Below, in pieces: positions 1 through 64,000 of a stretch of 64,000 nucleotides of DNA (positions are counted from its first letter, which is position 1; each line of letters opens with the position of its first letter). The translations under genes and the position numbers were made by a program. The stretch spans positions 1,248,001-1,312,000 of the forward strand of contig OZ250183.1 of the NCBI GenBank assembly GCA_965238225.1, written 5' to 3'. The notes below the pieces were generated by a model. That model searched no databases, was not told where the DNA came from, and saw only the letters and a program-made list of their open reading frames with translations. Origin of the DNA: Gammaproteobacteria bacterium. GTDB taxonomy: Bacteria; Pseudomonadota; Gammaproteobacteria; Eutrophobiales; Eutrophobiaceae.

Positions 1-639
1 AAATTTTGTAATTTGCTCACGCGTTGAGGCTTGTTCTGCTGCGGTTTTTGTTAAGCGATTTTGCAATGTTTGTTGTTGTGACCAATATTGTCGCCACTGC
101 TGCCAAAGGAGTTTTCTATAAAGGCTATTATCGTTTTGCTCGTTTAATGTGATGTGTTCAAACTTCAAGGTTCGTTGTTCATTGTCAGGTTTAGACAATA
201 AATCAATAAACGCTTTGCTGACAGAAAGATTGCGCTGCATGGTATCAACTTCTACCGCCATGCGCGTTTGATCTGATGAGGTGAGCGTGTTATCTAGTTC
301 AATTAAAGCCTCACCTTGGGTAACGTATTGCCCCTCTTTAACCAGAATCTTTTTAACAACGGCCTTTTCTAAAGGCTGAATTTGTTTCACCCGAGAGCTT
401 GGAATAATTTTTCCTTCAGCAGAAGCCACAATATTCACTTCGCCAACACAGACCCAAATGGTACCTAAGACTAGCAGTATAATTAAACTCCAGTTAAGCC
501 AATGGGCCAGTGGGTGAGGTGGAGCGGCCTGAATTTCCAGCGCTGCTGGTAAAAAGGCGGCGAGCTCACGGGTTTGTTGGCTATCACCAAGTTTCTCTCG
601 GTGTTGCCAAGCGTCTTTAAATTTTGCAAAAAGACTCAT
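1..639 (-). CDS. HlyD-family type I secretion membrane-fusion protein (runs off window edge)
   Basis: Own translation from ATG at 639: MSLFAKFKDAWQH...ELAAFLPAALEIQAAPPHP...VGEVNIVASAEGKIIPSSRVKQIQPLEKAVVKKILVKEGQYV; ATGA overlap with upstream ABC transporter. Confidence 0.9.
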   Translation of the reverse strand, partial: MSLFAKFKDAWQHREKLGDSQQTRELAAFLPAALEIQAAPPHPLAHWLNWSLIILLVLGTIWVCVGEVNIVASAEGKIIPSSRVKQIQPLEKAVVKKILVKEGQYVTQGEALIELDNTLTSSDQTRMAVEVDTMQRNLSVSKAFIDLLSKPDNEQRTLKFEHITLNEQNDNSLYRKLLWQQWRQYWSQQQTLQNRLTKTAAEQASTREQITKF

Positions 640-2873
640 GAATCTTTATCTTTTGGCTTGGGCTGAATTGGTTTTGTATTAGCCGTTTCGACCGTATGTA
701 ATGGTGGTACATGGCTTTGATATCTATGTAGTTTGGCGTAATAACCATTGAATTTAATGAGTTGGTCGTGATTCCCTTGCTCGATAATGCGACCTTTATC
801 CATCACCACAATGCGATGGCATTGGCGTACTGCGCTTAGGCGATGGGCTATGATAAACACCGTTCTGCCTTTACAGATGATAGACATATTCTCTTGAATC
901 AAATGTTCGGATTCATAATCTAGGGCACTGGTGGCTTCATCAAAAATTAAAATGCTGGGATTGGTAATTAATGCGCGGGCAATAGCTAAGCGCTGGCGTT
1001 GCCCCCCGGAGAGATTACTGCCCTGTTCGCCTACTGTCGCATCATAACCTTCCTGTAAATCCGAAATAAACTCATGAGCACCCGACATTTTTGCAGCAGC
1101 AACCACGCGTTCCATAGGGATAGACGGATCAATGATAGCGATATTCTCTCTCACACTGCGGTTAAATAAAAAATTCTCTTGTAGAACGACACCAATTTGG
1201 TTACGCAGCCATGTAGTATCGATCATGGAGATATCTACGCCATCCATCAAGATTCTGCCAGATTCAACAACATAAAGCCGTTGAATTAATTTAGTAATAG
1301 TGCTTTTACCGGAACCAGAACGACCCACAATACCGATGACTTCGCCAGCGCGAATATTGAGGTGGATATCTTCTAAAATCACAGGGCCGTCTGGGCGGTA
1401 ACGGAAACGTACATGATCTAAAGTGACATTGCCTTGTAATGAAGGTAAGCGGGAACGATTAGGATTAAACCCGGGTTCCCGTGGCGTATTGAGAATATCC
1501 CCTAAACGTCTAATGGATATGCCCGCTTGCTGGAAGTCTTGCCAGAGTTGCACCAATTTCAAAACAGGTCCACTAACACGACCAGCCAACATATTAAACG
1601 CCACTAATTGACCCACAGAGATAGAGCCCTCAATCACTAAATGAACACCGATCCAGATAATGCCCAGTGTCATTAATTTATTAATCAGTCCCGCAATTTG
1701 GTTAGCAACGTTATTGAGGTTTTGGCTACGAAAAGAGGAATGCACATAACTGGATAAATAATCTTCCAACTTACGACGCATTTGTGGTTCGACTGCCATC
1801 GATTTAACCGTGCTGATGCCGGTGATAGACTCCGTTAAAAATGCAATGTTAGCAGCACCGTGTTGGAATTTTTCTTCAAGGCGTTTACGCAAGATTGGGG
1901 TAATAAAAACAGACAATAAAATATAAAAGGGAATGGTCGCCAATACGACCCATGTCAGTATCGGGCTGTAGTACCACATGACGGCCAAAAACACGAAGAC
2001 AAAAGATAAATCCAATATCAGCGTGAGTGCAGTTCCTGTAATAAAGTTACGGATGGTGTCCAGCTCGCGTACCCGTGCAACATTTTGCCCCACTTGGCGG
2101 GATTCAAAATAGGCCAAGGGTAAGGCCATTAAATGATTGTATAAGCGCGAGCCTAATTCCACGTCAACACGGTTCGTGGTATGGTTAAGGATGTAGTTGC
2201 GAATACCACCTAGCAAGGCTTCAAATATTACTACTACAAAAAATCCCACCGCCAATACATCTAAGGTAGTAAAACCGCGATGAACCAGAACTTTATCCAT
2301 TACCACCTGGAAAAATAAGGGGGTAGCCAAGGCAAACAGTTGCAGAAAAAATGAGGAGATTAAAACTTCACCAAAGAGTTTGCGGTATTTAACAAGTGAG
2401 GGAATAAACCAGGAGATATCAAAATGCTGTTGCAGGCTTTGACCTAAATGATGGCGGCGCGTGAGTGCAATTAATTTGCCCGTCCAAATACCGCTCAATT
2501 CATCAAGCGTGATGGCACGCGGGGCATCTTCCTGTAAATCATGAATAAGTGCAGTTTTCTGTGCAACTTGATTGTTAGAATCGCCCTTGTTTTCAGGAGG
2601 CTGCTGCTGATTCTCATTAACCGAGAGGCGTGCAATAATAAAGTAGTGACCATCATTGTGTTGTGCGATAGCAGGTAAGATACTGGTTTGAAGTGTATCG
2701 ACGGTCAATGAAAGAGATTTGGCTTTAAGCGTTAGCGCTTTAGCCGATTGTAATATTTCTGTTTCTGAAAAATCTTTTCCTGGCTCGCCGAACTCATGGG
2801 CAAGCTGATCTGGTTCCGCAGCAATTTGATAAAGACGCGCAATAGTGACAAGTGAATGTAATCCAGTATCCAT
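636..2873 (-). CDS. hlyB: Type I secretion ABC permease/ATPase, HlyB/CyaB family
   Basis: C39-like N-terminus (DTGL), TM domain, Walker A GRSGSGKS, LSGGQRQR, DEATSALD. Confidence 0.9.
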   Translation of the reverse strand: MDTGLHSLVTIARLYQIAAEPDQLAHEFGEPGKDFSETEILQSAKALTLKAKSLSLTVDTLQTSILPAIAQHNDGHYFIIARLSVNENQQQPPENKGDSNNQVAQKTALIHDLQEDAPRAITLDELSGIWTGKLIALTRRHHLGQSLQQHFDISWFIPSLVKYRKLFGEVLISSFFLQLFALATPLFFQVVMDKVLVHRGFTTLDVLAVGFFVVVIFEALLGGIRNYILNHTTNRVDVELGSRLYNHLMALPLAYFESRQVGQNVARVRELDTIRNFITGTALTLILDLSFVFVFLAVMWYYSPILTWVVLATIPFYILLSVFITPILRKRLEEKFQHGAANIAFLTESITGISTVKSMAVEPQMRRKLEDYLSSYVHSSFRSQNLNNVANQIAGLINKLMTLGIIWIGVHLVIEGSISVGQLVAFNMLAGRVSGPVLKLVQLWQDFQQAGISIRRLGDILNTPREPGFNPNRSRLPSLQGNVTLDHVRFRYRPDGPVILEDIHLNIRAGEVIGIVGRSGSGKSTITKLIQRLYVVESGRILMDGVDISMIDTTWLRNQIGVVLQENFLFNRSVRENIAIIDPSIPMERVVAAAKMSGAHEFISDLQEGYDATVGEQGSNLSGGQRQRLAIARALITNPSILIFDEATSALDYESEHLIQENMSIICKGRTVFIIAHRLSAVRQCHRIVVMDKGRIIEQGNHDQLIKFNGYYAKLHRYQSHVPPLHTVETANTKPIQPKPKDKDS

Positions 2874-3177
2874 GCCAGTGTTGTGACCCCCCTTTTTTTT
2901 AGAAAATTATCAGACAAAGATCAAAATTATTTGATCTCGAAATATTATATAATTATATTATATAATTATTTTAGCGTTATTATCGCAAAGATTTGGACGA
3001 TGCTACTTGATTAAAAATGTTATGCAATCACTGGTTTGCCATCAGTATCGGCAGTATATACCGAGCTAATATCTATTTTGCCCAATATCTAATTTCCTAA
3101 GCAATGATGGCAGAATAATAACAACAAACTAAACGATAAACCATATACAGCACGTAAAAAAACCTCATACATTAAAA

Positions 3178-3651
3178 ATGAAATTACACAATTTAATTAT
3201 CACGCTACTTTTCCGTACTCTGCTTGCCGTGGTCTTGTTTCCCATGCACTATGCTTTGGCAAGTGAAAATATTATTATCAATAATGCATGGCTTCGTGAA
3301 GCACCTCCAAGCATCAAGGTAATGGCAGGCTATTTGGATATTGAAAATAGGTCAGATGAAACTTTAACTCTTATCTTCGCAGAAAGCACTGAATTTGGAC
3401 ATATTGAATTTCATCTAAGTGAGATACAAGATGGCATAGCGAAGATGCAACAACAAAACGAAATTATGATTGCTGCAAATACTACTTTCATATTTTCGCC
3501 AAAAAATTACCACCTGATGTTATTTAATAATATTGTCCCTATGCGCGAAGGTCGTATCGTCCCGATTAAGCTTACATTTAGTAATGGTAAGACACATACT
3601 TTTAACGCCCCTATTAAACGTTCTATTGCTAAACGTTCTATTGCTAAATGA
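3178..3651 (+). CDS. Periplasmic copper chaperone PCu(A)C family
   Basis: Signal peptide, NAWLREAPP..MAGYL, H..M..HLML metal-binding pattern. Confidence 0.85.
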   Translation: MKLHNLIITLLFRTLLAVVLFPMHYALASENIIINNAWLREAPPSIKVMAGYLDIENRSDETLTLIFAESTEFGHIEFHLSEIQDGIAKMQQQNEIMIAANTTFIFSPKNYHLMLFNNIVPMREGRIVPIKLTFSNGKTHTFNAPIKRSIAKRSIAK

Positions 3652-3744
3652 TTTGTTATCACACAGTCTAATGTGACTGATATACATAAAACAACACGAA
3701 CATCGTCATTAATTTTCTATTCTAATTTTTAGTCCATAATATTT

Positions 3745-4647
3745 ATGAATAATAATAATCAAATAATAATATTCTTAGATAAGTTAATAGTTCTGCTACA
3801 ATATTTTATCCCGCAACATTTTTTGACAAGCCTTACGTATCGAATCGCTCGCTGCGAAATACCATGGTTTAAAAAAATCTTAATTAAATTATTTATTAAA
3901 ATCTTCGATGTTGATATGACATTGGCAAATAACCCGGATCCAGAATGCTATTTAAGCTTTAATGCTTTTTTTACCCGGCAACTTTCAAAAAAAGCAAGGC
4001 CAATGGTATTAAATAGTCACGCCGTCTTTAGTCCAGTGGATGGTTCTGTTAGTCAAATCGGTAATATTATTCAAGACGATAATACAAACAATAGCAAGGA
4101 CACCATCATACAAGCCAAAGGAAAGTCATACACTTTAAAAGATTTACTTGTAGAAGATGCGCTGGTTGCAATGTTTTCAGGTGGCACATTCGCTACACTC
4201 TATCTTTCGCCAAAAGACTATCACCGTATTCATATGCCGATAGCAGGACAACTCAAGCGAATGATTTATGTGCCGGGTAAGTTATTCGGCGTCGGCGCGC
4301 GCACCGTGTGTGTTGTCGATGCAGTATTTGCAAAAAATGAACGTATCATTAATATTTTTTATACCAGTATTGGTTCGATGGCAATAGTCATGGTTGGCGC
4401 TCTTAATGTCGGTAGCATGGAAACGGTTTGGGCGGGACAAGTTACTCCATCGCAAGATAGAATTATCAACGACACACAATATTCGCACAATGATATTCAA
4501 TTAAACCAAAGTCAAGAGATGGGCAGATTTAATATGGGTTCAACTGTTATCCTACTGTTTCCAAAAAATGTGATGCAATGGTCTGCTGAGATGATGGCAG
4601 AAAAGCCTGTAGTAATAGGACAGCCTATTGGCAGCATTACGGTATAA
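3745..4647 (+). CDS. psd: Phosphatidylserine decarboxylase proenzyme
   Basis: FNAFFTR, SPVDG, YLSPKDYHRIHMP, GRFNMGST self-cleavage motif. Confidence 0.93.
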   Translation: MNNNNQIIIFLDKLIVLLQYFIPQHFLTSLTYRIARCEIPWFKKILIKLFIKIFDVDMTLANNPDPECYLSFNAFFTRQLSKKARPMVLNSHAVFSPVDGSVSQIGNIIQDDNTNNSKDTIIQAKGKSYTLKDLLVEDALVAMFSGGTFATLYLSPKDYHRIHMPIAGQLKRMIYVPGKLFGVGARTVCVVDAVFAKNERIINIFYTSIGSMAIVMVGALNVGSMETVWAGQVTPSQDRIINDTQYSHNDIQLNQSQEMGRFNMGSTVILLFPKNVMQWSAEMMAEKPVVIGQPIGSITV

Positions 4648-4762
4648 CAGCATTAGAAATTTTTCTCATAAGTTATCTCCTGTGTGTATAATGCTTGAAT
4701 TCACCGATCAGACAATGCGCAATGCCTTGCTGCTTTTGCAAGGTGCGTAGCGTTGGCAAACT

Positions 4763-5203
4763 TTGATTATCACTTATATAGCTATAATTGGATTAAAACA
4801 AAGAGGTGGAAAAATTAAAGCAGAACCTATAAAAGATACTTCCTTAAGCACCACTCATAAGGTAATCTTAGATAACGTGAAGATAGGCAGTCAGTTATAC
4901 ACAGATGATGCAAGACACTGGACTAAAGGCGTACATGGTTACCAACATCAGAGCGTTAATCATTCAGCTAAAGAGTATGTAAATGGTATGGCGCATACCA
5001 ACGGCATAGAGTCTTTTTGGGCACTTCTCAAACGTGGCTTTTACGGCACTCACCATCACATGAGTAACAAACACATTGGACGTTATGTCTCTGAGTTTGC
5101 AGGCAGGAAAAATGACAGAAAAACTGACACCATTTGCCAGATGCAAACCATCGCAGGAAGCATGATTGGTGCTCAGCTAAGGTATAAAGACTTGGTTGCG
5201 TAA
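4763..5203 (+). pseudogene. IS1595 (ISXO2-like DDE) transposase, C-terminal fragment
   Basis: YTDD, HQSVNHS.KEYV.G.AHTNGIESFWALLKRGFYGTHHHMSNKH..RYVSEF; no Zn-ribbon N-terminus. Confidence 0.85.
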
Positions 5204-5215
5204 AGGGGAAAACTT

Positions 5216-5689
5216 ATGAATACTCACTCAGCAATTTCAGTAGCTAGGTATATTATCCATGGCTCAAAAGAGCAAGATCGTTATGTAACACCTATGCAGT
5301 TAATAAAATTAGTTTATTTATGCCATGGCTGGATGCTTGGACTTCACAGTCGTCCGTTAATTTCTGATCCTATAGAGGCGTGGCAATATGGCCCAGTCAT
5401 TCCGTCTTTATACGCTGTTGTGAAAGAATTTAAAGATAATATTATTGTAGAGGGTTTGCCAAATGTAACTGAACCAGAATTTGATGATTCAGAGAAAGAT
5501 TTAATGGATCAGGTAATAGAAGTGTACAAGAATCACAGTGGTATTTCTCTTTCAACCTTGACACATAAAAAAGACACGCCTTGGGATAAAGTGTGGACTC
5601 GTTATGGTAAATATACAAATGGGGTTATACCAAATGATTTAATCTCAGACCATTTTAAAGCATTATATGAGCAAAGCAGAGATCAATAA
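5216..5689 (+). CDS. Panacea (DUF4065/SocA/GepA-like) antitoxin domain protein
   Basis: TPMQLIKLVYLCHGW, IEAWQYGPVIPSLY, LSTLTH...PW motifs. Confidence 0.85.
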   Translation: MNTHSAISVARYIIHGSKEQDRYVTPMQLIKLVYLCHGWMLGLHSRPLISDPIEAWQYGPVIPSLYAVVKEFKDNIIVEGLPNVTEPEFDDSEKDLMDQVIEVYKNHSGISLSTLTHKKDTPWDKVWTRYGKYTNGVIPNDLISDHFKALYEQSRDQ

Positions 5690-6135
5690 TGGATGGAAAG
5701 AGAGTACCTCAAAATTTATATCCTAGCAGTGAAGATGAAGGTAGTGAAGATGAAGTTGCAGTCAAAGAAAACTTAGCGTTTAAAAGAGTACCTCAAAATT
5801 TATATCCTAGTAGTGAAGATGAAGGTAGTGAAGATGAAGTTGCAGTCAAAGAAAACTTAGCGTTTAAAAAAGAGGATCTTTCTAAAAAGGCTATAGAAAA
5901 AGATTTTTACAGGAAAGAATTTGTAAAAGATAAATTATTGCACGTGATAATAACTATACTTAGTGCTTTCGCAATAATTGTAATGTTAGGGCTGATTATA
6001 TGGGCATATCATTTGCTGGTGCCAATACCTTGGCACTGGTTATCTGAAAACCAAATTTTTGAAATACAAAAAATAATGTCTGGCGGATTACTTGCTATGG
6101 TCTTTGGCGAAGCGGTAAGAAAATACTTAAAATAA
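5689..6135 (+). CDS. Small membrane protein coupled to the Panacea gene (putative partner toxin)
   Basis: TAATG overlap; acidic duplicated N-terminus, TM helix, WHWLS..QI..IQ segment, second hydrophobic helix. Confidence 0.55.
   Translation: MDGKRVPQNLYPSSEDEGSEDEVAVKENLAFKRVPQNLYPSSEDEGSEDEVAVKENLAFKKEDLSKKAIEKDFYRKEFVKDKLLHVIITILSAFAIIVMLGLIIWAYHLLVPIPWHWLSENQIFEIQKIMSGGLLAMVFGEAVRKYLK
5701..5868 (+). repeat. 84-bp in-frame tandem duplication (one mismatch)
   Basis: Copies 5701-5784 and 5785-5868 both encode RVPQNLYPSSEDEGSEDEVAVKENLAFK. Confidence 0.95.
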
Positions 6136-6149
6136 AGAGTACGATAAAA

Positions 6150-6308
6150 ATGACCAAAAAAACCAACAAAGGCAGACCGCCTAAAAACATCATTCCATCT
6201 ATACCAGCAACGCCAGAAGAAGTGGCAAAGACTATTACGCAAACCCCACCAAAAAAGAATTGGCGTTATTTAAAAGAATCTAAGTGGGAGTTTGGACGGG
6301 CTAGTTAA
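6150..6308 (+). CDS. 52-aa basic/Pro-rich small ORF near the IS right end
   Basis: Own translation MTKKTNKGRPPKNIIPSIPATPEEVAKTITQTPPKKNWRYLKESKWEFGRAS; below ORF-track cutoff. Confidence 0.5.
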   Translation: MTKKTNKGRPPKNIIPSIPATPEEVAKTITQTPPKKNWRYLKESKWEFGRAS

Positions 6309-6337
6309 GAGGACGGGTAAGATTGTATATAATTCCC

Positions 6338-6806
6338 ATAAAAAAGTATTTTTAAAGTTATCAGGGTGTTGTCCTTCGCCATAATCATAAACCATCAAAT
6401 CTGGCTTATCTTCATTTCCTGTGGCAATTATTTGGATATTATCTCTTGCCATTTTAGTACGCGCACCACTTGGTAATTCACCAATATCACCTTTGGGAAT
6501 ATCAAAAAACTTCTCTGTTGCTTGTTCCATTGTTTTTGGCGCATCTTTTGATTTTGGATCAATGCCTTTTTGTCTGCATTGTTTTAGCAATAGAGCATCG
6601 ATTGAATTAGTAATTTTTTCAACTAAAGCGGCTCCAGAATGGGCTTGTTGATTCTCAAAAGTGCTGAAATTAGACCTATCGTCTTTATCTCTCCCTCCAT
6701 ACGGATACCAATTATTGGGATTTCTTAAACATTCATTTTCAATAATCAATTCATGCAAGTCACCTTCTCCATTGCAGTGAAATATTTGCCAAAATAATTT
6801 TTCCAT
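6338..6806 (-). pseudogene. N-terminal fragment of a GHKL/HATPase-like protein truncated by the IS
   Basis: ALVEKITNSIDA (ExxxNxxDA box) and VYDYGEGQ (DxGxG box); after KNTFL the frame reads into the putative IS end. Confidence 0.65.
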
Positions 6807-6893
6807 GTCTTCGCCCCCCCCCTTATAATTATATTGAACTTCTAATATTGAATTTATAATGTAAAATTTGGTTCGTCTCTCAATCTTACCTGC

Positions 6894-8540
6894 TTAACCC
6901 AAAGTCTTTGTCTTTACTCTTGGCACTGCCGCCAATAACTTTTGTGTGTAAGGGTCTTGTGGATTACTCAGCACTGTATCAACTGTGCCCTGCTCTACAA
7001 TTTTACCCTGATACATAACCGCAACATAATGCGCCATATATTCAACGATACTTATATCATGAGTAATAAATAAATAGGCTAGACTCGTGTTTTTTTGCAA
7101 GTCTTTCAGAAGTCTAAGAATCTGTGCCTGCACAGAGACATCCAATGCGCTTGTGATCTCATCACAAACAATTAATTTTGGTTCGACAGCCAACGCCCTA
7201 GCGATACATATTCTCTGCCGCTGCCCACCGGAGAACTCGTGAGGGTAACGATTTTTATGGACAGGCTCAAGACCCACATGCTCAAGTAATTCATCGATAC
7301 GCTGCATACGCTTTTGCTTTGAGCCACCTATTTTCTGAGCAATCATTCCTTCGGCAATAATATCCGCTATCATCATGCGTGGATTCATTGATGAATAGGG
7401 ATCCTGAAATATAATTTGTATGTCAGATCTTTTTTGCCCTAATGCGTTATCTTTTAATTGCGTAAGTGCCTCGCCATCAAAAATTACACTGCCATGAGAT
7501 GCGTGTATTAATTTCAAAATACCCTTGCCAAAGGTAGTTTTTCCTGAACCAGACTCACCCACTATGGCAAATGTCTGTCCGCTATATATATCAATAGACA
7601 CGCCATCTACCGCGCGCACAAAGCCAATCGTTTTTTGCAAAAGTCCTTTTTTTATTGGGAAATGTACTTTCAAATCACGCACTTTTAGCAAAGCATGGGC
7701 ATTATTATTATCTGTAATATTGTATGCGGATTTTGATTGGGCATCTCTTGTAAGTTTGCAAGGCTGCGCATCGAACAATGCTTTGGAATACGGATGCCTT
7801 GGGTTTGCATAAAATGAATCTCTACAATTCTGCTCAACGAGCTTGCCATAACGCATCACGGCGACATCATCTGCCATCTCAGATGCCACCGCCAAATCAT
7901 GCGTGATAAACAAAATAGCCATACCGGTATCTTTTTGTATTTGTCGCAAAAGATCCAGAATTTGCGCCTGTATGGTGACATCCAAGGCAGTTGTTGGCTC
8001 ATCAGCAAGCAATAGATCAGGCTCGCCTGCCAATGCAATGGCAATCATTATTCTTTGTTTCATGCCGCCTGAAAACTGATGTGGATATTCATCAATACGT
8101 CTTTCGGCTTCTGGAATGCCTACAGATTCAAGCAATTCAAGGGATCGCATGCGTTGTTTACGTCCGTATATATTTTTATGTTGCTTTAATGTCTCGCTGA
8201 TTTGCTGGCCTGCGGTGAGCACAGGATTAAGTGATGTTTGTGGTTCTTGAAATATCATAGCGATGCGTCTGCCACGAATATCCCGCATTGCGAACTCTGG
8301 CAAAACAAGCAGATCTTTACCGTCGAGAAGGATTTCGCCGCGCTTGATACGTGCCGCAGCAGGCAATAAACGCATAATCGACAAAGCGGTGATTGATTTA
8401 CCGCTGCCTGATTCGCCGAGCAACGCAAATGTTTGTCCATGATTGATTGTAAAACTTATATTATCAACAGCAAATTCAATGTGCTTATCTTGAACAAACG
8501 AAGTTTGTAGATTGGCTACTTTAAGCAAAGGCGAATTCAT
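6894..8540 (-). CDS. Peptide ABC transporter ATP-binding protein with duplicated NBD
   Basis: Two GESGSGK motifs, two YPH.FSGG motifs. Confidence 0.92.
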   Translation of the reverse strand: MNSPLLKVANLQTSFVQDKHIEFAVDNISFTINHGQTFALLGESGSGKSITALSIMRLLPAAARIKRGEILLDGKDLLVLPEFAMRDIRGRRIAMIFQEPQTSLNPVLTAGQQISETLKQHKNIYGRKQRMRSLELLESVGIPEAERRIDEYPHQFSGGMKQRIMIAIALAGEPDLLLADEPTTALDVTIQAQILDLLRQIQKDTGMAILFITHDLAVASEMADDVAVMRYGKLVEQNCRDSFYANPRHPYSKALFDAQPCKLTRDAQSKSAYNITDNNNAHALLKVRDLKVHFPIKKGLLQKTIGFVRAVDGVSIDIYSGQTFAIVGESGSGKTTFGKGILKLIHASHGSVIFDGEALTQLKDNALGQKRSDIQIIFQDPYSSMNPRMMIADIIAEGMIAQKIGGSKQKRMQRIDELLEHVGLEPVHKNRYPHEFSGGQRQRICIARALAVEPKLIVCDEITSALDVSVQAQILRLLKDLQKNTSLAYLFITHDISIVEYMAHYVAVMYQGKIVEQGTVDTVLSNPQDPYTQKLLAAVPRVKTKTLG

Positions 8541-8731
8541 AGCTTAATATTATACGATTGACAGTGTTGCATCCTGCAGCATGATGTCTACACAAGGCAT
8601 TGTGTGCTGGAGAAAATCTATCACCTTTGGGCGGCTACAACAAAGAAAGCACACAGCGCTTTGTATACAGACAAAATGGTGCGGTTTAATCCAAATAAAA
8701 CAGGCGGAGTTTTTTGCAATCATTGATTTTT

Positions 8732-10147
8732 TTAAGATCCACGTATCCTCGGGTCAAAGGCATCACGAAGCGCATCAGAAAACAAATTAGCAGCCAACAC
8801 CAAAACAAACATAAACACGAAGGCGGAGGCCAGTGACCACCATACAACAGGCTCCCGTGCCATTTCTAAACGCGCACTATTAATCATATTGCCCCAACTA
8901 TGCATACTAGGGTCGACACCAATATTAATATAAGACAATACAGCCTCAGCTAAAACTAGGCCGCTAAAATCCAATGCGATTGAAATCATCACAATATGCA
9001 TTACATTCGGCAATAAATGCCGAGTTATGATAGTGAAATGCCCCACACCAAAGGCCTTAGCAGCCTGCACATAATCAAATTCTCGAATTTTCATGGTCTC
9101 ACCTCTTAACATTCGGCAAAGCCCTGTCCAACTCGTTACTCCTAAAATAATACAAAGAAATAATAAACGCATATCTGCCCGCTGTTCTACACTTACAAAA
9201 TCATCCGCATGGTTTGCCATGTAGATTTGCAACATCAAAATCGCTGCTGCAATCAATAAAACACCGGGGATAGAACTGATCGTGGTGTAGAGATACTGAA
9301 TCACATCATCTATCCAACCACGAAAATATCCAGCCATTAAGCCCATTAATATAGCAAAAGGTAACATCACTAATGTTGTTAGTGTGCCAATAACAAGACC
9401 GGTTCTAATGCTCTTTAGCGCTTGATAAAAAACATCTTGTCCGATTTTGTCCGTTCCAAGAATATAATAATAGCCAGAAAGCGTTAGTGAGACGCTCAAG
9501 ACAACGAGCACAATACCCAAGGTAAGATAAATAACTTTCCAAGGGATATCGCTGTGCGAAAAAATGCCATGAAAGACATTCTTAAATGAGTTTTTTTGCC
9601 AACACTTCACAATGAAAATAATAACCCCTGAAATAAAACACCAAAAAACCAAACCATAAAACAATCCCGTCAGTGATTTCAGTAAAATATCCATTGTTTT
9701 TTCTTGTTCGGGAAAGCGCAAATGTGCCCCGCCGTACTGCAAGCGAGGAAATTCACGTATTGTCGAACTGTCTGCAAGCTCGGTGGTTTCTTTAGAATAA
9801 GCATATGCTGCAAACGGTGCGGAATAGGTTTTTTCATTCTGTGTCCGCAAATGAATTAGCACAACATCAAGTACGCTGGATACTTCTGTTGAATAAATTA
9901 TCTGTTTTGAACCTTGCGCCTGCTTGTCATCTGCGCTCTCAAGTCGCGGGTAAAAATGAATTGAATCAATCAAACCAATCAGAATATAAAAAAACAAAAT
10001 GACTGCTGATGCCATAGCCATTGGATTTCTTGCCACTATTTTCCATGGTGCTTGAAGATATTCATGGCAACGCGCGTACCAGATAAAACCAAATACCATT
10101 GTCAGTAATAAGAATACAAGTGCATCTGTAATAAATAATACGGGCAT
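8732..10147 (-). CDS. Peptide ABC transporter permease (OppC/DppC-like)
   Basis: LGTDKIGQDV, EAA loop DYVQAAKAFG, HLLPN. Confidence 0.9.
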   Translation of the reverse strand: MPVLFITDALVFLLLTMVFGFIWYARCHEYLQAPWKIVARNPMAMASAVILFFYILIGLIDSIHFYPRLESADDKQAQGSKQIIYSTEVSSVLDVVLIHLRTQNEKTYSAPFAAYAYSKETTELADSSTIREFPRLQYGGAHLRFPEQEKTMDILLKSLTGLFYGLVFWCFISGVIIFIVKCWQKNSFKNVFHGIFSHSDIPWKVIYLTLGIVLVVLSVSLTLSGYYYILGTDKIGQDVFYQALKSIRTGLVIGTLTTLVMLPFAILMGLMAGYFRGWIDDVIQYLYTTISSIPGVLLIAAAILMLQIYMANHADDFVSVEQRADMRLLFLCIILGVTSWTGLCRMLRGETMKIREFDYVQAAKAFGVGHFTIITRHLLPNVMHIVMISIALDFSGLVLAEAVLSYINIGVDPSMHSWGNMINSARLEMAREPVVWWSLASAFVFMFVLVLAANLFSDALRDAFDPRIRGS

Positions 10148-11125
10148 TTATTGCAACCTGACACGAGGGTCAACTAGGGTGTATGAAATATCCGTTAACA
10201 ATAAACCAATGATGTAAAGCACTGATCCTAAAAAAACCATGGAACGGACAATCGCAAAATCCTGACTGCTGATGGCATCGATGGTGTAACTTCCCAAGCC
10301 TGGGATAGAGAAAAATGATTCAGTAATCAATGAACCCATAAATAATAACGGCAAAATCACCACTACACCGGTAAGAATTGGAATCATGCCATTCCTTAAT
10401 ACATGGCGATATAACACTATATGTTCTGGTAGACCTTTTGCTCTTGCTGTGCGTACATAATCTTTACCCATTTCTTCAAGAAATATAGTGCGATACCAAC
10501 GTGTGCTGGAACCAATGCTGCTGATAAGACCAAGAAAAATTGGCAGAATAATAAACTTTATTGAATTAAGTCCTGTGTCATATCCTGAGATAGGTGTTAA
10601 ATGTAATAGTTTGCCGATAACAACTTGACCCCAGATGATATAAAACAAACTGGAGATGGACATCATCATTACACAGAACACAACGCCCCATATATCAAGA
10701 TAACTTGCTCGAAAAAAAGAAAGTGTCAGACCAAAGACAATGTAGGTTAAAAGACCAAAGAAAAAACTAGGCAATGAAATAGATAAACTAGGCCACATTC
10801 TTTGACTGATATCATAACTAATATCTCTGCCACTGTCGGAACGACCAAAATCAAATACAAATAAACGCACTGAATTTTGGAAGAAGATTGTATCGGTTAT
10901 TTTACCGCTTCCAGTTGCTTTGGAATTCCAGAGCGTAGGTTTATCGTAACCACGTTCGTGTTTCCATTTTTCTATAGCCTCTATTGTCACGCGTTTTTGA
11001 CCTAAATGCATACGCGCCATATCGTCTGGTGTATTCACCACAAAAAATAAAAGAAAAGTTATTATATTCACGCCGATTAAAATAGGAATAGCATAAAAAA
11101 ATCTGCGAATTATATAGGCTGTCAT
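10148..11125 (-). CDS. Peptide ABC transporter permease (OppB/DppB-like)
   Basis: YIIRR start, DYVRTARAKGL, ESFFSIPGLG. Confidence 0.92.
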   Translation of the reverse strand: MTAYIIRRFFYAIPILIGVNIITFLLFFVVNTPDDMARMHLGQKRVTIEAIEKWKHERGYDKPTLWNSKATGSGKITDTIFFQNSVRLFVFDFGRSDSGRDISYDISQRMWPSLSISLPSFFFGLLTYIVFGLTLSFFRASYLDIWGVVFCVMMMSISSLFYIIWGQVVIGKLLHLTPISGYDTGLNSIKFIILPIFLGLISSIGSSTRWYRTIFLEEMGKDYVRTARAKGLPEHIVLYRHVLRNGMIPILTGVVVILPLLFMGSLITESFFSIPGLGSYTIDAISSQDFAIVRSMVFLGSVLYIIGLLLTDISYTLVDPRVRLQ

Positions 11126-13284
11126 AATGCTGCAGACCTTTCTTTACGTTTATGATACCTAAGCGCTGGAATGATACTCAAACTCAAAGCGATAATGGTA
11201 AAAATCACAGGCCACCAGACAGGATGATTCCATTGTTCGCGTTGCGCTTTGCGTTTAACTGGATCGATACGTTTATATTTCAATGTATTATTTGCCATCA
11301 AATTTGGTTTGACATTTTTATACCAGTCGTGATGCAAGGAAAATGTAACGGGGTGATACCCCCATAACCAAGGAGATTCTCTTCGCAAAATCTCAACCAT
11401 CTCATCTATAATTAATTGCCGTGTTTCACCATTATTTATATTTTTCATTTGATTAAACAGTCGATCAAATTCCTCGTTCTTATAGTTAGATGCATTTTCA
11501 CCATTAATCCCAAACTTGGCATTGGGGCCATAAAGCAAGAACATGAAATTTTCCGGATCTGGGTAATCTGCATTCCAGCCCCATTGATATATCTGCGCAG
11601 TACCTTTCAACATTTTGCCCTGGAAGCGATTATAATCCGTCGCCCGAACCACTAGGGTAATCCCCAACTTATTAAATTGTTTACGTAACCAGTCGAGATT
11701 TGCCTTGCTGCCTGGCCCTGCAGCGGGCGTATCTAAATACAACACTAAACCCTGTCCAGTCTGCATATCTTTACCATTGGGGTATCCAGCTTCTGCCATA
11801 AGTTTTCTTGCGAAGTCTATGGATTTACGTTTAGCCTTGCCATTGACCCAGTCATAGACATAAGGATTAATGCCTGCTGCACCTTGTCTATTGCCAAAAA
11901 TTCCTGGAGGAATAAGTCCTTGTGCCGGAACACCACGGCCATTGGCAAAGATACTAATAAATTCCTCAAAATCTACGGCAATAGCAACAGCCTGTCTTAG
12001 TAGTCGGGCACGTACGCTTTCTCCGCCAACAATTTCATCACGCATATTAAATCCGGTATAGAACGTCGAAGTCGTTACTGCTGTCAGCAATTGAATATTT
12101 TTCTCTTGCATCTCTTTCGTTAAAGCTACCTCACCTTGAGTATTGAATTGTATTGTCTGATCAAAACTATCAGAGACGATTCCTGAAGTATCATAATAGC
12201 CTTGTAGAAATTTGTTCCATATGGGGATAGATTCTTTTTCCAGACTGAAGATTGCTTTATCAACAAAAGGCATGGCTTTGCCAGCATCTTCTAATAAGCC
12301 TCGCGCAAGATCACCTTCTGAGCCTTCTTCTGGAAAAGTTTCACCGCGAAAATTTGGATTTCTTTCGAGCACTATTCGACGGTTCGGATTATTCTCAGTC
12401 AACATAAATGGACCTGTGCCTATTGGGTACCAGTTCAGGGTAATGTTTCTATCAGACATCCCGTCTTGTGAATAAAATAGATCTGCCTCCCATGGCATAG
12501 GCGCGAAAAATGACATAGACAGCCAATACAAAAATTGAGGATATTTTTCTTTTAGGATAATTTCAAAACTTGTCTCATCAATAACCTTGGCACCATCAAA
12601 ATCATATTTTCTCAGATCAATATAAGTTGATGCTCCTTTTTTAAATGTTGCGGCTTCGTTTGAAATTCGTTTGCTGAGTTCGGATAAACCAAGAATGTAT
12701 TGGCTCATTAATCCTGCAATAGGTGAGTGTATATTCGGGTGCACCATGCGTTTGATCTGATAAACATAATCTGCGGCAGTCAATACCCTTGTACCTCTCT
12801 CCTTAAAATCGGCAAGCGTATGAACACCTCTTAGATCAATTTCTTTAAGGTTATGATAAATATAAGCACCTGTTTTTTCTGTGGCCAAAGCCGGGTGCGG
12901 CTGATACAACACCCCCGGTTTAATTGTGATTCTGTAAATTACCCTAGCTATTTTCTCAGATGGCAACTCTTCATCAGTAACATTACCTTGTTCATCCTGA
13001 TAAACAGGCGTGGGCATTTCAGTTGCCGTTAACGGTACAAGCTGGTACGGGCGTTTTAGAAAGTGATACTGCAAAGGTGGTTCATAAATTTGCCCAAGAA
13101 ATACATACTCATTCGAGCTATATGATCGCGCAGGATCAAGGTGCTTGGGTCTTTCTGAAAACGTGTCGTAATAAATATTCCTGCCGCTTTCCGATTTTGG
13201 ATATGGATTGTTTAAAGTCGAATCTGAACAAGCTGAAATTAAACCAAATGCTAACAACAAAAATATTGTATAAGTAGTATACAT
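11122..13284 (-). CDS. Peptide ABC transporter substrate-binding lipoprotein (family 5)
   Basis: Lipobox ISAC, HLDPARSY, PIGTGPF, WNADYPDPENF. Confidence 0.88.
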   Translation of the reverse strand: MYTTYTIFLLLAFGLISACSDSTLNNPYPKSESGRNIYYDTFSERPKHLDPARSYSSNEYVFLGQIYEPPLQYHFLKRPYQLVPLTATEMPTPVYQDEQGNVTDEELPSEKIARVIYRITIKPGVLYQPHPALATEKTGAYIYHNLKEIDLRGVHTLADFKERGTRVLTAADYVYQIKRMVHPNIHSPIAGLMSQYILGLSELSKRISNEAATFKKGASTYIDLRKYDFDGAKVIDETSFEIILKEKYPQFLYWLSMSFFAPMPWEADLFYSQDGMSDRNITLNWYPIGTGPFMLTENNPNRRIVLERNPNFRGETFPEEGSEGDLARGLLEDAGKAMPFVDKAIFSLEKESIPIWNKFLQGYYDTSGIVSDSFDQTIQFNTQGEVALTKEMQEKNIQLLTAVTTSTFYTGFNMRDEIVGGESVRARLLRQAVAIAVDFEEFISIFANGRGVPAQGLIPPGIFGNRQGAAGINPYVYDWVNGKAKRKSIDFARKLMAEAGYPNGKDMQTGQGLVLYLDTPAAGPGSKANLDWLRKQFNKLGITLVVRATDYNRFQGKMLKGTAQIYQWGWNADYPDPENFMFLLYGPNAKFGINGENASNYKNEEFDRLFNQMKNINNGETRQLIIDEMVEILRRESPWLWGYHPVTFSLHHDWYKNVKPNLMANNTLKYKRIDPVKRKAQREQWNHPVWWPVIFTIIALSLSIIPALRYHKRKERSAAL

Positions 13285-13434
13285 CTAACTTGTCTTTATT
13301 ATTTGTAAATATGAAATCTATACTTTTGATTATATATTCTTCTCAAGAAAATATAACTTAATATATAGCATATCTATAATGCATTCATTGTAGTATTATT
13401 CGAGCTACGTTAAACAACCATAAATATTTTAACT

Positions 13435-14211
13435 ATGGGTTTTTTGAAAGATAAGCGTGCATTAATTGTTGGCGTTGCCAGCAACCGTTCGATCGCTTGG
13501 GGAATTGCAAAGGCAATGCATCGTGAAGGTGCCAAATTGGCGTTCACTTACCAAAACGACAAACTAAAAGGTCGCGTTGAAAAATTTGCAGGCCAACTCG
13601 GTTCAGAAATTACCATGCCCTGTGATATCGGCAGCGATGAAGAAATCAATAAAGTATATGCAGGCCTTAGAAAACATTGGGATGGTCTTGATATCCTGAT
13701 ACATTCAGCGGCATTTGCGCCAAGAGAACAGCTTGAAGGTGACTACATAGACAGTGTCACCCGTGAAGGATTCCTTATGGCTCATGATATAAGCTCATAT
13801 AGTTTTACTGCCTTGGGAAAGACTCTTAGGCCAATGATGGTGGGCAGAAATGGTGCGATGCTGACTTTGACTTATATCGGTGCTATACGCTCTATGCCTA
13901 ACTACAATGTAATGGGGCTCGCCAAGGCCAGTCTTGAAGCCAATGTTCGTTATATGGCTCATAATCTTGGCCCTAAAAATATACGCGTCAATGCGATTTC
14001 AGCAGGCCCAATTAGAACATTGGCTGCATCAGGGATAAATGGCTTGAAAGATTTTCTACATCATATTGAAAAGACTGCTCCATTACGCAGGAATATCACC
14101 ATAGACGAAGTCGGTAATGTGGCTGCATTTCTATGTTCAGATTTGGCTTCTGCAATCACTGGCGAAATCACCTATGTTGATTGTGGATATAATTCTATAG
14201 GCATAGGCTAA
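13435..14211 (+). CDS. fabI: Enoyl-ACP reductase
   Basis: [38 protein letters not shown]. Confidence 0.97.
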
Positions 14212-14224
14212 AGCACTTTAAACA

Positions 14225-15433
14225 ATGCCCTCTCAAAATCACAATTTCCTTATCTGGGCAATTTTTGCTGGTGCTGTAGGCGGAATTCTCTCAGGTTGGT
14301 ATTTTGGTGCAGCCATGTTGGCTATTGAGTGGATAGGCATCTTATTCTTAAACGCTCTAAAGATGACAATTATTCCATTGATAGTCGCCGCAATAATTAC
14401 TGGCGTGGCATCTATGGGAGATATCCGCAAGTTAGGCAGAGTGGGCGGCCTGACTATTCTTTATTATGCCTGCACAACTGCACTGGCCGTTTTAATAGGC
14501 TTGCTCGTTGTTAATATTATTCAGCCTGGCAATGGTATGGCGGAACTGAGTAATAGCATTCCGGAAAAGGTCTCTGAAAAAGAGGGTATGGGTTTTAAAG
14601 ATATTATCCTTTCATTGGTTCATCCAAATCTTCTCGGGGCTGCCATCGAAAATAAATTACTGCCGATAATAGTCTTCTCTCTTTTCTTTGCGGCGGCCTT
14701 AACAACGATTGGTGAAAGAGGAACACCCGTCATACGTTTTTTTGATGGTCTCAATGAAATCATGATGAAGCTCATTATCTGGATAATATACCTAGCACCT
14801 GTGGGTATCTTTGCCCTGATCGCTGCACGCCTAGGTGCGACAGGAGGCGGGGATGCCTTCTGGAAAGAAATCAGTTCAGTCGGCTGGTATTGTATTGCGG
14901 TGATACTCGGTTTATTTCTTCACTTCTTGCTGCTAATTGCTATCCTCAAAACGTTTAGTAATCGTGGACTGGCTTATGCAAAACAAATGATACGTGCACT
15001 CATCACAGCATTTGGCACAGCGAGCTCCTCAGCAACCCTGCCGATTACCATGGAATGTGCAGTTGAAGCTGGTGTTGATAAACGTGCAGTTAAGTTTGTC
15101 TTGCCGTTAGGTGCCACGGTAAATATGGATGGCACAGCATTGTATGAAGCCATCGCTGTCATGTTTATTGCTCAGGCTTACGGATATAGCATGGGCATCA
15201 CAGAACAAATGATTATTTTTATCACCGCAACACTCGCTGCCATTGGTGCAGCAGGCATCCCTCAAGCAGGCCTAGTCACCATGGTAATCGTTCTAACTGC
15301 GGTGAACCTGCCTTTAGAAGGTATAGGTATGTTATTGGCAGTAGACTGGTTTCTCGACCGTTTCCGAACCATGGTCAATGTCTGGGGGGACAGCACTGGT
15401 GCTGCAGTCATTGAAAAGGTAATTCCTGATTAA
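14225..15433 (+). CDS. Dicarboxylate/amino acid:cation symporter
   Basis: TASSSATLP, GATVNMDGTALY, LDRFRT. Confidence 0.92.
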   Translation: MPSQNHNFLIWAIFAGAVGGILSGWYFGAAMLAIEWIGILFLNALKMTIIPLIVAAIITGVASMGDIRKLGRVGGLTILYYACTTALAVLIGLLVVNIIQPGNGMAELSNSIPEKVSEKEGMGFKDIILSLVHPNLLGAAIENKLLPIIVFSLFFAAALTTIGERGTPVIRFFDGLNEIMMKLIIWIIYLAPVGIFALIAARLGATGGGDAFWKEISSVGWYCIAVILGLFLHFLLLIAILKTFSNRGLAYAKQMIRALITAFGTASSSATLPITMECAVEAGVDKRAVKFVLPLGATVNMDGTALYEAIAVMFIAQAYGYSMGITEQMIIFITATLAAIGAAGIPQAGLVTMVIVLTAVNLPLEGIGMLLAVDWFLDRFRTMVNVWGDSTGAAVIEKVIPD

Positions 15434-15500
15434 AGATTGCCGATAATACTTATTCATGGAATCAAAATTATTTAATACAACTATTTATCTAGCTTAAATA

Positions 15501-17405
15501 TTAAAGCTTATTTAAATCTTTGCTGATACTTGCCTTATCCATCAGGGCATCAACAAACAAAAACCATTCATCACTAGACTTTGATTCAAGTAATGTTGAT
15601 TTAGTTTTCTCAACATCTACATCTAACAAGGTCTCCCGATCCGGGTATTGAACGTTTGAAACAGCCAGCACGGCGTAATTTTCCTTGTCAATTTCTACTC
15701 CAGAAAATTTTAAACTATCTTCCTGGGGCTTGCCGAGTTTGAAAGCAGTGCGTAATATCTTCCTATTAACCGAGACATCATCACGAATCACAGCATCTGC
15801 TTGTTCCCATTCAAATTCAAACATCTCTGATACTTGAAAAAGGTCTGATCCTTGCCTAAGTTCCTTAAGAATTTTTTCGCCTTTTTCCTGCTGTAATTTA
15901 CTTGCTTGCTCAGATTTAAGTATTTGTATAATTTGCTCTGTAACTTCTTCAAGCGGCTTTTTCTCGGCAGGCAAATATTCCAACACCTGTAAAACAATAA
16001 GATGATCATTATTTAATTCGATTGCTTCGCTATTTTGGCCAGATTTTATTATTTCCTTATTAAAACTTGCGGAGAGCACTTTAGGGTTAGCCAATACACC
16101 GCTTGCATTAGTCCTGTCAAAAAAATCACTCTCCTGCACCTCAATACCAATTTCTTCAGCAGCAACTTCCAGTGAATCTGCATGCTCGTAAGTAAGTGTA
16201 ACGAGCTTATCAGCCAAATTAAAGTATTTATATTCTGCTTCTGATTTTTTATAATCTTTTTCAACTATTTCTCTGGATCTTTCAAAGATATTTTTAATAC
16301 CGCCTTTAATGCCTGTGACTTTGAATATATGCAACCCTTTGTTAGTCCTTTCAACTTCACTTAGCTCACCTTCATTCATGGAAAATACAATCTCATTAAC
16401 TTCTTTATGCAAAACATCTTTGGCAATGTAGCCATGTTCACTCACCAGCATATCAGGTTTTAAACCATCATCATGTTTTTCAGAGATTTCTGCAAACGAA
16501 ACACCTGACTCAATTAATGCTCTTATTTTTTCTGCTTTATTCTTTGCAAGCAAAACCTCTTCAGCTTCAGCTTCAGGCGAAAGTTTTATATCAACAATAT
16601 CAACCTTCCGCTGCTCTGGCACATCATATTTGTCTTTATTGTTGTCATAATAAATACGCATATCTTCCTCTGTAGCTTCTATTGTTTCGGTCAATTTCTC
16701 TACAGATAATTCAAGATAGGCGATCTCGACTTGTTCTGGTTGTAATAATCCCTGACTTGTCTTGTCATAATATTGCTCAATTTCATCATCATTTATCTCA
16801 ATCGAATCTTTAACTTCATCTGCAAGTAATATTACATAAGATAAATCACGCGTTTGTTTTTTAATCCTAGTAAGCCGCAACGCTTCTTCTTCAAATGCAA
16901 ACGCACTGTCTGTCACTGCGCTTTGTAATTGCTGTGCCATCATTTCCACACGTAATCGATTCTCAAAGATTGCAGGAGTCATACCCATTTGCATAATTCT
17001 TCTTTCATAATTAGCATGATCAAACCCATACTCACTGTCAAACGCATCAATATCTTTGACTGCCTCTCTAATTGCTGAATCGCTGATATGCAATCCGTTG
17101 TCAATCGCCGCTTGGCTGATAACTGCATCTTTAATTAATTGATCCAAGGTCTGTTTTTTTAATAATTCCTCTTCATTGGAATCAAGTGGCTTATTAGTAT
17201 ATTTTCGCATTTGATCGCGGAAGTTGTTGTACGTTTGCTGGAATTGTCTCAGATTAATATCTTCACCATTAACTGATGCAACCACAGGCTCTGATCCTTG
17301 ATCAGAAAAATTAATTCCCCACACTGCGAAGGTGATGATAATCAGGAACATGATGGCGCCAGCAACCCAGCCTGTAATCCAATTTCTAATTTTTTGCATT
17401 AACAT
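15501..17405 (-). CDS. ppiD: Periplasmic chaperone PpiD
   Basis: N-terminal anchor, SurA-N domain (VASVNGEDI), position after hupB. Confidence 0.85.
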   Translation of the reverse strand: MLMQKIRNWITGWVAGAIMFLIIITFAVWGINFSDQGSEPVVASVNGEDINLRQFQQTYNNFRDQMRKYTNKPLDSNEEELLKKQTLDQLIKDAVISQAAIDNGLHISDSAIREAVKDIDAFDSEYGFDHANYERRIMQMGMTPAIFENRLRVEMMAQQLQSAVTDSAFAFEEEALRLTRIKKQTRDLSYVILLADEVKDSIEINDDEIEQYYDKTSQGLLQPEQVEIAYLELSVEKLTETIEATEEDMRIYYDNNKDKYDVPEQRKVDIVDIKLSPEAEAEEVLLAKNKAEKIRALIESGVSFAEISEKHDDGLKPDMLVSEHGYIAKDVLHKEVNEIVFSMNEGELSEVERTNKGLHIFKVTGIKGGIKNIFERSREIVEKDYKKSEAEYKYFNLADKLVTLTYEHADSLEVAAEEIGIEVQESDFFDRTNASGVLANPKVLSASFNKEIIKSGQNSEAIELNNDHLIVLQVLEYLPAEKKPLEEVTEQIIQILKSEQASKLQQEKGEKILKELRQGSDLFQVSEMFEFEWEQADAVIRDDVSVNRKILRTAFKLGKPQEDSLKFSGVEIDKENYAVLAVSNVQYPDRETLLDVDVEKTKSTLLESKSSDEWFLFVDALMDKASISKDLNKL

Positions 17406-17517
17406 ATATTTATTAACTACCTATACATTATCTAACAATTTATTTCTTACTGCTAATTCGTCTTTATGGTATAGCTACGTTCAATATCAAATATAACACC
17501 TTGGTATAAAACCGGAA

Positions 17518-17547
17518 GCGGGCACGCCCTGCAATGGGAGTGCCCGC
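17518..17547 (-). terminator. Hairpin downstream of tRNA-Val/Asp
   Basis: GCGGGCAC...GTGCCCGC inverted repeat followed by TTCCGGTTTT on minus strand. Confidence 0.55.
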
Positions 17548-17555
17548 AAAATTAT

Positions 17556-17632
17556 TGGCGGAGTGGACGGGACTCGAACCCGCGACCACCGGCGTGACAG
17601 GCCGGTATTCTAACCAACTGAACTACCACTCC
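17556..17632 (-). tRNA. tRNA-Asp(GTC)
   Basis: GGAGTGGTAGTTCAGTTGGTTAGAATACCGGCCT-GTC-ACGCCGG...TTCGAGT...CCA. Confidence 0.97.
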
Positions 17633-17640
17633 GGTATGAT

Positions 17641-17716
17641 TGGTGGGTGCTGAGAGGCTCGAACTCCCGACATTCGCCGTGTAAAGGCGACGCTCTACCA
17701 ACTGAGCTAAGCACCC
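17641..17716 (-). tRNA. tRNA-Val(TAC)
   Basis: GGGTGCTTAGCTCAGTTGGTAGAGCGTCGCCTT-TAC-ACGGCGA...CCA. Confidence 0.97.
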
Positions 17717-17743
17717 AAGGCCAGTGTCTTTCTAGAGTATGTG

Positions 17744-18016
17744 CTAGTTGATAGCGTCTTTCAGTGCTTTACCAGGTTTAAATCCTGGTGCCTTAGAAGC
17801 ATTGATGCTGATCTCGTCGCCAGTCCTTGGGTTACGGCCAATTCTTGCTTTACGATGACGTACAGAAAATGTTCCAAAACCAACCAAAGTAACGGTATCG
17901 CCTTTTTTCAAGGCTTTTGTAATCCCCTCAATAGCAGCATCAAGTGCACGTCCTGCAGATGACTTTGATAAATCAGCGGAGTCAGAGATAGATTCAATTA
18001 ATTCAGCTTTGTTCAT
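17744..18016 (-). CDS. hupB: DNA-binding protein HU
   Basis: MNKAELI, LVGFGTF, GRNPRTG; downstream of lon. Confidence 0.95.
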
Positions 18017-18200
18017 TGTATATATTCCTCTTTAAAAAAAGTAAAAAAATCACTAACAACCGTGAGATAAGCTAGTGAAGCCAACTGTCCTGATGAATGC
18101 GGTTAAGGATGTTTTTCCAAGGTGGATTTTATACCAAGCAGTTAAATGTCAGTCAAGTAAATCAACCGGAAAACAGCAATTTTATTTACTTTATTTTTGA

Positions 18201-20612
18201 TTAATGTGGTCTGACTATATCCTTGCCTGACTCTGAAATGACTTCATCAGATTTAACCATGCCTGATGATCTATCATTCTTAGAGAGTGGCTTAGGCATA
18301 TTTTTTAATGCAATCTCAAGCACTTCATCTATCCATCTCACAGACTGAATGGATAAATTCTCCTTAATGTTGTCAGGAATCTCCGCGAGCTCTCTTTCAT
18401 TTTCTTCAGGGATGAGCACTATTTCAATTCCACCACGTAATGCTGCCAATAATTTTTCCTTAAGGCCGCCAATAGGCAATATCTCGCCACGTAAAGTTAT
18501 TTCTCCGGTCATAGCAACATTTGCTTTTACCGGTATGCCTGTAATTGCAGAAACTATAGATACACACATAGCGCCACCAGCACTAGGCCCATCTTTTGGT
18601 GTCGCACCCTCGGGGACATGGATATGGAAATCGTGCTCCTTATAAACATCTGCGGCAATCCCAAGCCTTGTGCTGCGACTTTTGACCACTGTCATTGCTG
18701 CTTCTATCGATTCTTGCATAACATCGCCCAACTGTCCGGTTCTAGTGGCCTTGCCCTTGCCTGGAACAATGGCTGTTTCTATTGTTAGCAGGTCTCCGCC
18801 TGCCTCTGTCCATGCCAATCCAGTAACCTGACCTACTCTATCTTCTTCTTCAGCCCGCCCAAATCGATAGCGCTTCACCCCGATTAAATCAGTCAAACTT
18901 TCAGGGATGACATGAACGCATTTTGTTGTAGGATCGTCTAATATTTTCTTGACAGTCTTACGACATATGCTGGCGATTTCCCTATCAAGATTACGCACAC
19001 CAGCTTCATGCGAGTAATAACGGATAATGTCTCGAATACTGTCTTCTTCAATTTTGATTTCATGTGTTTTCAGGCCATTTTTTTTCAGTTGTTTGGGAAC
19101 TAGATACTTAGTTGCAATGCTTATTTTTTCATCTTCGGTATAACCCGAGATACGAATGATTTCCATCCTATCAAGCAAGGGACCTGGAATATTCAGACTA
19201 TTCGCTGTTGTGACGAACATAATATCTGAAAGATCATAATCGACTTCAAGATAATGATCGGCAAAGGCATGATTTTGTTCAGGATCGAGCACTTCTAATA
19301 ATGCAGAAGCCGGGTCGCCACGAAAATCCATGGCCATTTTATCTATTTCATCGAATAAAAAGAGTGGGTTTTTCTTTCCAACTTTAGCCATACTCTGAAC
19401 AATCTGTCCTGGCATAGAGCCAATATAAGTTCTTCTATGGCCTCGTATTTCGGCCTCATCGCGCACACCGCCCAATGACATACGACAGAACTTTCTGTTG
19501 GTCGCACGGGCGATAGATTCTCCGAGTGAAGTCTTACCAACTCCAGCAGGACCCACCAGACATAAAATCGGACCTTTCATTTTACGTACGCGATTTTGCA
19601 CTGCCAGATATTCCAGTATTCTTTCCTTAACTTTTTCTAGGCCATAGTGGTCTTCATCCAAAATCCTTTTGGCTTTAGCCAAGTCGCGACTAATCCTGCT
19701 GCGAGTCTTCCAGGGAACATTCATTAACCAGTCGATATAATTTCGAACCACAGTCGCTTCAGCAGACATGGGTGACATCATCTTCAACTTATTTAATTCG
19801 GAAGTGGCTTTATTTTTTGCCTCTTTAGACATGCCTAAAGTTTCAATCTTATTAGCAATATCTTCGATCTCATTGGGGGCATCTTCTATATCGCCCAACT
19901 CTTTCTGAATTGCCTTCATTTGCTCATTCAGATAATACTCACGCTGGCCTTTTTCCATTTGCGATTTGACGCGTCCGCGAATACGTTTTTCGACATGCAT
20001 CAGTTCAATTTCGGATTCCATAAGCCCAAGAATACATTCCAGTCTTTCTTCAATACTGAGCGTCTCCAGAATATTTTGTTTTTCTTCCATCTTAATCAGC
20101 ATATGTGCAGCCATGGTATCGGCCAATCTGCTTATATCATCAATACCTGAAAGTGAGGCAATCACCTCGGAAGGAATTTTATTGTTAAGCTTAACGTACT
20201 GTTCAAATTGATTAACAACCGATCGACTTAAGATCTCAAGTTCTTGCTTATCTTGGCTGACTGACTCAAGTCTTGAAGCGGTAACCAAAAAACTATTACT
20301 GGTCTCAGTAAAGCTGTCAATACTAACGCGATCATACCCTTCAACCAATACTTTTATCGTGCCATCAGGGAGTTTTAATAGCTGCAGGATATTGGCAATC
20401 GTACCAACAGAATAGATATCATCAATAGAAGGATCGTCATCAGATGCACGTTTCTGTGCAACAAGTAAGATCTTTTTGTTTCCTTCTATTGCCTTATCCA
20501 ATGCCTTGATAGATTTTTCTCTGCCTACAAATAAAGGCATTACCATGTGCGGGTACACCACAACATCCCTCAAAGGTAATGCCGAGTAACTATTTTTTTC
20601 TTTTATGTTCAT
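18201..20612 (-). CDS. lon: ATP-dependent protease La
   Basis: LPLRDVVVYP, GVGKTS, PKDGPSAG. Confidence 0.98.
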   Translation of the reverse strand: MNIKEKNSYSALPLRDVVVYPHMVMPLFVGREKSIKALDKAIEGNKKILLVAQKRASDDDPSIDDIYSVGTIANILQLLKLPDGTIKVLVEGYDRVSIDSFTETSNSFLVTASRLESVSQDKQELEILSRSVVNQFEQYVKLNNKIPSEVIASLSGIDDISRLADTMAAHMLIKMEEKQNILETLSIEERLECILGLMESEIELMHVEKRIRGRVKSQMEKGQREYYLNEQMKAIQKELGDIEDAPNEIEDIANKIETLGMSKEAKNKATSELNKLKMMSPMSAEATVVRNYIDWLMNVPWKTRSRISRDLAKAKRILDEDHYGLEKVKERILEYLAVQNRVRKMKGPILCLVGPAGVGKTSLGESIARATNRKFCRMSLGGVRDEAEIRGHRRTYIGSMPGQIVQSMAKVGKKNPLFLFDEIDKMAMDFRGDPASALLEVLDPEQNHAFADHYLEVDYDLSDIMFVTTANSLNIPGPLLDRMEIIRISGYTEDEKISIATKYLVPKQLKKNGLKTHEIKIEEDSIRDIIRYYSHEAGVRNLDREIASICRKTVKKILDDPTTKCVHVIPESLTDLIGVKRYRFGRAEEEDRVGQVTGLAWTEAGGDLLTIETAIVPGKGKATRTGQLGDVMQESIEAAMTVVKSRSTRLGIAADVYKEHDFHIHVPEGATPKDGPSAGGAMCVSIVSAITGIPVKANVAMTGEITLRGEILPIGGLKEKLLAALRGGIEIVLIPEENERELAEIPDNIKENLSIQSVRWIDEVLEIALKNMPKPLSKNDRSSGMVKSDEVISESGKDIVRPH

Positions 20613-20831
20613 TTGTGATACTTGATCCTGTGATACTTGATCCTGATTTGAGTTTTACCTCATTGTGACCTGTGCCATCTTACAGAACTATTATGTGGGC
20701 ATATATGTTTGTTTCAAGTGTATTTAACACGATATTTAAACTTAAACCGATACCGGATATACATATTGCCTTATCAGACAAATAATTGTCTAAGGTAAAT
20801 CATTCGCAAATAATATAAATTCATGAATGAG

Positions 20832-22136
20832 CTATTCTGCCACTGCCGAAACTAATTCATCTGCTTCTGAGCTGTCATAAATTGCCAACGGTTTAGATTC
20901 ACCGTTAACCGCCGCTGCATCAATCACAATCTTTGCAATACCCTCTGTTGAAGGTAAGTCATACATAGTATCGAGCAGAATATTCTCCATGATTGAGCGA
21001 AGACCACGCGCACCTATTTTTCTTACCACGGCTTTTCTGGCAATCTCACGTAAAGCATCATCACGAAACTCAATGTCACAACCTTCCATTGCAAATATTC
21101 TCGCATATTGCTTGGTAATTGCATATTTTGGTTCCACCAATATTTGGACTAGCTGATCTTCATTTAACTCGTCTAAAGTTACCATCACAGGCAAACGACC
21201 CACGAACTCTGGAATTAATCCGTATTGAACCAAATCTTCTGGCTCAACACTTTGTAATAATTCACTAACGCTTTTTTTATCATCTTTACTCTTAACCTCT
21301 GCAGAAAAACCAATGCCGCCCTTTTCGGAACGTTCACGAATGATTTTATCTAGCCCGGCAAATGCGCCGCCGCAGATGAACAAAATACTAGTTGTATCTA
21401 CCTGTAGAAACTCCTGTTGCGGATGCTTGCGTCCACCTTGAGGAGGGATAGAAGCGATCGTGCCTTCAATGAGCTTCAGCAATGCTTGTTGAACACCCTC
21501 CCCAGAGACATCACGGGTAATCGATGGATTATCAGATTTGCGTGAAATCTTATCTATTTCATCAATATATACAATGCCGCTTTGAGTTTTTTCAACATCA
21601 TAATCACATTTTTGTAGTAATTTCTGGATGATATTCTCAACATCTTCACCAACATAGCCCGCTTCTGTTAGCGTGGTAGCATCGGCAATGGTAAAAGGGA
21701 CGTTAAGTAAACGAGCGAGTGTTTCAGCCAGTAAGGTTTTACCGCTCCCTGTTGGTCCGATTAATAAGACATTGCTTTTTGCAAGCTCGATATCGGATTT
21801 ATCTATAGCTTCTTGTTCTAGCCTCTTATAGTGGTTATAAACTGCAACCGAAAGGATTTTCTTGGCTTGTTCTTGACCAATCACATGCTCATCAAGAATA
21901 GCGTTGATGTCATGAGGTGTTGGCATTGGACTGCTTCCGCCAACGGCTGTTTTCCCCTGAATCTCTTCGCGAATAATGTCATTGCAAAGCTCGACACATT
22001 CATCGCAGATAAAGACAGACGGCCCAGCAATAAGTTTACGCACCTCATGCTGACTTTTACCGCAAAACGAGCAGTACAAAAGACGTTCACTGCCGTTATT
22101 ACTATCCTGACTTTTGTCACTCATAAAAACACTCAA
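20832..22136 (-). CDS. clpX: Clp protease ATP-binding subunit ClpX
   Basis: CSFCGKSQ zinc finger, [11 protein letters not shown] loop. Confidence 0.98.
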
Positions 22137-22226
22137 TTTCAGTCAATATTAATATCTTACTAATGTGAAATTTTAAAATCATTAGAGTTCCAAACAAGAT
22201 ATGCAAAAATGTTCTTGCATAAAAAA

Positions 22227-22859
22227 TTATACAGCCCCCTCTCCAGAAAGCACTTCTCTTTCAGATAATACCTCATCAATCAAACCATAATCTCTAGCTT
22301 CTTCAGCACTTTTAAAATTATCTCGCTCGGTATCTTCACAGATGATTTCCAATGACTGGCCTGTATGCTTTGCAAGAATCATATTAAGCTGCTCTCTTGC
22401 CTTGAGAATTTCGCGCGCATGGATGTCAAAATCTGATGCTTGACCCTGAAAACCACCTAGCGGTTGGTGAATCATCACCCGTGAGTGTGGCAAACAATAG
22501 CGCTTGCCGTGTGCGCCGCCTGTCAATAATAATGAACCCATACTGGCAGCCTGCCCTACACACATGGTACTAACATCAGGCTTAATGAACTGCATGGTAT
22601 CATATACAGCCAAACCAGCAGGTACAGAACCTCCGGGGGAATTGATATAAAGGTGAATATCCTTATCAGGATTCTCTGATTCTAGAAACAAAAACTGAGC
22701 GATAATTAAATTCGCGACATTATCTTCAACAGACCCTACCAAAAAGATGACTCTTTCTTTCAGGAGTCTGGAATAAATATCATAAGAACGCTCGCCTCTT
22801 GGAGTCTGCTCAACCACCATAGGGACAAGATTAAGCGACTCTATATTCTTGTTTTTCAT
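22227..22859 (-). CDS. clpP: Clp protease proteolytic subunit
   Basis: [26 protein letters not shown]. Confidence 0.98.
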
Positions 22860-22896
22860 GAGAATTATATCTTCTTTATCTTGTATTTTGCAAGGC

Positions 22897-24216
22897 TTAA
22901 GCTTGCGCAGTCTGCCCTTTATTAATTAATGCGTCAAACGCCAATTTTGTTTCATTCACCTGGGCTTTGCCCATAATCCAGTCAATCACCTCCCCCTCAA
23001 GTGCCAAGGCTTCAACCTCAGCCAACCTAGCTTTATCTGAGTAATACCAATTAATCATCTCAGGAGTATCTTCATAAGCTGCCGCTGCTTTTTCAATCAT
23101 ACTGCGCACCTTTGCGGGGTTTACCTTGATTCCATTGGTTTTAACAATATCTGCAACTAATAATTGTAAGGTCGCTTTTTTTTCAGCTTGCTCATGAAAC
23201 ATAGCAGCGTCAGGCATCGGCACATCCTCCTCACTCAAACCCTGCTGTTGTAGTGTTGATTTGTATTGTGCCTGCAATCGTTTTATTTCATTAGCGAGCA
23301 AAGATGGCGGCAAATCTATCTTGTTTGTCTCGTAAAGCTTTTGCAGAACAGACTCTTTAACTTTATTTAAAGTCACCTGCTCAGACTCGCGCTCCATGTT
23401 TTTACGTATTTCTGCTTTAAATCCCTCCAAACCGCCTTCTGTTACACCTAAAGTGGCGAATAATTCTTTATCTAATTGAGGTAAGACAAGCTCATTAACA
23501 ATTTTCACATCGACTTCAAAATCAGTATTTTTGCCCGCAAGTTCCTTGCTGGCATATTCTTTCGAAAATTGAAGCTTTAGGATTTTTTTATCTCCAGCCT
23601 TCGCACCAATCAATCCATCCTCAAACCCTTCGATAAATTTTTTTGCGCCCAATTCAAGATGAAAATCTTTTGCCGTACCGCCTGTAAATGCCTCTCCATC
23701 AATACGACCGATAAAATCGATAACGACAGAGTCGCCCTCAAGAGCTTCTCGCTCTACAGCTATGGGCTTTCGATGCTGCTTACGCACGGTTTCAACCATT
23801 TTATCAACATCATCGTCTGATACCTTGCATACAGGTTTTTCTATGCTTAATTTTTCTATAGGGGCAAGGGTAATCTCTGGTAAAACCTCTATTTTTACAG
23901 TAAAAATAAGCCCTTCTGTCTGTTCAACATCAAAATCTTCTAGCTTAGGTCTCGTAGCGGGCTGCAATTTTTCCCGCGTAATAGCTTCGTACAAACTGTT
24001 TTGCATGGTCTCGCTAATCACTTCCTGACGAATCTTCGCACCATATTGTTTTTGCATAAGCTGCAAGGGTGCCTTGCCTCGGCGAAAGCCCTTGATGCGA
24101 GCTGTCTTGCGCATCGATTGCAATCTATTTTGCATCTCGGTGGCAATTTTTTCCTCTGGCACTTCTATTTTTAATCGTTTTTCCAGAGATCCGATGGATT
24201 CAACTGATACTTGCAT
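22897..24216 (-). CDS. tig: Trigger factor
   Basis: GFRRGKAP ribosome-binding motif, FKBP domain. Confidence 0.96.
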
Positions 24217-24303
24217 CTATAATTCCTAAACTCCTTAAGCTTTTAAATGTACTTGAGACCACAGTTAAATCTGTTTGGTGTTTCAAAGATAGCATGAAAT
24301 AAA

Positions 24304-24388
<85 letters not shown>

Positions 24389-24684
24389 ATAGGGCTTTCT
24401 TCCCAAAACCAATGAAACGATGAAGCGCAGTTATTATAAGGCTTGAATTATACTTTGTAACCTCCGTATAACATATTGTTTTATATAGTATTTCAATAAG
24501 AAATTGGATTGGATAAAAAAATAGCCACTTTAATTATGAATATTAGAGGTAAAATGCGCCTAAAGCCCAAACAAAGTCTTGTCTAAAAATAAAATAATAA
24601 ACCGACATGCAGCTTCATGTAAAATCACTAAAACTGAGGGCTGCTAAAGCGGATGATATAGATTATAAGCTAGGAGGAAGGTTT

Positions 24685-24984
24685 TTAGAGGCATTCTTCG
24701 CCAAATGATCGACACATCCTGCGACATTTTTGCTGCCCAGTCTTGGGGTTAATAATACAATCCCGGCTCCATTCGCCGCAGATTGTCACACATTTCTTTC
24801 CTTCGCCTTGAGTCTCACCTGGGCTGGAAATCACCATTTCACCTGAATCAGGAAGAATCAAATCCCCAGATTGAGGCTCGAAAATTGATGCTTCTTCATT
24901 TTCAGCAAACGCCTGTGTAGCGTACAGCGTAATAAGACAAAAGAGCAGAGGTGTAAATAAGATTTTCAAAATTAATCTATACAT
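24685..24984 (-). CDS. Small exported protein with six C-terminal cysteines
   Basis: Likely start MYRLILK at 24984; signal peptide ending AFA; CVTIC..C..CRRMC..CL. Confidence 0.6.
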   Translation of the reverse strand: MYRLILKILFTPLLFCLITLYATQAFAENEEASIFEPQSGDLILPDSGEMVISSPGETQGEGKKCVTICGEWSRDCIINPKTGQQKCRRMCRSFGEECL

Positions 24985-25297
24985 GTGTGTCGTAGATTCT
25001 GGATATGTTTCTGTTATGGAAGTTAGACAAATATTTCTCTGATTGTTCCGCAATTGACACCTTTAAATATGAAATATTTTTTCGAAAGACACCAAAAGTT
25101 GATTAAGCGATTTCCGGATAATATAGCAGAATTCACGGATAAACAAAATTTACTGGCCAGTTGACTCTAGATTTCAGAATTCTACCTTTTATCGCACATG
25201 CACAGCCATGTGCGCCCTGTGACAGAACATTTATTATGAGATGGCAACAGATAAACTTGCCGAAGAGATTAGGCTTTTTGCAAATGGTAATGAAAAG

Positions 25298-25768
25298 TTA
25301 AAACAGGTTTTTGATAAATTTCGAAAGAACAAAACCATGAATTGTGAGAAAGACCCACGGAATGTATACCTCAATGTGGGTAAATGGTAGATACAGTTTC
25401 TTGTTAGTGCCACGCTGTACTTTATCCCACTCTAAATCATAAGGTGCCGATGGTAACTCCGCCTCCATTTCATGAATTACCGCAAACTTTGCTGTATTCA
25501 GGTCTTTGTATGATTTTATTAGCCTAGACCACATTAAACATAACGCAATACCAGCTAACGCTATCAACCAATTAAAGCTAGCGCTGGTTTGTGCGCCAAA
25601 ATTGATATAACTCACTAATGCGATTAGCGCGGTGTTTACTGAAAGAAAAAATGAATTAGCAGTTTGTCTTCTTGCGCTTACTCTGTCCGCCATTTCAACA
25701 AATAGCTTATATTGCTCAAGTAGGTGAGCGTTGTACTCTAAACCGTATTCACTTTGACTTTTTGACAT
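25298..25768 (-). CDS. Small membrane protein resembling RipA/Rip1-like oligomeric membrane effectors
   Basis: LEQYKLFVEMADRVSARRQTANSFFLSVN, two TM helices, LNTAKFAVIHEME..LP, hydrophobic tail; family recalled from memory. Confidence 0.6.
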   Translation of the reverse strand: MSKSQSEYGLEYNAHLLEQYKLFVEMADRVSARRQTANSFFLSVNTALIALVSYINFGAQTSASFNWLIALAGIALCLMWSRLIKSYKDLNTAKFAVIHEMEAELPSAPYDLEWDKVQRGTNKKLYLPFTHIEVYIPWVFLTIHGFVLSKFIKNLF

Positions 25769-25777
25769 ATGCGTTAA

Positions 25778-26158
25778 CTACAGGCTATTAATAAAGTCTG
25801 TAATTGCCGACCACGTCCAATTTACGACTTTTGTGCCTGCAAGTTGCGGGGGTATTTGACCTTTATCATCATTATGGATATGAACACCAATCATAGGTAT
25901 TTCTTCATCATTAGCGCACTGCATCTCCCATTTAGCACCATCTGAGATTCTAGTGTTTTTACTTATTAATGCAATTACACCGTCACAGCCTCTAATTCTG
26001 GTGCGGCAGTTTGTTTTCCATTTTGTATCCCACGCTTGTTTCGCAGATAAGTCAATGTACTTAAATGGCGAATCGGCTTTTAAGGATTGGCCTTTTAATA
26101 AATCACGAGAGTTAACATCTTCAATAGCAAAACTGATAAATATCCCTTTTGTAACCAT
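25778..26158 (-). CDS. Stand-alone TIR domain protein (ThsB/MTH538-like)
   Basis: IFISF..ED, RIRGCDGVIALIS, AKWE with conserved Glu, IPMIGV. Confidence 0.8.
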   Translation of the reverse strand: MVTKGIFISFAIEDVNSRDLLKGQSLKADSPFKYIDLSAKQAWDTKWKTNCRTRIRGCDGVIALISKNTRISDGAKWEMQCANDEEIPMIGVHIHNDDKGQIPPQLAGTKVVNWTWSAITDFINSL

Positions 26159-26293
26159 TTTAACTTCCTCTATTATTGTGGTTATCCTTGTTCATACTTA
26201 TGGGTATTTCTGGAGAATTCAATGCCTGCGGTTAAATTTTATAGGTATAACTATTAAGCAGACAACCCTTAACATACAATCTTAGAGATAATT

Positions 26294-26369
<76 letters not shown>

Positions 26370-26387
26370 TGTTTTGATGGGTAAAAA

Positions 26388-26464
26388 TGGGGTGACTGAT
26401 GGGGCTCGAACCCACGACCACCGGGATCACAACCCGGGGCTCTACCAACTGAGCTACAGTCACC
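26388..26464 (-). tRNA. tRNA-His(GTG)
   Basis: G-1 GTGACTGTAGCTCAGTTGGTAGAGCCCCGGGTT-GTG-ATCCCGG...CCCA. Confidence 0.96.
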
Positions 26465-26478
26465 ATAAAATCTTGATT

Positions 26479-27039
26479 TGGTGCGCCTGGCAGGACTCGA
26501 ACCTGCTACCCTCGGCTTAGCTTACCAACTACGCCTTTCGACGCCCTGATTATAACAAGTTTGTGGTCTGGACTATCTCTTCACCATTACAGGTGTCACA
26601 CGTATAGTCTCTACGGAATCCATCTAAAATCAGACGCCAAATTTACATTTTTTGACTGATTACCTGTAGGTATTTTTACCCTCAAAATGATTAAACCAAT
26701 AACAGCAAATGGCGTATGCCAAGTCAATGGGTTCAAAACAATGAGCCCTTAGTCGATTTAATCATCGATTTAATCAAGTTAAGCCTTTAAAATACCCATG
26801 CCGCCCTTCTCGCTTAGCATGCTACATATAGAATATAGTATGCTCATGCCAATATGAGGCAGCCACCGGTTTCCTCGGGATTGCCATCAGCACAGACTGC
26901 ACAGCCTGTCTGTTAAGGGTTCCCCGATATAGTGCGATCCACTTTATAGGTTTTGTTTTCCTATAAAGGCTCCTATTTCAAACACAAACAAGTGTTTGAT
27001 GTTAAAGGCCGATGCTCTATCCAAATGAGCTACAGACGC
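26479..27039 (-). tRNA. tRNA-Arg(TCT) split by an intron: 5' exon 27039-27005, 3' exon 26520-26479
   Basis: Joined exons give a 77-nt cloverleaf GCGTCTGTAGCTCATTTGGATAGAGCATCGGCCTT|CTAAGCCGAGGGTAGCAGGTTCGAGTCCTGCCAGGCGCACCA. Confidence 0.93.
26521..27004 (-). ncRNA. Group I intron, 484 nt, in the tRNA-Arg anticodon
   Basis: P ATATCGGGGAA (26930-26920), Q GCAATCCCGAGG (26884-26873), R CGTAGAGACTATA (26615-26603), S AAGAGATAGTCC (26581-26570); U before 5' splice site; terminal G at 26521. Confidence 0.92.
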
Positions 27040-27058
27040 AAATATCACACCAAATTAT

Positions 27059-27135
27059 TGGTCGGGGCAGAGAGATTCGAACTCCCGACCCTCTGCTCCC
27101 AAAGCAGATGCGCTACCAAGCTGCGCTATGCCCCG
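27059..27135 (-). tRNA. tRNA-Pro(TGG)
   Basis: CGGGGCATAGCGCAGCTTGGTAGCGCATCTGCTT-TGG-GAGCAGA...CCA. Confidence 0.96.
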
Positions 27136-27233
27136 ACATATCTCTTACTGCCTGCACTGAAGCAGGATGGCGATGATACGCACCAGTATAGTTTGCGTCA
27201 ATTGGCCAAGGCCGCTTAAAAGACACAAATACA

Positions 27234-28619
27234 TCAAGATCGTTGCCAAAGCGTTCCTTCCGCAGCATCTTCTAGAGAGATATTTTCGCTTGCCAGTAAA
27301 TCTCGAATTCGATCAGATTCTGCAAAATCTTTATTTTTTCGTGCTTCGTTGCGCTGCGCTATCAGAGATTCTATTTTGTCATCACTAAGACTGGATAAAA
27401 GAGCGCCAGCGCCACGCTTTAGAAACACCTCTGGAGATTCCCTCAACAGACCCAAAATACCCGCAAGCATTTTTAATGTGGAGGCGAGTTTTTCTGCGCG
27501 GGTCAGATTATTGTCTTTGTTTTTATTCGTTTCATGAGCAAGTTCGTGTAATAAAGCAATTGCTTTTGGCGTATTAAAGTCATCCTCCATGATTTCATTA
27601 AATCGTGATATATAAAGCGCCTCAACATCATCATTAAGGCTTAGCCCACGTAAAGAAGTATACAAACCTTTCAATGCAGCTTTCGCTTCATTCAGGTTAG
27701 TTAATGAGTAATTTAATGGGCTACGGTAATGACTTGCCAGAATAAAAAAACGCACTTCTTCGGCTTTGTATTTTTTCAAAACTTCACGAATAGTAAAAAA
27801 ATTGTTTAATGATTTGGACATCTTATCTTCATCAATCTGGACAAACCCATTATGCATCCATAAATTCACGAAGGTTTTTCCTGTCGCGCCTTCTGACTGG
27901 GCAATTTCATTTTCATGGTGAGGAAACTGTAAATCTTGTCCGCCACCATGAATATCGAAATGTTCACCGAGGCAATATGTAGACATTGCAGAACACTCTA
28001 TATGCCAGCCTGGTCTTCCTTTCCCCCACGGGGATTGAAAGCTAGGCTCATTTGGTTTGCTCATCTTCCAAAGCACGAAATCGAGCGGGTCATCTTTTGC
28101 TTCCTGTACATGAACTCGCTCTCCGGCTCTTAATTCATCAATCACCTTGCCCGATAATTTTCCATAGCTTGGGAATGCACTGATATCAAAAAACACATCA
28201 CCGTGGGGAGACACGTAGGCATATTTATTTTCAATCAATTGATGAATCATACTGATAATTTGCGCGATATGTTCTGTGGCTTTTGGTTCTGCGTTAGGAG
28301 GTATCACCGAAAGAGCAACGGCATCTTCATTCATCGCAACAATAAAACGCTCAGTCAGCTCAGATGTACCTTCATTATTTTCCCCAGCGCGTTTTATAAT
28401 TTTGTCGTCAATATCGGTAATATTTCGTACATAATTGACATCTAAACCCAATGACCTCATATAACGCACGACCATATCAAACACTACCATAACGCGCGCA
28501 TGTCCAATATGACAGAAATCATAAACCGTCATGCCGCAAACGTACATGCGCACCTTGCCTGGCTCAATTGGTTTAAATTTCTGTTTTTTGCCTGTCAGGC
28601 TGTTAAAAATTTTCAACAT
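27234..28619 (-). CDS. cysS: Cysteine--tRNA ligase
   Basis: [30 protein letters not shown]. Confidence 0.98.
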
Positions 28620-28899
28620 ATATTAATTGTAAATGATCACAGTTCAAGGGTCGCTCATCGCTACCCTGTAACAGGGTACATCTATAAAGAGGCGCGCATA
28701 TTAACGAATCGCTTTCTAACTAACAATCTTATCAACCATATTGCAAAAGTTTGCATTTGTCATTTCCAACCTGCTATGAGAATTTCGCTTTAATTTATAG
28801 CTGCACGATAAATGTCTTTAGCATACACTGCTTATTATTTTATCAAATTTGGTATGCAAATTTATTGAAAATAATTAAAGATATTTTAAGAGGTAGTTA

Positions 28900-29284
28900 A
28901 TGTAAGGTTAAACTAAATACCAGTTTCGGATCAATTATCCTATCGCTTGATATCGAGTCATTTATGATTTTATGATTCAAGCAGGCGGAATGGGCGCTGA
29001 GATGAATGAAAAACTCACCTAGTGAGTGTATCAAGAATGAAGCCAATAATGGCTTGGAGAATTTAACCAGTGCTCAATTTTTTATCAACACCAATGATAA
29101 TACATTTCTAAATTTCAGTGCCAAAACAGATGAAGGTTGGGGTTATTGTGTTTTTGGCAAAGTTATCGAAGGTGAAGACACTGTCGATAAGATTGAAAAC
29201 GCATCGACAGCTGGCAAAACCAGATATCAGGATGTGCCGAAAAAGTTTATTGTTATTGAAAATGCCGAAATTATAGAAGATTAA
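28900..29284 (+). pseudogene. ppiB: Degraded cyclophilin PpiB
   Basis: Fragments in changing frames: VKLNTSFGSIILSLD / RVIYDFMIQAGG / IKNEANNGLEN / TSAQFFINT..N.FLNF / WGYCVFGKVIEG; GTIAMART block deleted; canonical position before lpxH. Confidence 0.85.
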
Positions 29285-29305
29285 AAAGTAAATATACGCT
29301 GCACC

Positions 29306-30043
29306 ATGGTAACGCTATTCATTTCAGATCTACATCTTTGTGCCGAGAGACCACAAAAAATAGCGCTTTTTAAGAAATTGCTACGCAGCGCAGCCAAAGA
29401 TGCTACATCACTTTACATCCTTGGAGATTTGTTTGAGACTTGGATCGGCAATGATGACAGAACACCGCCTTACGGAGAGATAATTACTGAACTTATATCT
29501 TATACGTCGACTGGCAATAAACTATTTATCATGCGCGGTAACCGCGACTACCTGATGAATCAGAAATTTGCAGAGAAGATTGGTGGGAAATTTCTGGATG
29601 ATGAGACGCTCATCACTTTAAACGACAAAAATATACTTTTAATGCATGGCGACACACTATGCGATGATGTAAAGTACCGGATTTTCCGCAGAATCATAAA
29701 TAATATTATTTCAAGAAATATTTTTATGTTGATTCCTTATGCGCTACGTATAAAAATCTGGCACAAAATAAGGAACGCTACTAAAAAATCAGTAGAGAAA
29801 AAACCTGAACATTTAACAGATGTCCATCAAGCCACCGTTGAAGCAAAGATGAAAAGTCATAATGTGCTTTGTTTAATACATGGACATACCCATCGACAGG
29901 CAATTCACGAATTCAAACTCGATGGACAAGATGCAAAAAGAATTGTGCTTGGAGACTGGTATAAACGCGATAGTATCCTTGTTGCAAATATAGAAGGTTT
30001 TAAACTGTTTAACGTTGATGACTATATCAATCAAAACCTATGA
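29306..30043 (+). CDS. lpxH: UDP-2,3-diacylglucosamine hydrolase
   Basis: FISDLHL, LGDLFE.WIG, GNRD, MHGD, IHGHTHR, VLGDW. Confidence 0.93.
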   Translation: MVTLFISDLHLCAERPQKIALFKKLLRSAAKDATSLYILGDLFETWIGNDDRTPPYGEIITELISYTSTGNKLFIMRGNRDYLMNQKFAEKIGGKFLDDETLITLNDKNILLMHGDTLCDDVKYRIFRRIINNIISRNIFMLIPYALRIKIWHKIRNATKKSVEKKPEHLTDVHQATVEAKMKSHNVLCLIHGHTHRQAIHEFKLDGQDAKRIVLGDWYKRDSILVANIEGFKLFNVDDYINQNL

Positions 30044-30907
30044 CAGCACACCTGCTATCGTCATCACCCCAAGAACCGTTAACCAGACAATTAAGGTTCT
30101 ATTGAGCAATCCTTGAATTGCCCTTACCCAGTAGGATCTATCCAAACTATCCTCTTTTGTGTCTCTTTTTGGACGATAATGAAGCGCGCCGAGACCAGAA
30201 GAAATCAAGGCAGATTCATTTGCGGAAAAAGAACTATCTTCGTTCGCTTTCCATGCCTCCATCGCCTCAAGCATATTGCCAGCCAAGGCATTGCCCATGG
30301 CAAACAAGCGCGCCGAAGGCCAATTTAAAATATGATTCAAATATGCAACAGAATCTGCATGGGCACCATGCACGTCCTGATATTTGTGTTTCAAGATATT
30401 TGCTAAACGGTAAAGCATGGCGCCAAAAGACCCCAGCATAATAAACCAGAAAATCACTGCATAAATACGCTCATTGGCCTCAACAAAAATGCTACCAATA
30501 ATCTCTTGTTCATTTTTACTAGGATGAGGTGCAGATAATGAACGACAAAGCTCGCCTGCATAATGTCTTGCTTTTTCATCATCTTCAGTATCCAACGCTT
30601 CAGCATATGCATGCAAAGATTTATTAAGAAAAATTGGCCCAACTGAGTTTAGTAATACAATCAAAGCAAATAAATAACTTAGCGGGAAAAATATTGTGTT
30701 TAGGCCATAATCAATAAAAAACACTAATAACAATGGCCCCGCCAAAGTTATGCAAACGCCAATAGCACTATTCCAGTATCTGGATTGGAGAAATTTATTT
30801 TCCAGCCAATCGTTATATCGACTAAACCATGTGAATTGACGAATATTATCCAGTACGCACAAAAAATATTCTAAAGCCAGTCCACATAAAATAATTATCA
30901 AGGTCAT
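30038..30907 (-). CDS. ampE: AmpE-family membrane protein
   Basis: Multi-TM, AVIFWF..LG..GAMLYRL, ARL..MG.ALAGN; follows ampD. Confidence 0.8.
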   Translation of the reverse strand: MTLIIILCGLALEYFLCVLDNIRQFTWFSRYNDWLENKFLQSRYWNSAIGVCITLAGPLLLVFFIDYGLNTIFFPLSYLFALIVLLNSVGPIFLNKSLHAYAEALDTEDDEKARHYAGELCRSLSAPHPSKNEQEIIGSIFVEANERIYAVIFWFIMLGSFGAMLYRLANILKHKYQDVHGAHADSVAYLNHILNWPSARLFAMGNALAGNMLEAMEAWKANEDSSFSANESALISSGLGALHYRPKRDTKEDSLDRSYWVRAIQGLLNRTLIVWLTVLGVMTIAGVLS

Positions 30908-30922
30908 ATTTTATTGCTCACG

Positions 30923-31495
30923 TTAAAACTTTAATAATGAATAATATTTACCCCAATCAAACATCGCTCCTGGGTCTGTTTTTCTATCTGGCGCGATATG
31001 ACAATGTCCGATGATTCTCTGTTTGGTTATTTTAGGCCAAAACCGAATAATTGCCTCAGTTATATTTACCAAAGAATCATATTGCTTTTGAGTAAAGCGC
31101 ATATTATCACAACCTTCCAGCTCAATTCCTACAGAATAGTCGTTGCAATTCATCCGACCTTCATAGTCTGATATTCCTGCATGCCATGCACGCTGTGCAA
31201 AAGGGACATATTGAGTAATCAGACCTTTGCGATTGATTAATATGTGCGCAGAAACCTTAGGCAATGCAACCCCTGCAAAATAATGATGCTCTTTTGGGTT
31301 GAGTGAATTGGTGAAAAGCTGATCAATATATTCGCCGCCGAATTCTCCTAGAGGTAAACTGATACTGTGAATCACTAATAAATCTATCTCTGAGCCATCA
31401 GGTCTGTGGTCGTAATTAGGCGAAATAACTTTTCGAACACCTTTTATCCATTCGCCTTTGGTATCAATCTGTAATCTAGAATTTCTATCAATCAA
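30923..31495 (-). CDS. ampD: Anhydro-MurNAc-L-Ala amidase
   Basis: SPNYD.RP, VIHSISLP, VSAH, RAWHAG.S, GH..IAPDRKTDPG. Confidence 0.95.
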   Translation of the reverse strand: MIDRNSRLQIDTKGEWIKGVRKVISPNYDHRPDGSEIDLLVIHSISLPLGEFGGEYIDQLFTNSLNPKEHHYFAGVALPKVSAHILINRKGLITQYVPFAQRAWHAGISDYEGRMNCNDYSVGIELEGCDNMRFTQKQYDSLVNITEAIIRFWPKITKQRIIGHCHIAPDRKTDPGAMFDWGKYYSLLKF

Positions 31496-31921
31496 TTTTC
31501 TTACTTTATCCTGTTTCTTGATCTCTTATTCTTAAATCTCTCATTCTTCATCTTTTATCACTAACCTACACAACATTCTGCCTAAGGAAATACTTTAACA
31601 AGCTTATGTTAATAAGGATAAACAAACTGAGCACCACTAACAAAAAATAATTATATTAATCTCACATATATCGTCTTGCTGTATATTTAGGCTCTGATAT
31701 ATATCCCTAGGAAAATTTTTGATGAAACCTAGCCACAGCCTTGTTATGAAAGGCGTAGTAAATCAAGATAATGTTTATACGGGCAACATTGGAGGTTGAT
31801 TTCTCCATCCTGCTTCCTGCATCATAAGACACTGACAGAATGATAAATACCGACAGATTTCTAATCTAAGCAAAGAAATTCATAAACTAACCCCTCAACA
31901 AAATAATCTAAAGAGGCGCAT

Positions 31922-33265
31922 ATGCAATCGTTACAATCTCTACTTGATAGACTGAGTAATATTATCTGGGGTGAATATGTTCTCATCCCTTTGCTGGCAT
32001 TCGTAGGACTTTATTTAACCTTCGGCCTGAAAGCAATGCCCTGGAAGCTGATTCCTCGGGCATTTTTAATGCTTTGGCGAGATCGTAAGCCTGATGATGC
32101 CAATAAGGGCGATATATCCCCATTTCAAGCCCTGATGACCGCATTGGCCGCCACCATCGGCACAGGCAATATCGCAGGGGTTGCAACTGCCATTTATCTT
32201 GGCGGGCCTGGCGCCATCTTCTGGATGTGGGTCATTGCCCTTTTTGGTATGGCAACAAAATATGCTGAAGCTGTTTTGGCAGTAAAATATAGAGAGGTGG
32301 ATGCACTGGGAAATTATGTCGGCGGTCCTATGCATTACATCAAAAATGGCCTGAGCAAAAACTGGGCATGGCTAGGCACAGCCTTTGCCTTATTTGGCAT
32401 GGTTGCCGCTTTTGGCATTGGCAATATGGTGCAATCTAATACTGTGGCCAGTGAGTTGTTGAATTCATTGCAGATACCCCAGTGGGTAACGGGCACCGTC
32501 ATCGCAACACTTACAGGTACTGTCATTTTAGGGGGTATTAAACGCATCGCTAATGTTACTGAAAAACTCATACCCTTCATGGCCAGTGCGTACATTATTG
32601 GCGCGCTTATTATCATATTCTTGAATATTTCTGAAGTACCTGCAGCATTAATGTTGATCGTTAAAGATGCCTTCACAGGCACTGCTGCTGAGGGCGGTTT
32701 TTTAGGTGCTACTGTTTTGATGGCTATCCGCTGGGGCTTTGCGCGCGGCATATTCTCGAATGAAGCGGGTCTTGGTAGCGCTGCTATTGTTCATGCCGCT
32801 GCCAAAACAAACAACCCTGTTCGTCAAGGCATGATTGCCATGTTGGGCACCTTTATTGATACCATCATCATCTGCTCAATGACTGCGCTCGTAATCATAT
32901 TGACAGGTGCGTGGGATAGCGGTGCGAATGGTGCGCCTATGTCATCTCTGGCCTTTAATACTGGTTTTGCGGGCGGGGGTTATATCGTTACATTTGGATT
33001 GATTGTCTTTGCCTTTAGTACAATCCTCGGCTGGAGCTATTACGGTGAACGCTGCGCAAGCTACCTTTTCGGTATCAAAATAATTTTGCCCTATCGTATA
33101 TTATGGGTACTTTCTATACTGATTGGTGCGTCGATGAAGTTAGACTTGGTGTGGATATTGGCTGATATTCTAAACGGACTAATGGCAATCCCAAATTTGA
33201 TTGCGTTACTCTTATTGAGTCCAGTTGTTTTTTCAATAAGCCGCGAATATTTTTCTAAAAAATAA
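31922..33265 (+). CDS. Alanine/glycine:cation symporter (AGCS)
   Basis: TIGTGNIAGVA, GGPGAIFWMW, RGIFSNEAGLGS. Confidence 0.95.
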   Translation: MQSLQSLLDRLSNIIWGEYVLIPLLAFVGLYLTFGLKAMPWKLIPRAFLMLWRDRKPDDANKGDISPFQALMTALAATIGTGNIAGVATAIYLGGPGAIFWMWVIALFGMATKYAEAVLAVKYREVDALGNYVGGPMHYIKNGLSKNWAWLGTAFALFGMVAAFGIGNMVQSNTVASELLNSLQIPQWVTGTVIATLTGTVILGGIKRIANVTEKLIPFMASAYIIGALIIIFLNISEVPAALMLIVKDAFTGTAAEGGFLGATVLMAIRWGFARGIFSNEAGLGSAAIVHAAAKTNNPVRQGMIAMLGTFIDTIIICSMTALVIILTGAWDSGANGAPMSSLAFNTGFAGGGYIVTFGLIVFAFSTILGWSYYGERCASYLFGIKIILPYRILWVLSILIGASMKLDLVWILADILNGLMAIPNLIALLLLSPVVFSISREYFSKK

Positions 33266-33317
33266 TTAAACTTGAAAGACAAATCCAAAGAAAATTAACC
33301 CAAGGAAAAAGTAACAA

Positions 33318-34163
33318 ATGCATTTATTAAAAAATGTTGATGCGCTTGCCTATCAGGCACTGCGTGAAGATTTGGGTGATGGTGATCTTACAGCAAGTTT
33401 ATTGCCAGAAGATGCGCAAGTAAAGGCGTGCTTAGTCACTCGTGAAGATGCAGTATTTTGCGGTACCTGTTGGTTTAACAGTGTATTCAAACAACTAGAT
33501 AAAAATATTAATATTAAATGGCATGTTAAAGATGGTGATGACATTGTTGCCAATCAGGAGTTATGTATCTTGAAAGGATCAGCACGTACCATTTTAACTG
33601 GTGAACGTACAGCAATGAATTTTATCCAGACCTTATCTGGTACGGCAACAAGCACTCGCGAATATGTGAAGATTCTAGAAGGCACTATGACAAAATTACT
33701 GGATACGCGTAAAACCATTCCGGGATTGAGAGAAGCACAAAAATATGCGGTGCGTAGTGGTGGTGGTTATAACCACCGGTTTGGTCTGTTTGACGGTATT
33801 CTACTCAAGGAGAACCATATCATCGCAGTAGGTACTATTAAAAAAGCAATAGATATTGCAAAAAGACGTTATCCGGACACATCTATCGAGATTGAAGTTG
33901 AAACACAAGATGAATTAAAAGAAGCGATAAACGCCGGGGCAGATATCATCATGCTGGATAATTTTTCTCTAGAAAATATACGAGAGGCTGTCGCCATTGC
34001 TAATAACCGTGTACGGCTGGAAGCGTCAGGCAGCTTTGATATGGAGCGCCTACGCGAAACAGCAGAAACTGGAGTTGATTACATTTCCGTCGGCGCACTG
34101 ACCAAACATGTTCAAGCGCTAGATATATCAATGCGTTTTTTTGAACAAAACTACAAAAATTAA
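33318..34163 (+). CDS. nadC: Quinolinate phosphoribosyltransferase
   Basis: LDTRKTIPGLR, HRFGL.DGILLKENH, IMLDNF, EASG. Confidence 0.96.
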   Translation: MHLLKNVDALAYQALREDLGDGDLTASLLPEDAQVKACLVTREDAVFCGTCWFNSVFKQLDKNINIKWHVKDGDDIVANQELCILKGSARTILTGERTAMNFIQTLSGTATSTREYVKILEGTMTKLLDTRKTIPGLREAQKYAVRSGGGYNHRFGLFDGILLKENHIIAVGTIKKAIDIAKRRYPDTSIEIEVETQDELKEAINAGADIIMLDNFSLENIREAVAIANNRVRLEASGSFDMERLRETAETGVDYISVGALTKHVQALDISMRFFEQNYKN

Positions 34164-34300
34164 CGAGTGGCACTCTTATGAAATTGAAATACTAGAAACA
34201 GACTTAAGGATATAGTTTCGAAGGCATAGCTTTATTAGTATCCTCTCAAATTGATTACAAAATATCAAGTCTTTAAAAATAGAATTATCTTACAATAAGT

Positions 34301-34870
34301 ATGCATGATAAAATCTTGGAAATTTTAAATTTTTGGTTTTTAAAGAGTCTTTATCTGAAGAATTATTTAGACAAAAAAATTCATTTAATCAAAAAATAAG
34401 AGTATAGATTTTTTAACGCTTATGAAGCGGAAATTGCTAACGAGTATGACGATTGGCAATATAGCTCCAAGTTTTGTTTAGCTTTGATAATTTTATTAGA
34501 TCAGTTTTTACGTAATTTATTTAGAAATAACAAAAGAGCTTTTGAACAATATAAAAAATGCAGACTGATTGTTTATAAAGTTATTGATAGAGGAAGCATG
34601 TAAAGAATATATCTAAATGGAAAATTATTTTTTTATTGCCTTTTTTCACAGTGAAGAAATTTGCTATCATACCTTATGATCATCATTTGAGAGAAATTCA
34701 TTTAAATAATCATACAGAAATATATTCAATAAAAAGATTATGAGATGACCATGCAAATATAATTAAACGATTTATAAAGATACCCGCATCGTAATAGAGA
34801 ATTAGGGAGACATACCACTGCAGAAGAAAGATTATTTTTAGAACAAACCAATTTTTTTGGTAAAATTTAA
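34301..34870 (+). pseudogene. Degraded DUF924-family gene
   Basis: Broken frames give ILNFWF / CLALIILLDQFLRNLFRN..RAF / FFLLPFFHSEE / HANIIKRF..YPHRNRELGRHTTAEE..FL. Confidence 0.75.
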
Positions 34871-35087
34871 TGTTAGTATGGGTTTCAATTTTTTATAAGA
34901 TATGTCTTAATATAAGACTCAGTGATTATTTATCCCCTCCATAGGGAATCAACAATAGAATCAACAAGAAAATCAACATAAAAGATAAGCACTATGAAAA
35001 AGCTGTTTTGTCTGATTAGATACCGATATACGCCCTGATAGTTTTGAGACAGCCGTCGCCTACAACAGCCAATACTATAATAAATTC

Positions 35088-36251
35088 ATGTTTGCCTCAA
35101 AAATAAATTCGCCCAAAATAAATATACATGAAAATTCATTGATATTTTCTCTTTTCTGTATTTTGGCACTACTACAGTGCCCTAATACTTGGGCAGCGAT
35201 CTATAAAGACGGCGAGCAGGCCTATCTAAACAAAGATTACGCAAAGGCTCTTAAGATTCTTAAACCATTGGCTAAAAATGGAAATTCTCAGGCACAAGTC
35301 ACTTTGGGGATTATGTATGATTTTGGTCACGGTGTTCCTAAGGATTCAAGTAAAGCAATCAAGTGGTATATTAAAGCTGCTGAGCAAGGTATTCCTGCTG
35401 TGCAGCATGATGTTGGTGTTAAATACTTTCAAGGTCAGGATGTTCCGCAAAATTACCTGAAAGCAGCATATTGGTGGGAACAATCAGCTAATGCTGGCTT
35501 GGCTGATTCCCAATTTAACCTAGGTCTACTGTATTATCGTGGTATCGGCTTGGAGGTAGACTACCAAAAGGCCTCTACTCTATTTACTTCTGCCGCCAAA
35601 CAAGAACACCAACATGCACAATACAGCCTAGCTATAATGTACGCATTTGGTCAGGGTCTGGATAAAGATTATGAACAAGCTCTGAAATGGTTTAGAAAAT
35701 CAGCAGCGCATAATGTTACTCAAGCGCAATTTAATCTGGGTGTATTTTATGAAAATGGATACGGCCTTAAGAAAGACATGGTCGTCGCCAAAAAATGGTA
35801 TACGCTCGCTGCTAATGATGGACTGGCTGAAGCGAAGTTAAGACTTGCCGCACTTGAGCAGGTCGATCAAGAAACTATCCAGCATCCTGAAACCTCTAAA
35901 CTTGCAGATAGTCAATCTAATGAGACAATGAGCAGAGCACTAGGAGAACATAGTATAAAAAGGGAAGACTGGGTCAAACAACAACCGAGCAAGTCATATA
36001 CACTACAACTCTCAAGCTTGCTCAAAGAAAGAGACATCATTCGCTTTATCCAAAAAAATAAATTAGTGGAAAATGCTGCATATATTGAGGTCGTTATTAA
36101 AGGCAAAACCCGTTACAACGCACTATACGGGCATTATCCAAGCTATGAGCAGGCAAAGAATGCAATCGCATCTCTTCCTGCAAGTGTCAGAAAAAATAAA
36201 CCCTGGGTAAGAAAATTTGGTATCCTGCAAGAATTAATCGGTACAAGATAA
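35088..36251 (+). CDS. Sel1-repeat protein with C-terminal SPOR (DamX-like) domain
   Basis: Several AQ..LG.MY..G.GV repeats; YTLQL...YG.YPSYEQAK.AI..LP..PWVR. Confidence 0.85.
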   Translation: MFASKINSPKINIHENSLIFSLFCILALLQCPNTWAAIYKDGEQAYLNKDYAKALKILKPLAKNGNSQAQVTLGIMYDFGHGVPKDSSKAIKWYIKAAEQGIPAVQHDVGVKYFQGQDVPQNYLKAAYWWEQSANAGLADSQFNLGLLYYRGIGLEVDYQKASTLFTSAAKQEHQHAQYSLAIMYAFGQGLDKDYEQALKWFRKSAAHNVTQAQFNLGVFYENGYGLKKDMVVAKKWYTLAANDGLAEAKLRLAALEQVDQETIQHPETSKLADSQSNETMSRALGEHSIKREDWVKQQPSKSYTLQLSSLLKERDIIRFIQKNKLVENAAYIEVVIKGKTRYNALYGHYPSYEQAKNAIASLPASVRKNKPWVRKFGILQELIGTR

Positions 36252-36355
36252 GAAGCGCACTTAGAATATAACAGCACCAATCTGCGTCAATCAGTATTTA
36301 AAATATATCGCTTCCGTGCAAAATAAGTTCTACGTCTAATTCACATCTATAGAAA

Positions 36356-36420
36356 AATATTCTGGGAAATAATATTCTGGGAAATATTTAGGAAATATTC
36401 TGAATAATACTCTGGGAAAT
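36356..36420. repeat. Tandem AATATTCTGGGAAAT repeat (two perfect plus degenerate copies)
   Basis: 36356-36370 and 36371-36385 identical; variants to 36420. Confidence 0.8.
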
Positions 36421-36845
36421 TATGAAATCTAAAATAGAAAATATCGTAAATTAACTTATAATTAAGAAATATCAAGAAAAACACTAAGGGAAACATGCAA
36501 AGCTAATAGAACCGCATACGATCATAGCCGTGTTGACGCTCTATTTGCGAAGAAAAACTGAATAATATCAGATGCTGTCTAATCCTTGCTGTGGATATTC
36601 TTTAAAAAACTGTTTTACTCAACATTATTTTAACTTAAGCAAATATGTAATATTAAGGGAAAATATAAATTTTTTTAAATAAAAACATAAGTTCTAAAGC
36701 TTGCAGAATCTTAATTTAGAAAAGTAAGATACGGTGTGCTGAGATATAGTATAGTAAGAAAAATAAAAAATAGACACTGCATAATTTCCTCACGATAGAT
36801 CATGAACACAATGCTAGAAAATAATTCTAATAGAATGGCAAACCA

Positions 36846-37559
36846 ATGATAAGTTTCACAGAATTACTCACAGCCAGTGACGCAGAACTCGTCAAAATAT
36901 TTTATAAAGTTAACTATGATCCATCAATAGGTTTTGTAAAAAATATAAACAATATCGCCAAGCAATTGCATCTCAATCACTCTCAGCTTGTTTCCGCGAT
37001 TGGCTTTAATGAAAATATACGTGATCTAACTGACATTATTACGGTGCTCGGCTTCAAATCATATAAGGTCATGGTTTATCGCCGTAATGAGTTATTTGTA
37101 ACAGACACGTACCAGCAGCTCGGTATAGATAATATCCTAGATATCTATTCAGAACGACTAGAAAATAAAGAAATTCTTGAAACATTGAGAGAATTAATTC
37201 ACACACGACTGCAACACATCGAAACCGATATTGAAAAGACCAGCGGCTCCGATCATGCAATAAGCTATAAAATGGAAATACATTCGATATATCAATCCGG
37301 GATCGCAGATGAATCTTTTTCAAAAGAAAGAATAATAAAAGATATTGGAGAGTATCGTTCTATATCAGGTGAGCTCACTGAAATGATTAACGCCGGAATA
37401 TTCCCGGCCAGCAACTTTTTTTTCATGGAGACTATTTCGCCTAATGAAAAGAAAGAATTGATTGAGCAAAATCATATTTCATCGGATATGATAAAAAATC
37501 GTCTACAAAACACAAAAATATCTAAAGATGAAAGAGATATGCTGGAAGAATTTATATAG
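36846..37559 (+). CDS. Hypothetical protein
   Basis: 237-aa open frame ending 8 bp before the TonB receptor. Confidence 0.65.
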   Translation: MISFTELLTASDAELVKIFYKVNYDPSIGFVKNINNIAKQLHLNHSQLVSAIGFNENIRDLTDIITVLGFKSYKVMVYRRNELFVTDTYQQLGIDNILDIYSERLENKEILETLRELIHTRLQHIETDIEKTSGSDHAISYKMEIHSIYQSGIADESFSKERIIKDIGEYRSISGELTEMINAGIFPASNFFFMETISPNEKKELIEQNHISSDMIKNRLQNTKISKDERDMLEEFI

Positions 37560-37567
37560 GGATTTTA

Positions 37568-39934
37568 ATGAAAAACTATCATCTGCGTCAGATTTTTTCA
37601 TTTGGCACAGTCATGTTTACTATTTTTAATAGTCTTCATGTCTTCGCAGAAAAAGTTGGTGTCGTTCAAAACGAAACTATTCAAGTAATAGGCATCACAC
37701 CATTACATGGTACTGGTCTTCCGGCAAACATGATCCCTTTTTCTATTCAATCAGCAACAGCTAAAGATATCGAAGAAAATCAAGGTCTTGATCTCAGTCA
37801 ATTTCTTAATCGCAACCTTCAAAGCGTGACCATTAACGAGGCGCAAAATAATCCATTACAGCCAGATATTCAATATCGCGGTTTTACATCTTCACCCTTA
37901 CTCGGACTTCCGCAGGGCATTGCTGTCTATCAAAACGGTGTTCGTGTAAATGAGGTCTTTGGAGATACAATTAACTGGGATTTGATTCCAAAATCTTCAA
38001 TCGCGAGTATTAACTTAATAGGTGGCGCAAACCCTATATTTGGTCTAAACACTTTAGGTGGTGCAATCTCTATCACAACTAAAAATGGTTTCACTCATGA
38101 AGGTCATAACCTAGAAGTATACGGCGGTTCTTTTGAACGTGTTATAACGACATTTGAAAGCGGTGGAAATGATGGGGCTTGGGGTTATTTCCTCACCAGC
38201 AGTTATTTTGATGAGCAAGGTTGGCGTGATGCTTCGCCGTCTAATGCGTTTAGCCTGTTTGGCGCAATTAGCTGGCAGGGGAAAGACAGTGCGCTGGATT
38301 TTTCTTTTAATCATGGTGATACTAAATTGATTGGCAATGGCTCTATTCCCGTTGAGTTAGAGGCAATAGACAGAAGCATGATCTTCACTTCTCCTGATAT
38401 CACAGAAAATAATCTTTTCTTAGTCAATCTTGAAGGCGCGCATTGGCTTAATGATGAATTGCAACTGCTTGGCAATATTTTTTACCGTAGCAATAACGCC
38501 AACTCTTTCAATGGTGATGGCACAGAATTTGAGCCCTGCGATGATGGCTTTCTTCATGAGTGGGATATAGATGACGATGCCAATCTCAACGGGAAGTGCG
38601 ATGCTTTAGAAGGGGAAATTGCTATCGATCAAAATGGCAACCCCATCCCCAATACTATTGCAGGTGCACAGTTAGACGCTATTAATAATATCAGTGCTCG
38701 TGAACAGGAAAGCTTTGGTGTCAATATCCAATTAACCTTTCTTAATGATTTGTTCTACCGCCAGAATACTTTGATTGTGGGAACCTCTTACAATCAAGGA
38801 TTAGCAGATTTTTGGGCGATTGTTGAAGCCGCGTCCTTAAATGCAGACAGAAGCACCTCAATGACAAATTTGTTTGCTGTGGAAGATGGCACGCAAATTA
38901 AAACACATATCCGAACATGGTCAATCTACCTATCAGATATTTTTTCTATCACGGATAAACTAGTCTTAACATTGTCTGGGCGTTACAACAACACCCGCGT
39001 CACAATAGGTGATCGCAGCACTCTAAATCCATTAGTTGACCCTGACGACCCTGCTGCTTTAAATGGTGAACATGATTATAGACGCTTCAATCCAGCCATA
39101 GGATTAAACTGGTCATTACATCCAGATATTGTTGCCTATGGTAGTTATAGCGAATCTGCCCGTGCACCTACTACAGTCGAACTGTCATGTGCCGATCCTT
39201 CTGCACCCTGCAATCTACCGAATGCCTTTCTTGCTGACCCGCCACTGAATCAAGTTGTAACCAAGAGTTTTGAAGGTGGTTTTCGAGGAGTATTAAACTC
39301 CAATGTGAAATGGAATTTAGGCGCATTTCATAGTGTCAATCATGATGATATTATTTTTATCAGTACTGGCGGCATAAGCTCTAACGAAGGCTTTTTCGAC
39401 AACATCGGCGACACCAAAAGAGTTGGCTTAGAGCTTGGTTTTTCAGGGACTGCAGGGAAGCTAGATTGGTTTACAAATTACAGTTTTGTCAAAGCAAGCT
39501 TCGATAATAACTTTGCATCAAGCAGCCCAAATCACTCCTTAGCAGATAGCAACGGAGATATTAGCATTCAAAAAGGAGATAGAATACCCGGGTTACCGCA
39601 ACATAATTTAAAGATCGGAAGTAACTATCATATCACCCAAAAGTTTAGTATTGGCTCAGATTTAATCTATAATTCAGACCAGTACTTCCGTGGAGATGAG
39701 GCGAATCTGCTAGATACTATTGATGGTTATGTTGTCGTTAATGCGAGGGCTTCGTATAAATTTAATAAAAATATTTCAATCTTCGCAAATATAAATAATT
39801 TATTGGATTCTGAATACGAAACCTTTGGCTTACTGGGGGAACCAGATAAAATCTTTTCTGAATTCGACAACCCACGATTTGTTAGTATCAGTGCACCAAT
39901 ATCCGGATTTATTGGCATAAAAATAGAGCTTTAG
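37568..39934 (+). CDS. TonB-dependent outer membrane receptor
   Basis: Signal peptide, ETIQV TonB-box-like, plug (GANPIFGLNTLGGAI), barrel strands, NINNLLD..Y. Confidence 0.9.
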   Translation: MKNYHLRQIFSFGTVMFTIFNSLHVFAEKVGVVQNETIQVIGITPLHGTGLPANMIPFSIQSATAKDIEENQGLDLSQFLNRNLQSVTINEAQNNPLQPDIQYRGFTSSPLLGLPQGIAVYQNGVRVNEVFGDTINWDLIPKSSIASINLIGGANPIFGLNTLGGAISITTKNGFTHEGHNLEVYGGSFERVITTFESGGNDGAWGYFLTSSYFDEQGWRDASPSNAFSLFGAISWQGKDSALDFSFNHGDTKLIGNGSIPVELEAIDRSMIFTSPDITENNLFLVNLEGAHWLNDELQLLGNIFYRSNNANSFNGDGTEFEPCDDGFLHEWDIDDDANLNGKCDALEGEIAIDQNGNPIPNTIAGAQLDAINNISAREQESFGVNIQLTFLNDLFYRQNTLIVGTSYNQGLADFWAIVEAASLNADRSTSMTNLFAVEDGTQIKTHIRTWSIYLSDIFSITDKLVLTLSGRYNNTRVTIGDRSTLNPLVDPDDPAALNGEHDYRRFNPAIGLNWSLHPDIVAYGSYSESARAPTTVELSCADPSAPCNLPNAFLADPPLNQVVTKSFEGGFRGVLNSNVKWNLGAFHSVNHDDIIFISTGGISSNEGFFDNIGDTKRVGLELGFSGTAGKLDWFTNYSFVKASFDNNFASSSPNHSLADSNGDISIQKGDRIPGLPQHNLKIGSNYHITQKFSIGSDLIYNSDQYFRGDEANLLDTIDGYVVVNARASYKFNKNISIFANINNLLDSEYETFGLLGEPDKIFSEFDNPRFVSISAPISGFIGIKIEL

Positions 39935-40100
39935 AATAAGCCACTTCTTGTTATGCGCCTAATGGCTACGAATATCCGTAAACACCTGTAGCCTAATACA
40001 ACAAAAAGCAATATTTGACCTGCCATTGGGCTGCAACGCGCTGATTTTTACACATGTAATAGATGTATATCTTGCTTGAGATGCCGTTACTTTAACTCAA

Positions 40101-40341
40101 AACATAAGGAATATAGCCATCATTACTCACGTTTGTCATGGAAAAACCGCTTTGATTGACAAACTATATTACAATAAGCGAGCACACTTGACAGTCGTGC
40201 TCCCGACAGAACGCATTATGGATTACGATGATATTTGAATTTATTGATAATGATGAACTGGTAGAAGTGACACCATTTAATATTCGTATTTGCAAGAAAA
40301 AGCTACTAGAACATGAACGTAGCGCACATAACAAAGAATAA
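40101..40341 (+). pseudogene. typA: typA/bipA remnant with near-total internal deletion
   Basis: NIRNIAIITHVCHGKTALIDKL...ERIMDYDD (N-terminus) joined to EFIDNDELVEVTPFNIRICKKKLLEHER* (C-terminus). Confidence 0.85.
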
Positions 40342-40359
40342 AATTGAGCTTGTCTGGTT

Positions 40360-41163
40360 TTATTGATTAAGGCGGCGCTGTCGCCAAGCTTCGTACAAAC
40401 ATATCCCTGCGGCAACAGAAACATTTAGACTCTCAACAACGCCAGCCATGGGTATATTCACCAGCTTGTCACAATATTTATGAGTATTTTGTCTAAGTCC
40501 GCGCGCCTCTGAACCCATAACCAAAGCAATGGGTAATGTTAAATCTTCTTCATAGATAGTATGTTGAGCGGAAACAGCAGTACCTATCACCCATATACCT
40601 GATTCCTGCATTGCCTTTAAAGCACGCGACAAATTAGCAACATGAATGACAGGAGTATTTTCTGCGCCACCACATGCAACTTTTCGCACTGTTTCATTGA
40701 GACCAACTGCACGATCTTTAGGAATGATAACAGCACGTGCACGCATCGCATCAGCGGTACGCAGACAAGCTCCTAAGTTATGCGGATCCTGTATACCATC
40801 AAGCACTAAAAAAAGTGTTGCTTCTTCACTATTCATTGCTAATACAGATTCTAAATCTATCCTGCTATCTATAGACACAAACCTACGTCTTATAACCACC
40901 CCTTGATGATTTGCCTGATGACTTAATTTATCTAGTGTTTTTTTTGTCATAAACTGAACGGTCACTTGCGCATTTTTCGCAAGCTCCAAAAGCTCTGACA
41001 TACCTTTGGATGGTTTTTTATTTTCCAACGCCCACATCTCCAACACATTGGCTGAAGTATTTTTTAGCGCATGTCGAACGGCATGTATGCCATAGGTAAT
41101 TTCTGATTGTTTACTCACTTCTGCATGAGTCCTCAAGATTATTAAAATTGCATTGCCCAGCAT
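40360..41163 (-). CDS. rlmB: 23S rRNA G2251 2'-O-methyltransferase
   Basis: YGIHAV, HQGV, LDGIQDPHNLGACLRTA, ESLNVSVA; true start may lie downstream of 41163. Confidence 0.93.
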   Translation of the reverse strand: MLGNAILIILRTHAEVSKQSEITYGIHAVRHALKNTSANVLEMWALENKKPSKGMSELLELAKNAQVTVQFMTKKTLDKLSHQANHQGVVIRRRFVSIDSRIDLESVLAMNSEEATLFLVLDGIQDPHNLGACLRTADAMRARAVIIPKDRAVGLNETVRKVACGGAENTPVIHVANLSRALKAMQESGIWVIGTAVSAQHTIYEEDLTLPIALVMGSEARGLRQNTHKYCDKLVNIPMAGVVESLNVSVAAGICLYEAWRQRRLNQ

Positions 41164-41501
41164 AACAACACATCTTCAAAAATACACATTTACCTTAATA
41201 TTTTCCATATTTATCTTTAATAAAAAATATTTCTGGATTTAGATTTTTTTATAAAAAAGTCATGTCGCCAAGATAAAAAAATAATACAAATTTAATAATT
41301 ATTTTTTATCTTATTTAGAATAGAATACAATAATTTATAATTTTTTTATTGCGTTTTCATATAATTTTATAACATCGATAATGAGAATGAATAAGATAAA
41401 TCTATTATCATGAATAATATAATAAAAAAATACTTAATTGATTAGGTTAATTATTATGACGTACCTCAATAATCTACAACTATATAAATAAAAAAATTAT
41501 T

Positions 41502-42741
41502 ATGACTAGAAAGATCGCCAGAAACGATAATATAATTACCGTAGAAAGTAATTTAGATGACTTTCACCAATTGCTTGCTAAGGTTTATGATGCTATTGAA
41601 AGACGTGATTATCAAGATCTCCTGTTGGATGTGAAAAATTGCGTATCTGCCTTTTAAAATTCCATGCTCTCATTATGCGCCAAAGTAATGGCATACCGAA
41701 AAGGCGGCATTAATTTTTCTTTAAAACCGCCTAAAGAAAAGAGATTAGCGAGTCTATTCCGCAATACGAATTGGGGATATTTTTTAGATCCACACCAATA
41801 TGATAAATCTGATTTTCGTGGTCACAGGAAAATTTCAGCTACTCAGTATCAAACACCAGAACAACAACAAAGTACAGTTAATAAAATTGTTAATGTAATA
41901 TTAGGCACTATTCCAGACATGCAGCGTGAAGATTTTTCTGCGTTCGAATGGTCTATTAATGAAATTACTGATAATGTTTTAGTGCATACTCAATCAAATA
42001 TCGGCGGACTTGTCCAAGCCTCAACTTTACAGAAAACCCAGAAACGGGTCGAATTTGTTGTTGCAGATGCAGGAGCAGGAATACCTCAAACACTTAAAAA
42101 CAGCCATCCGGAAATTAATTCTGATGCAGATGCATTAGACCAAGCTATTAGAGAGGGCGTCACAAGAGATAAATCACTCGGTCAAGGTAATGGTTTATAT
42201 GGCAGCTATACAATGATGTAGCAATTGCAACGGATATTTCAGTGTGGACTCTGGGCATGCTCATTTAAGATATGTAAAGAATAAAGATCTTTCTATATCT
42301 AATAAAAGTATTCCATACAGTGGCACATTAATTATTGCCACTATCGATTTCTCTCAGCCACATTTATTGGCAAATGCTCTTAAATTTAAAGGCAAAAAAC
42401 ATACGCCTACCGATTTTGTTGAGACAGCTTATGAAACAAATGAAGATAGATAGATAATTTTTAGTCTCTTGAAAGAATCCGGATCATTTGGCAGTCGAGT
42501 TGCAGGCAAGCCTATAAGGACAAAACTATATAATTTACTTCATATGCAACATCGAGATAAGATTTATATTGATTTATCTGACATACCAATTATGTCAAGC
42601 AGTTTCGCCGATGAGGTATTTGGCAAACTTTTTCTGGAAGCTGGTGCCATTGAATTTATGCAAAAATTTGAATTTGTTAATATGACAGAAACTGTTAAAC
42701 AAATAATTGATAAGGCAGTATCTCAGCGTATGTCGGGCTGA
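41502..42741 (+). pseudogene. Disrupted HATPase + STAS-like (DUF4325) gene
   Basis: ATG 41502, in-frame TAA 41655, NEITDNV..H / D.G.GI / GQGNGL, frameshift near 42215-42240, in-frame TAG 42451, C-terminal SSSFADEVFGKL. Confidence 0.75.
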
Positions 42742-42824
42742 CGTGTTAGATTAGTATCATTTAATATAATGCGCCTGAGTTTTATTTTTTGCTGCGGTTT
42801 GTATGAAATTTTGCTCGCCCACAG

Positions 42825-43316
42825 CTATCTCTCAATAATATTAACATTGGTTTCAATTTCAACCAGATCAAATAATTCGATCATATCCTGATTTCGCATA
42901 CGCACACAGCCTCTTGATCCTGGCGTACCCATAGAAACTTCATCCGGGCTACCATGAATATAAATATAACGTTCATAGCTATCGATATTGCCGCCCTGGT
43001 TCTTGCCAGTTTCACAACCATCAAGCCAGAGGATGCGCGTTAATATCCAGTCTCTATCAGGAGATTGTTCTCGTAGCTTTGGGTGATATAGCTCATTTGT
43101 CGGTTTTCTACCAACAAACACAGTATTTGACTCATAGCCTGCGCCAATCTTTTCACGGATAAGGTGCACTCCTCTCGGCGTACATTCACTATCTATTTGC
43201 TCGCCTGTGCCATTTTTTGCCGTTGAAATGATATATTGCTTCAACACATCACTTCCCTCAAACAAACTAAGTGTTTGTTTTTTGATATTTATTTCTATGT
43301 GTTTATCTTGAATCAT
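42825..43316 (-). CDS. L,D-transpeptidase (YkuD family)
   Basis: ISTAKNG.GE, TPRG, YIYIHG, SRGCVRM. Confidence 0.9.
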   Translation of the reverse strand: MIQDKHIEINIKKQTLSLFEGSDVLKQYIISTAKNGTGEQIDSECTPRGVHLIREKIGAGYESNTVFVGRKPTNELYHPKLREQSPDRDWILTRILWLDGCETGKNQGGNIDSYERYIYIHGSPDEVSMGTPGSRGCVRMRNQDMIELFDLVEIETNVNIIER

Positions 43317-44686
43317 GTTTTATTTAATTTCCCATCTACCATTAGTTTCTTTTTACTAAATACTGCAATAGATTCAACATGTGTGGTATGAGGAAATACA
43401 TCTATCACACCTGCCTTATCTAACTGAAAATTTTTGTCATTGACCAATATACCTGCATCTCTTGCTAAGGTCGATGGATTGCAAGAAACATAAACTATTT
43501 TTTCGATTGATTTGAAATTTATATTTTCTATGATTGTCTGCGCACCATTACGCGCTGGATTCAGTAATAATTTATTAAAACCATCTTTTGTAAAATCTTC
43601 ATTCAGATTGTCTTTAGCCAAGTTTATTACTCTAAATTCTACATTACTTATATTGTTAAACACCGCATTTTCTTTTGCGCGCGCCACTAAACTATGATCT
43701 CCCTCAACACCTAACACATGATCAGATTTACGAGCTAAAGGTAAGGTAAAATTTCCTATCCCACAAAATAAATCAAGCACACTATCCTGATTATTTACTT
43801 CCAATAATTTTAAAACGCGAGACACCATGGCACAATTAATCTCAAGATTTACCTGAGTAAAGTCCATTGGTAGAAAATTTAGTGTGATATCGAATTCTGA
43901 TAAGTCATAGGATAACTGCTTTACAGTCGTTTCTGTATTTTTATCTAGTAATGGTGTCACTGAATCTAGACCAGCAGACTGTAAATAGATATCAATATTA
44001 TACTGTTCTCTGAAAACATTGAGTTTTACTATATCTTCATCATTAAAAGCGGCAAGATGTCTAAAAATTAACGCCGTAATTTTATCACCCACAGCAACTT
44101 CAATTTGTGGAATTTGTTTCATTAATGATAATTTTGTAATTAAACATTGTAGCGGCTCAATCAATCTCCCCACAAAAGGATACAAAATTTCACAACTATT
44201 CATATCAGCAACAAAAGGACTATATTTTTCTCTAAACCCAACCAACACTCGTCCCTTCTTCTTTACATATTTAACACCTAATCGCGCCTTACGACGATAA
44301 CCCCATGCAGACCCGGTTAATGGTGGGATAACAAATTTCGGCTTAACTTTGCCTATATGCGTAAATTGCTCCATCAAAACAGACTGTTTATGCTTTACTT
44401 GAAAATCATGCTGCATATGTTGCAAACTACAACCACCACACAAACCAAAGAATTTACATTTTGGCGTAACACGCTCTTTTGCCGGGTTACTTATCTCCAG
44501 CGCATGCGCTTCATCATAGCCTAGGCGCTGTCTTTTATACTGGAAAAGCACGTCCTCTCCCGGCAAAGCACCATGAACGAAGACTGTTTTACCCTCAATA
44601 TGCGCGATACCTCGTCCTTCATGAGAAAGAGATTCTATCTTTGCCCAAACAGGCTCCTTCGGAAGTTTTTTACGTCGTCTTGCCAT
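43313..44686 (-). CDS. rlmD: 23S rRNA m5U1939 methyltransferase
   Basis: TRAM domain, CGGC cluster motif, DLFCGIGNF, YVSCNP, FPHTTHVE. Confidence 0.93.
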   Translation of the reverse strand: MARRRKKLPKEPVWAKIESLSHEGRGIAHIEGKTVFVHGALPGEDVLFQYKRQRLGYDEAHALEISNPAKERVTPKCKFFGLCGGCSLQHMQHDFQVKHKQSVLMEQFTHIGKVKPKFVIPPLTGSAWGYRRKARLGVKYVKKKGRVLVGFREKYSPFVADMNSCEILYPFVGRLIEPLQCLITKLSLMKQIPQIEVAVGDKITALIFRHLAAFNDEDIVKLNVFREQYNIDIYLQSAGLDSVTPLLDKNTETTVKQLSYDLSEFDITLNFLPMDFTQVNLEINCAMVSRVLKLLEVNNQDSVLDLFCGIGNFTLPLARKSDHVLGVEGDHSLVARAKENAVFNNISNVEFRVINLAKDNLNEDFTKDGFNKLLLNPARNGAQTIIENINFKSIEKIVYVSCNPSTLARDAGILVNDKNFQLDKAGVIDVFPHTTHVESIAVFSKKKLMVDGKLNKT

Positions 44687-44776
44687 AATAGATAATAACT
44701 AAAATATCTATCCAATCAGTTAGGTCGGATAATTTTTTAGTTTTGAAATGAAAAATAATTGATGCAGTGAGATAAA

Positions 44777-45547
44777 TTAATTCCAGGCGCTTAGAAATTC
44801 CAATAAATGTGGATGACCTTCTTCCTGCAACATATTTCTGACACGTTCACATTCTGATGTATAAGCAGTCGTTGATTTCTGGCCTCGCATAAGTTCGTAA
44901 CGTAGATACACTAAATAAGTATTAAGTACATCAGTTTCGCAATAATTACGAATACCTTCAATATTTCCTGCGAGATAATTTTCCCATACTTTGCTGCCGT
45001 CCATACCCATCTTACCTGGAAAGCCCAACATAGTAGAAATCTCTGCCAATGGTGCATTGGCACGATGATTATATCCCGCGATGACATCCATCAAATCTGT
45101 ATGCCTGTCATGAAATCGACTAATATAATTATTCCATTTAAAACTTTGGTCATCGCCTCCAGTTTCCCAATAACGTTTGGCATTGACTTTGTGCAATAAT
45201 GCACGATAGTGCAAAACTGGCAAATCAAAATTACTGCCATTCCAAGAGATCAGTCTTGGTGTGTAACGATCAATACCATCAAAAAATCTTTGAATGATAT
45301 GAGCTTCAGGTGAAGTGACATCACCTAATGACCATACGCTTAATTTATCTTTTATTCTTAATACCACTGAAATAGCAATGATTTTTTGCAGGTGATGTTG
45401 AATGAATTCACTGCCACCAGTTTGTTGCCTACGTTTAGCAAACATGGATTCAACAACCTCTGTATCTGACAAACCTTCCATGTCATGAATCTTTCTTGCA
45501 GAATCAGCGTCTGGTATAGTTTCAATATCAAATATCAATATATTCAT
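44777..45547 (-). CDS. Predicted 3'-5' exonuclease (PolB-like)
   Basis: FDIETIPD, SWNG..FDLPVL, YCETDV. Confidence 0.85.
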   Translation of the reverse strand: MNILIFDIETIPDADSARKIHDMEGLSDTEVVESMFAKRRQQTGGSEFIQHHLQKIIAISVVLRIKDKLSVWSLGDVTSPEAHIIQRFFDGIDRYTPRLISWNGSNFDLPVLHYRALLHKVNAKRYWETGGDDQSFKWNNYISRFHDRHTDLMDVIAGYNHRANAPLAEISTMLGFPGKMGMDGSKVWENYLAGNIEGIRNYCETDVLNTYLVYLRYELMRGQKSTTAYTSECERVRNMLQEEGHPHLLEFLSAWN

Positions 45548-45600
45548 TATTTTACAGGTTTATTTTAACTCTATGTTAATATACATTCAGATTTCTACAT

Positions 45601-46518
45601 TTAAAATTTAAAAATATCAGTAGACAGATAACGATCTCCACGGTCACAGACAACAGTAACAATCAGCGCATTTTCAAGCTCCGTCGAAAGTTTTAATACT
45701 GCTGCAATTGCCCCTCCAGAAGAAATTCCGGCAAAGATGCCTTCTTCTCGACCGAGGGCAATAGTAGTTTGCTCCGATTCTTTTTGTCCTATATCAATAA
45801 TTCTATCTACTCTTGTTGCATCATAAATCTGTGGAATATATTCCTTAGGCCAGCATCGAATACCGGGAATTTGTGCCCCTTCTGTGGGCTGTATGCCGAT
45901 AATTTGTATTGCAGAATTTTGCTCTTTCAAATAACGCGAAACTCCCATAATGGTTCCCGTAGTGCCCATAGCACTGACAAAATGTGTGATCTTTCCATGT
46001 GTATCGCGCCAAATTTCAGGACCTGTGCCTTCATAGTGTGATAAAGGGTTATCTTGATTTGAAAATTGATCGAGAATGACACCTTTTTTATCTGCTTCCA
46101 TTTCACGCGCAAGGTCTATTGCTGCTTCCATGCTGCCTGCTTCAGGTGTCAAAATAATCTCCGCACCAAAGGTCTTCATAACCGCACATCGTTCTTCGCT
46201 CATATGCTCGGGCATAATCAAGATCATCTTGTAGCCCTTTATGGCTGCTGCCATAGCCAATGCAATACCAGTATTACCGCTGGTTGCTTCAATCAAAGTA
46301 TCGCCAGGCGCAATGGAACCTCGCGCCTGCGCATGTTTGATCATACTTAGTGCGGGTCTATCTTTGACTGAACCTGCAGGATTGTTACCTTCCAGCTTGG
46401 CCATAATAATATTGCTGGTGGCTCCAGGCAGACGTTGCAGTCTGACCAACGGCGTATTACCAACGCAAGATTCAATCGTTTGAAAAACTTCTTGATTTAA
46501 TTTCTTAGTCACAGACAT
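45601..46518 (-). CDS. cysM: Cysteine synthase B
   Basis: KLEGNNPAGSVKDR, EATSGNTG, MGTTGT, CDRGDRYLS. Confidence 0.95.
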   Translation of the reverse strand: MSVTKKLNQEVFQTIESCVGNTPLVRLQRLPGATSNIIMAKLEGNNPAGSVKDRPALSMIKHAQARGSIAPGDTLIEATSGNTGIALAMAAAIKGYKMILIMPEHMSEERCAVMKTFGAEIILTPEAGSMEAAIDLAREMEADKKGVILDQFSNQDNPLSHYEGTGPEIWRDTHGKITHFVSAMGTTGTIMGVSRYLKEQNSAIQIIGIQPTEGAQIPGIRCWPKEYIPQIYDATRVDRIIDIGQKESEQTTIALGREEGIFAGISSGGAIAAVLKLSTELENALIVTVVCDRGDRYLSTDIFKF

Positions 46519-46536
46519 TGCTCGTTGTAATTAATT

Positions 46537-47058
46537 TTATCTCTCATCTAGTAATTGTCTGGCCAATATCACGGCATCTTCACGACCAAATTTAGCGGGA
46601 TAATAATCTTTACGACTACCAACTTCACCAAAACCTGATCTTTCATAAATTTTTAATGCCCGTCTATTTGAGGGTCGCACCTCAAGAAACATAATGGTTG
46701 CGTGATATGCCTTTGCCAGCCTAATAAAATGATTAAGCATCTCTTGGCCCATGCCATTACTCTGCACATCAGGTTTAATACAAAGATTCAGAATATGCGC
46801 TTCATCCGTCAATATAGACATAATGCCATAGCCAGAAACATCATCATCTTGCTCAAGAATCCAACAACAATATCCGGCTTGTAAGCAATCTTGAAAAATA
46901 TTAATTGACCAAGGAAATTCATAGACACTCTTTTCAATATTCATCACCTTTCCCAAGTCCATTTCAGACATAGGTCGAAAGATGATGTTCGCTTGTTTTA
47001 AGACTGCGCTCATTTTATTTCCTGATAAACTTGCATTGCCAATTGTAAATCCTTCCAT
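46537..47058 (-). CDS. rimI: Ribosomal protein S18 acetyltransferase
   Basis: FPWS, EAHILNLC, FLEVRPSN, RKDYYPA..GREDA; true start likely downstream. Confidence 0.9.
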   Translation of the reverse strand: MEGFTIGNASLSGNKMSAVLKQANIIFRPMSEMDLGKVMNIEKSVYEFPWSINIFQDCLQAGYCCWILEQDDDVSGYGIMSILTDEAHILNLCIKPDVQSNGMGQEMLNHFIRLAKAYHATIMFLEVRPSNRRALKIYERSGFGEVGSRKDYYPAKFGREDAVILARQLLDER

Positions 47059-47702
47059 GCTTTTCTCTTTTCACGAGGAGCGCGTAATAAATAAGCTGGG
47101 TGGTAGGTCACTATCACGGGAATTCCTGTATCAGAATATTGATAATTGTGACCACGCATCTTGCCTATAGGTGTTTCTGTCTGCAGCAAATTTTGTGCGG
47201 CGATACGACCTACTGCCAAAATAATCTTTGGTTGAATGAGATCAATCTGCTCTCGCAGATAAGCAGAACATGCGACAACTTCTGTAGGCTTTGGATCTCG
47301 ATTATTTGGCGGACGACATTTTAAAATGTTTGCAATAAAGACTTCCTCTCTTTGTAAGGAGCAGGCTAATAACATGCTGTTAAGTAATTCTCCAGCACGT
47401 CCAACAAAGGGTTCTCCTTGCCTGTCTTCTTCAGCACCTGGCGCTTCGCCAATGATTAACCAGTCAGCATTATAGTTGCCGATGCCAAACACCGTCTGTT
47501 TCCGACTTTCATGCAATTCACATTGTTGGCATTTTAAAACGCGTTGTCGCAGGTTTTTCCATAGTTTGTTTTCCTCAAGAATCGATTTGGAAGGGGATAT
47601 AAAGGCAGGGTTAATATTCATCCTGTCCTTTGACCAATATACATCTACACCTATAGTCTGCAGATAATATTCCTGTGTTTGCGTCAAAGCCATAAGGCTC
47701 AC
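47010..47702 (-). CDS. Uracil-DNA glycosylase, family 4
   Basis: [33 protein letters not shown]. Confidence 0.93.
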
Positions 47703-47703
47703 A

Positions 47704-49251
47704 TCAAATTTGCGGATGAGTACGCTTAGCCTGAGCCTGAGCCTGAGCCTGAGCCTTATTTAGCGCATTAATATAAGCCTTTGCAGAAGCAATAATAATA
47801 TCCGTATCTGCGCCTTGCCCATTGATGACCCGACCGTCTATATTAACTCTGACCGTAACCTCTCCTTGCGAATCTGTTCCAGTAGTAATATTGCTCACTG
47901 AGTAAAGTTCTAGGACACAATCGCTTTCTATCACTGACTCGATAGCCTTGAATGTTGCGTCGACTGGTCCACTGCCTTTCGAGTTAGCATGTTTTTCTTC
48001 GTCATCAACAGCCAGAATCACCTCGGCAACAGGGACTTCACCTGTTTCAGAATTCACCTTTAGGGAAACCAGTTTAATTCGTTCAATGTTGATTCCATGC
48101 AAGGTATCAATGACCAATGCCTGTAAATCTTCATCGAAAATTTCATGCTTTTTGTCTGCAAGATCTTTAAAGCGACTAAACGCTGCATTTAAATCTTCTT
48201 CGCGTTCAAACTCCGCACCCAAATCTGATAGTCGAGATTTAAATGCATTACGCCCTGAATGTTTTCCCAAAACCATTCTACTGGCATTCCAACCCACATC
48301 TTCAGCACGCATAATCTCGTAAGTCTCTCGGCTTTTGAGCACACCATCCTGATGAATTCCCGCTTCATGAACAAAGGCATTGGCGCCGACAATGGCCTTG
48401 TTCGGTTGCACGGGGAAGCCTGTCACACTTGAAATCAAACGTGAGCAAGTCATAATCTGCGTGGTATCCAAAGTCGTATCACAGGGGAATACGTCTTGAC
48501 GCGTACGTACCGTCATAACAACTTCCTCTAAAGATGCGTTGCCAGCACGTTCTCCCAAACCATTAACGGTACACTCGACCTGTCTGGCACCGTTCATAAC
48601 TGCCGCAAGCGAGTTACCGACTGCCAAACCTAAATCATTATGACAATGTACTGAGAAGACTGCTTTATCAGAATTCGGTATCCTTTCAACTAATTGTTTG
48701 ATCAGTTCGCCAAATTGCTGAGGCAAACTATAACCCACTGTATCCGGAATGTTTAGTGTCGTAGCGCCAGCATCAATCACAGCCTCCAATATGCGACACA
48801 AAAAATCCAGTTCTGAGCGGCCAGCATCTTCTGGTGAAAATTCAACATTGTCTGTGTAATTGCGTGCCCGTTTAACTGCATGCACAGCATGTTCTACAAC
48901 CTGATTAGGTGTCATATGCAATTTTTTTTCCATATGAATAGGTGATGTTGCAAGAAAGGTATGAATTCTTGAGGATCGCGCTGGTTTCAAAGCGGCAGCT
49001 GCCTTATCGATATCTTTATCCAGAGCGCGCGCAAGTCCGCAAACCGTGCTGTCTTGGATGACTTTGGCAACTTGATGTACAGCTTCGAAATCACCAAGGC
49101 TTGCTATTGGGAAGCCTGCTTCGATGATATCAACCTTCATGCGTTCTAATGCCTTGGCAATTCGAACTTTCTCTTCCTTGGTCATTGACGCACCAGGGCT
49201 TTGTTCTCCGTCGCGAAGAGTTGTATCAAATATTATTAATTTGTCTTGCAT
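47704..49251 (-). CDS. leuA: 2-isopropylmalate synthase
   Basis: [25 protein letters not shown], regulatory domain G.GPVDA. Confidence 0.97.
47730..47756. repeat. (GCCTGA)4 microsatellite encoding AQAQAQAQA in the LeuA tail
   Basis: gcctgagcctgagcctgagcctgagcc. Confidence 0.9.
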
Positions 49252-49367
49252 ATTCCTGCTCCAAAACCTACGTCCATATTACAGTATGAATGTGAAACCA
49301 TAAACTAAATTTGTCCTGTGTAATATCATTACACGAACATTAATGGATTTTTAAATTTTAAGGTAGT

Positions 49368-49457
49368 TTATCTTGCCCGACAGGGCAGCAGGCGCAGCGC
49401 AAAATAATGATGCAGCTTGATCATAGAGTCAGAGCGGTTTGGAATGAATACCTTCAT
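49368..49457 (-). promoter_or_regulatory. Possible leuA leader peptide
   Basis: 29-aa ORF ending ALRLLPCRAR with CTG codons next to a GC-rich TGCCC..GGGCA hairpin upstream of leuA. Confidence 0.35.
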
Positions 49458-49567
49458 TTACAGTACAAAATATAGCGATACTTTCAGGTATTACAAGTTC
49501 TTTATTCGTACGTTCAATCTACGAGTGTAGTGCTTAATGAGTTAGAATGAGCTAAATTATAATGCCC

Positions 49568-49638
49568 AATCAGAGTAAATGAACTCCAAACACTATCAAA
49601 GCTATCCCAGTTCACTCGGAAATTAATTTACCCTGACA
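49568..49638. mobile_element. ~70-bp element with imperfect terminal inverted repeats at the island edge
   Basis: + TCAGAGTAAATGAACTCC (49570) versus - TCAGGGTAAATTAATTTCC (49636). Confidence 0.35.
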
Positions 49639-51536
49639 ATTGCTTTTCTGTCTAAAAATGAATTAAAGAACTCACAGGCATTATCAGATATTAATGCACA
49701 GGAATAACAAGCGGCTAAGTTCATTTCTCCCACACCTTGTCCGTCAGAATGATAACAAATCGGATCAGAAGCGCAGTCCTTGGCTCTCTCTAAAGCATTC
49801 TTTAATAACTGCTCGAACTTTACAGGGGTAGCCTGCGAAGCCAATCCACCGTAACTGCCTTCCATGCCACCTACTGTATAAATTAAAACACCTTGCATTT
49901 CATTTTCATCTACAAACAATCGTTCTTGTAAAGATACTGTGGGATAACCGCAAGAAAATTCTAACTCTTTCATCAACAAATGAGATAAAGTGTGTACAAA
50001 AATAAATTTGGCTAAATGTTGTTCATTGTTAAATTTTCTTTTAAATAGCGAGCTGTCTTTGCTTTTGTTAAAAACATTTTTTATACGGTTTTTTTCTTTG
50101 GTGAAATATTGATTTATTTTACCTTGATTAAACGTGATGAAAATGCCTTCACCAAAATTCTCAATACCTAATAAATATTCAGTCTGATTGCCTTTAGTTG
50201 AAGTATATTTTGGCTTTATTGCATCAATTTCATTATCTAAAAATAAGTCAATATCTAAGGGTTGCTGTCTGGTATAGCCCGTTTGCACTGTGGTCATTTT
50301 TAATCGCGATATTTTCACCAAATGGCGAATGTCGCATTCTATCAAATCAGTTTCTTGATGCTTAAAAATAAAATCATCTTTTTTGTAGTCTCTATTTTCT
50401 AAGATAAATTGATATTCTTTTTGCCGATAAGCCAATTCTTTTTGAAAACCTTGATTATCTTTAGTATTTATATAATCTTGTATTTCAGATTTTTGATAAC
50501 GATCATCTAAAGCATCAAACATAAAATCAACTGTTTTATTTTTATCAAGCCATCTGTCTATTTTGGCTTGATCAGTATCAGCTATACTGCCAGCGCTGGG
50601 CAAATACAGACTATGCGTTAAGATAGAATAATAAACGCTATTACTAGAACGAATTACTATTTTATATCTATGCTTTTTTTCTGTATCGGAAAAATAACTT
50701 AAACTATATAAACCTGTCAGCGTTGCGCGTCCTTTACACTCCTTGCAATTAATGTTAATGCCTGCTAAATCCTCATAGTCACCCAGCTTATAATATAAAT
50801 CTTGCTTATCACAACATTTTTGCAACTTGCTAAAATCTATGGTTTTATCCTCTTCATGTTTGGCTTGTTGTTTAAAAGTGAGCCACTTATCCCAAGGCAC
50901 ATCAGAAATCTTGCCATCAGAACTAATCATAATGAATCGCACTTGAGTTAAGTTGTGATGATGCCATTTTCCTTTTTTCTTTATCTTGGCTTCTTCGTAA
51001 CAATATCCACATTTTGGTGGAATAAAGTTTTCCTTTGCTTTATTAGAGTTTTCAAAGTCATATTGCTTGATGACTTCGTCCCATTTCTGCCACCAATCTC
51101 CTAGTGGCTTGAAGTGCCGGCATTTACTACAAAACATCCATTTTGGAAAATATGAAGCAGTGGCAACATTTTCCTGGTCTGTGGGTTGGTGGGCGTATTG
51201 AGCCTTAGAAAAACTTTTCGTGGTGTTAGTTGGCACTTTTACTAAGGCTTTTAACTTAGGGAACCCTTTCTCATCTTTTAGGCGTTCTAACAAGCGATAA
51301 TCATTAATATGGCAGTCCGTTTCTTCCAAGTGTTTATCTCCTTCGAAAAATACCCACTTATCAATGGGTTCAATTTTTACCACACCTTTGACATCTTCTA
51401 CTAACGCACCCACACCTGCAAAAGCGCCTACCATTTTCCTGCTTTGGGTTTGTATAAATTTATTCATAATCGTTAGTAAAGGTTTGTTGAATTCTAATAA
51501 AACTACTGCTATCAATATCTCGCATCGATTGTGCAA
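49623..51536 (-). CDS. drmB: DUF1998 (MrfA-like Zn-binding) protein, DISARM DrmB-like
   Basis: FP.WMFC..C, FVHTLSHLLMKEL...CGY...SL.ER, EGSYGGL, CASDPIC, AACYSC. Confidence 0.75.
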   Translation of the reverse strand: MHNRCEILIAVVLLEFNKPLLTIMNKFIQTQSRKMVGAFAGVGALVEDVKGVVKIEPIDKWVFFEGDKHLEETDCHINDYRLLERLKDEKGFPKLKALVKVPTNTTKSFSKAQYAHQPTDQENVATASYFPKWMFCSKCRHFKPLGDWWQKWDEVIKQYDFENSNKAKENFIPPKCGYCYEEAKIKKKGKWHHHNLTQVRFIMISSDGKISDVPWDKWLTFKQQAKHEEDKTIDFSKLQKCCDKQDLYYKLGDYEDLAGININCKECKGRATLTGLYSLSYFSDTEKKHRYKIVIRSSNSVYYSILTHSLYLPSAGSIADTDQAKIDRWLDKNKTVDFMFDALDDRYQKSEIQDYINTKDNQGFQKELAYRQKEYQFILENRDYKKDDFIFKHQETDLIECDIRHLVKISRLKMTTVQTGYTRQQPLDIDLFLDNEIDAIKPKYTSTKGNQTEYLLGIENFGEGIFITFNQGKINQYFTKEKNRIKNVFNKSKDSSLFKRKFNNEQHLAKFIFVHTLSHLLMKELEFSCGYPTVSLQERLFVDENEMQGVLIYTVGGMEGSYGGLASQATPVKFEQLLKNALERAKDCASDPICYHSDGQGVGEMNLAACYSCALISDNACEFFNSFLDRKAIVRVN

Positions 51537-54500
51537 CTACCCATTTTTTATCCTTTAAGGCTAATTTGGTGTCTGGCTTAGACAACAATGCATCCTCTTT
51601 GCCGTCATAGACCTTATAAGGATTATCTTTATTTATTTTTTGTGCCCAATCCTTACTTAACTCATCTAATCTATTAAAACAAAAGTCTAAATTTACACTT
51701 TCCCCAAAACGATTTTTTAGTAATTCTTTGAAATCACTAATACAGTCATTTGTAAAATTCTTCATATCACCATTTTTATTCAGTTTCTTCTTATGTCGAA
51801 CATAGGTAATCATCAAGCTAGCAATCATCTTGTCAATGGTATTCTCAGTAAACGGAGTGATACTAAGTGGTTCAATTTGCTTATACAGCGATTGGTGAAA
51901 CGATAAAAAATGTTCAAAATAAGACTTATCTCTAGCACGGTTAGAATCAAAAAAGGCAACAACCAAACCTTTGTCTTTTCTGCCTACTCTTGATGAAGCT
52001 TGAATGTATTCCGCCGTATTTCTTGGCATACCATTGATAAGCATCATATTGAGTCTATCTATATCAATACCGACCGAAAGCATATTAGTGGCTAATACTA
52101 AATCAACCGCCTCTCTTTTAACATTTTGATAACCTTTGTCATTAGGTTCGTTGAGTGCAAAATTTTGTTCCAACTGGTCTAAATTTTGTTTGATTTTTGC
52201 ACTGTCTATACGAGAGGTTAATTCTTTAGTTCTGCTTTTTAAACCAAAATAATTAAAACCATACTGGCTCAGTTGTAAGCGTTTTTGTGTTTGCTTAATA
52301 AGTGTTTGTATTTCATCACCGACTTTATTAGACATTCTGCCCACATCTCTTAAACTATTGTAATAAGAGACCAAAGTCCAATAAGGGTTAGTTTGTTCTT
52401 CATCGGTTTTATAAATTTTTAACCTAGCAATAAATAACACCGCTAATAAATGAATTTGGGTATCAACACCAGTTTTACCTGTGGGCATAAAACCTAAATA
52501 TTTACGATCGCTATCACCAGATTCTTTGAAGAAAAAACTATCATCATAAGTAAGCCCTGATGGTGGGAAAACATTAACTGAACGATTACCATATAATTGT
52601 TTAACCTGTTCGTTGGTATTGCGAGTGGTTGCCGTAGAGGCAATAATTTTAGGGCTAGAATCTCCTTTGATGCATAAATCCTCTATAACTGCTTCAAATA
52701 AACCAACAATTGAACCCAAGGGACCTGTTAATAAATGCAATTCATCTTGGATAATTAAATCAGGTGGCAAGTCGTTATCATCGCCCAAACTATTAAAAAA
52801 GCTATGTCCTTTTTCTTTCCAACTGAGCATTGCCATTTTATCAACGGTGGCAAATAACAAAGTAGGCGGATGATTATATAAAACCTCATCCACAACTTGC
52901 ACAGGTAAGCCGTTACCTTTAGAAAAACAACACGCATTATTTAGGCATTTGATTTTTAAATCTTTTCTTCTTGACTCAAATGCGTGTGTATGAGTTTTAC
53001 CATTTTCTTTTATTAGTTTTTCATTGCACCAAGGACAGGTGTCAATTTGAAATTTATTGGCACCAATGCCTGTTTTAGTTATTTGCTCTGTTGCTTTTTT
53101 CGCATCACTAATATTATTTGGCGTTGAAGATTGACCAATCCACAAACCAATATTGATTTTTTCGTCTTTTAAATCATCGCTAAACTGCTGGCGTAAATAT
53201 TCTAAAACGGTGATTAACTTAGTGGCTCGCTCAAATTGCTGTGCGGTGAGTAATCTCAAGGTATAACGCATAATGACTGACACGCCTTGATACTTTTCAT
53301 TAGTCATCCGCCGCCAAAGTATTGTAAATGCTGCTACTGCTAAATAGGCTTCAGTTTTACCGCCGCCAGTTGGAAACCAGATTAAATCAACGTCATCTTT
53401 ACGGTATCTTGATTGTGGATTGATGGTGCTTTCTAAACTTAACAAGAAAAATGCCAACTGGAAAGGGTGGTAAGTTATTTCTTTCTTTTGTGTTTCACTA
53501 CAAGGGCATTGGGTCTTTTCCGTGCTTTGTATGTCTTGATAAAAATCGCCCTTTAATGAAAATCGCAATAACAATGAAAATTGCAATAACATTGCCGTAT
53601 TAGCATATTGAAAGACTTTAAATAATTGCTGATTGTTTGCTAATAATTGCACCCCCTCTTTTAATCTCTTTAATGTTTCATCTAATTCATTGGTAATATT
53701 TTTACCTATCTCACTATTAGCACCATCATTTTGTTTTTGTTTTGTAATCCAATCACTATATTTGCTAATAAAGTCAGTAAGTTTATTAACAGCTTGGCTT
53801 TGATTGCCGCCCCAAATAGACAAATAATACAAAGGAATATTTTCTAGATCTAGAATATCTGTTTTAGTGCTTTTTAAATTATAGGTGGGTAAAAAAGTGG
53901 TGTTTATTTTAATGGGATTAGCTAAGGGATGCCATGCAGCACTGCAATTATGTCCTATGGCAAAGTGTTCAATATTTCTATATAAAAAATCCAGCGTTTG
54001 CTGTTCTTCATCAAAATAAACCTTATTTTTATCATAAGGTTTATAAGGTAGCAATTTATTAGAATTAATACTGATTTCTGCTTGAAATAAGCAAGATGTA
54101 TTTAACTCTTTTTTGCTATTAGAAAATTTATTGTTAGGAATACCATCAAACAAATTTACCAATTGAATTTTTATATATTTTTTATTATTCTCTGGGTAGA
54201 TTTTAAGCGTCCAGCCTGCCTTTTGAAAATCAGAAAATGGCATAGGTTCATTCTTGTTTTCTAATTTGATATTTTCAGTAATATTTATTGGTTTTCTTTG
54301 CCATAATCTGGCAATTAATTTGCTAAATTGCTCGTGTAGGGGGCGTAGGATTTCTTTATAATCATTGTCTGTATTCTTTTTCCAATCATCAAAGCATTTA
54401 TAATCTCCTGACCTTTCTTTTTTCATTCCACCAACTAATTCTTCTTTTAATGACAAAAAACCATTTTGTTCGTTAATTTTTTTGTAGTTCAAAATTTCCT

Positions 54501-54994
54501 TAAAAGGAAAGCCATATTTATCATCCATTAAAATATGATAGGCATTGGGTGCCATATCTATCTTAGCTACAGTTTGTTTTGGCTGTTTATAGGTTGCAAA
54601 GGAAAATTCAACAGTAATATTATCTATCACTTCATCAACGCAAAAACTAATACCCATATTGGATGGGTGGAAATGATTAGATAAACTTATCTCTTCTTTG
54701 CTATCATTTTCTATGTCTTTCTTTGGCGTCTTGTTCACCCTCTTGCTCTGCCACATTATCGTTTTGAACTTCAACAGATTCTAAATTATCTTCTGAATCA
54801 TCTGCCATTTCCGTGTCTTTCTCTCCCTGATCGTTCAATATTTTTTTAGGAAATAAGACCCCTGTGTAATATCTCTTTAATGGAAAATCAGCAATTATTT
54901 CTACCTCTTTCTCACCAGCAAATACATCGGAACCAGGACCTAATAATTGCTCTTCAATAGTCTCTTTAAATATCTTTATCTGTTCTTTTGCCAT
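51460..54994 (-). pseudogene. drmA: DISARM DrmA-like SF2 helicase split by one frameshift near 54720
   Basis: N-part EQLLGPG..PLKRYYTGVLFP (54704-54994); main part HPSNMGISF, WFPTGGGKTEAY, MRYTLRLLTAQQF, QDELHLL.GPLG, ATNMLSVGIDIDRL, YIQASSRVGR. Confidence 0.75.
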
Positions 54995-57324
54995 TATTCA
55001 GCCTGCCTATCTATATAATCTATCTCTTTAATCGTCCTAATCGGCATATTATGTTCTGAAATTGCTTCAATTGAAGCATCATCAAATTGACTTAATAACT
55101 GACCTTTTTCGTTGCTAATAATATAATCAGATACCTCATCGCTTAAATCTCTACCTAATGCGATCATAATGCTATTGTATTTTTTCCTGCTGATAAATAT
55201 TTTTTGATAATCGTTGCCACAAATATCCTGCAAACTGCCAAGATTTTGCGGGAACATGGTGTTTGAATTGCTATCCAACCACTTGCTAACGGTGTTTTCA
55301 GCAATGTTGCATTTATTGGCAATTTCTACTATTTTGTCATTATCCGTGCAATATTGGCTTAATATATCTTTCCATAACTTAGCATTGTCCAAAATTTCCT
55401 TGAATTTTCCTTGTTTATCAGCATCAACAGCAATGTCAAATAACACCTCTTTGTGCTGATTGTTATACACTCTAACTTTATCTCCTACACGCAAATCACC
55501 CACACTACACTTCTCTGGCTCATTGTGTTGGTTGATTAAAATAAGTGTACTGTTAGCCGACAATTCTACATCGCTGCCATCCTCAAAAATAACCTTTTTG
55601 CTTATATGGTCTTGATAAGAGTTTTGATACTCTTTGTCATCAGGTGGCTTGTTATCAAAAATTCTATATAGTAAATTATCAGCACTTTCGGGTGTAATAT
55701 CATCAGGATAATCTATGCCCGTTAATTGTTTTCTATCGCGTGATCGGTATTCTGCTATCAGATCATTATCATATCGTTTATCAAAATCCTGATACAGCTC
55801 ATACTCCAGATCATAAAGTAGCCAATTAATTGTATGGCGACTGTCTTTTATTGAGCGATAAAAATCATAATCCATCAAAGATAAAATAGTGATGCTTTTG
55901 GGCGATGGTAGTTTTTTTAATTGACTAAAAGAAATGATTTCTGTTTTCTGCCAATTAAATTTCTTAATTTCCATTTGCCAAACTGCTAAGGTTTGTCCTT
56001 TTGGCACCAACAAATAATCTGTTTCTGTTGCTTGTTGTAGTGTGTGTGTTTTGGCATTATTTTCAAAAGAAAATTGCTCTAAAATAACACCATAATCTAT
56101 TTCTAACTGCTGACAAAATTCTGTGCAACCCTTGCCAATATTGCTAAATTCTTCACCTAATACTCGCTTTGATTTTTCCTTGAAGCTATGCAATAAACCA
56201 TCCACTCCATTTTTTAAGCGGCTGTCTTTTGCTAATACGACTAACGGAAAAATATAAGAAATATAGGGTAATATTCTTGACTGTAAATCAATATAATTAT
56301 CTTGTTCTAATTGTTTAATATTGTTGATAAATTTTTCTCTTAGTTCGGTCAAAACCTTATTTTCTACTTTGATAGGTTCAATTGTACTCGACGGTACATC
56401 GCAAAGATATTGATATTCTGGCTCTGTCCATCTCCATTTTAATATTGGTTCAATGTCAGGCTTTTGCTCACCAATGCAAATAGCCTGTTTAAAATGTCCT
56501 CTATCAATATCTTGCTTGATTTGATGGTTATATTTATTACCAATAAAAACGATTGCTTCTAATTTAATATCTTTGTCAAAAATATATTGTTGTATTGTTT
56601 TATAATCTGAGACAACAAAAAACATAGAGTCTGCTAATTCAATATTTTTAGTTTCCACACCACTATCTGCAATATGTATGTATGGAAAGGCTTTTTCCTC
56701 CAAAGCTTCAAAGCTACCTTTAAACTCATTTTTTGAGCAACAAATGGCAAATTTATATGGAAAAGACCGTATTTGCTCTTTTATATTCAATGTTTCTTTT
56801 AGAAAATCGGACATTGGCTTGACCGGAGTTCTGTTATTATTTGCTGCCTCATCAGATAGTTTTGTATAATCTTTACCCAAGTCGCTTAAATTAGGTCTGC
56901 AAGTCACCTTTTCGCTTACACCCCTGCTTTTACCCTCTAAAATAACTATTTTACGTCCACGATTGTCACAATGCTTAACTTCTCGTACCTCAAATATTTT
57001 ATCCTTGTTGTTTTTGTATCTTTGTCCTTTCTTAGGATCATCTTTTTCGTCCTCACAATAATTATTTTCAAAAAAATGCACCGACGATGCAAAAATAACT
57101 GTTTGATAAAGTTTATTTAGCTTATTGTTATCGATATGAATCCAGAAGTTTTTGCTTTTATCTAATGCTTGTTTTGTCAGAGCAATATTAATTTTATCAA
57201 ATTTTGAAAAATTAAAGTCTCCATACTTTATTTCTTCATCTGATTTTTTTAAGATTTTTTGCAGATAGTTAATAATTTTCATTCGCGCATTAAAAAGAAA
57301 GCGTCGATCTATTTTAAAAATCAA
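54994..57324 (-). CDS. Large hypothetical protein, possibly DISARM class II DrmE
   Basis: 776 aa, overlaps the drmA start; identity inferred from size and position. Confidence 0.5.
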   Translation of the reverse strand: MIFKIDRRFLFNARMKIINYLQKILKKSDEEIKYGDFNFSKFDKINIALTKQALDKSKNFWIHIDNNKLNKLYQTVIFASSVHFFENNYCEDEKDDPKKGQRYKNNKDKIFEVREVKHCDNRGRKIVILEGKSRGVSEKVTCRPNLSDLGKDYTKLSDEAANNNRTPVKPMSDFLKETLNIKEQIRSFPYKFAICCSKNEFKGSFEALEEKAFPYIHIADSGVETKNIELADSMFFVVSDYKTIQQYIFDKDIKLEAIVFIGNKYNHQIKQDIDRGHFKQAICIGEQKPDIEPILKWRWTEPEYQYLCDVPSSTIEPIKVENKVLTELREKFINNIKQLEQDNYIDLQSRILPYISYIFPLVVLAKDSRLKNGVDGLLHSFKEKSKRVLGEEFSNIGKGCTEFCQQLEIDYGVILEQFSFENNAKTHTLQQATETDYLLVPKGQTLAVWQMEIKKFNWQKTEIISFSQLKKLPSPKSITILSLMDYDFYRSIKDSRHTINWLLYDLEYELYQDFDKRYDNDLIAEYRSRDRKQLTGIDYPDDITPESADNLLYRIFDNKPPDDKEYQNSYQDHISKKVIFEDGSDVELSANSTLILINQHNEPEKCSVGDLRVGDKVRVYNNQHKEVLFDIAVDADKQGKFKEILDNAKLWKDILSQYCTDNDKIVEIANKCNIAENTVSKWLDSNSNTMFPQNLGSLQDICGNDYQKIFISRKKYNSIMIALGRDLSDEVSDYIISNEKGQLLSQFDDASIEAISEHNMPIRTIKEIDYIDRQAE

Positions 57325-58070
57325 CTTTTATTGTCTGAAGATTCTTGAAGCCTTCTCGCTTTTCGATGTTTGTGAATAAAAAACAAAGTCATAACTGGGC
57401 CTGAAATAGCATAGATTAAAGCGATAGAAAATAGTACCAGCGGCGGTTCGCTAGCAATAAACACAAATAATAATACAAGGATTAATATCCTGACAAAAGG
57501 AACACGACCCTTAAAATTTATTTCTTTGAAACTGTAAAAACCTATATTACTGACCATTAATATGCCAGCAAGCACTGTGATAGAAAATGCAATTATAGTC
57601 AGACTTTTAATCTCTACGAATTCTTGTGTTCCGCCAAGCCATATACTCCCCGCGATCATGGCGGCGGCGGCTGGACTTGGCAGCCCTTGAAAAAATCGCT
57701 TGTCGTAGCTAGCAGCTTGCGTATTAAAGCGAGCAAGTCGAAGTGCGGCCGATGCTGCATAAACAAATGCGGCAAGCCAACCCAGCTTGCCCATATCAGA
57801 TAAAACCCATTGATACATAATCAATGCAGGCGCTAAGCCAAACGAAACCATATCTGCTAAACTATCGTACTCAAGGCCGAAATCTGATTGAGTGTTTGTT
57901 AAACGAGCAATACGACCATCTAATCCATCCATAACCATGGCAACAAAAATAGCGATGGCGGCACTTTCAAATTGCGAATTCATGGCCGAAACAATGCTAT
58001 AGAAACCAGCAAACAAACCTGCTGTGGTAAGCAGATTTGGTAGTAGATAAATGCCGCGACGACGTTTCAA
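57321..58070 (-). CDS. pssA: CDP-diacylglycerol--serine O-phosphatidyltransferase
   Basis: YLLPNL.T, DGLDGRIAR...FG.EYDSLADMVSFG, LRLARFN, FQGLPSP. Confidence 0.95.
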   Translation of the reverse strand: MKRRRGIYLLPNLLTTAGLFAGFYSIVSAMNSQFESAAIAIFVAMVMDGLDGRIARLTNTQSDFGLEYDSLADMVSFGLAPALIMYQWVLSDMGKLGWLAAFVYAASAALRLARFNTQAASYDKRFFQGLPSPAAAAMIAGSIWLGGTQEFVEIKSLTIIAFSITVLAGILMVSNIGFYSFKEINFKGRVPFVRILILVLLFVFIASEPPLVLFSIALIYAISGPVMTLFFIHKHRKARRLQESSDNKS

Positions 58071-58228
58071 ATGTATTCTGCCTTAATAATTAACAATTTA
58101 ATTTTGAGAACTTGATCTTTTATAAGTCTCAATATGAAGCATACGCCGATGCAAGTAATCTATTCCATTCAATCTTTGTTCAAACAACATAAGCTCTTAT
58201 TCAATTACATAAATAAATATTTATGTTC

Positions 58229-58939
58229 TCAAGCGGCATCACCTGCAACGATATCTTTACCATGAGGGTTATTATCGTTAATCATGCTCGCTGGACTCTC
58301 ATGGATAAGATGAGCAATAATACCCTCACCTGAAGTAATCCATTGATCAAGATCAACCTCCAATTTTGAAATTTCAGAAAAGAATACATCAACCGTGCCG
58401 CCAAAATACAAAAAGCCACATCTTTGTCCTTGACCAAGTCTCTCGCCCGATTGTATATAGATCCGAAAGAATATAGAGGCGTAGGATTTAAGTCTGAATA
58501 CGGTAACAACATCATCACCTTCATCTGTTCTAACCCAGAAAGCAAATTTACGTTGCCCGTTCCCTTTCTTGCGTTTCTCTGACCATTGCTCCATCACCTT
58601 ACCTTCAACAGGACTACGGAAAGAACAAACATTAAGGCTAGACATTTTTAATCTGACTCTTCTCGCCCGTCGATTAAGCCCCTGCTTACTCATCCATGGG
58701 TCATCTGTGTCGTCAATCTCCGTAATTTTTCCTTCTACTGGACTTACAATTGCAAGCGGTGAAGATGGAATAATCCGTTCTGGATCTCTTAATAAAAACA
58801 GAAAAAAACAAAAAACCGTAGTCAAAATAAACGCAATAGTGCTACTGATAAAATTAAACGACAGCACAGCACAGCTACCTAGCACAAACAACAACAGCCA
58901 ACCTTCTTTAGCGATAAAAGTGTAACGGCTACCAGACAT
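58229..58939 (-). CDS. Phosphatidylserine decarboxylase-like protein lacking the catalytic Ser
   Basis: IAKEGW, RDPER, IVSPVEGKI, RSPVEG, QGQRCG; YFGGTVD in place of FGSRVD. Confidence 0.75.
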   Translation of the reverse strand: MSGSRYTFIAKEGWLLLFVLGSCAVLSFNFISSTIAFILTTVFCFFLFLLRDPERIIPSSPLAIVSPVEGKITEIDDTDDPWMSKQGLNRRARRVRLKMSSLNVCSFRSPVEGKVMEQWSEKRKKGNGQRKFAFWVRTDEGDDVVTVFRLKSYASIFFRIYIQSGERLGQGQRCGFLYFGGTVDVFFSEISKLEVDLDQWITSGEGIIAHLIHESPASMINDNNPHGKDIVAGDAA

Positions 58940-59061
58940 TTTTTATATTAAAATAACAAAGATTCTGCAGTCAGCACAAAGATTTTTTTACAATAAAAAA
59001 GATTAATAATAATAAAACTTTATGTCTATCATCAGGCTATTTTTGAAAAAAATAAAACAGT

Positions 59062-60210
<1,149 letters not shown>

Positions 60211-60213
60211 CTA

Positions 60214-60699
60214 TTATATTGCCTTATCTCCACGCGCAATACCTGATACTCCTGATCGCACAACCTCCAAAATATCGTTTTCACCCAGCACATCAATAAA
60301 GGCATCCAGCTTATCACCAGCCCCTGTCATTTCTATTGTGTATGTGTTATCTGTGACATCAATAATACGGCCACGGAAAATATCTACCAGCCGTTTAATT
60401 TCTTCTCGATTTTCACCCTTAGCCTGCAGTTTTATCAGCATGAGTTCACGCTCAATATGGCGACTTTCATTCAAATCAACCACCTTGATCACATCAACCA
60501 GTTTATTTAAATGCTTGGTAATCTGTTCTATCACTTCGTCTGAACCGGAGGTTACTATGGTCATGCGTGAAACAGTGCGATCTTCTGTTGGCGCAACTGT
60601 CAGTGACTCAATATTATACGCACGTGCCGAAAATAGACCGGCAACGCGCGACAATGTGCCCGTTTCATTTTCCATGAGTAGTGAAAGTATATGTTTCAT
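60214..60699 (-). CDS. ilvN: Acetolactate synthase small subunit
   Basis: LSRVAGLFSAR.YNIESLTV, ERELMLIK. Confidence 0.95.
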   Translation of the reverse strand: MKHILSLLMENETGTLSRVAGLFSARAYNIESLTVAPTEDRTVSRMTIVTSGSDEVIEQITKHLNKLVDVIKVVDLNESRHIERELMLIKLQAKGENREEIKRLVDIFRGRIIDVTDNTYTIEMTGAGDKLDAFIDVLGENDILEVVRSGVSGIARGDKAI

Positions 60700-62429
60700 G
60701 GCGATCTTATACCTTCTTCTGATGATAGATACATCTCATGATGTCCCTTGCCTGAAACAATCATCGGGTATACGTTTTCTGTTTTATCAGTAACAAAATC
60801 AATGAACACTACTTTTTCTTTTTCTTGTAATGCTTCTTTCAATGCTGATTCAACATCGGCAGACTTTTCAATATGCATGCCAATATGACCATAACTTTCA
60901 ATCAACTTAACAAAATCAGGCAAAGCTTCCATATAAGAATGCGAATAACGCTTCTCATAGAAAAACTCCTGCCATTGCCTGACCATACCCATATAACGAT
61001 TGTTCAGATTAATCACAATAAAAGAAATGTCGTATTGCAAGCAGGTGGATAATTCCTGCAAGCACATAACAATACTTGCATCGCTTGTAATGCAGACAAC
61101 TGTTTCGTCAGGAAAGGCTTTTTTAACGCCCATAGCAGCTGGCAATCCAAAGCCCATGGTGCCTAAACCACCTGAATTAATCCATTTTCTGGGCTTATCA
61201 AATTTATAGTATTGCGCCGCCCACATCTGATGTTGCCCAACATCTGAAGTAATGTAGGCATCTCCCTTGCTTAGCTCATACAGTTTTTCAATAACGAACT
61301 GTGGCTTAATAATCTCGCTCTCACGATCATATTTAAGACAATCGATTCCTTGCCATTCTTTAATTTGATTCCACCACGGTTTTATATCTTTTGTACTCGG
61401 CAAGTCTTTGCGACCATTCAATAAATCAGATAAATCACTTAGAACATGTTTAATGTCACCAACAATAGGAATATCAACCGGCACATTTTTTGCGATGGAA
61501 GACGGATCTATATCAATATGGATAATTGTTGCCAATGGACAGAACTGCTTGATATCCCCTGTCACGCGATCATCGAACCGAGCGCCAATGGCGATTAAGA
61601 CATCACATTGATGCATTGCCATGTTTGCTTCATAGGTACCATGCATTCCCAACATGCCGATGAATTGCTTATCCGTGCCAGGGTAGGCTCCTAAACCCAT
61701 CAGCGTATTGGTAATTGGAAAGCCCAGTGTACGCGTAAATGATGTGAGTTCTTCACTGGCATTCGAGAGGATAACGCCACCCCCCGCATAAACCATTGGC
61801 CGTCTAGCAGAAGCAATTAAATCAGCCGCATGTTTAATTTGACGCATATTCCCCTTAAGGACAGGCTTGTAGGAACGCATATCCACACTCTTGGGATATT
61901 CATACTCACAACTATCAGCAGTAATATCTTTTGGCATATCTACAACTACAGGCCCTGGACGACCTGTGGTCGCAACATAAAATGCTTTTTTGATGGTGAC
62001 AGCCATATCTTCAACTTTCTTCACCATGAAGTTATGTTTCACGCAAGGACGGGTCACGCCGACAGCATCAACCTCCTGAAAAGCATCATTGCCAATCAAA
62101 TGCGTCGGCACCTGACCAGTAAAAACAACCATGGGAATAGAGTCCATGTACGCAGTGGCAATGCCTGTCACACAATTAGTCACGCCTGGACCTGAGGTCA
62201 CCAAAACCACGCCAGGTTTGCCTGTTGCGCGCGCATAGGCATCGGCAGCATGTGTTGCGCCTTGTTCGTGACGTACCAGAATATGCTCGACATCATCCTG
62301 CTTATACAAGGCATCGTAGACATGCAAAACAGAGCCGCCAGGGTAGCCAAACAAATGCTTGACCCCTTCGTCTTTTATAGCGCGGACAAAAATTTCCGCC
62401 CCTTGAAGCACCTCTTTTGATTTACTCAA
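60696..62429 (-). CDS. ilvB: Acetolactate synthase large subunit
   Basis: FGYPGG, VRHEQGA, TSGPG, DVGQHQMW, SGGLGTMG, GMVRQWQ. Confidence 0.95.
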   Translation of the reverse strand: MSKSKEVLQGAEIFVRAIKDEGVKHLFGYPGGSVLHVYDALYKQDDVEHILVRHEQGATHAADAYARATGKPGVVLVTSGPGVTNCVTGIATAYMDSIPMVVFTGQVPTHLIGNDAFQEVDAVGVTRPCVKHNFMVKKVEDMAVTIKKAFYVATTGRPGPVVVDMPKDITADSCEYEYPKSVDMRSYKPVLKGNMRQIKHAADLIASARRPMVYAGGGVILSNASEELTSFTRTLGFPITNTLMGLGAYPGTDKQFIGMLGMHGTYEANMAMHQCDVLIAIGARFDDRVTGDIKQFCPLATIIHIDIDPSSIAKNVPVDIPIVGDIKHVLSDLSDLLNGRKDLPSTKDIKPWWNQIKEWQGIDCLKYDRESEIIKPQFVIEKLYELSKGDAYITSDVGQHQMWAAQYYKFDKPRKWINSGGLGTMGFGLPAAMGVKKAFPDETVVCITSDASIVMCLQELSTCLQYDISFIVINLNNRYMGMVRQWQEFFYEKRYSHSYMEALPDFVKLIESYGHIGMHIEKSADVESALKEALQEKEKVVFIDFVTDKTENVYPMIVSGKGHHEMYLSSEEGIRSP

Positions 62430-62744
62430 AACCTTGTTTCCTAGCAGTTGTATGTTTTATATTTTTAAGAAAATGTAAGCTTCTGAAAGTTACTGATATT
62501 CTTGCTTCAGGTCAAGTTGTGCTGTGCACAAAATGTAATATTTATAAAGTCTTGGTGACTCTTGTAAAAGTATGTCTAAAGGTCGAGAACAACGCAAACC
62601 TTGACGTTAAGCCTTTGGCTTTGTACTGGGATAACTTTACCAAAAAATACAAAACTATTACTGGGTTTAGAACATACGTTTCCAAGTGGTTTAGGTATAA
62701 GCTAAGATACGCATCCAGATATATTTTAATCAGAAACTTTAAAG

Positions 62745-64000
62745 ATGCGAATTTCTAAATACTTGATTGCTACTCTTAGAGAAGTTCCTGCTGAAACTGA
62801 AATCATCAGTCATCAACTGATGTTAAAAGCAGGCATGATCCGAAAAGTTGCATCGGGCATCTACACTTGGCTACCCATGGGTCTTCGTGTATTGCGTAAA
62901 ATAGAGGCAATTATTCGTGAAGAAATGGATCAAATAGGTGCTCAGGAGTTATTGATGCCAAGTGTCCAACCAGCAGAACTGTGGCAAGAATCAGGTCGCT
63001 GGGATCAATATGGGTCTGAGTTGTTGCGTATTCAAGATAGACACAAGCGTGATTTTTGTCTCGGTCCTACTCATGAAGAGATTATTACCGATTTGATCCG
63101 TAAAGAAATTAGAAGTTATAAACAATTGCCGGCTAATTTTTACCAGATACAAACTAAATTTCGTGACGAAATCAGGCCACGTTTTGGCATTATGCGCGCA
63201 CGTGAATTCTTAATGAAAGATGCTTACTCATTTCATATAACAGACGAATCTCTGCAAACAACCTATCAGGAAATGTTCTCCACCTATACTAGAATCTTTA
63301 CACGTCTAGGCTTAAAATTCCTTACGGTACAAGCTGATAGCGGCAATATTGGTAGCGGTGCTTCGCATGAATTTCATGTATTGGCTGATTCCGGGGAAGA
63401 TCAAATTGTCTTCAGCGAAGAAGGCACCTATGCCACAAATATTGAACTCGCCGAAGCACCAATTCCCACAGGCAAACGTGATGAACCTCACGCAATACTA
63501 GAATCTGTAGACACGCCTAAACAACATAGCATTGAAGAGCTTTGCCAGTTTTTAAACATAAGCGCTAATAAATGCATCAAAACATTAATAGTAAAAGGAC
63601 ACAATCAATCACTCGTCGCCATGGTGCTTAGAGGGGATCATGAACTCAATAAAGTGAAAGCAGAAAAAATATCTGCCGTTAAAAAACCACTTGAGTTTGC
63701 CGATGCCGCAGAAATCAAGAAATTATTAAATTGCGCGCCAGGCTCTATTGGGCCAGTGAATATCAATATTCCTGTCGTCGTTGATCACAGTGCCTTACAT
63801 ACTACAGATTTCGTCTGTGGTGCTAATGAAGATGACAAACACCTTACTGGTGTCAACTGGGGACGCGACTTACCTGAACCGCAAAGCGTTGACATTCGCA
63901 ACATTGTAAAAGGTGAGCCTGCAATAGACGGTTCAGGCATACTTAATATTACCAAAGGCATAGAAGTTGGTCATATCTTTCAGTTAGGAAAAAAATACAG
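62745..64000 (+). CDS. proS: Proline--tRNA ligase (runs off window edge)
   Basis: Own translation [15 protein letters not shown]...[22 protein letters not shown]; [29 protein letters not shown]. Confidence 0.96.

What the first reader, a model, noticed from the sequence alone, without database searches (positions are those of the whole stretch)
26479..27039. Group I intron inserted inside the anticodon (U34^C35) of tRNA-Arg(UCU)
Seen: the two exons join into a complete 77-nt tRNA-Arg with anticodon loop CU-UCU-AA, in its usual place between tRNA-Pro and tRNA-His. The 484-nt insert folds as a group I ribozyme. P1 is exon GGCCUU|UA with UAGGAGCC (U.G at the splice site, one C.A mismatch), capped by a UCAAACAC/GUGUUUGA hairpin. 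P10 is 3' exon CUA with UAG. P2 CUUUAUAGG/CCUAUAAAG, P3 UCGCAC/GUGUGA, P4 UCGGGG/UCCCGA, P7 GACUA/UAGUC, P8 CACC/GGUG, a GAAA-capped P9 hairpin and a terminal G are present. Known: classical bacterial tRNA group I introns are in Leu(UAA), fMet, Ile(CAU) and Arg(CCU). Inference: I do not recall an Arg(UCU) 34/35 intron in a gammaproteobacterium, so host and site may be new. If this is the only AGA reader, translation depends on splicing.
Basis: partly seen in the sequence, partly recalled or inferred. Interest (0 to 1): 0.88.

Follow-up and report, generated by a model that had tools for sequence, protein, structure and literature searches.

The report
Self-splicing intron splitting tRNA-Arg(UCU) gene
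The only transfer RNA gene in this small bacterial genome able to read the common arginine codon AGA is split by a self-splicing group I intron with a decayed homing-endonuclease gene; the feature is real but common in related bacteria and already noted in print.

Summary
On the minus strand, 27039-27005 (35 nt) and 26520-26479 (42 nt) join into a 77-nt tRNA-Arg(UCU). They are split after U34 by a 484-nt insert (27004-26521). AGA makes up 24% of Arg codons.

The insert is a group I intron of the tRNA anticodon-loop (IC3-like) kind. Rfam RF00028 scores only 16.6 bits. However, on 61 homologous pre-tRNAs my P1-P10 model pairs in 98.4% of cells, against 35-41% when partners are slid, and 31 pairs show compensatory changes.

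The intron's P6 loop holds the wreck of a PD-(D/E)XK (I-Ssp6803I-like, PF11645) homing-endonuclease gene. That gene is intact in 34 of 35 long relatives.

The novelty claim fails. I found the same intron at the same site as 109 distinct sequences, mostly in Gammaproteobacteria. Papers already mention intron-split tRNA-Arg-TCT genes in Beggiatoaceae, and a 2020 preprint widens tRNA intron types from 4 to 21.

Splicing itself is inferred, not shown. Verdict: a real, almost certainly functional, ordinary new member of a known kind.

The parts
27005..27039 (-). 5' exon of tRNA-Arg(UCU), 35 nt, ending C32 U33 U34
   Evidence: Matches uninterrupted congener genes.
26521..27004 (-). Group I intron, 484 nt, ending in omega-G at 26521
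   Evidence: ARAGORN i(36,484). Weak RF00028 hit of 16.6 bits. Covariation on 61 homologues.
26479..26520 (-). 3' exon, 42 nt, starting C35 U36 A37 and including an encoded CCA
26970..26975 (-). Internal guide UAGGAG. GAG (26972-26970) pairs with C32 U33 U34 (27007-27005) as P1, with U34.G at the splice site. UAG (26975-26973) pairs with C35 U36 A37 (26520-26518) as P10.
   Evidence: for positions. In one search P1 is invariant in 61/61 and P10 is paired in 70.9% of cells.
26978..26999 (-). Hairpin capping P1 (UCAAACAC / GUGUUUGA)
   Evidence: G004 has UCGAAC/GUUCGA at the same place.
26942..26968 (-). P2 (26968-26960 with 26950-26942) with an A-rich loop
   Evidence: 8 of 9 pairs show compensatory changes
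26932..26937 (-). P3 5' strand UCGCAC, pairing with GUGUGA at 26601-26596
   Evidence: 4 of 6 pairs compensatory, 100% paired
26875..26927 (-). P4 (26927-26922 with 26880-26875) enclosing P5/P5a (26918-26884). P5 carries a CCUUAAC...GAUGG motif that resembles a tetraloop receptor; the resemblance is recalled, not tested.
   Evidence: the closing pair of P4 switches A-U/U-A 32:29; P5a has 2 of 3 pairs compensatory
26615..26874 (-). P6 (GGA 26874-26872 with UCC 26617-26615) and P6a (CC 26869-68 with GG 26621-20), closing the L6 loop
   Evidence: 100% paired, nearly invariant
26622..26867 (-). L6 insert: remnant of a PD-(D/E)XK (PF11645-type) homing-endonuclease gene. Relative to the G004/G014 copies it has a deletion of about 210 nt (junction near 26707/26706), a 12-nt tandem duplication (about 26775-26753) and a one-base insertion.
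   Evidence: alignment A1. tblastn finds only residues 112-136 of the G014 enzyme, E 4e-5. No Pfam hit for the 41-aa ORF.
26611..26736 (-). 41-aa leftover ORF joining an N-terminal piece to the C-terminal tail of the endonuclease. Its stop codon UAG lies in J6/7.
26571..26609 (-). Core: P7 (GACUA 26609-05 with UAGUC 26575-71), P3 3' strand (26601-26596), P8 (26595-92 with 26585-82) and J8/7 AAGAGA
   Evidence: RF00028 alignment. In one search P8 has 2 of 4 pairs compensatory and P7 is invariant; its 3' strand was fixed by my search pattern.
26525..26566 (-). P9.0 (CC 26566-65 with GG 26526-25), P9 (26559-56 with 26548-45) and P9b with a GAAA loop (26544-40 with 26535-31)
   Evidence: P9 3 of 4 and P9b 4 of 5 pairs compensatory
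27059..27135 (-). tRNA-Pro(UGG), upstream neighbour in the same cluster
26294..26463 (-). tRNA-His(GUG) 26388-26463 and tRNA-Lys(CUU) 26294-26369, downstream neighbours
27173..27201 (-). Promoter-like site TTGACG-17-TATCAT upstream of tRNA-Pro. This is a consensus match only.

Best explanation
This is a group I intron of the bacterial tRNA anticodon-loop kind (IC3-like). It sits between U34 and C35 of the genome's only tRNA-Arg(UCU) gene. I infer that the Pro-Arg-His-Lys cluster is transcribed together. The intron would then fold into the P3-P9 core and its guide UAGGAG would pair across the whole anticodon loop, CUU by P1 and CUA by P10. Free guanosine would attack after U34 (the U.G wobble), and the 3' OH of U34 would then attack after the terminal G at 26521. 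That would ligate a normal 77-nt tRNA that reads AGA. The intron arrived as a mobile element carrying a PD-(D/E)XK homing endonuclease gene (I-Ssp6803I family) in the loop of P6. In this genome that gene has since decayed to a remnant of about 246 nt, so the intron is now immobile. The ribozyme has been kept intact because the cell needs the tRNA. Shown here: the gene structure, the uniqueness of the gene, the conserved and covarying fold, the endonuclease homology and the empty-site alleles. Inferred: transcription, self-splicing and the history.
For: (1) ARAGORN with introns calls tRNA-Arg(tct) i(36,484) and finds no other Arg(tct) gene in the complete 1.72-Mb genome. (2) AGA is 3607 of 14800 Arg codons (24.4%) in 641 ORFs of 300 aa or more, and 618 of those 641 ORFs contain it. 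(3) Three congeners (G005, G008, G001) carry an uninterrupted tRNA-Arg(tct) in the same Pro-Arg-His-Lys cluster. These genes are 74-75 of 77 identical to the joined exons. (4) On 61 homologous pre-tRNAs my 79-pair model is paired in 98.4% of cells, against 34.8-41.4% for partners slid by 1-3 columns. 31 pairs change on both sides, and 0 of 500 shuffles reach that. (5) The window's intron keeps 123 of the 126 intron columns that are at least 95% conserved in the other 60 sequences. All 3 departures are at unpaired positions. (6) RF00028 aligns the P7/J8-7 core (16.6 bits). A short relative scores 36.4 bits, and the related tRNA-Leu(UAA) introns of family members score 55.1 and 50.2 bits against a cut-off of 50. 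(7) The G014 intron ORF hits PF11645 at E 2.6e-38 and PDB 2ost_A at E 1e-4. 34 of 35 distinct introns of 634 nt or more hold it full length. The window keeps only the tail. (8) None of the 6 intron-bearing relatives found among the 60 searched has an uninterrupted copy.
Against: No RNA data from this organism were found, so splicing is not shown. RF00028 is far below its gathering score here (16.6 vs 50). 9 of 10 Arg-intron loci of relatives gave no RF00028 hit at E<=0.01. P1 and P7 never vary in my set, so covariation says nothing about them, and my search pattern fixed the P7 3' strand. The structure was derived from the window's own sequence, which favours it against the slid controls. One departure of the window's intron is a G-to-A change in J3/4, a position held by 59 of the 60 others. 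The 246-nt dead insert in L6 could slow folding.
Confidence: 0.9

Rival explanations
1. The intron is removed in vivo but is no longer autonomous. With a 3-bp P1, a J3/4 change and a 246-nt dead insert in L6, it would need a host protein (an RNA chaperone or a recruited cofactor) to fold and splice at a useful rate.
For: The window departs from a 59/60-conserved J3/4 base and carries the L6 remnant. The Bartonella paper (PMC7717549, passages) notes that group I introns are presumed to need protein help in vivo.
Against: 123 of 126 conserved positions are kept and all helices are intact. Introns with far larger L6 inserts (634-697 nt in total) are the common form in relatives, so L6 tolerates inserts.
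Confidence: 0.15
2. The split gene is dead. The insert no longer splices, and AGA is read some other way or is being abandoned.
For: No direct RNA evidence for this organism. RF00028 is below its cut-off.
Against: There is no other Arg(UCU) gene. AGA is the second most used Arg codon and occurs in 618 of 641 long ORFs. The exons are 74-75/77 identical to intact congener genes, and the differences fall in the acceptor stem, which is still fully paired. The ribozyme core is conserved.
Confidence: 0.03
3. The insert is not a group I intron but some other insertion (IS fragment, MITE, group II fragment) or an assembly artefact.
For: The Rfam gathering search finds nothing here.
Against: There is covariation across P2-P9 and the ends are exact, U before and G at the end. 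The same element sits at the same site in 109 distinct sequences. A DNA run holds 0.93 of the stretch's sampled words, though it may be the sample the window was assembled from.
Confidence: 0.01

Closest known systems
tRNA-Leu(UAA) group I intron of cyanobacteria, plastids and some proteobacteria (type 'Leu.3Ug', subgroup IC3 according to Williams 2020)
   Same: The insertion point is the same, after the third loop base U34, and the 5' loop bases CUU pair with a GAG guide in the same way. The core is homologous: the window's intron 3' part matches Leu(UAA) introns of family members at 75-77% identity, and the motifs CGGGGAAACCU, AAUCCCGAG, GUAGAGACU and AGUCCAGACCACAAA are shared.
   Different: The host tRNA and 3' exon differ (CUAAG instead of AAAAU). 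P8 and P2 differ. The Leu introns pass the RF00028 cut-off (55.1 and 50.2 bits) while the Arg introns do not. The window's own tRNA-Leu(UAA) gene is uninterrupted.
[quoted passage not shown]
   Same: The same isoacceptor is interrupted, in gammaproteobacteria, and the gene is likewise missed by annotation. MAGs labelled Thiotrichales/Thiotrichaceae in my set carry the U34/C35 intron (L056, L121, L134).
   Different: The passages give neither splice site, structure nor subgroup (the authors say these were not determined). Identity with this lineage is therefore likely but was not checked here.
tRNA-Arg(CCU) group I intron of alphaproteobacteria (Agrobacterium; Bartonella BbgpI, PMC7717549, passages)
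   Same: A group I intron in an arginine tRNA anticodon loop, missed by annotation. It was shown to splice in vivo and to self-splice in vitro.
   Different: The anticodon is CCU. By Williams's naming the site is 'Arg.5Ug', after loop position 5 (base 36), not after U34. No endonuclease gene is mentioned in the passages I saw.
Synechocystis PCC 6803 tRNA-fMet intron encoding I-Ssp6803I (Haugen 2007, PMC1995217, passages: 655-nt intron, 150-aa PD-(D/E)XK enzyme)
   Same: An anticodon-loop group I intron carrying a PD-(D/E)XK homing endonuclease of the same Pfam family. The long relatives here are 634-697 nt with ORFs of 136-198 aa, most of them 136-149 aa.
   Different: The host tRNA and site differ ('fMet.2Ug'). 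The proteins are only distantly alike (E 1e-4 to 2ost_A). In the window the gene is a wreck.
Azoarcus tRNA-Ile(CAU) intron (recalled; only the abstract of PMC13168695 was seen)
   Same: A small IC3 ribozyme with a very short P1 next to an intact anticodon stem and a GAAA-capped P9. These features are recalled, not tested.
   Different: The host tRNA and site differ ('Ile2.5Ug'), and it has no L6 insert.

Membership tests
Group I intron (Rfam RF00028) | Conserved core helices P3-P8 with the P3/P7 pseudoknot | tested here: met
   P3, P4, P5a, P6, P7 and P8 are 99.5-100% paired in 61 sequences. Compensatory changes occur in P3 (4/6 pairs), P4 (1/6), P5a (2/3), P6/P6a (1/5) and P8 (2/4). P7 is invariant.
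Group I intron (Rfam RF00028) | U.G wobble closing P1 at the 5' splice site, formed with an internal guide sequence | tested here: met
   U34 (27005) lies opposite G 26972. The pair is present in 61/61 sequences but never varies, so it is supported by sequence only.
Group I intron (Rfam RF00028) | Terminal guanosine (omega-G) before the 3' splice site | tested here: met
   G at 26521. All 116 validly mapped introns end in G (L108, the one false mapping, dropped).
Group I intron (Rfam RF00028) | Score at or above the Rfam gathering threshold (50 bits) | tested here: not met
   16.6 bits, E 0.12. The best Arg-intron relative scores 36.4 bits, and related Leu introns score 55.1 and 50.2. Williams 2020 notes that none of the model's seeds was bacterial.
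Group I intron (Rfam RF00028) | Guanosine-dependent self-splicing | not testable with these tools
   No RNA run of this organism was found.
Bacterial tRNA anticodon-loop introns (IC3) | Insertion within the 7-nt anticodon loop, with the exons forming a standard tRNA | tested here: met
   All four tRNA stems are 100% paired in 61 sequences.
Bacterial tRNA anticodon-loop introns (IC3) | Sequence homology to an accepted IC3 intron | tested here: met
   BLAST matches to tRNA-Leu(UAA) introns of relatives (E 2e-6 to 3e-4). That Leu.3Ug introns are IC3 is taken from Williams 2020. No formal subgroup classifier was run.
PD-(D/E)XK homing endonuclease, PF11645 (I-Ssp6803I family) | Full-length domain with a Pfam score above the cut-off | tested here: not met
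   The window has no Pfam hit for the 41-aa ORF. Only residues 112-136 are recognisable, and about 210 nt are deleted. Relatives meet the feature: the G014 ORF scores 131.6 bits against a cut-off of 26.1.

The most novel reading that the evidence does not exclude
The endonuclease-free intron might not be mere baggage. It could be kept as a checkpoint that ties the supply of the only AGA-reading tRNA (24% of Arg codons) to the guanosine-nucleotide and Mg2+ state of the cell, so that splicing rate throttles translation in a small-genome bacterium. The strict conservation of the ribozyme after the endonuclease gene died (123 of 126 conserved positions kept) would then reflect more than the lack of a way to delete it precisely.
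Probability: 0.06. Interest if true: 0.55.

Novelty: new member of a known kind. Interest (0 to 1): 0.3.

Why it matters
The practical value is for annotation. Standard tRNA finders and the Rfam group I model both miss this gene. The genome would therefore look as if it had no reader for AGA, its second most used arginine codon.

The biology is a clean textbook picture of the life cycle of a homing intron. In one genus there are empty sites (G001, G005, G006, G008), a copy with a frameshifted endonuclease gene (G004) and a copy with a deleted one (this window). Intact copies occur in other families.

The U34/C35 tRNA-Arg(UCU) intron with its PD-(D/E)XK endonuclease is abundant in Gammaproteobacteria. 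In what I could read it has no experimental description. It would be an easy system for a new endonuclease specificity aimed at the tRNA-Arg(UCU) anticodon arm.

Tried and rejected
RNA evidence. The look-up of sequencing runs found no RNA run that holds this organism. RNA runs held at most 0.09 of the sampled words; one run of unknown kind held 0.93 and may be the source sample.

I laid four metatranscriptome runs at 85% likeness. One contig in X2 and one in X3 join 26520 to 27005, skipping exactly 484 nt. The shorter side is 29 letters, below the tool's own caution line of 30. The exons are near-identical across many species, so these contigs may come from relatives' mature or intronless tRNAs. 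I do not count them as support. The same holds for contigs that skip 242-250 nt of L6 (short-form introns of other organisms) and for the parts without cover.

RF00028 across the whole genome gave a second weak hit (14.7 bits) at G000:C1:818299-818465. It overlaps the end of a 409-aa ORF and was not found again by cmscan, so I treat it as chance.

The YrlA, STAXI, U54, tmRNA and Plastid-ycf2 hits are all far below their cut-offs and lie on tRNA-like parts. I rejected them.

A full-length covariance model of the intron was not built.

Papers. MacGregor 2013c (PMC3697557) and Zhao 2009 (PMC3008403) are not held. MacGregor 2013a is in a subscription journal and I did not see it. Table 1, Fig. 3 and the supplementary alignment of Williams 2020 are images or supplements that I could not see. 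They probably list an 'Arg.3Ug' class, but I cannot confirm that.

PMC12513839 mentions Arg-TCT and group I introns in unrelated contexts.

My claim that no experimental description exists rests only on searches.

Full report
WHAT IS THERE.

Read on the minus strand, window 27039-27005 (35 nt) and 26520-26479 (42 nt) are the two halves of a tRNA-Arg gene with anticodon UCU. They are separated by 484 nt (27004-26521). The first half ends with loop bases C32 U33 U34 and the second begins C35 U36 A37 A38.

ARAGORN in its default mode finds only the neighbours: Pro(tgg) 27059-27135, His(gtg) 26388-26463 and Lys(ctt) 26294-26369. With introns allowed it calls tRNA-Arg(tct) i(36,484) at exactly these coordinates on the whole genome.

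The genome is one contig of 1,722,049 bp with 40.1% G+C, scored 100% complete. It has 41 uninterrupted tRNA genes. Its arginine set is ACG, CCG, CCU and this split UCU gene, so there is no second AGA reader.

In 641 ORFs of at least 300 aa, AGA accounts for 3607 of 14800 arginine codons (24.4%, second after CGT). It occurs in 618 of the 641 ORFs.

THE INSERT IS DISCRETE AND THE EMPTY SITE EXISTS.

Three species of the same genus (G005, G008, G001) carry an uninterrupted tRNA-Arg(tct) in the same Pro-Arg-His-Lys cluster. These genes are identical to the window's joined exons at 74-75 of 77 positions.

Among 60 relatives searched, the uninterrupted anticodon arm was found in 32. That is 17 of 36 in the family and 4 of 10 in the genus. 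The intron-bearing form was found in six family members: G004, G014, G015, G016, G018 and G021. None of these six has an uninterrupted copy. Several genomes with neither form are incomplete MAGs, so absence is not shown for them.

IT IS A GROUP I INTRON.

Rfam at gathering thresholds finds nothing here. In E-value mode RF00028 aligns 26553-26699 with 16.6 bits (E 0.12, cut-off 50), matching the P7 and J8/7 signature.

The stronger evidence is comparative. I scanned species-representative genomes for a 15-base core motif followed 28-58 bases later by G|CTAAG.

ARAGORN of these 119 loci tRNA-Arg(tct) with an intron. It gives 24 another name, which are mis-parsed exons, and makes no intron call for 14.

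My own exon mapping covered all loci held. It examined 130 pattern matches: 117 mapped, 9 had no 5' exon found and 4 were cut by a contig end. One of the 117 (L108) proved a false mapping. That leaves 116 genes and 109 distinct introns.

I aligned the window's pre-tRNA with the 60 distinct introns of at most 330 nt, that is 60 of the 109 (alignment A2). I then scored a 79-pair structure derived from the window's sequence.

- 98.4% of 4816 cells form standard pairs, against 34.8-41.4% when 3' partners are slid by 1-3 columns.
- 31 pairs change on both sides, and 0 of 500 shuffles reach this.
- Compensatory changes occur in P2 (8 of 9 pairs), P3 (4/6), P4 (1/6, an A-U/U-A switch at 32:29), P5a (2/3), P6/P6a (1/5), P8 (2/4), P9 (3/4) and the GAAA-capped P9b (4/5).
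- P7 and P1 never vary and so are untested. The P7 3' strand was fixed by my search pattern.
- Because the structure was drawn from one of the sequences, the slid control is somewhat generous to it. The compensatory counts do not share that weakness.

The window's intron keeps 123 of the 126 intron columns that at least 57 of the other 60 sequences share. Its three departures are at unpaired positions: the first base of L2, J3/4, and the internal loop between P6 and P6a (column 461). 12 of the 61 sequences depart at least as often.

SPLICE-SITE GEOMETRY.

The guide UAGGAG (26975-26970) is complementary to the whole stretch C32-A37. GAG pairs with CUU (P1, with U34.G at the cut) and UAG pairs with CUA (P10).

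P1 is present in 61 of 61 sequences. The three P10 pairs are present in 61, 50 and 18 of 61.

It also reuses the C that opens P2. In two Saprospiraceae-labelled MAGs the exon reads CUGCCUU while the guide stays GGAGCC. A short P1 next to an intact anticodon stem is what I recall for the Azoarcus and Anabaena tRNA introns; that is recall, not a test.

THE EXTRA LENGTH IS A DEAD HOMING-ENDONUCLEASE GENE.

Intron lengths in the set are bimodal, 202-444 nt and 634-697 nt after dropping the false mapping L108 at 805 nt. The window's 484-nt intron and L024's 506-nt intron lie between these two groups.

The long forms carry an ORF in the loop of P6, on the tRNA strand. Its stop codon lies in J6/7.

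The 136-aa ORF of G014 (L003:244-654, minus) matches PF11645 (PD-(D/E)XK endonuclease) at E 2.6e-38. It matches PDB 2ost_A at E 1e-4. I recall that entry as I-Ssp6803I; the tool names it only 'putative endonuclease'.

By tblastn, 34 of 35 distinct introns of at least 634 nt hold the gene full length in one frame, at 55-70% identity to G014 (G014's own copy excepted). G004, the window's congener, has it frameshifted. Eleven introns of 319-506 nt, the window's among them, keep only fragments.

Aligned with G004 and G014 (A1), the window lacks about 210 nt of the gene, from the codons just before the conserved FDL...IQVK stretch onward. It also has a 12-nt tandem duplication, a one-base insertion and in-frame stops. 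Only residues 112-136 are recognisable (E 4e-5).

The 41-aa ORF at 26611-26736 is a fusion of leftovers and has no Pfam hit.

The pattern fits the usual cycle of invasion, endonuclease decay and persistence or loss. The window sits late in that cycle.

HOW COMMON IT IS, AND WHAT IS IN PRINT.

In an even sample of the class, the strict pattern occurs in 10 of 401 genomes, counting the window's own.

Named records include Woeseiaceae, Thiodiazotropha, Sedimenticola, Wenzhouxiangella, Lentisalinibacter, Chromatiales, Methylococcales and Thiotrichales. A few MAGs are labelled Saprospiraceae, Bacteroidetes, Rhodospirillaceae or Deltaproteobacteria.

Flood et al. [quoted passage not shown] They left structure and type undetermined.

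Williams 2020 (whole text) lists the four classical types: Leu.3Ug, Arg.5Ug, fMet.2Ug and Ile2.5Ug, all IC3. The preprint extends them to 21 types from 5292 introns. The table that names the types is an image I could not read.

Haugen 2007 (passages) records I-Ssp6803I in the 655-nt tRNA-fMet intron of Synechocystis.

So the kind, the host class and the isoacceptor are all known. This is one more member, in a decayed state.

WHAT IS NOT SHOWN.

No RNA run of this organism was found. The exact 484-nt joint seen in two metatranscriptome contigs cannot be assigned to it. Transcription from the promoter-like site at 27201-27173 is a consensus match only. Self-splicing is inferred from conservation and from the cell's need for the tRNA.

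VERDICT.

Noticed in passing
L009:1313-1636 (G058, another family of the class): A tRNA-Arg(UCU) gene split by a 247-nt group I-like intron at a different place, after U36 (ARAGORN i(38,247); 5' exon ends CCUUCU, 3' exon starts AAGCC). That is the site used by the classical Arg(CCU) introns.
   Followed up: partly
L020:1432-1771 (G058): A second split tRNA in the same genome. ARAGORN calls it Leu(taa) i(38,266), but the 3' exon starts CAUAA, which suggests a CAU anticodon (Met/Ile2) with an intron further 5' in the loop.
   Followed up: no
L008, L010, L011, L012, L014 (G023, G028, G019, G012, G038): Classical tRNA-Leu(UAA) group I introns (252-475 nt) occur in relatives. Two that I tested (L010, L014) pass the RF00028 cut-off. 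The window's genome has an uninterrupted tRNA-Leu(taa).
   Followed up: partly
L044, L054, L084, L104 (records labelled Saprospiraceae/Saprospirales, Rhodospirillaceae, Deltaproteobacteria): The same Arg(UCU) U34/C35 intron occurs in MAGs labelled outside Gammaproteobacteria. This means either transfer across phyla or mis-binned or mislabelled contigs. In the two Saprospiraceae-type genes the exons are clearly different (GGUCCCG... acceptor stem), which favours real transfer.
   Followed up: no
G306:C1:4886-4961 and G306:C2:3054229-3054304: One genome of the class sample holds two identical copies of the intron's 3' end plus exon junction, on two contigs.
   Followed up: no
window 26435-26514 and 27011-27093 (minus): Partial YrlA (Y RNA-like) matches of 34.4 and 20.3 bits span the junctions between adjacent tRNA genes. 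They are far below the cut-off of 69 and look like an artefact of the tRNA-like module of that model.
   Followed up: partly
window 26559-26690 and 26867-26947, as covered by contigs of runs X1-X3: Metatranscriptome contigs from aquatic and marine-sediment samples cover the intron core of short-form relatives (joints skipping 242-250 nt of L6). RNA, or contaminating DNA, of related introns is therefore present in those libraries.
   Followed up: no
L108 (record labelled Verrucomicrobia): The search pattern matches here, but I could find no tRNA-Arg exons around it; my automatic mapping was false. What the core-like sequence is doing there is unknown.
   Followed up: no
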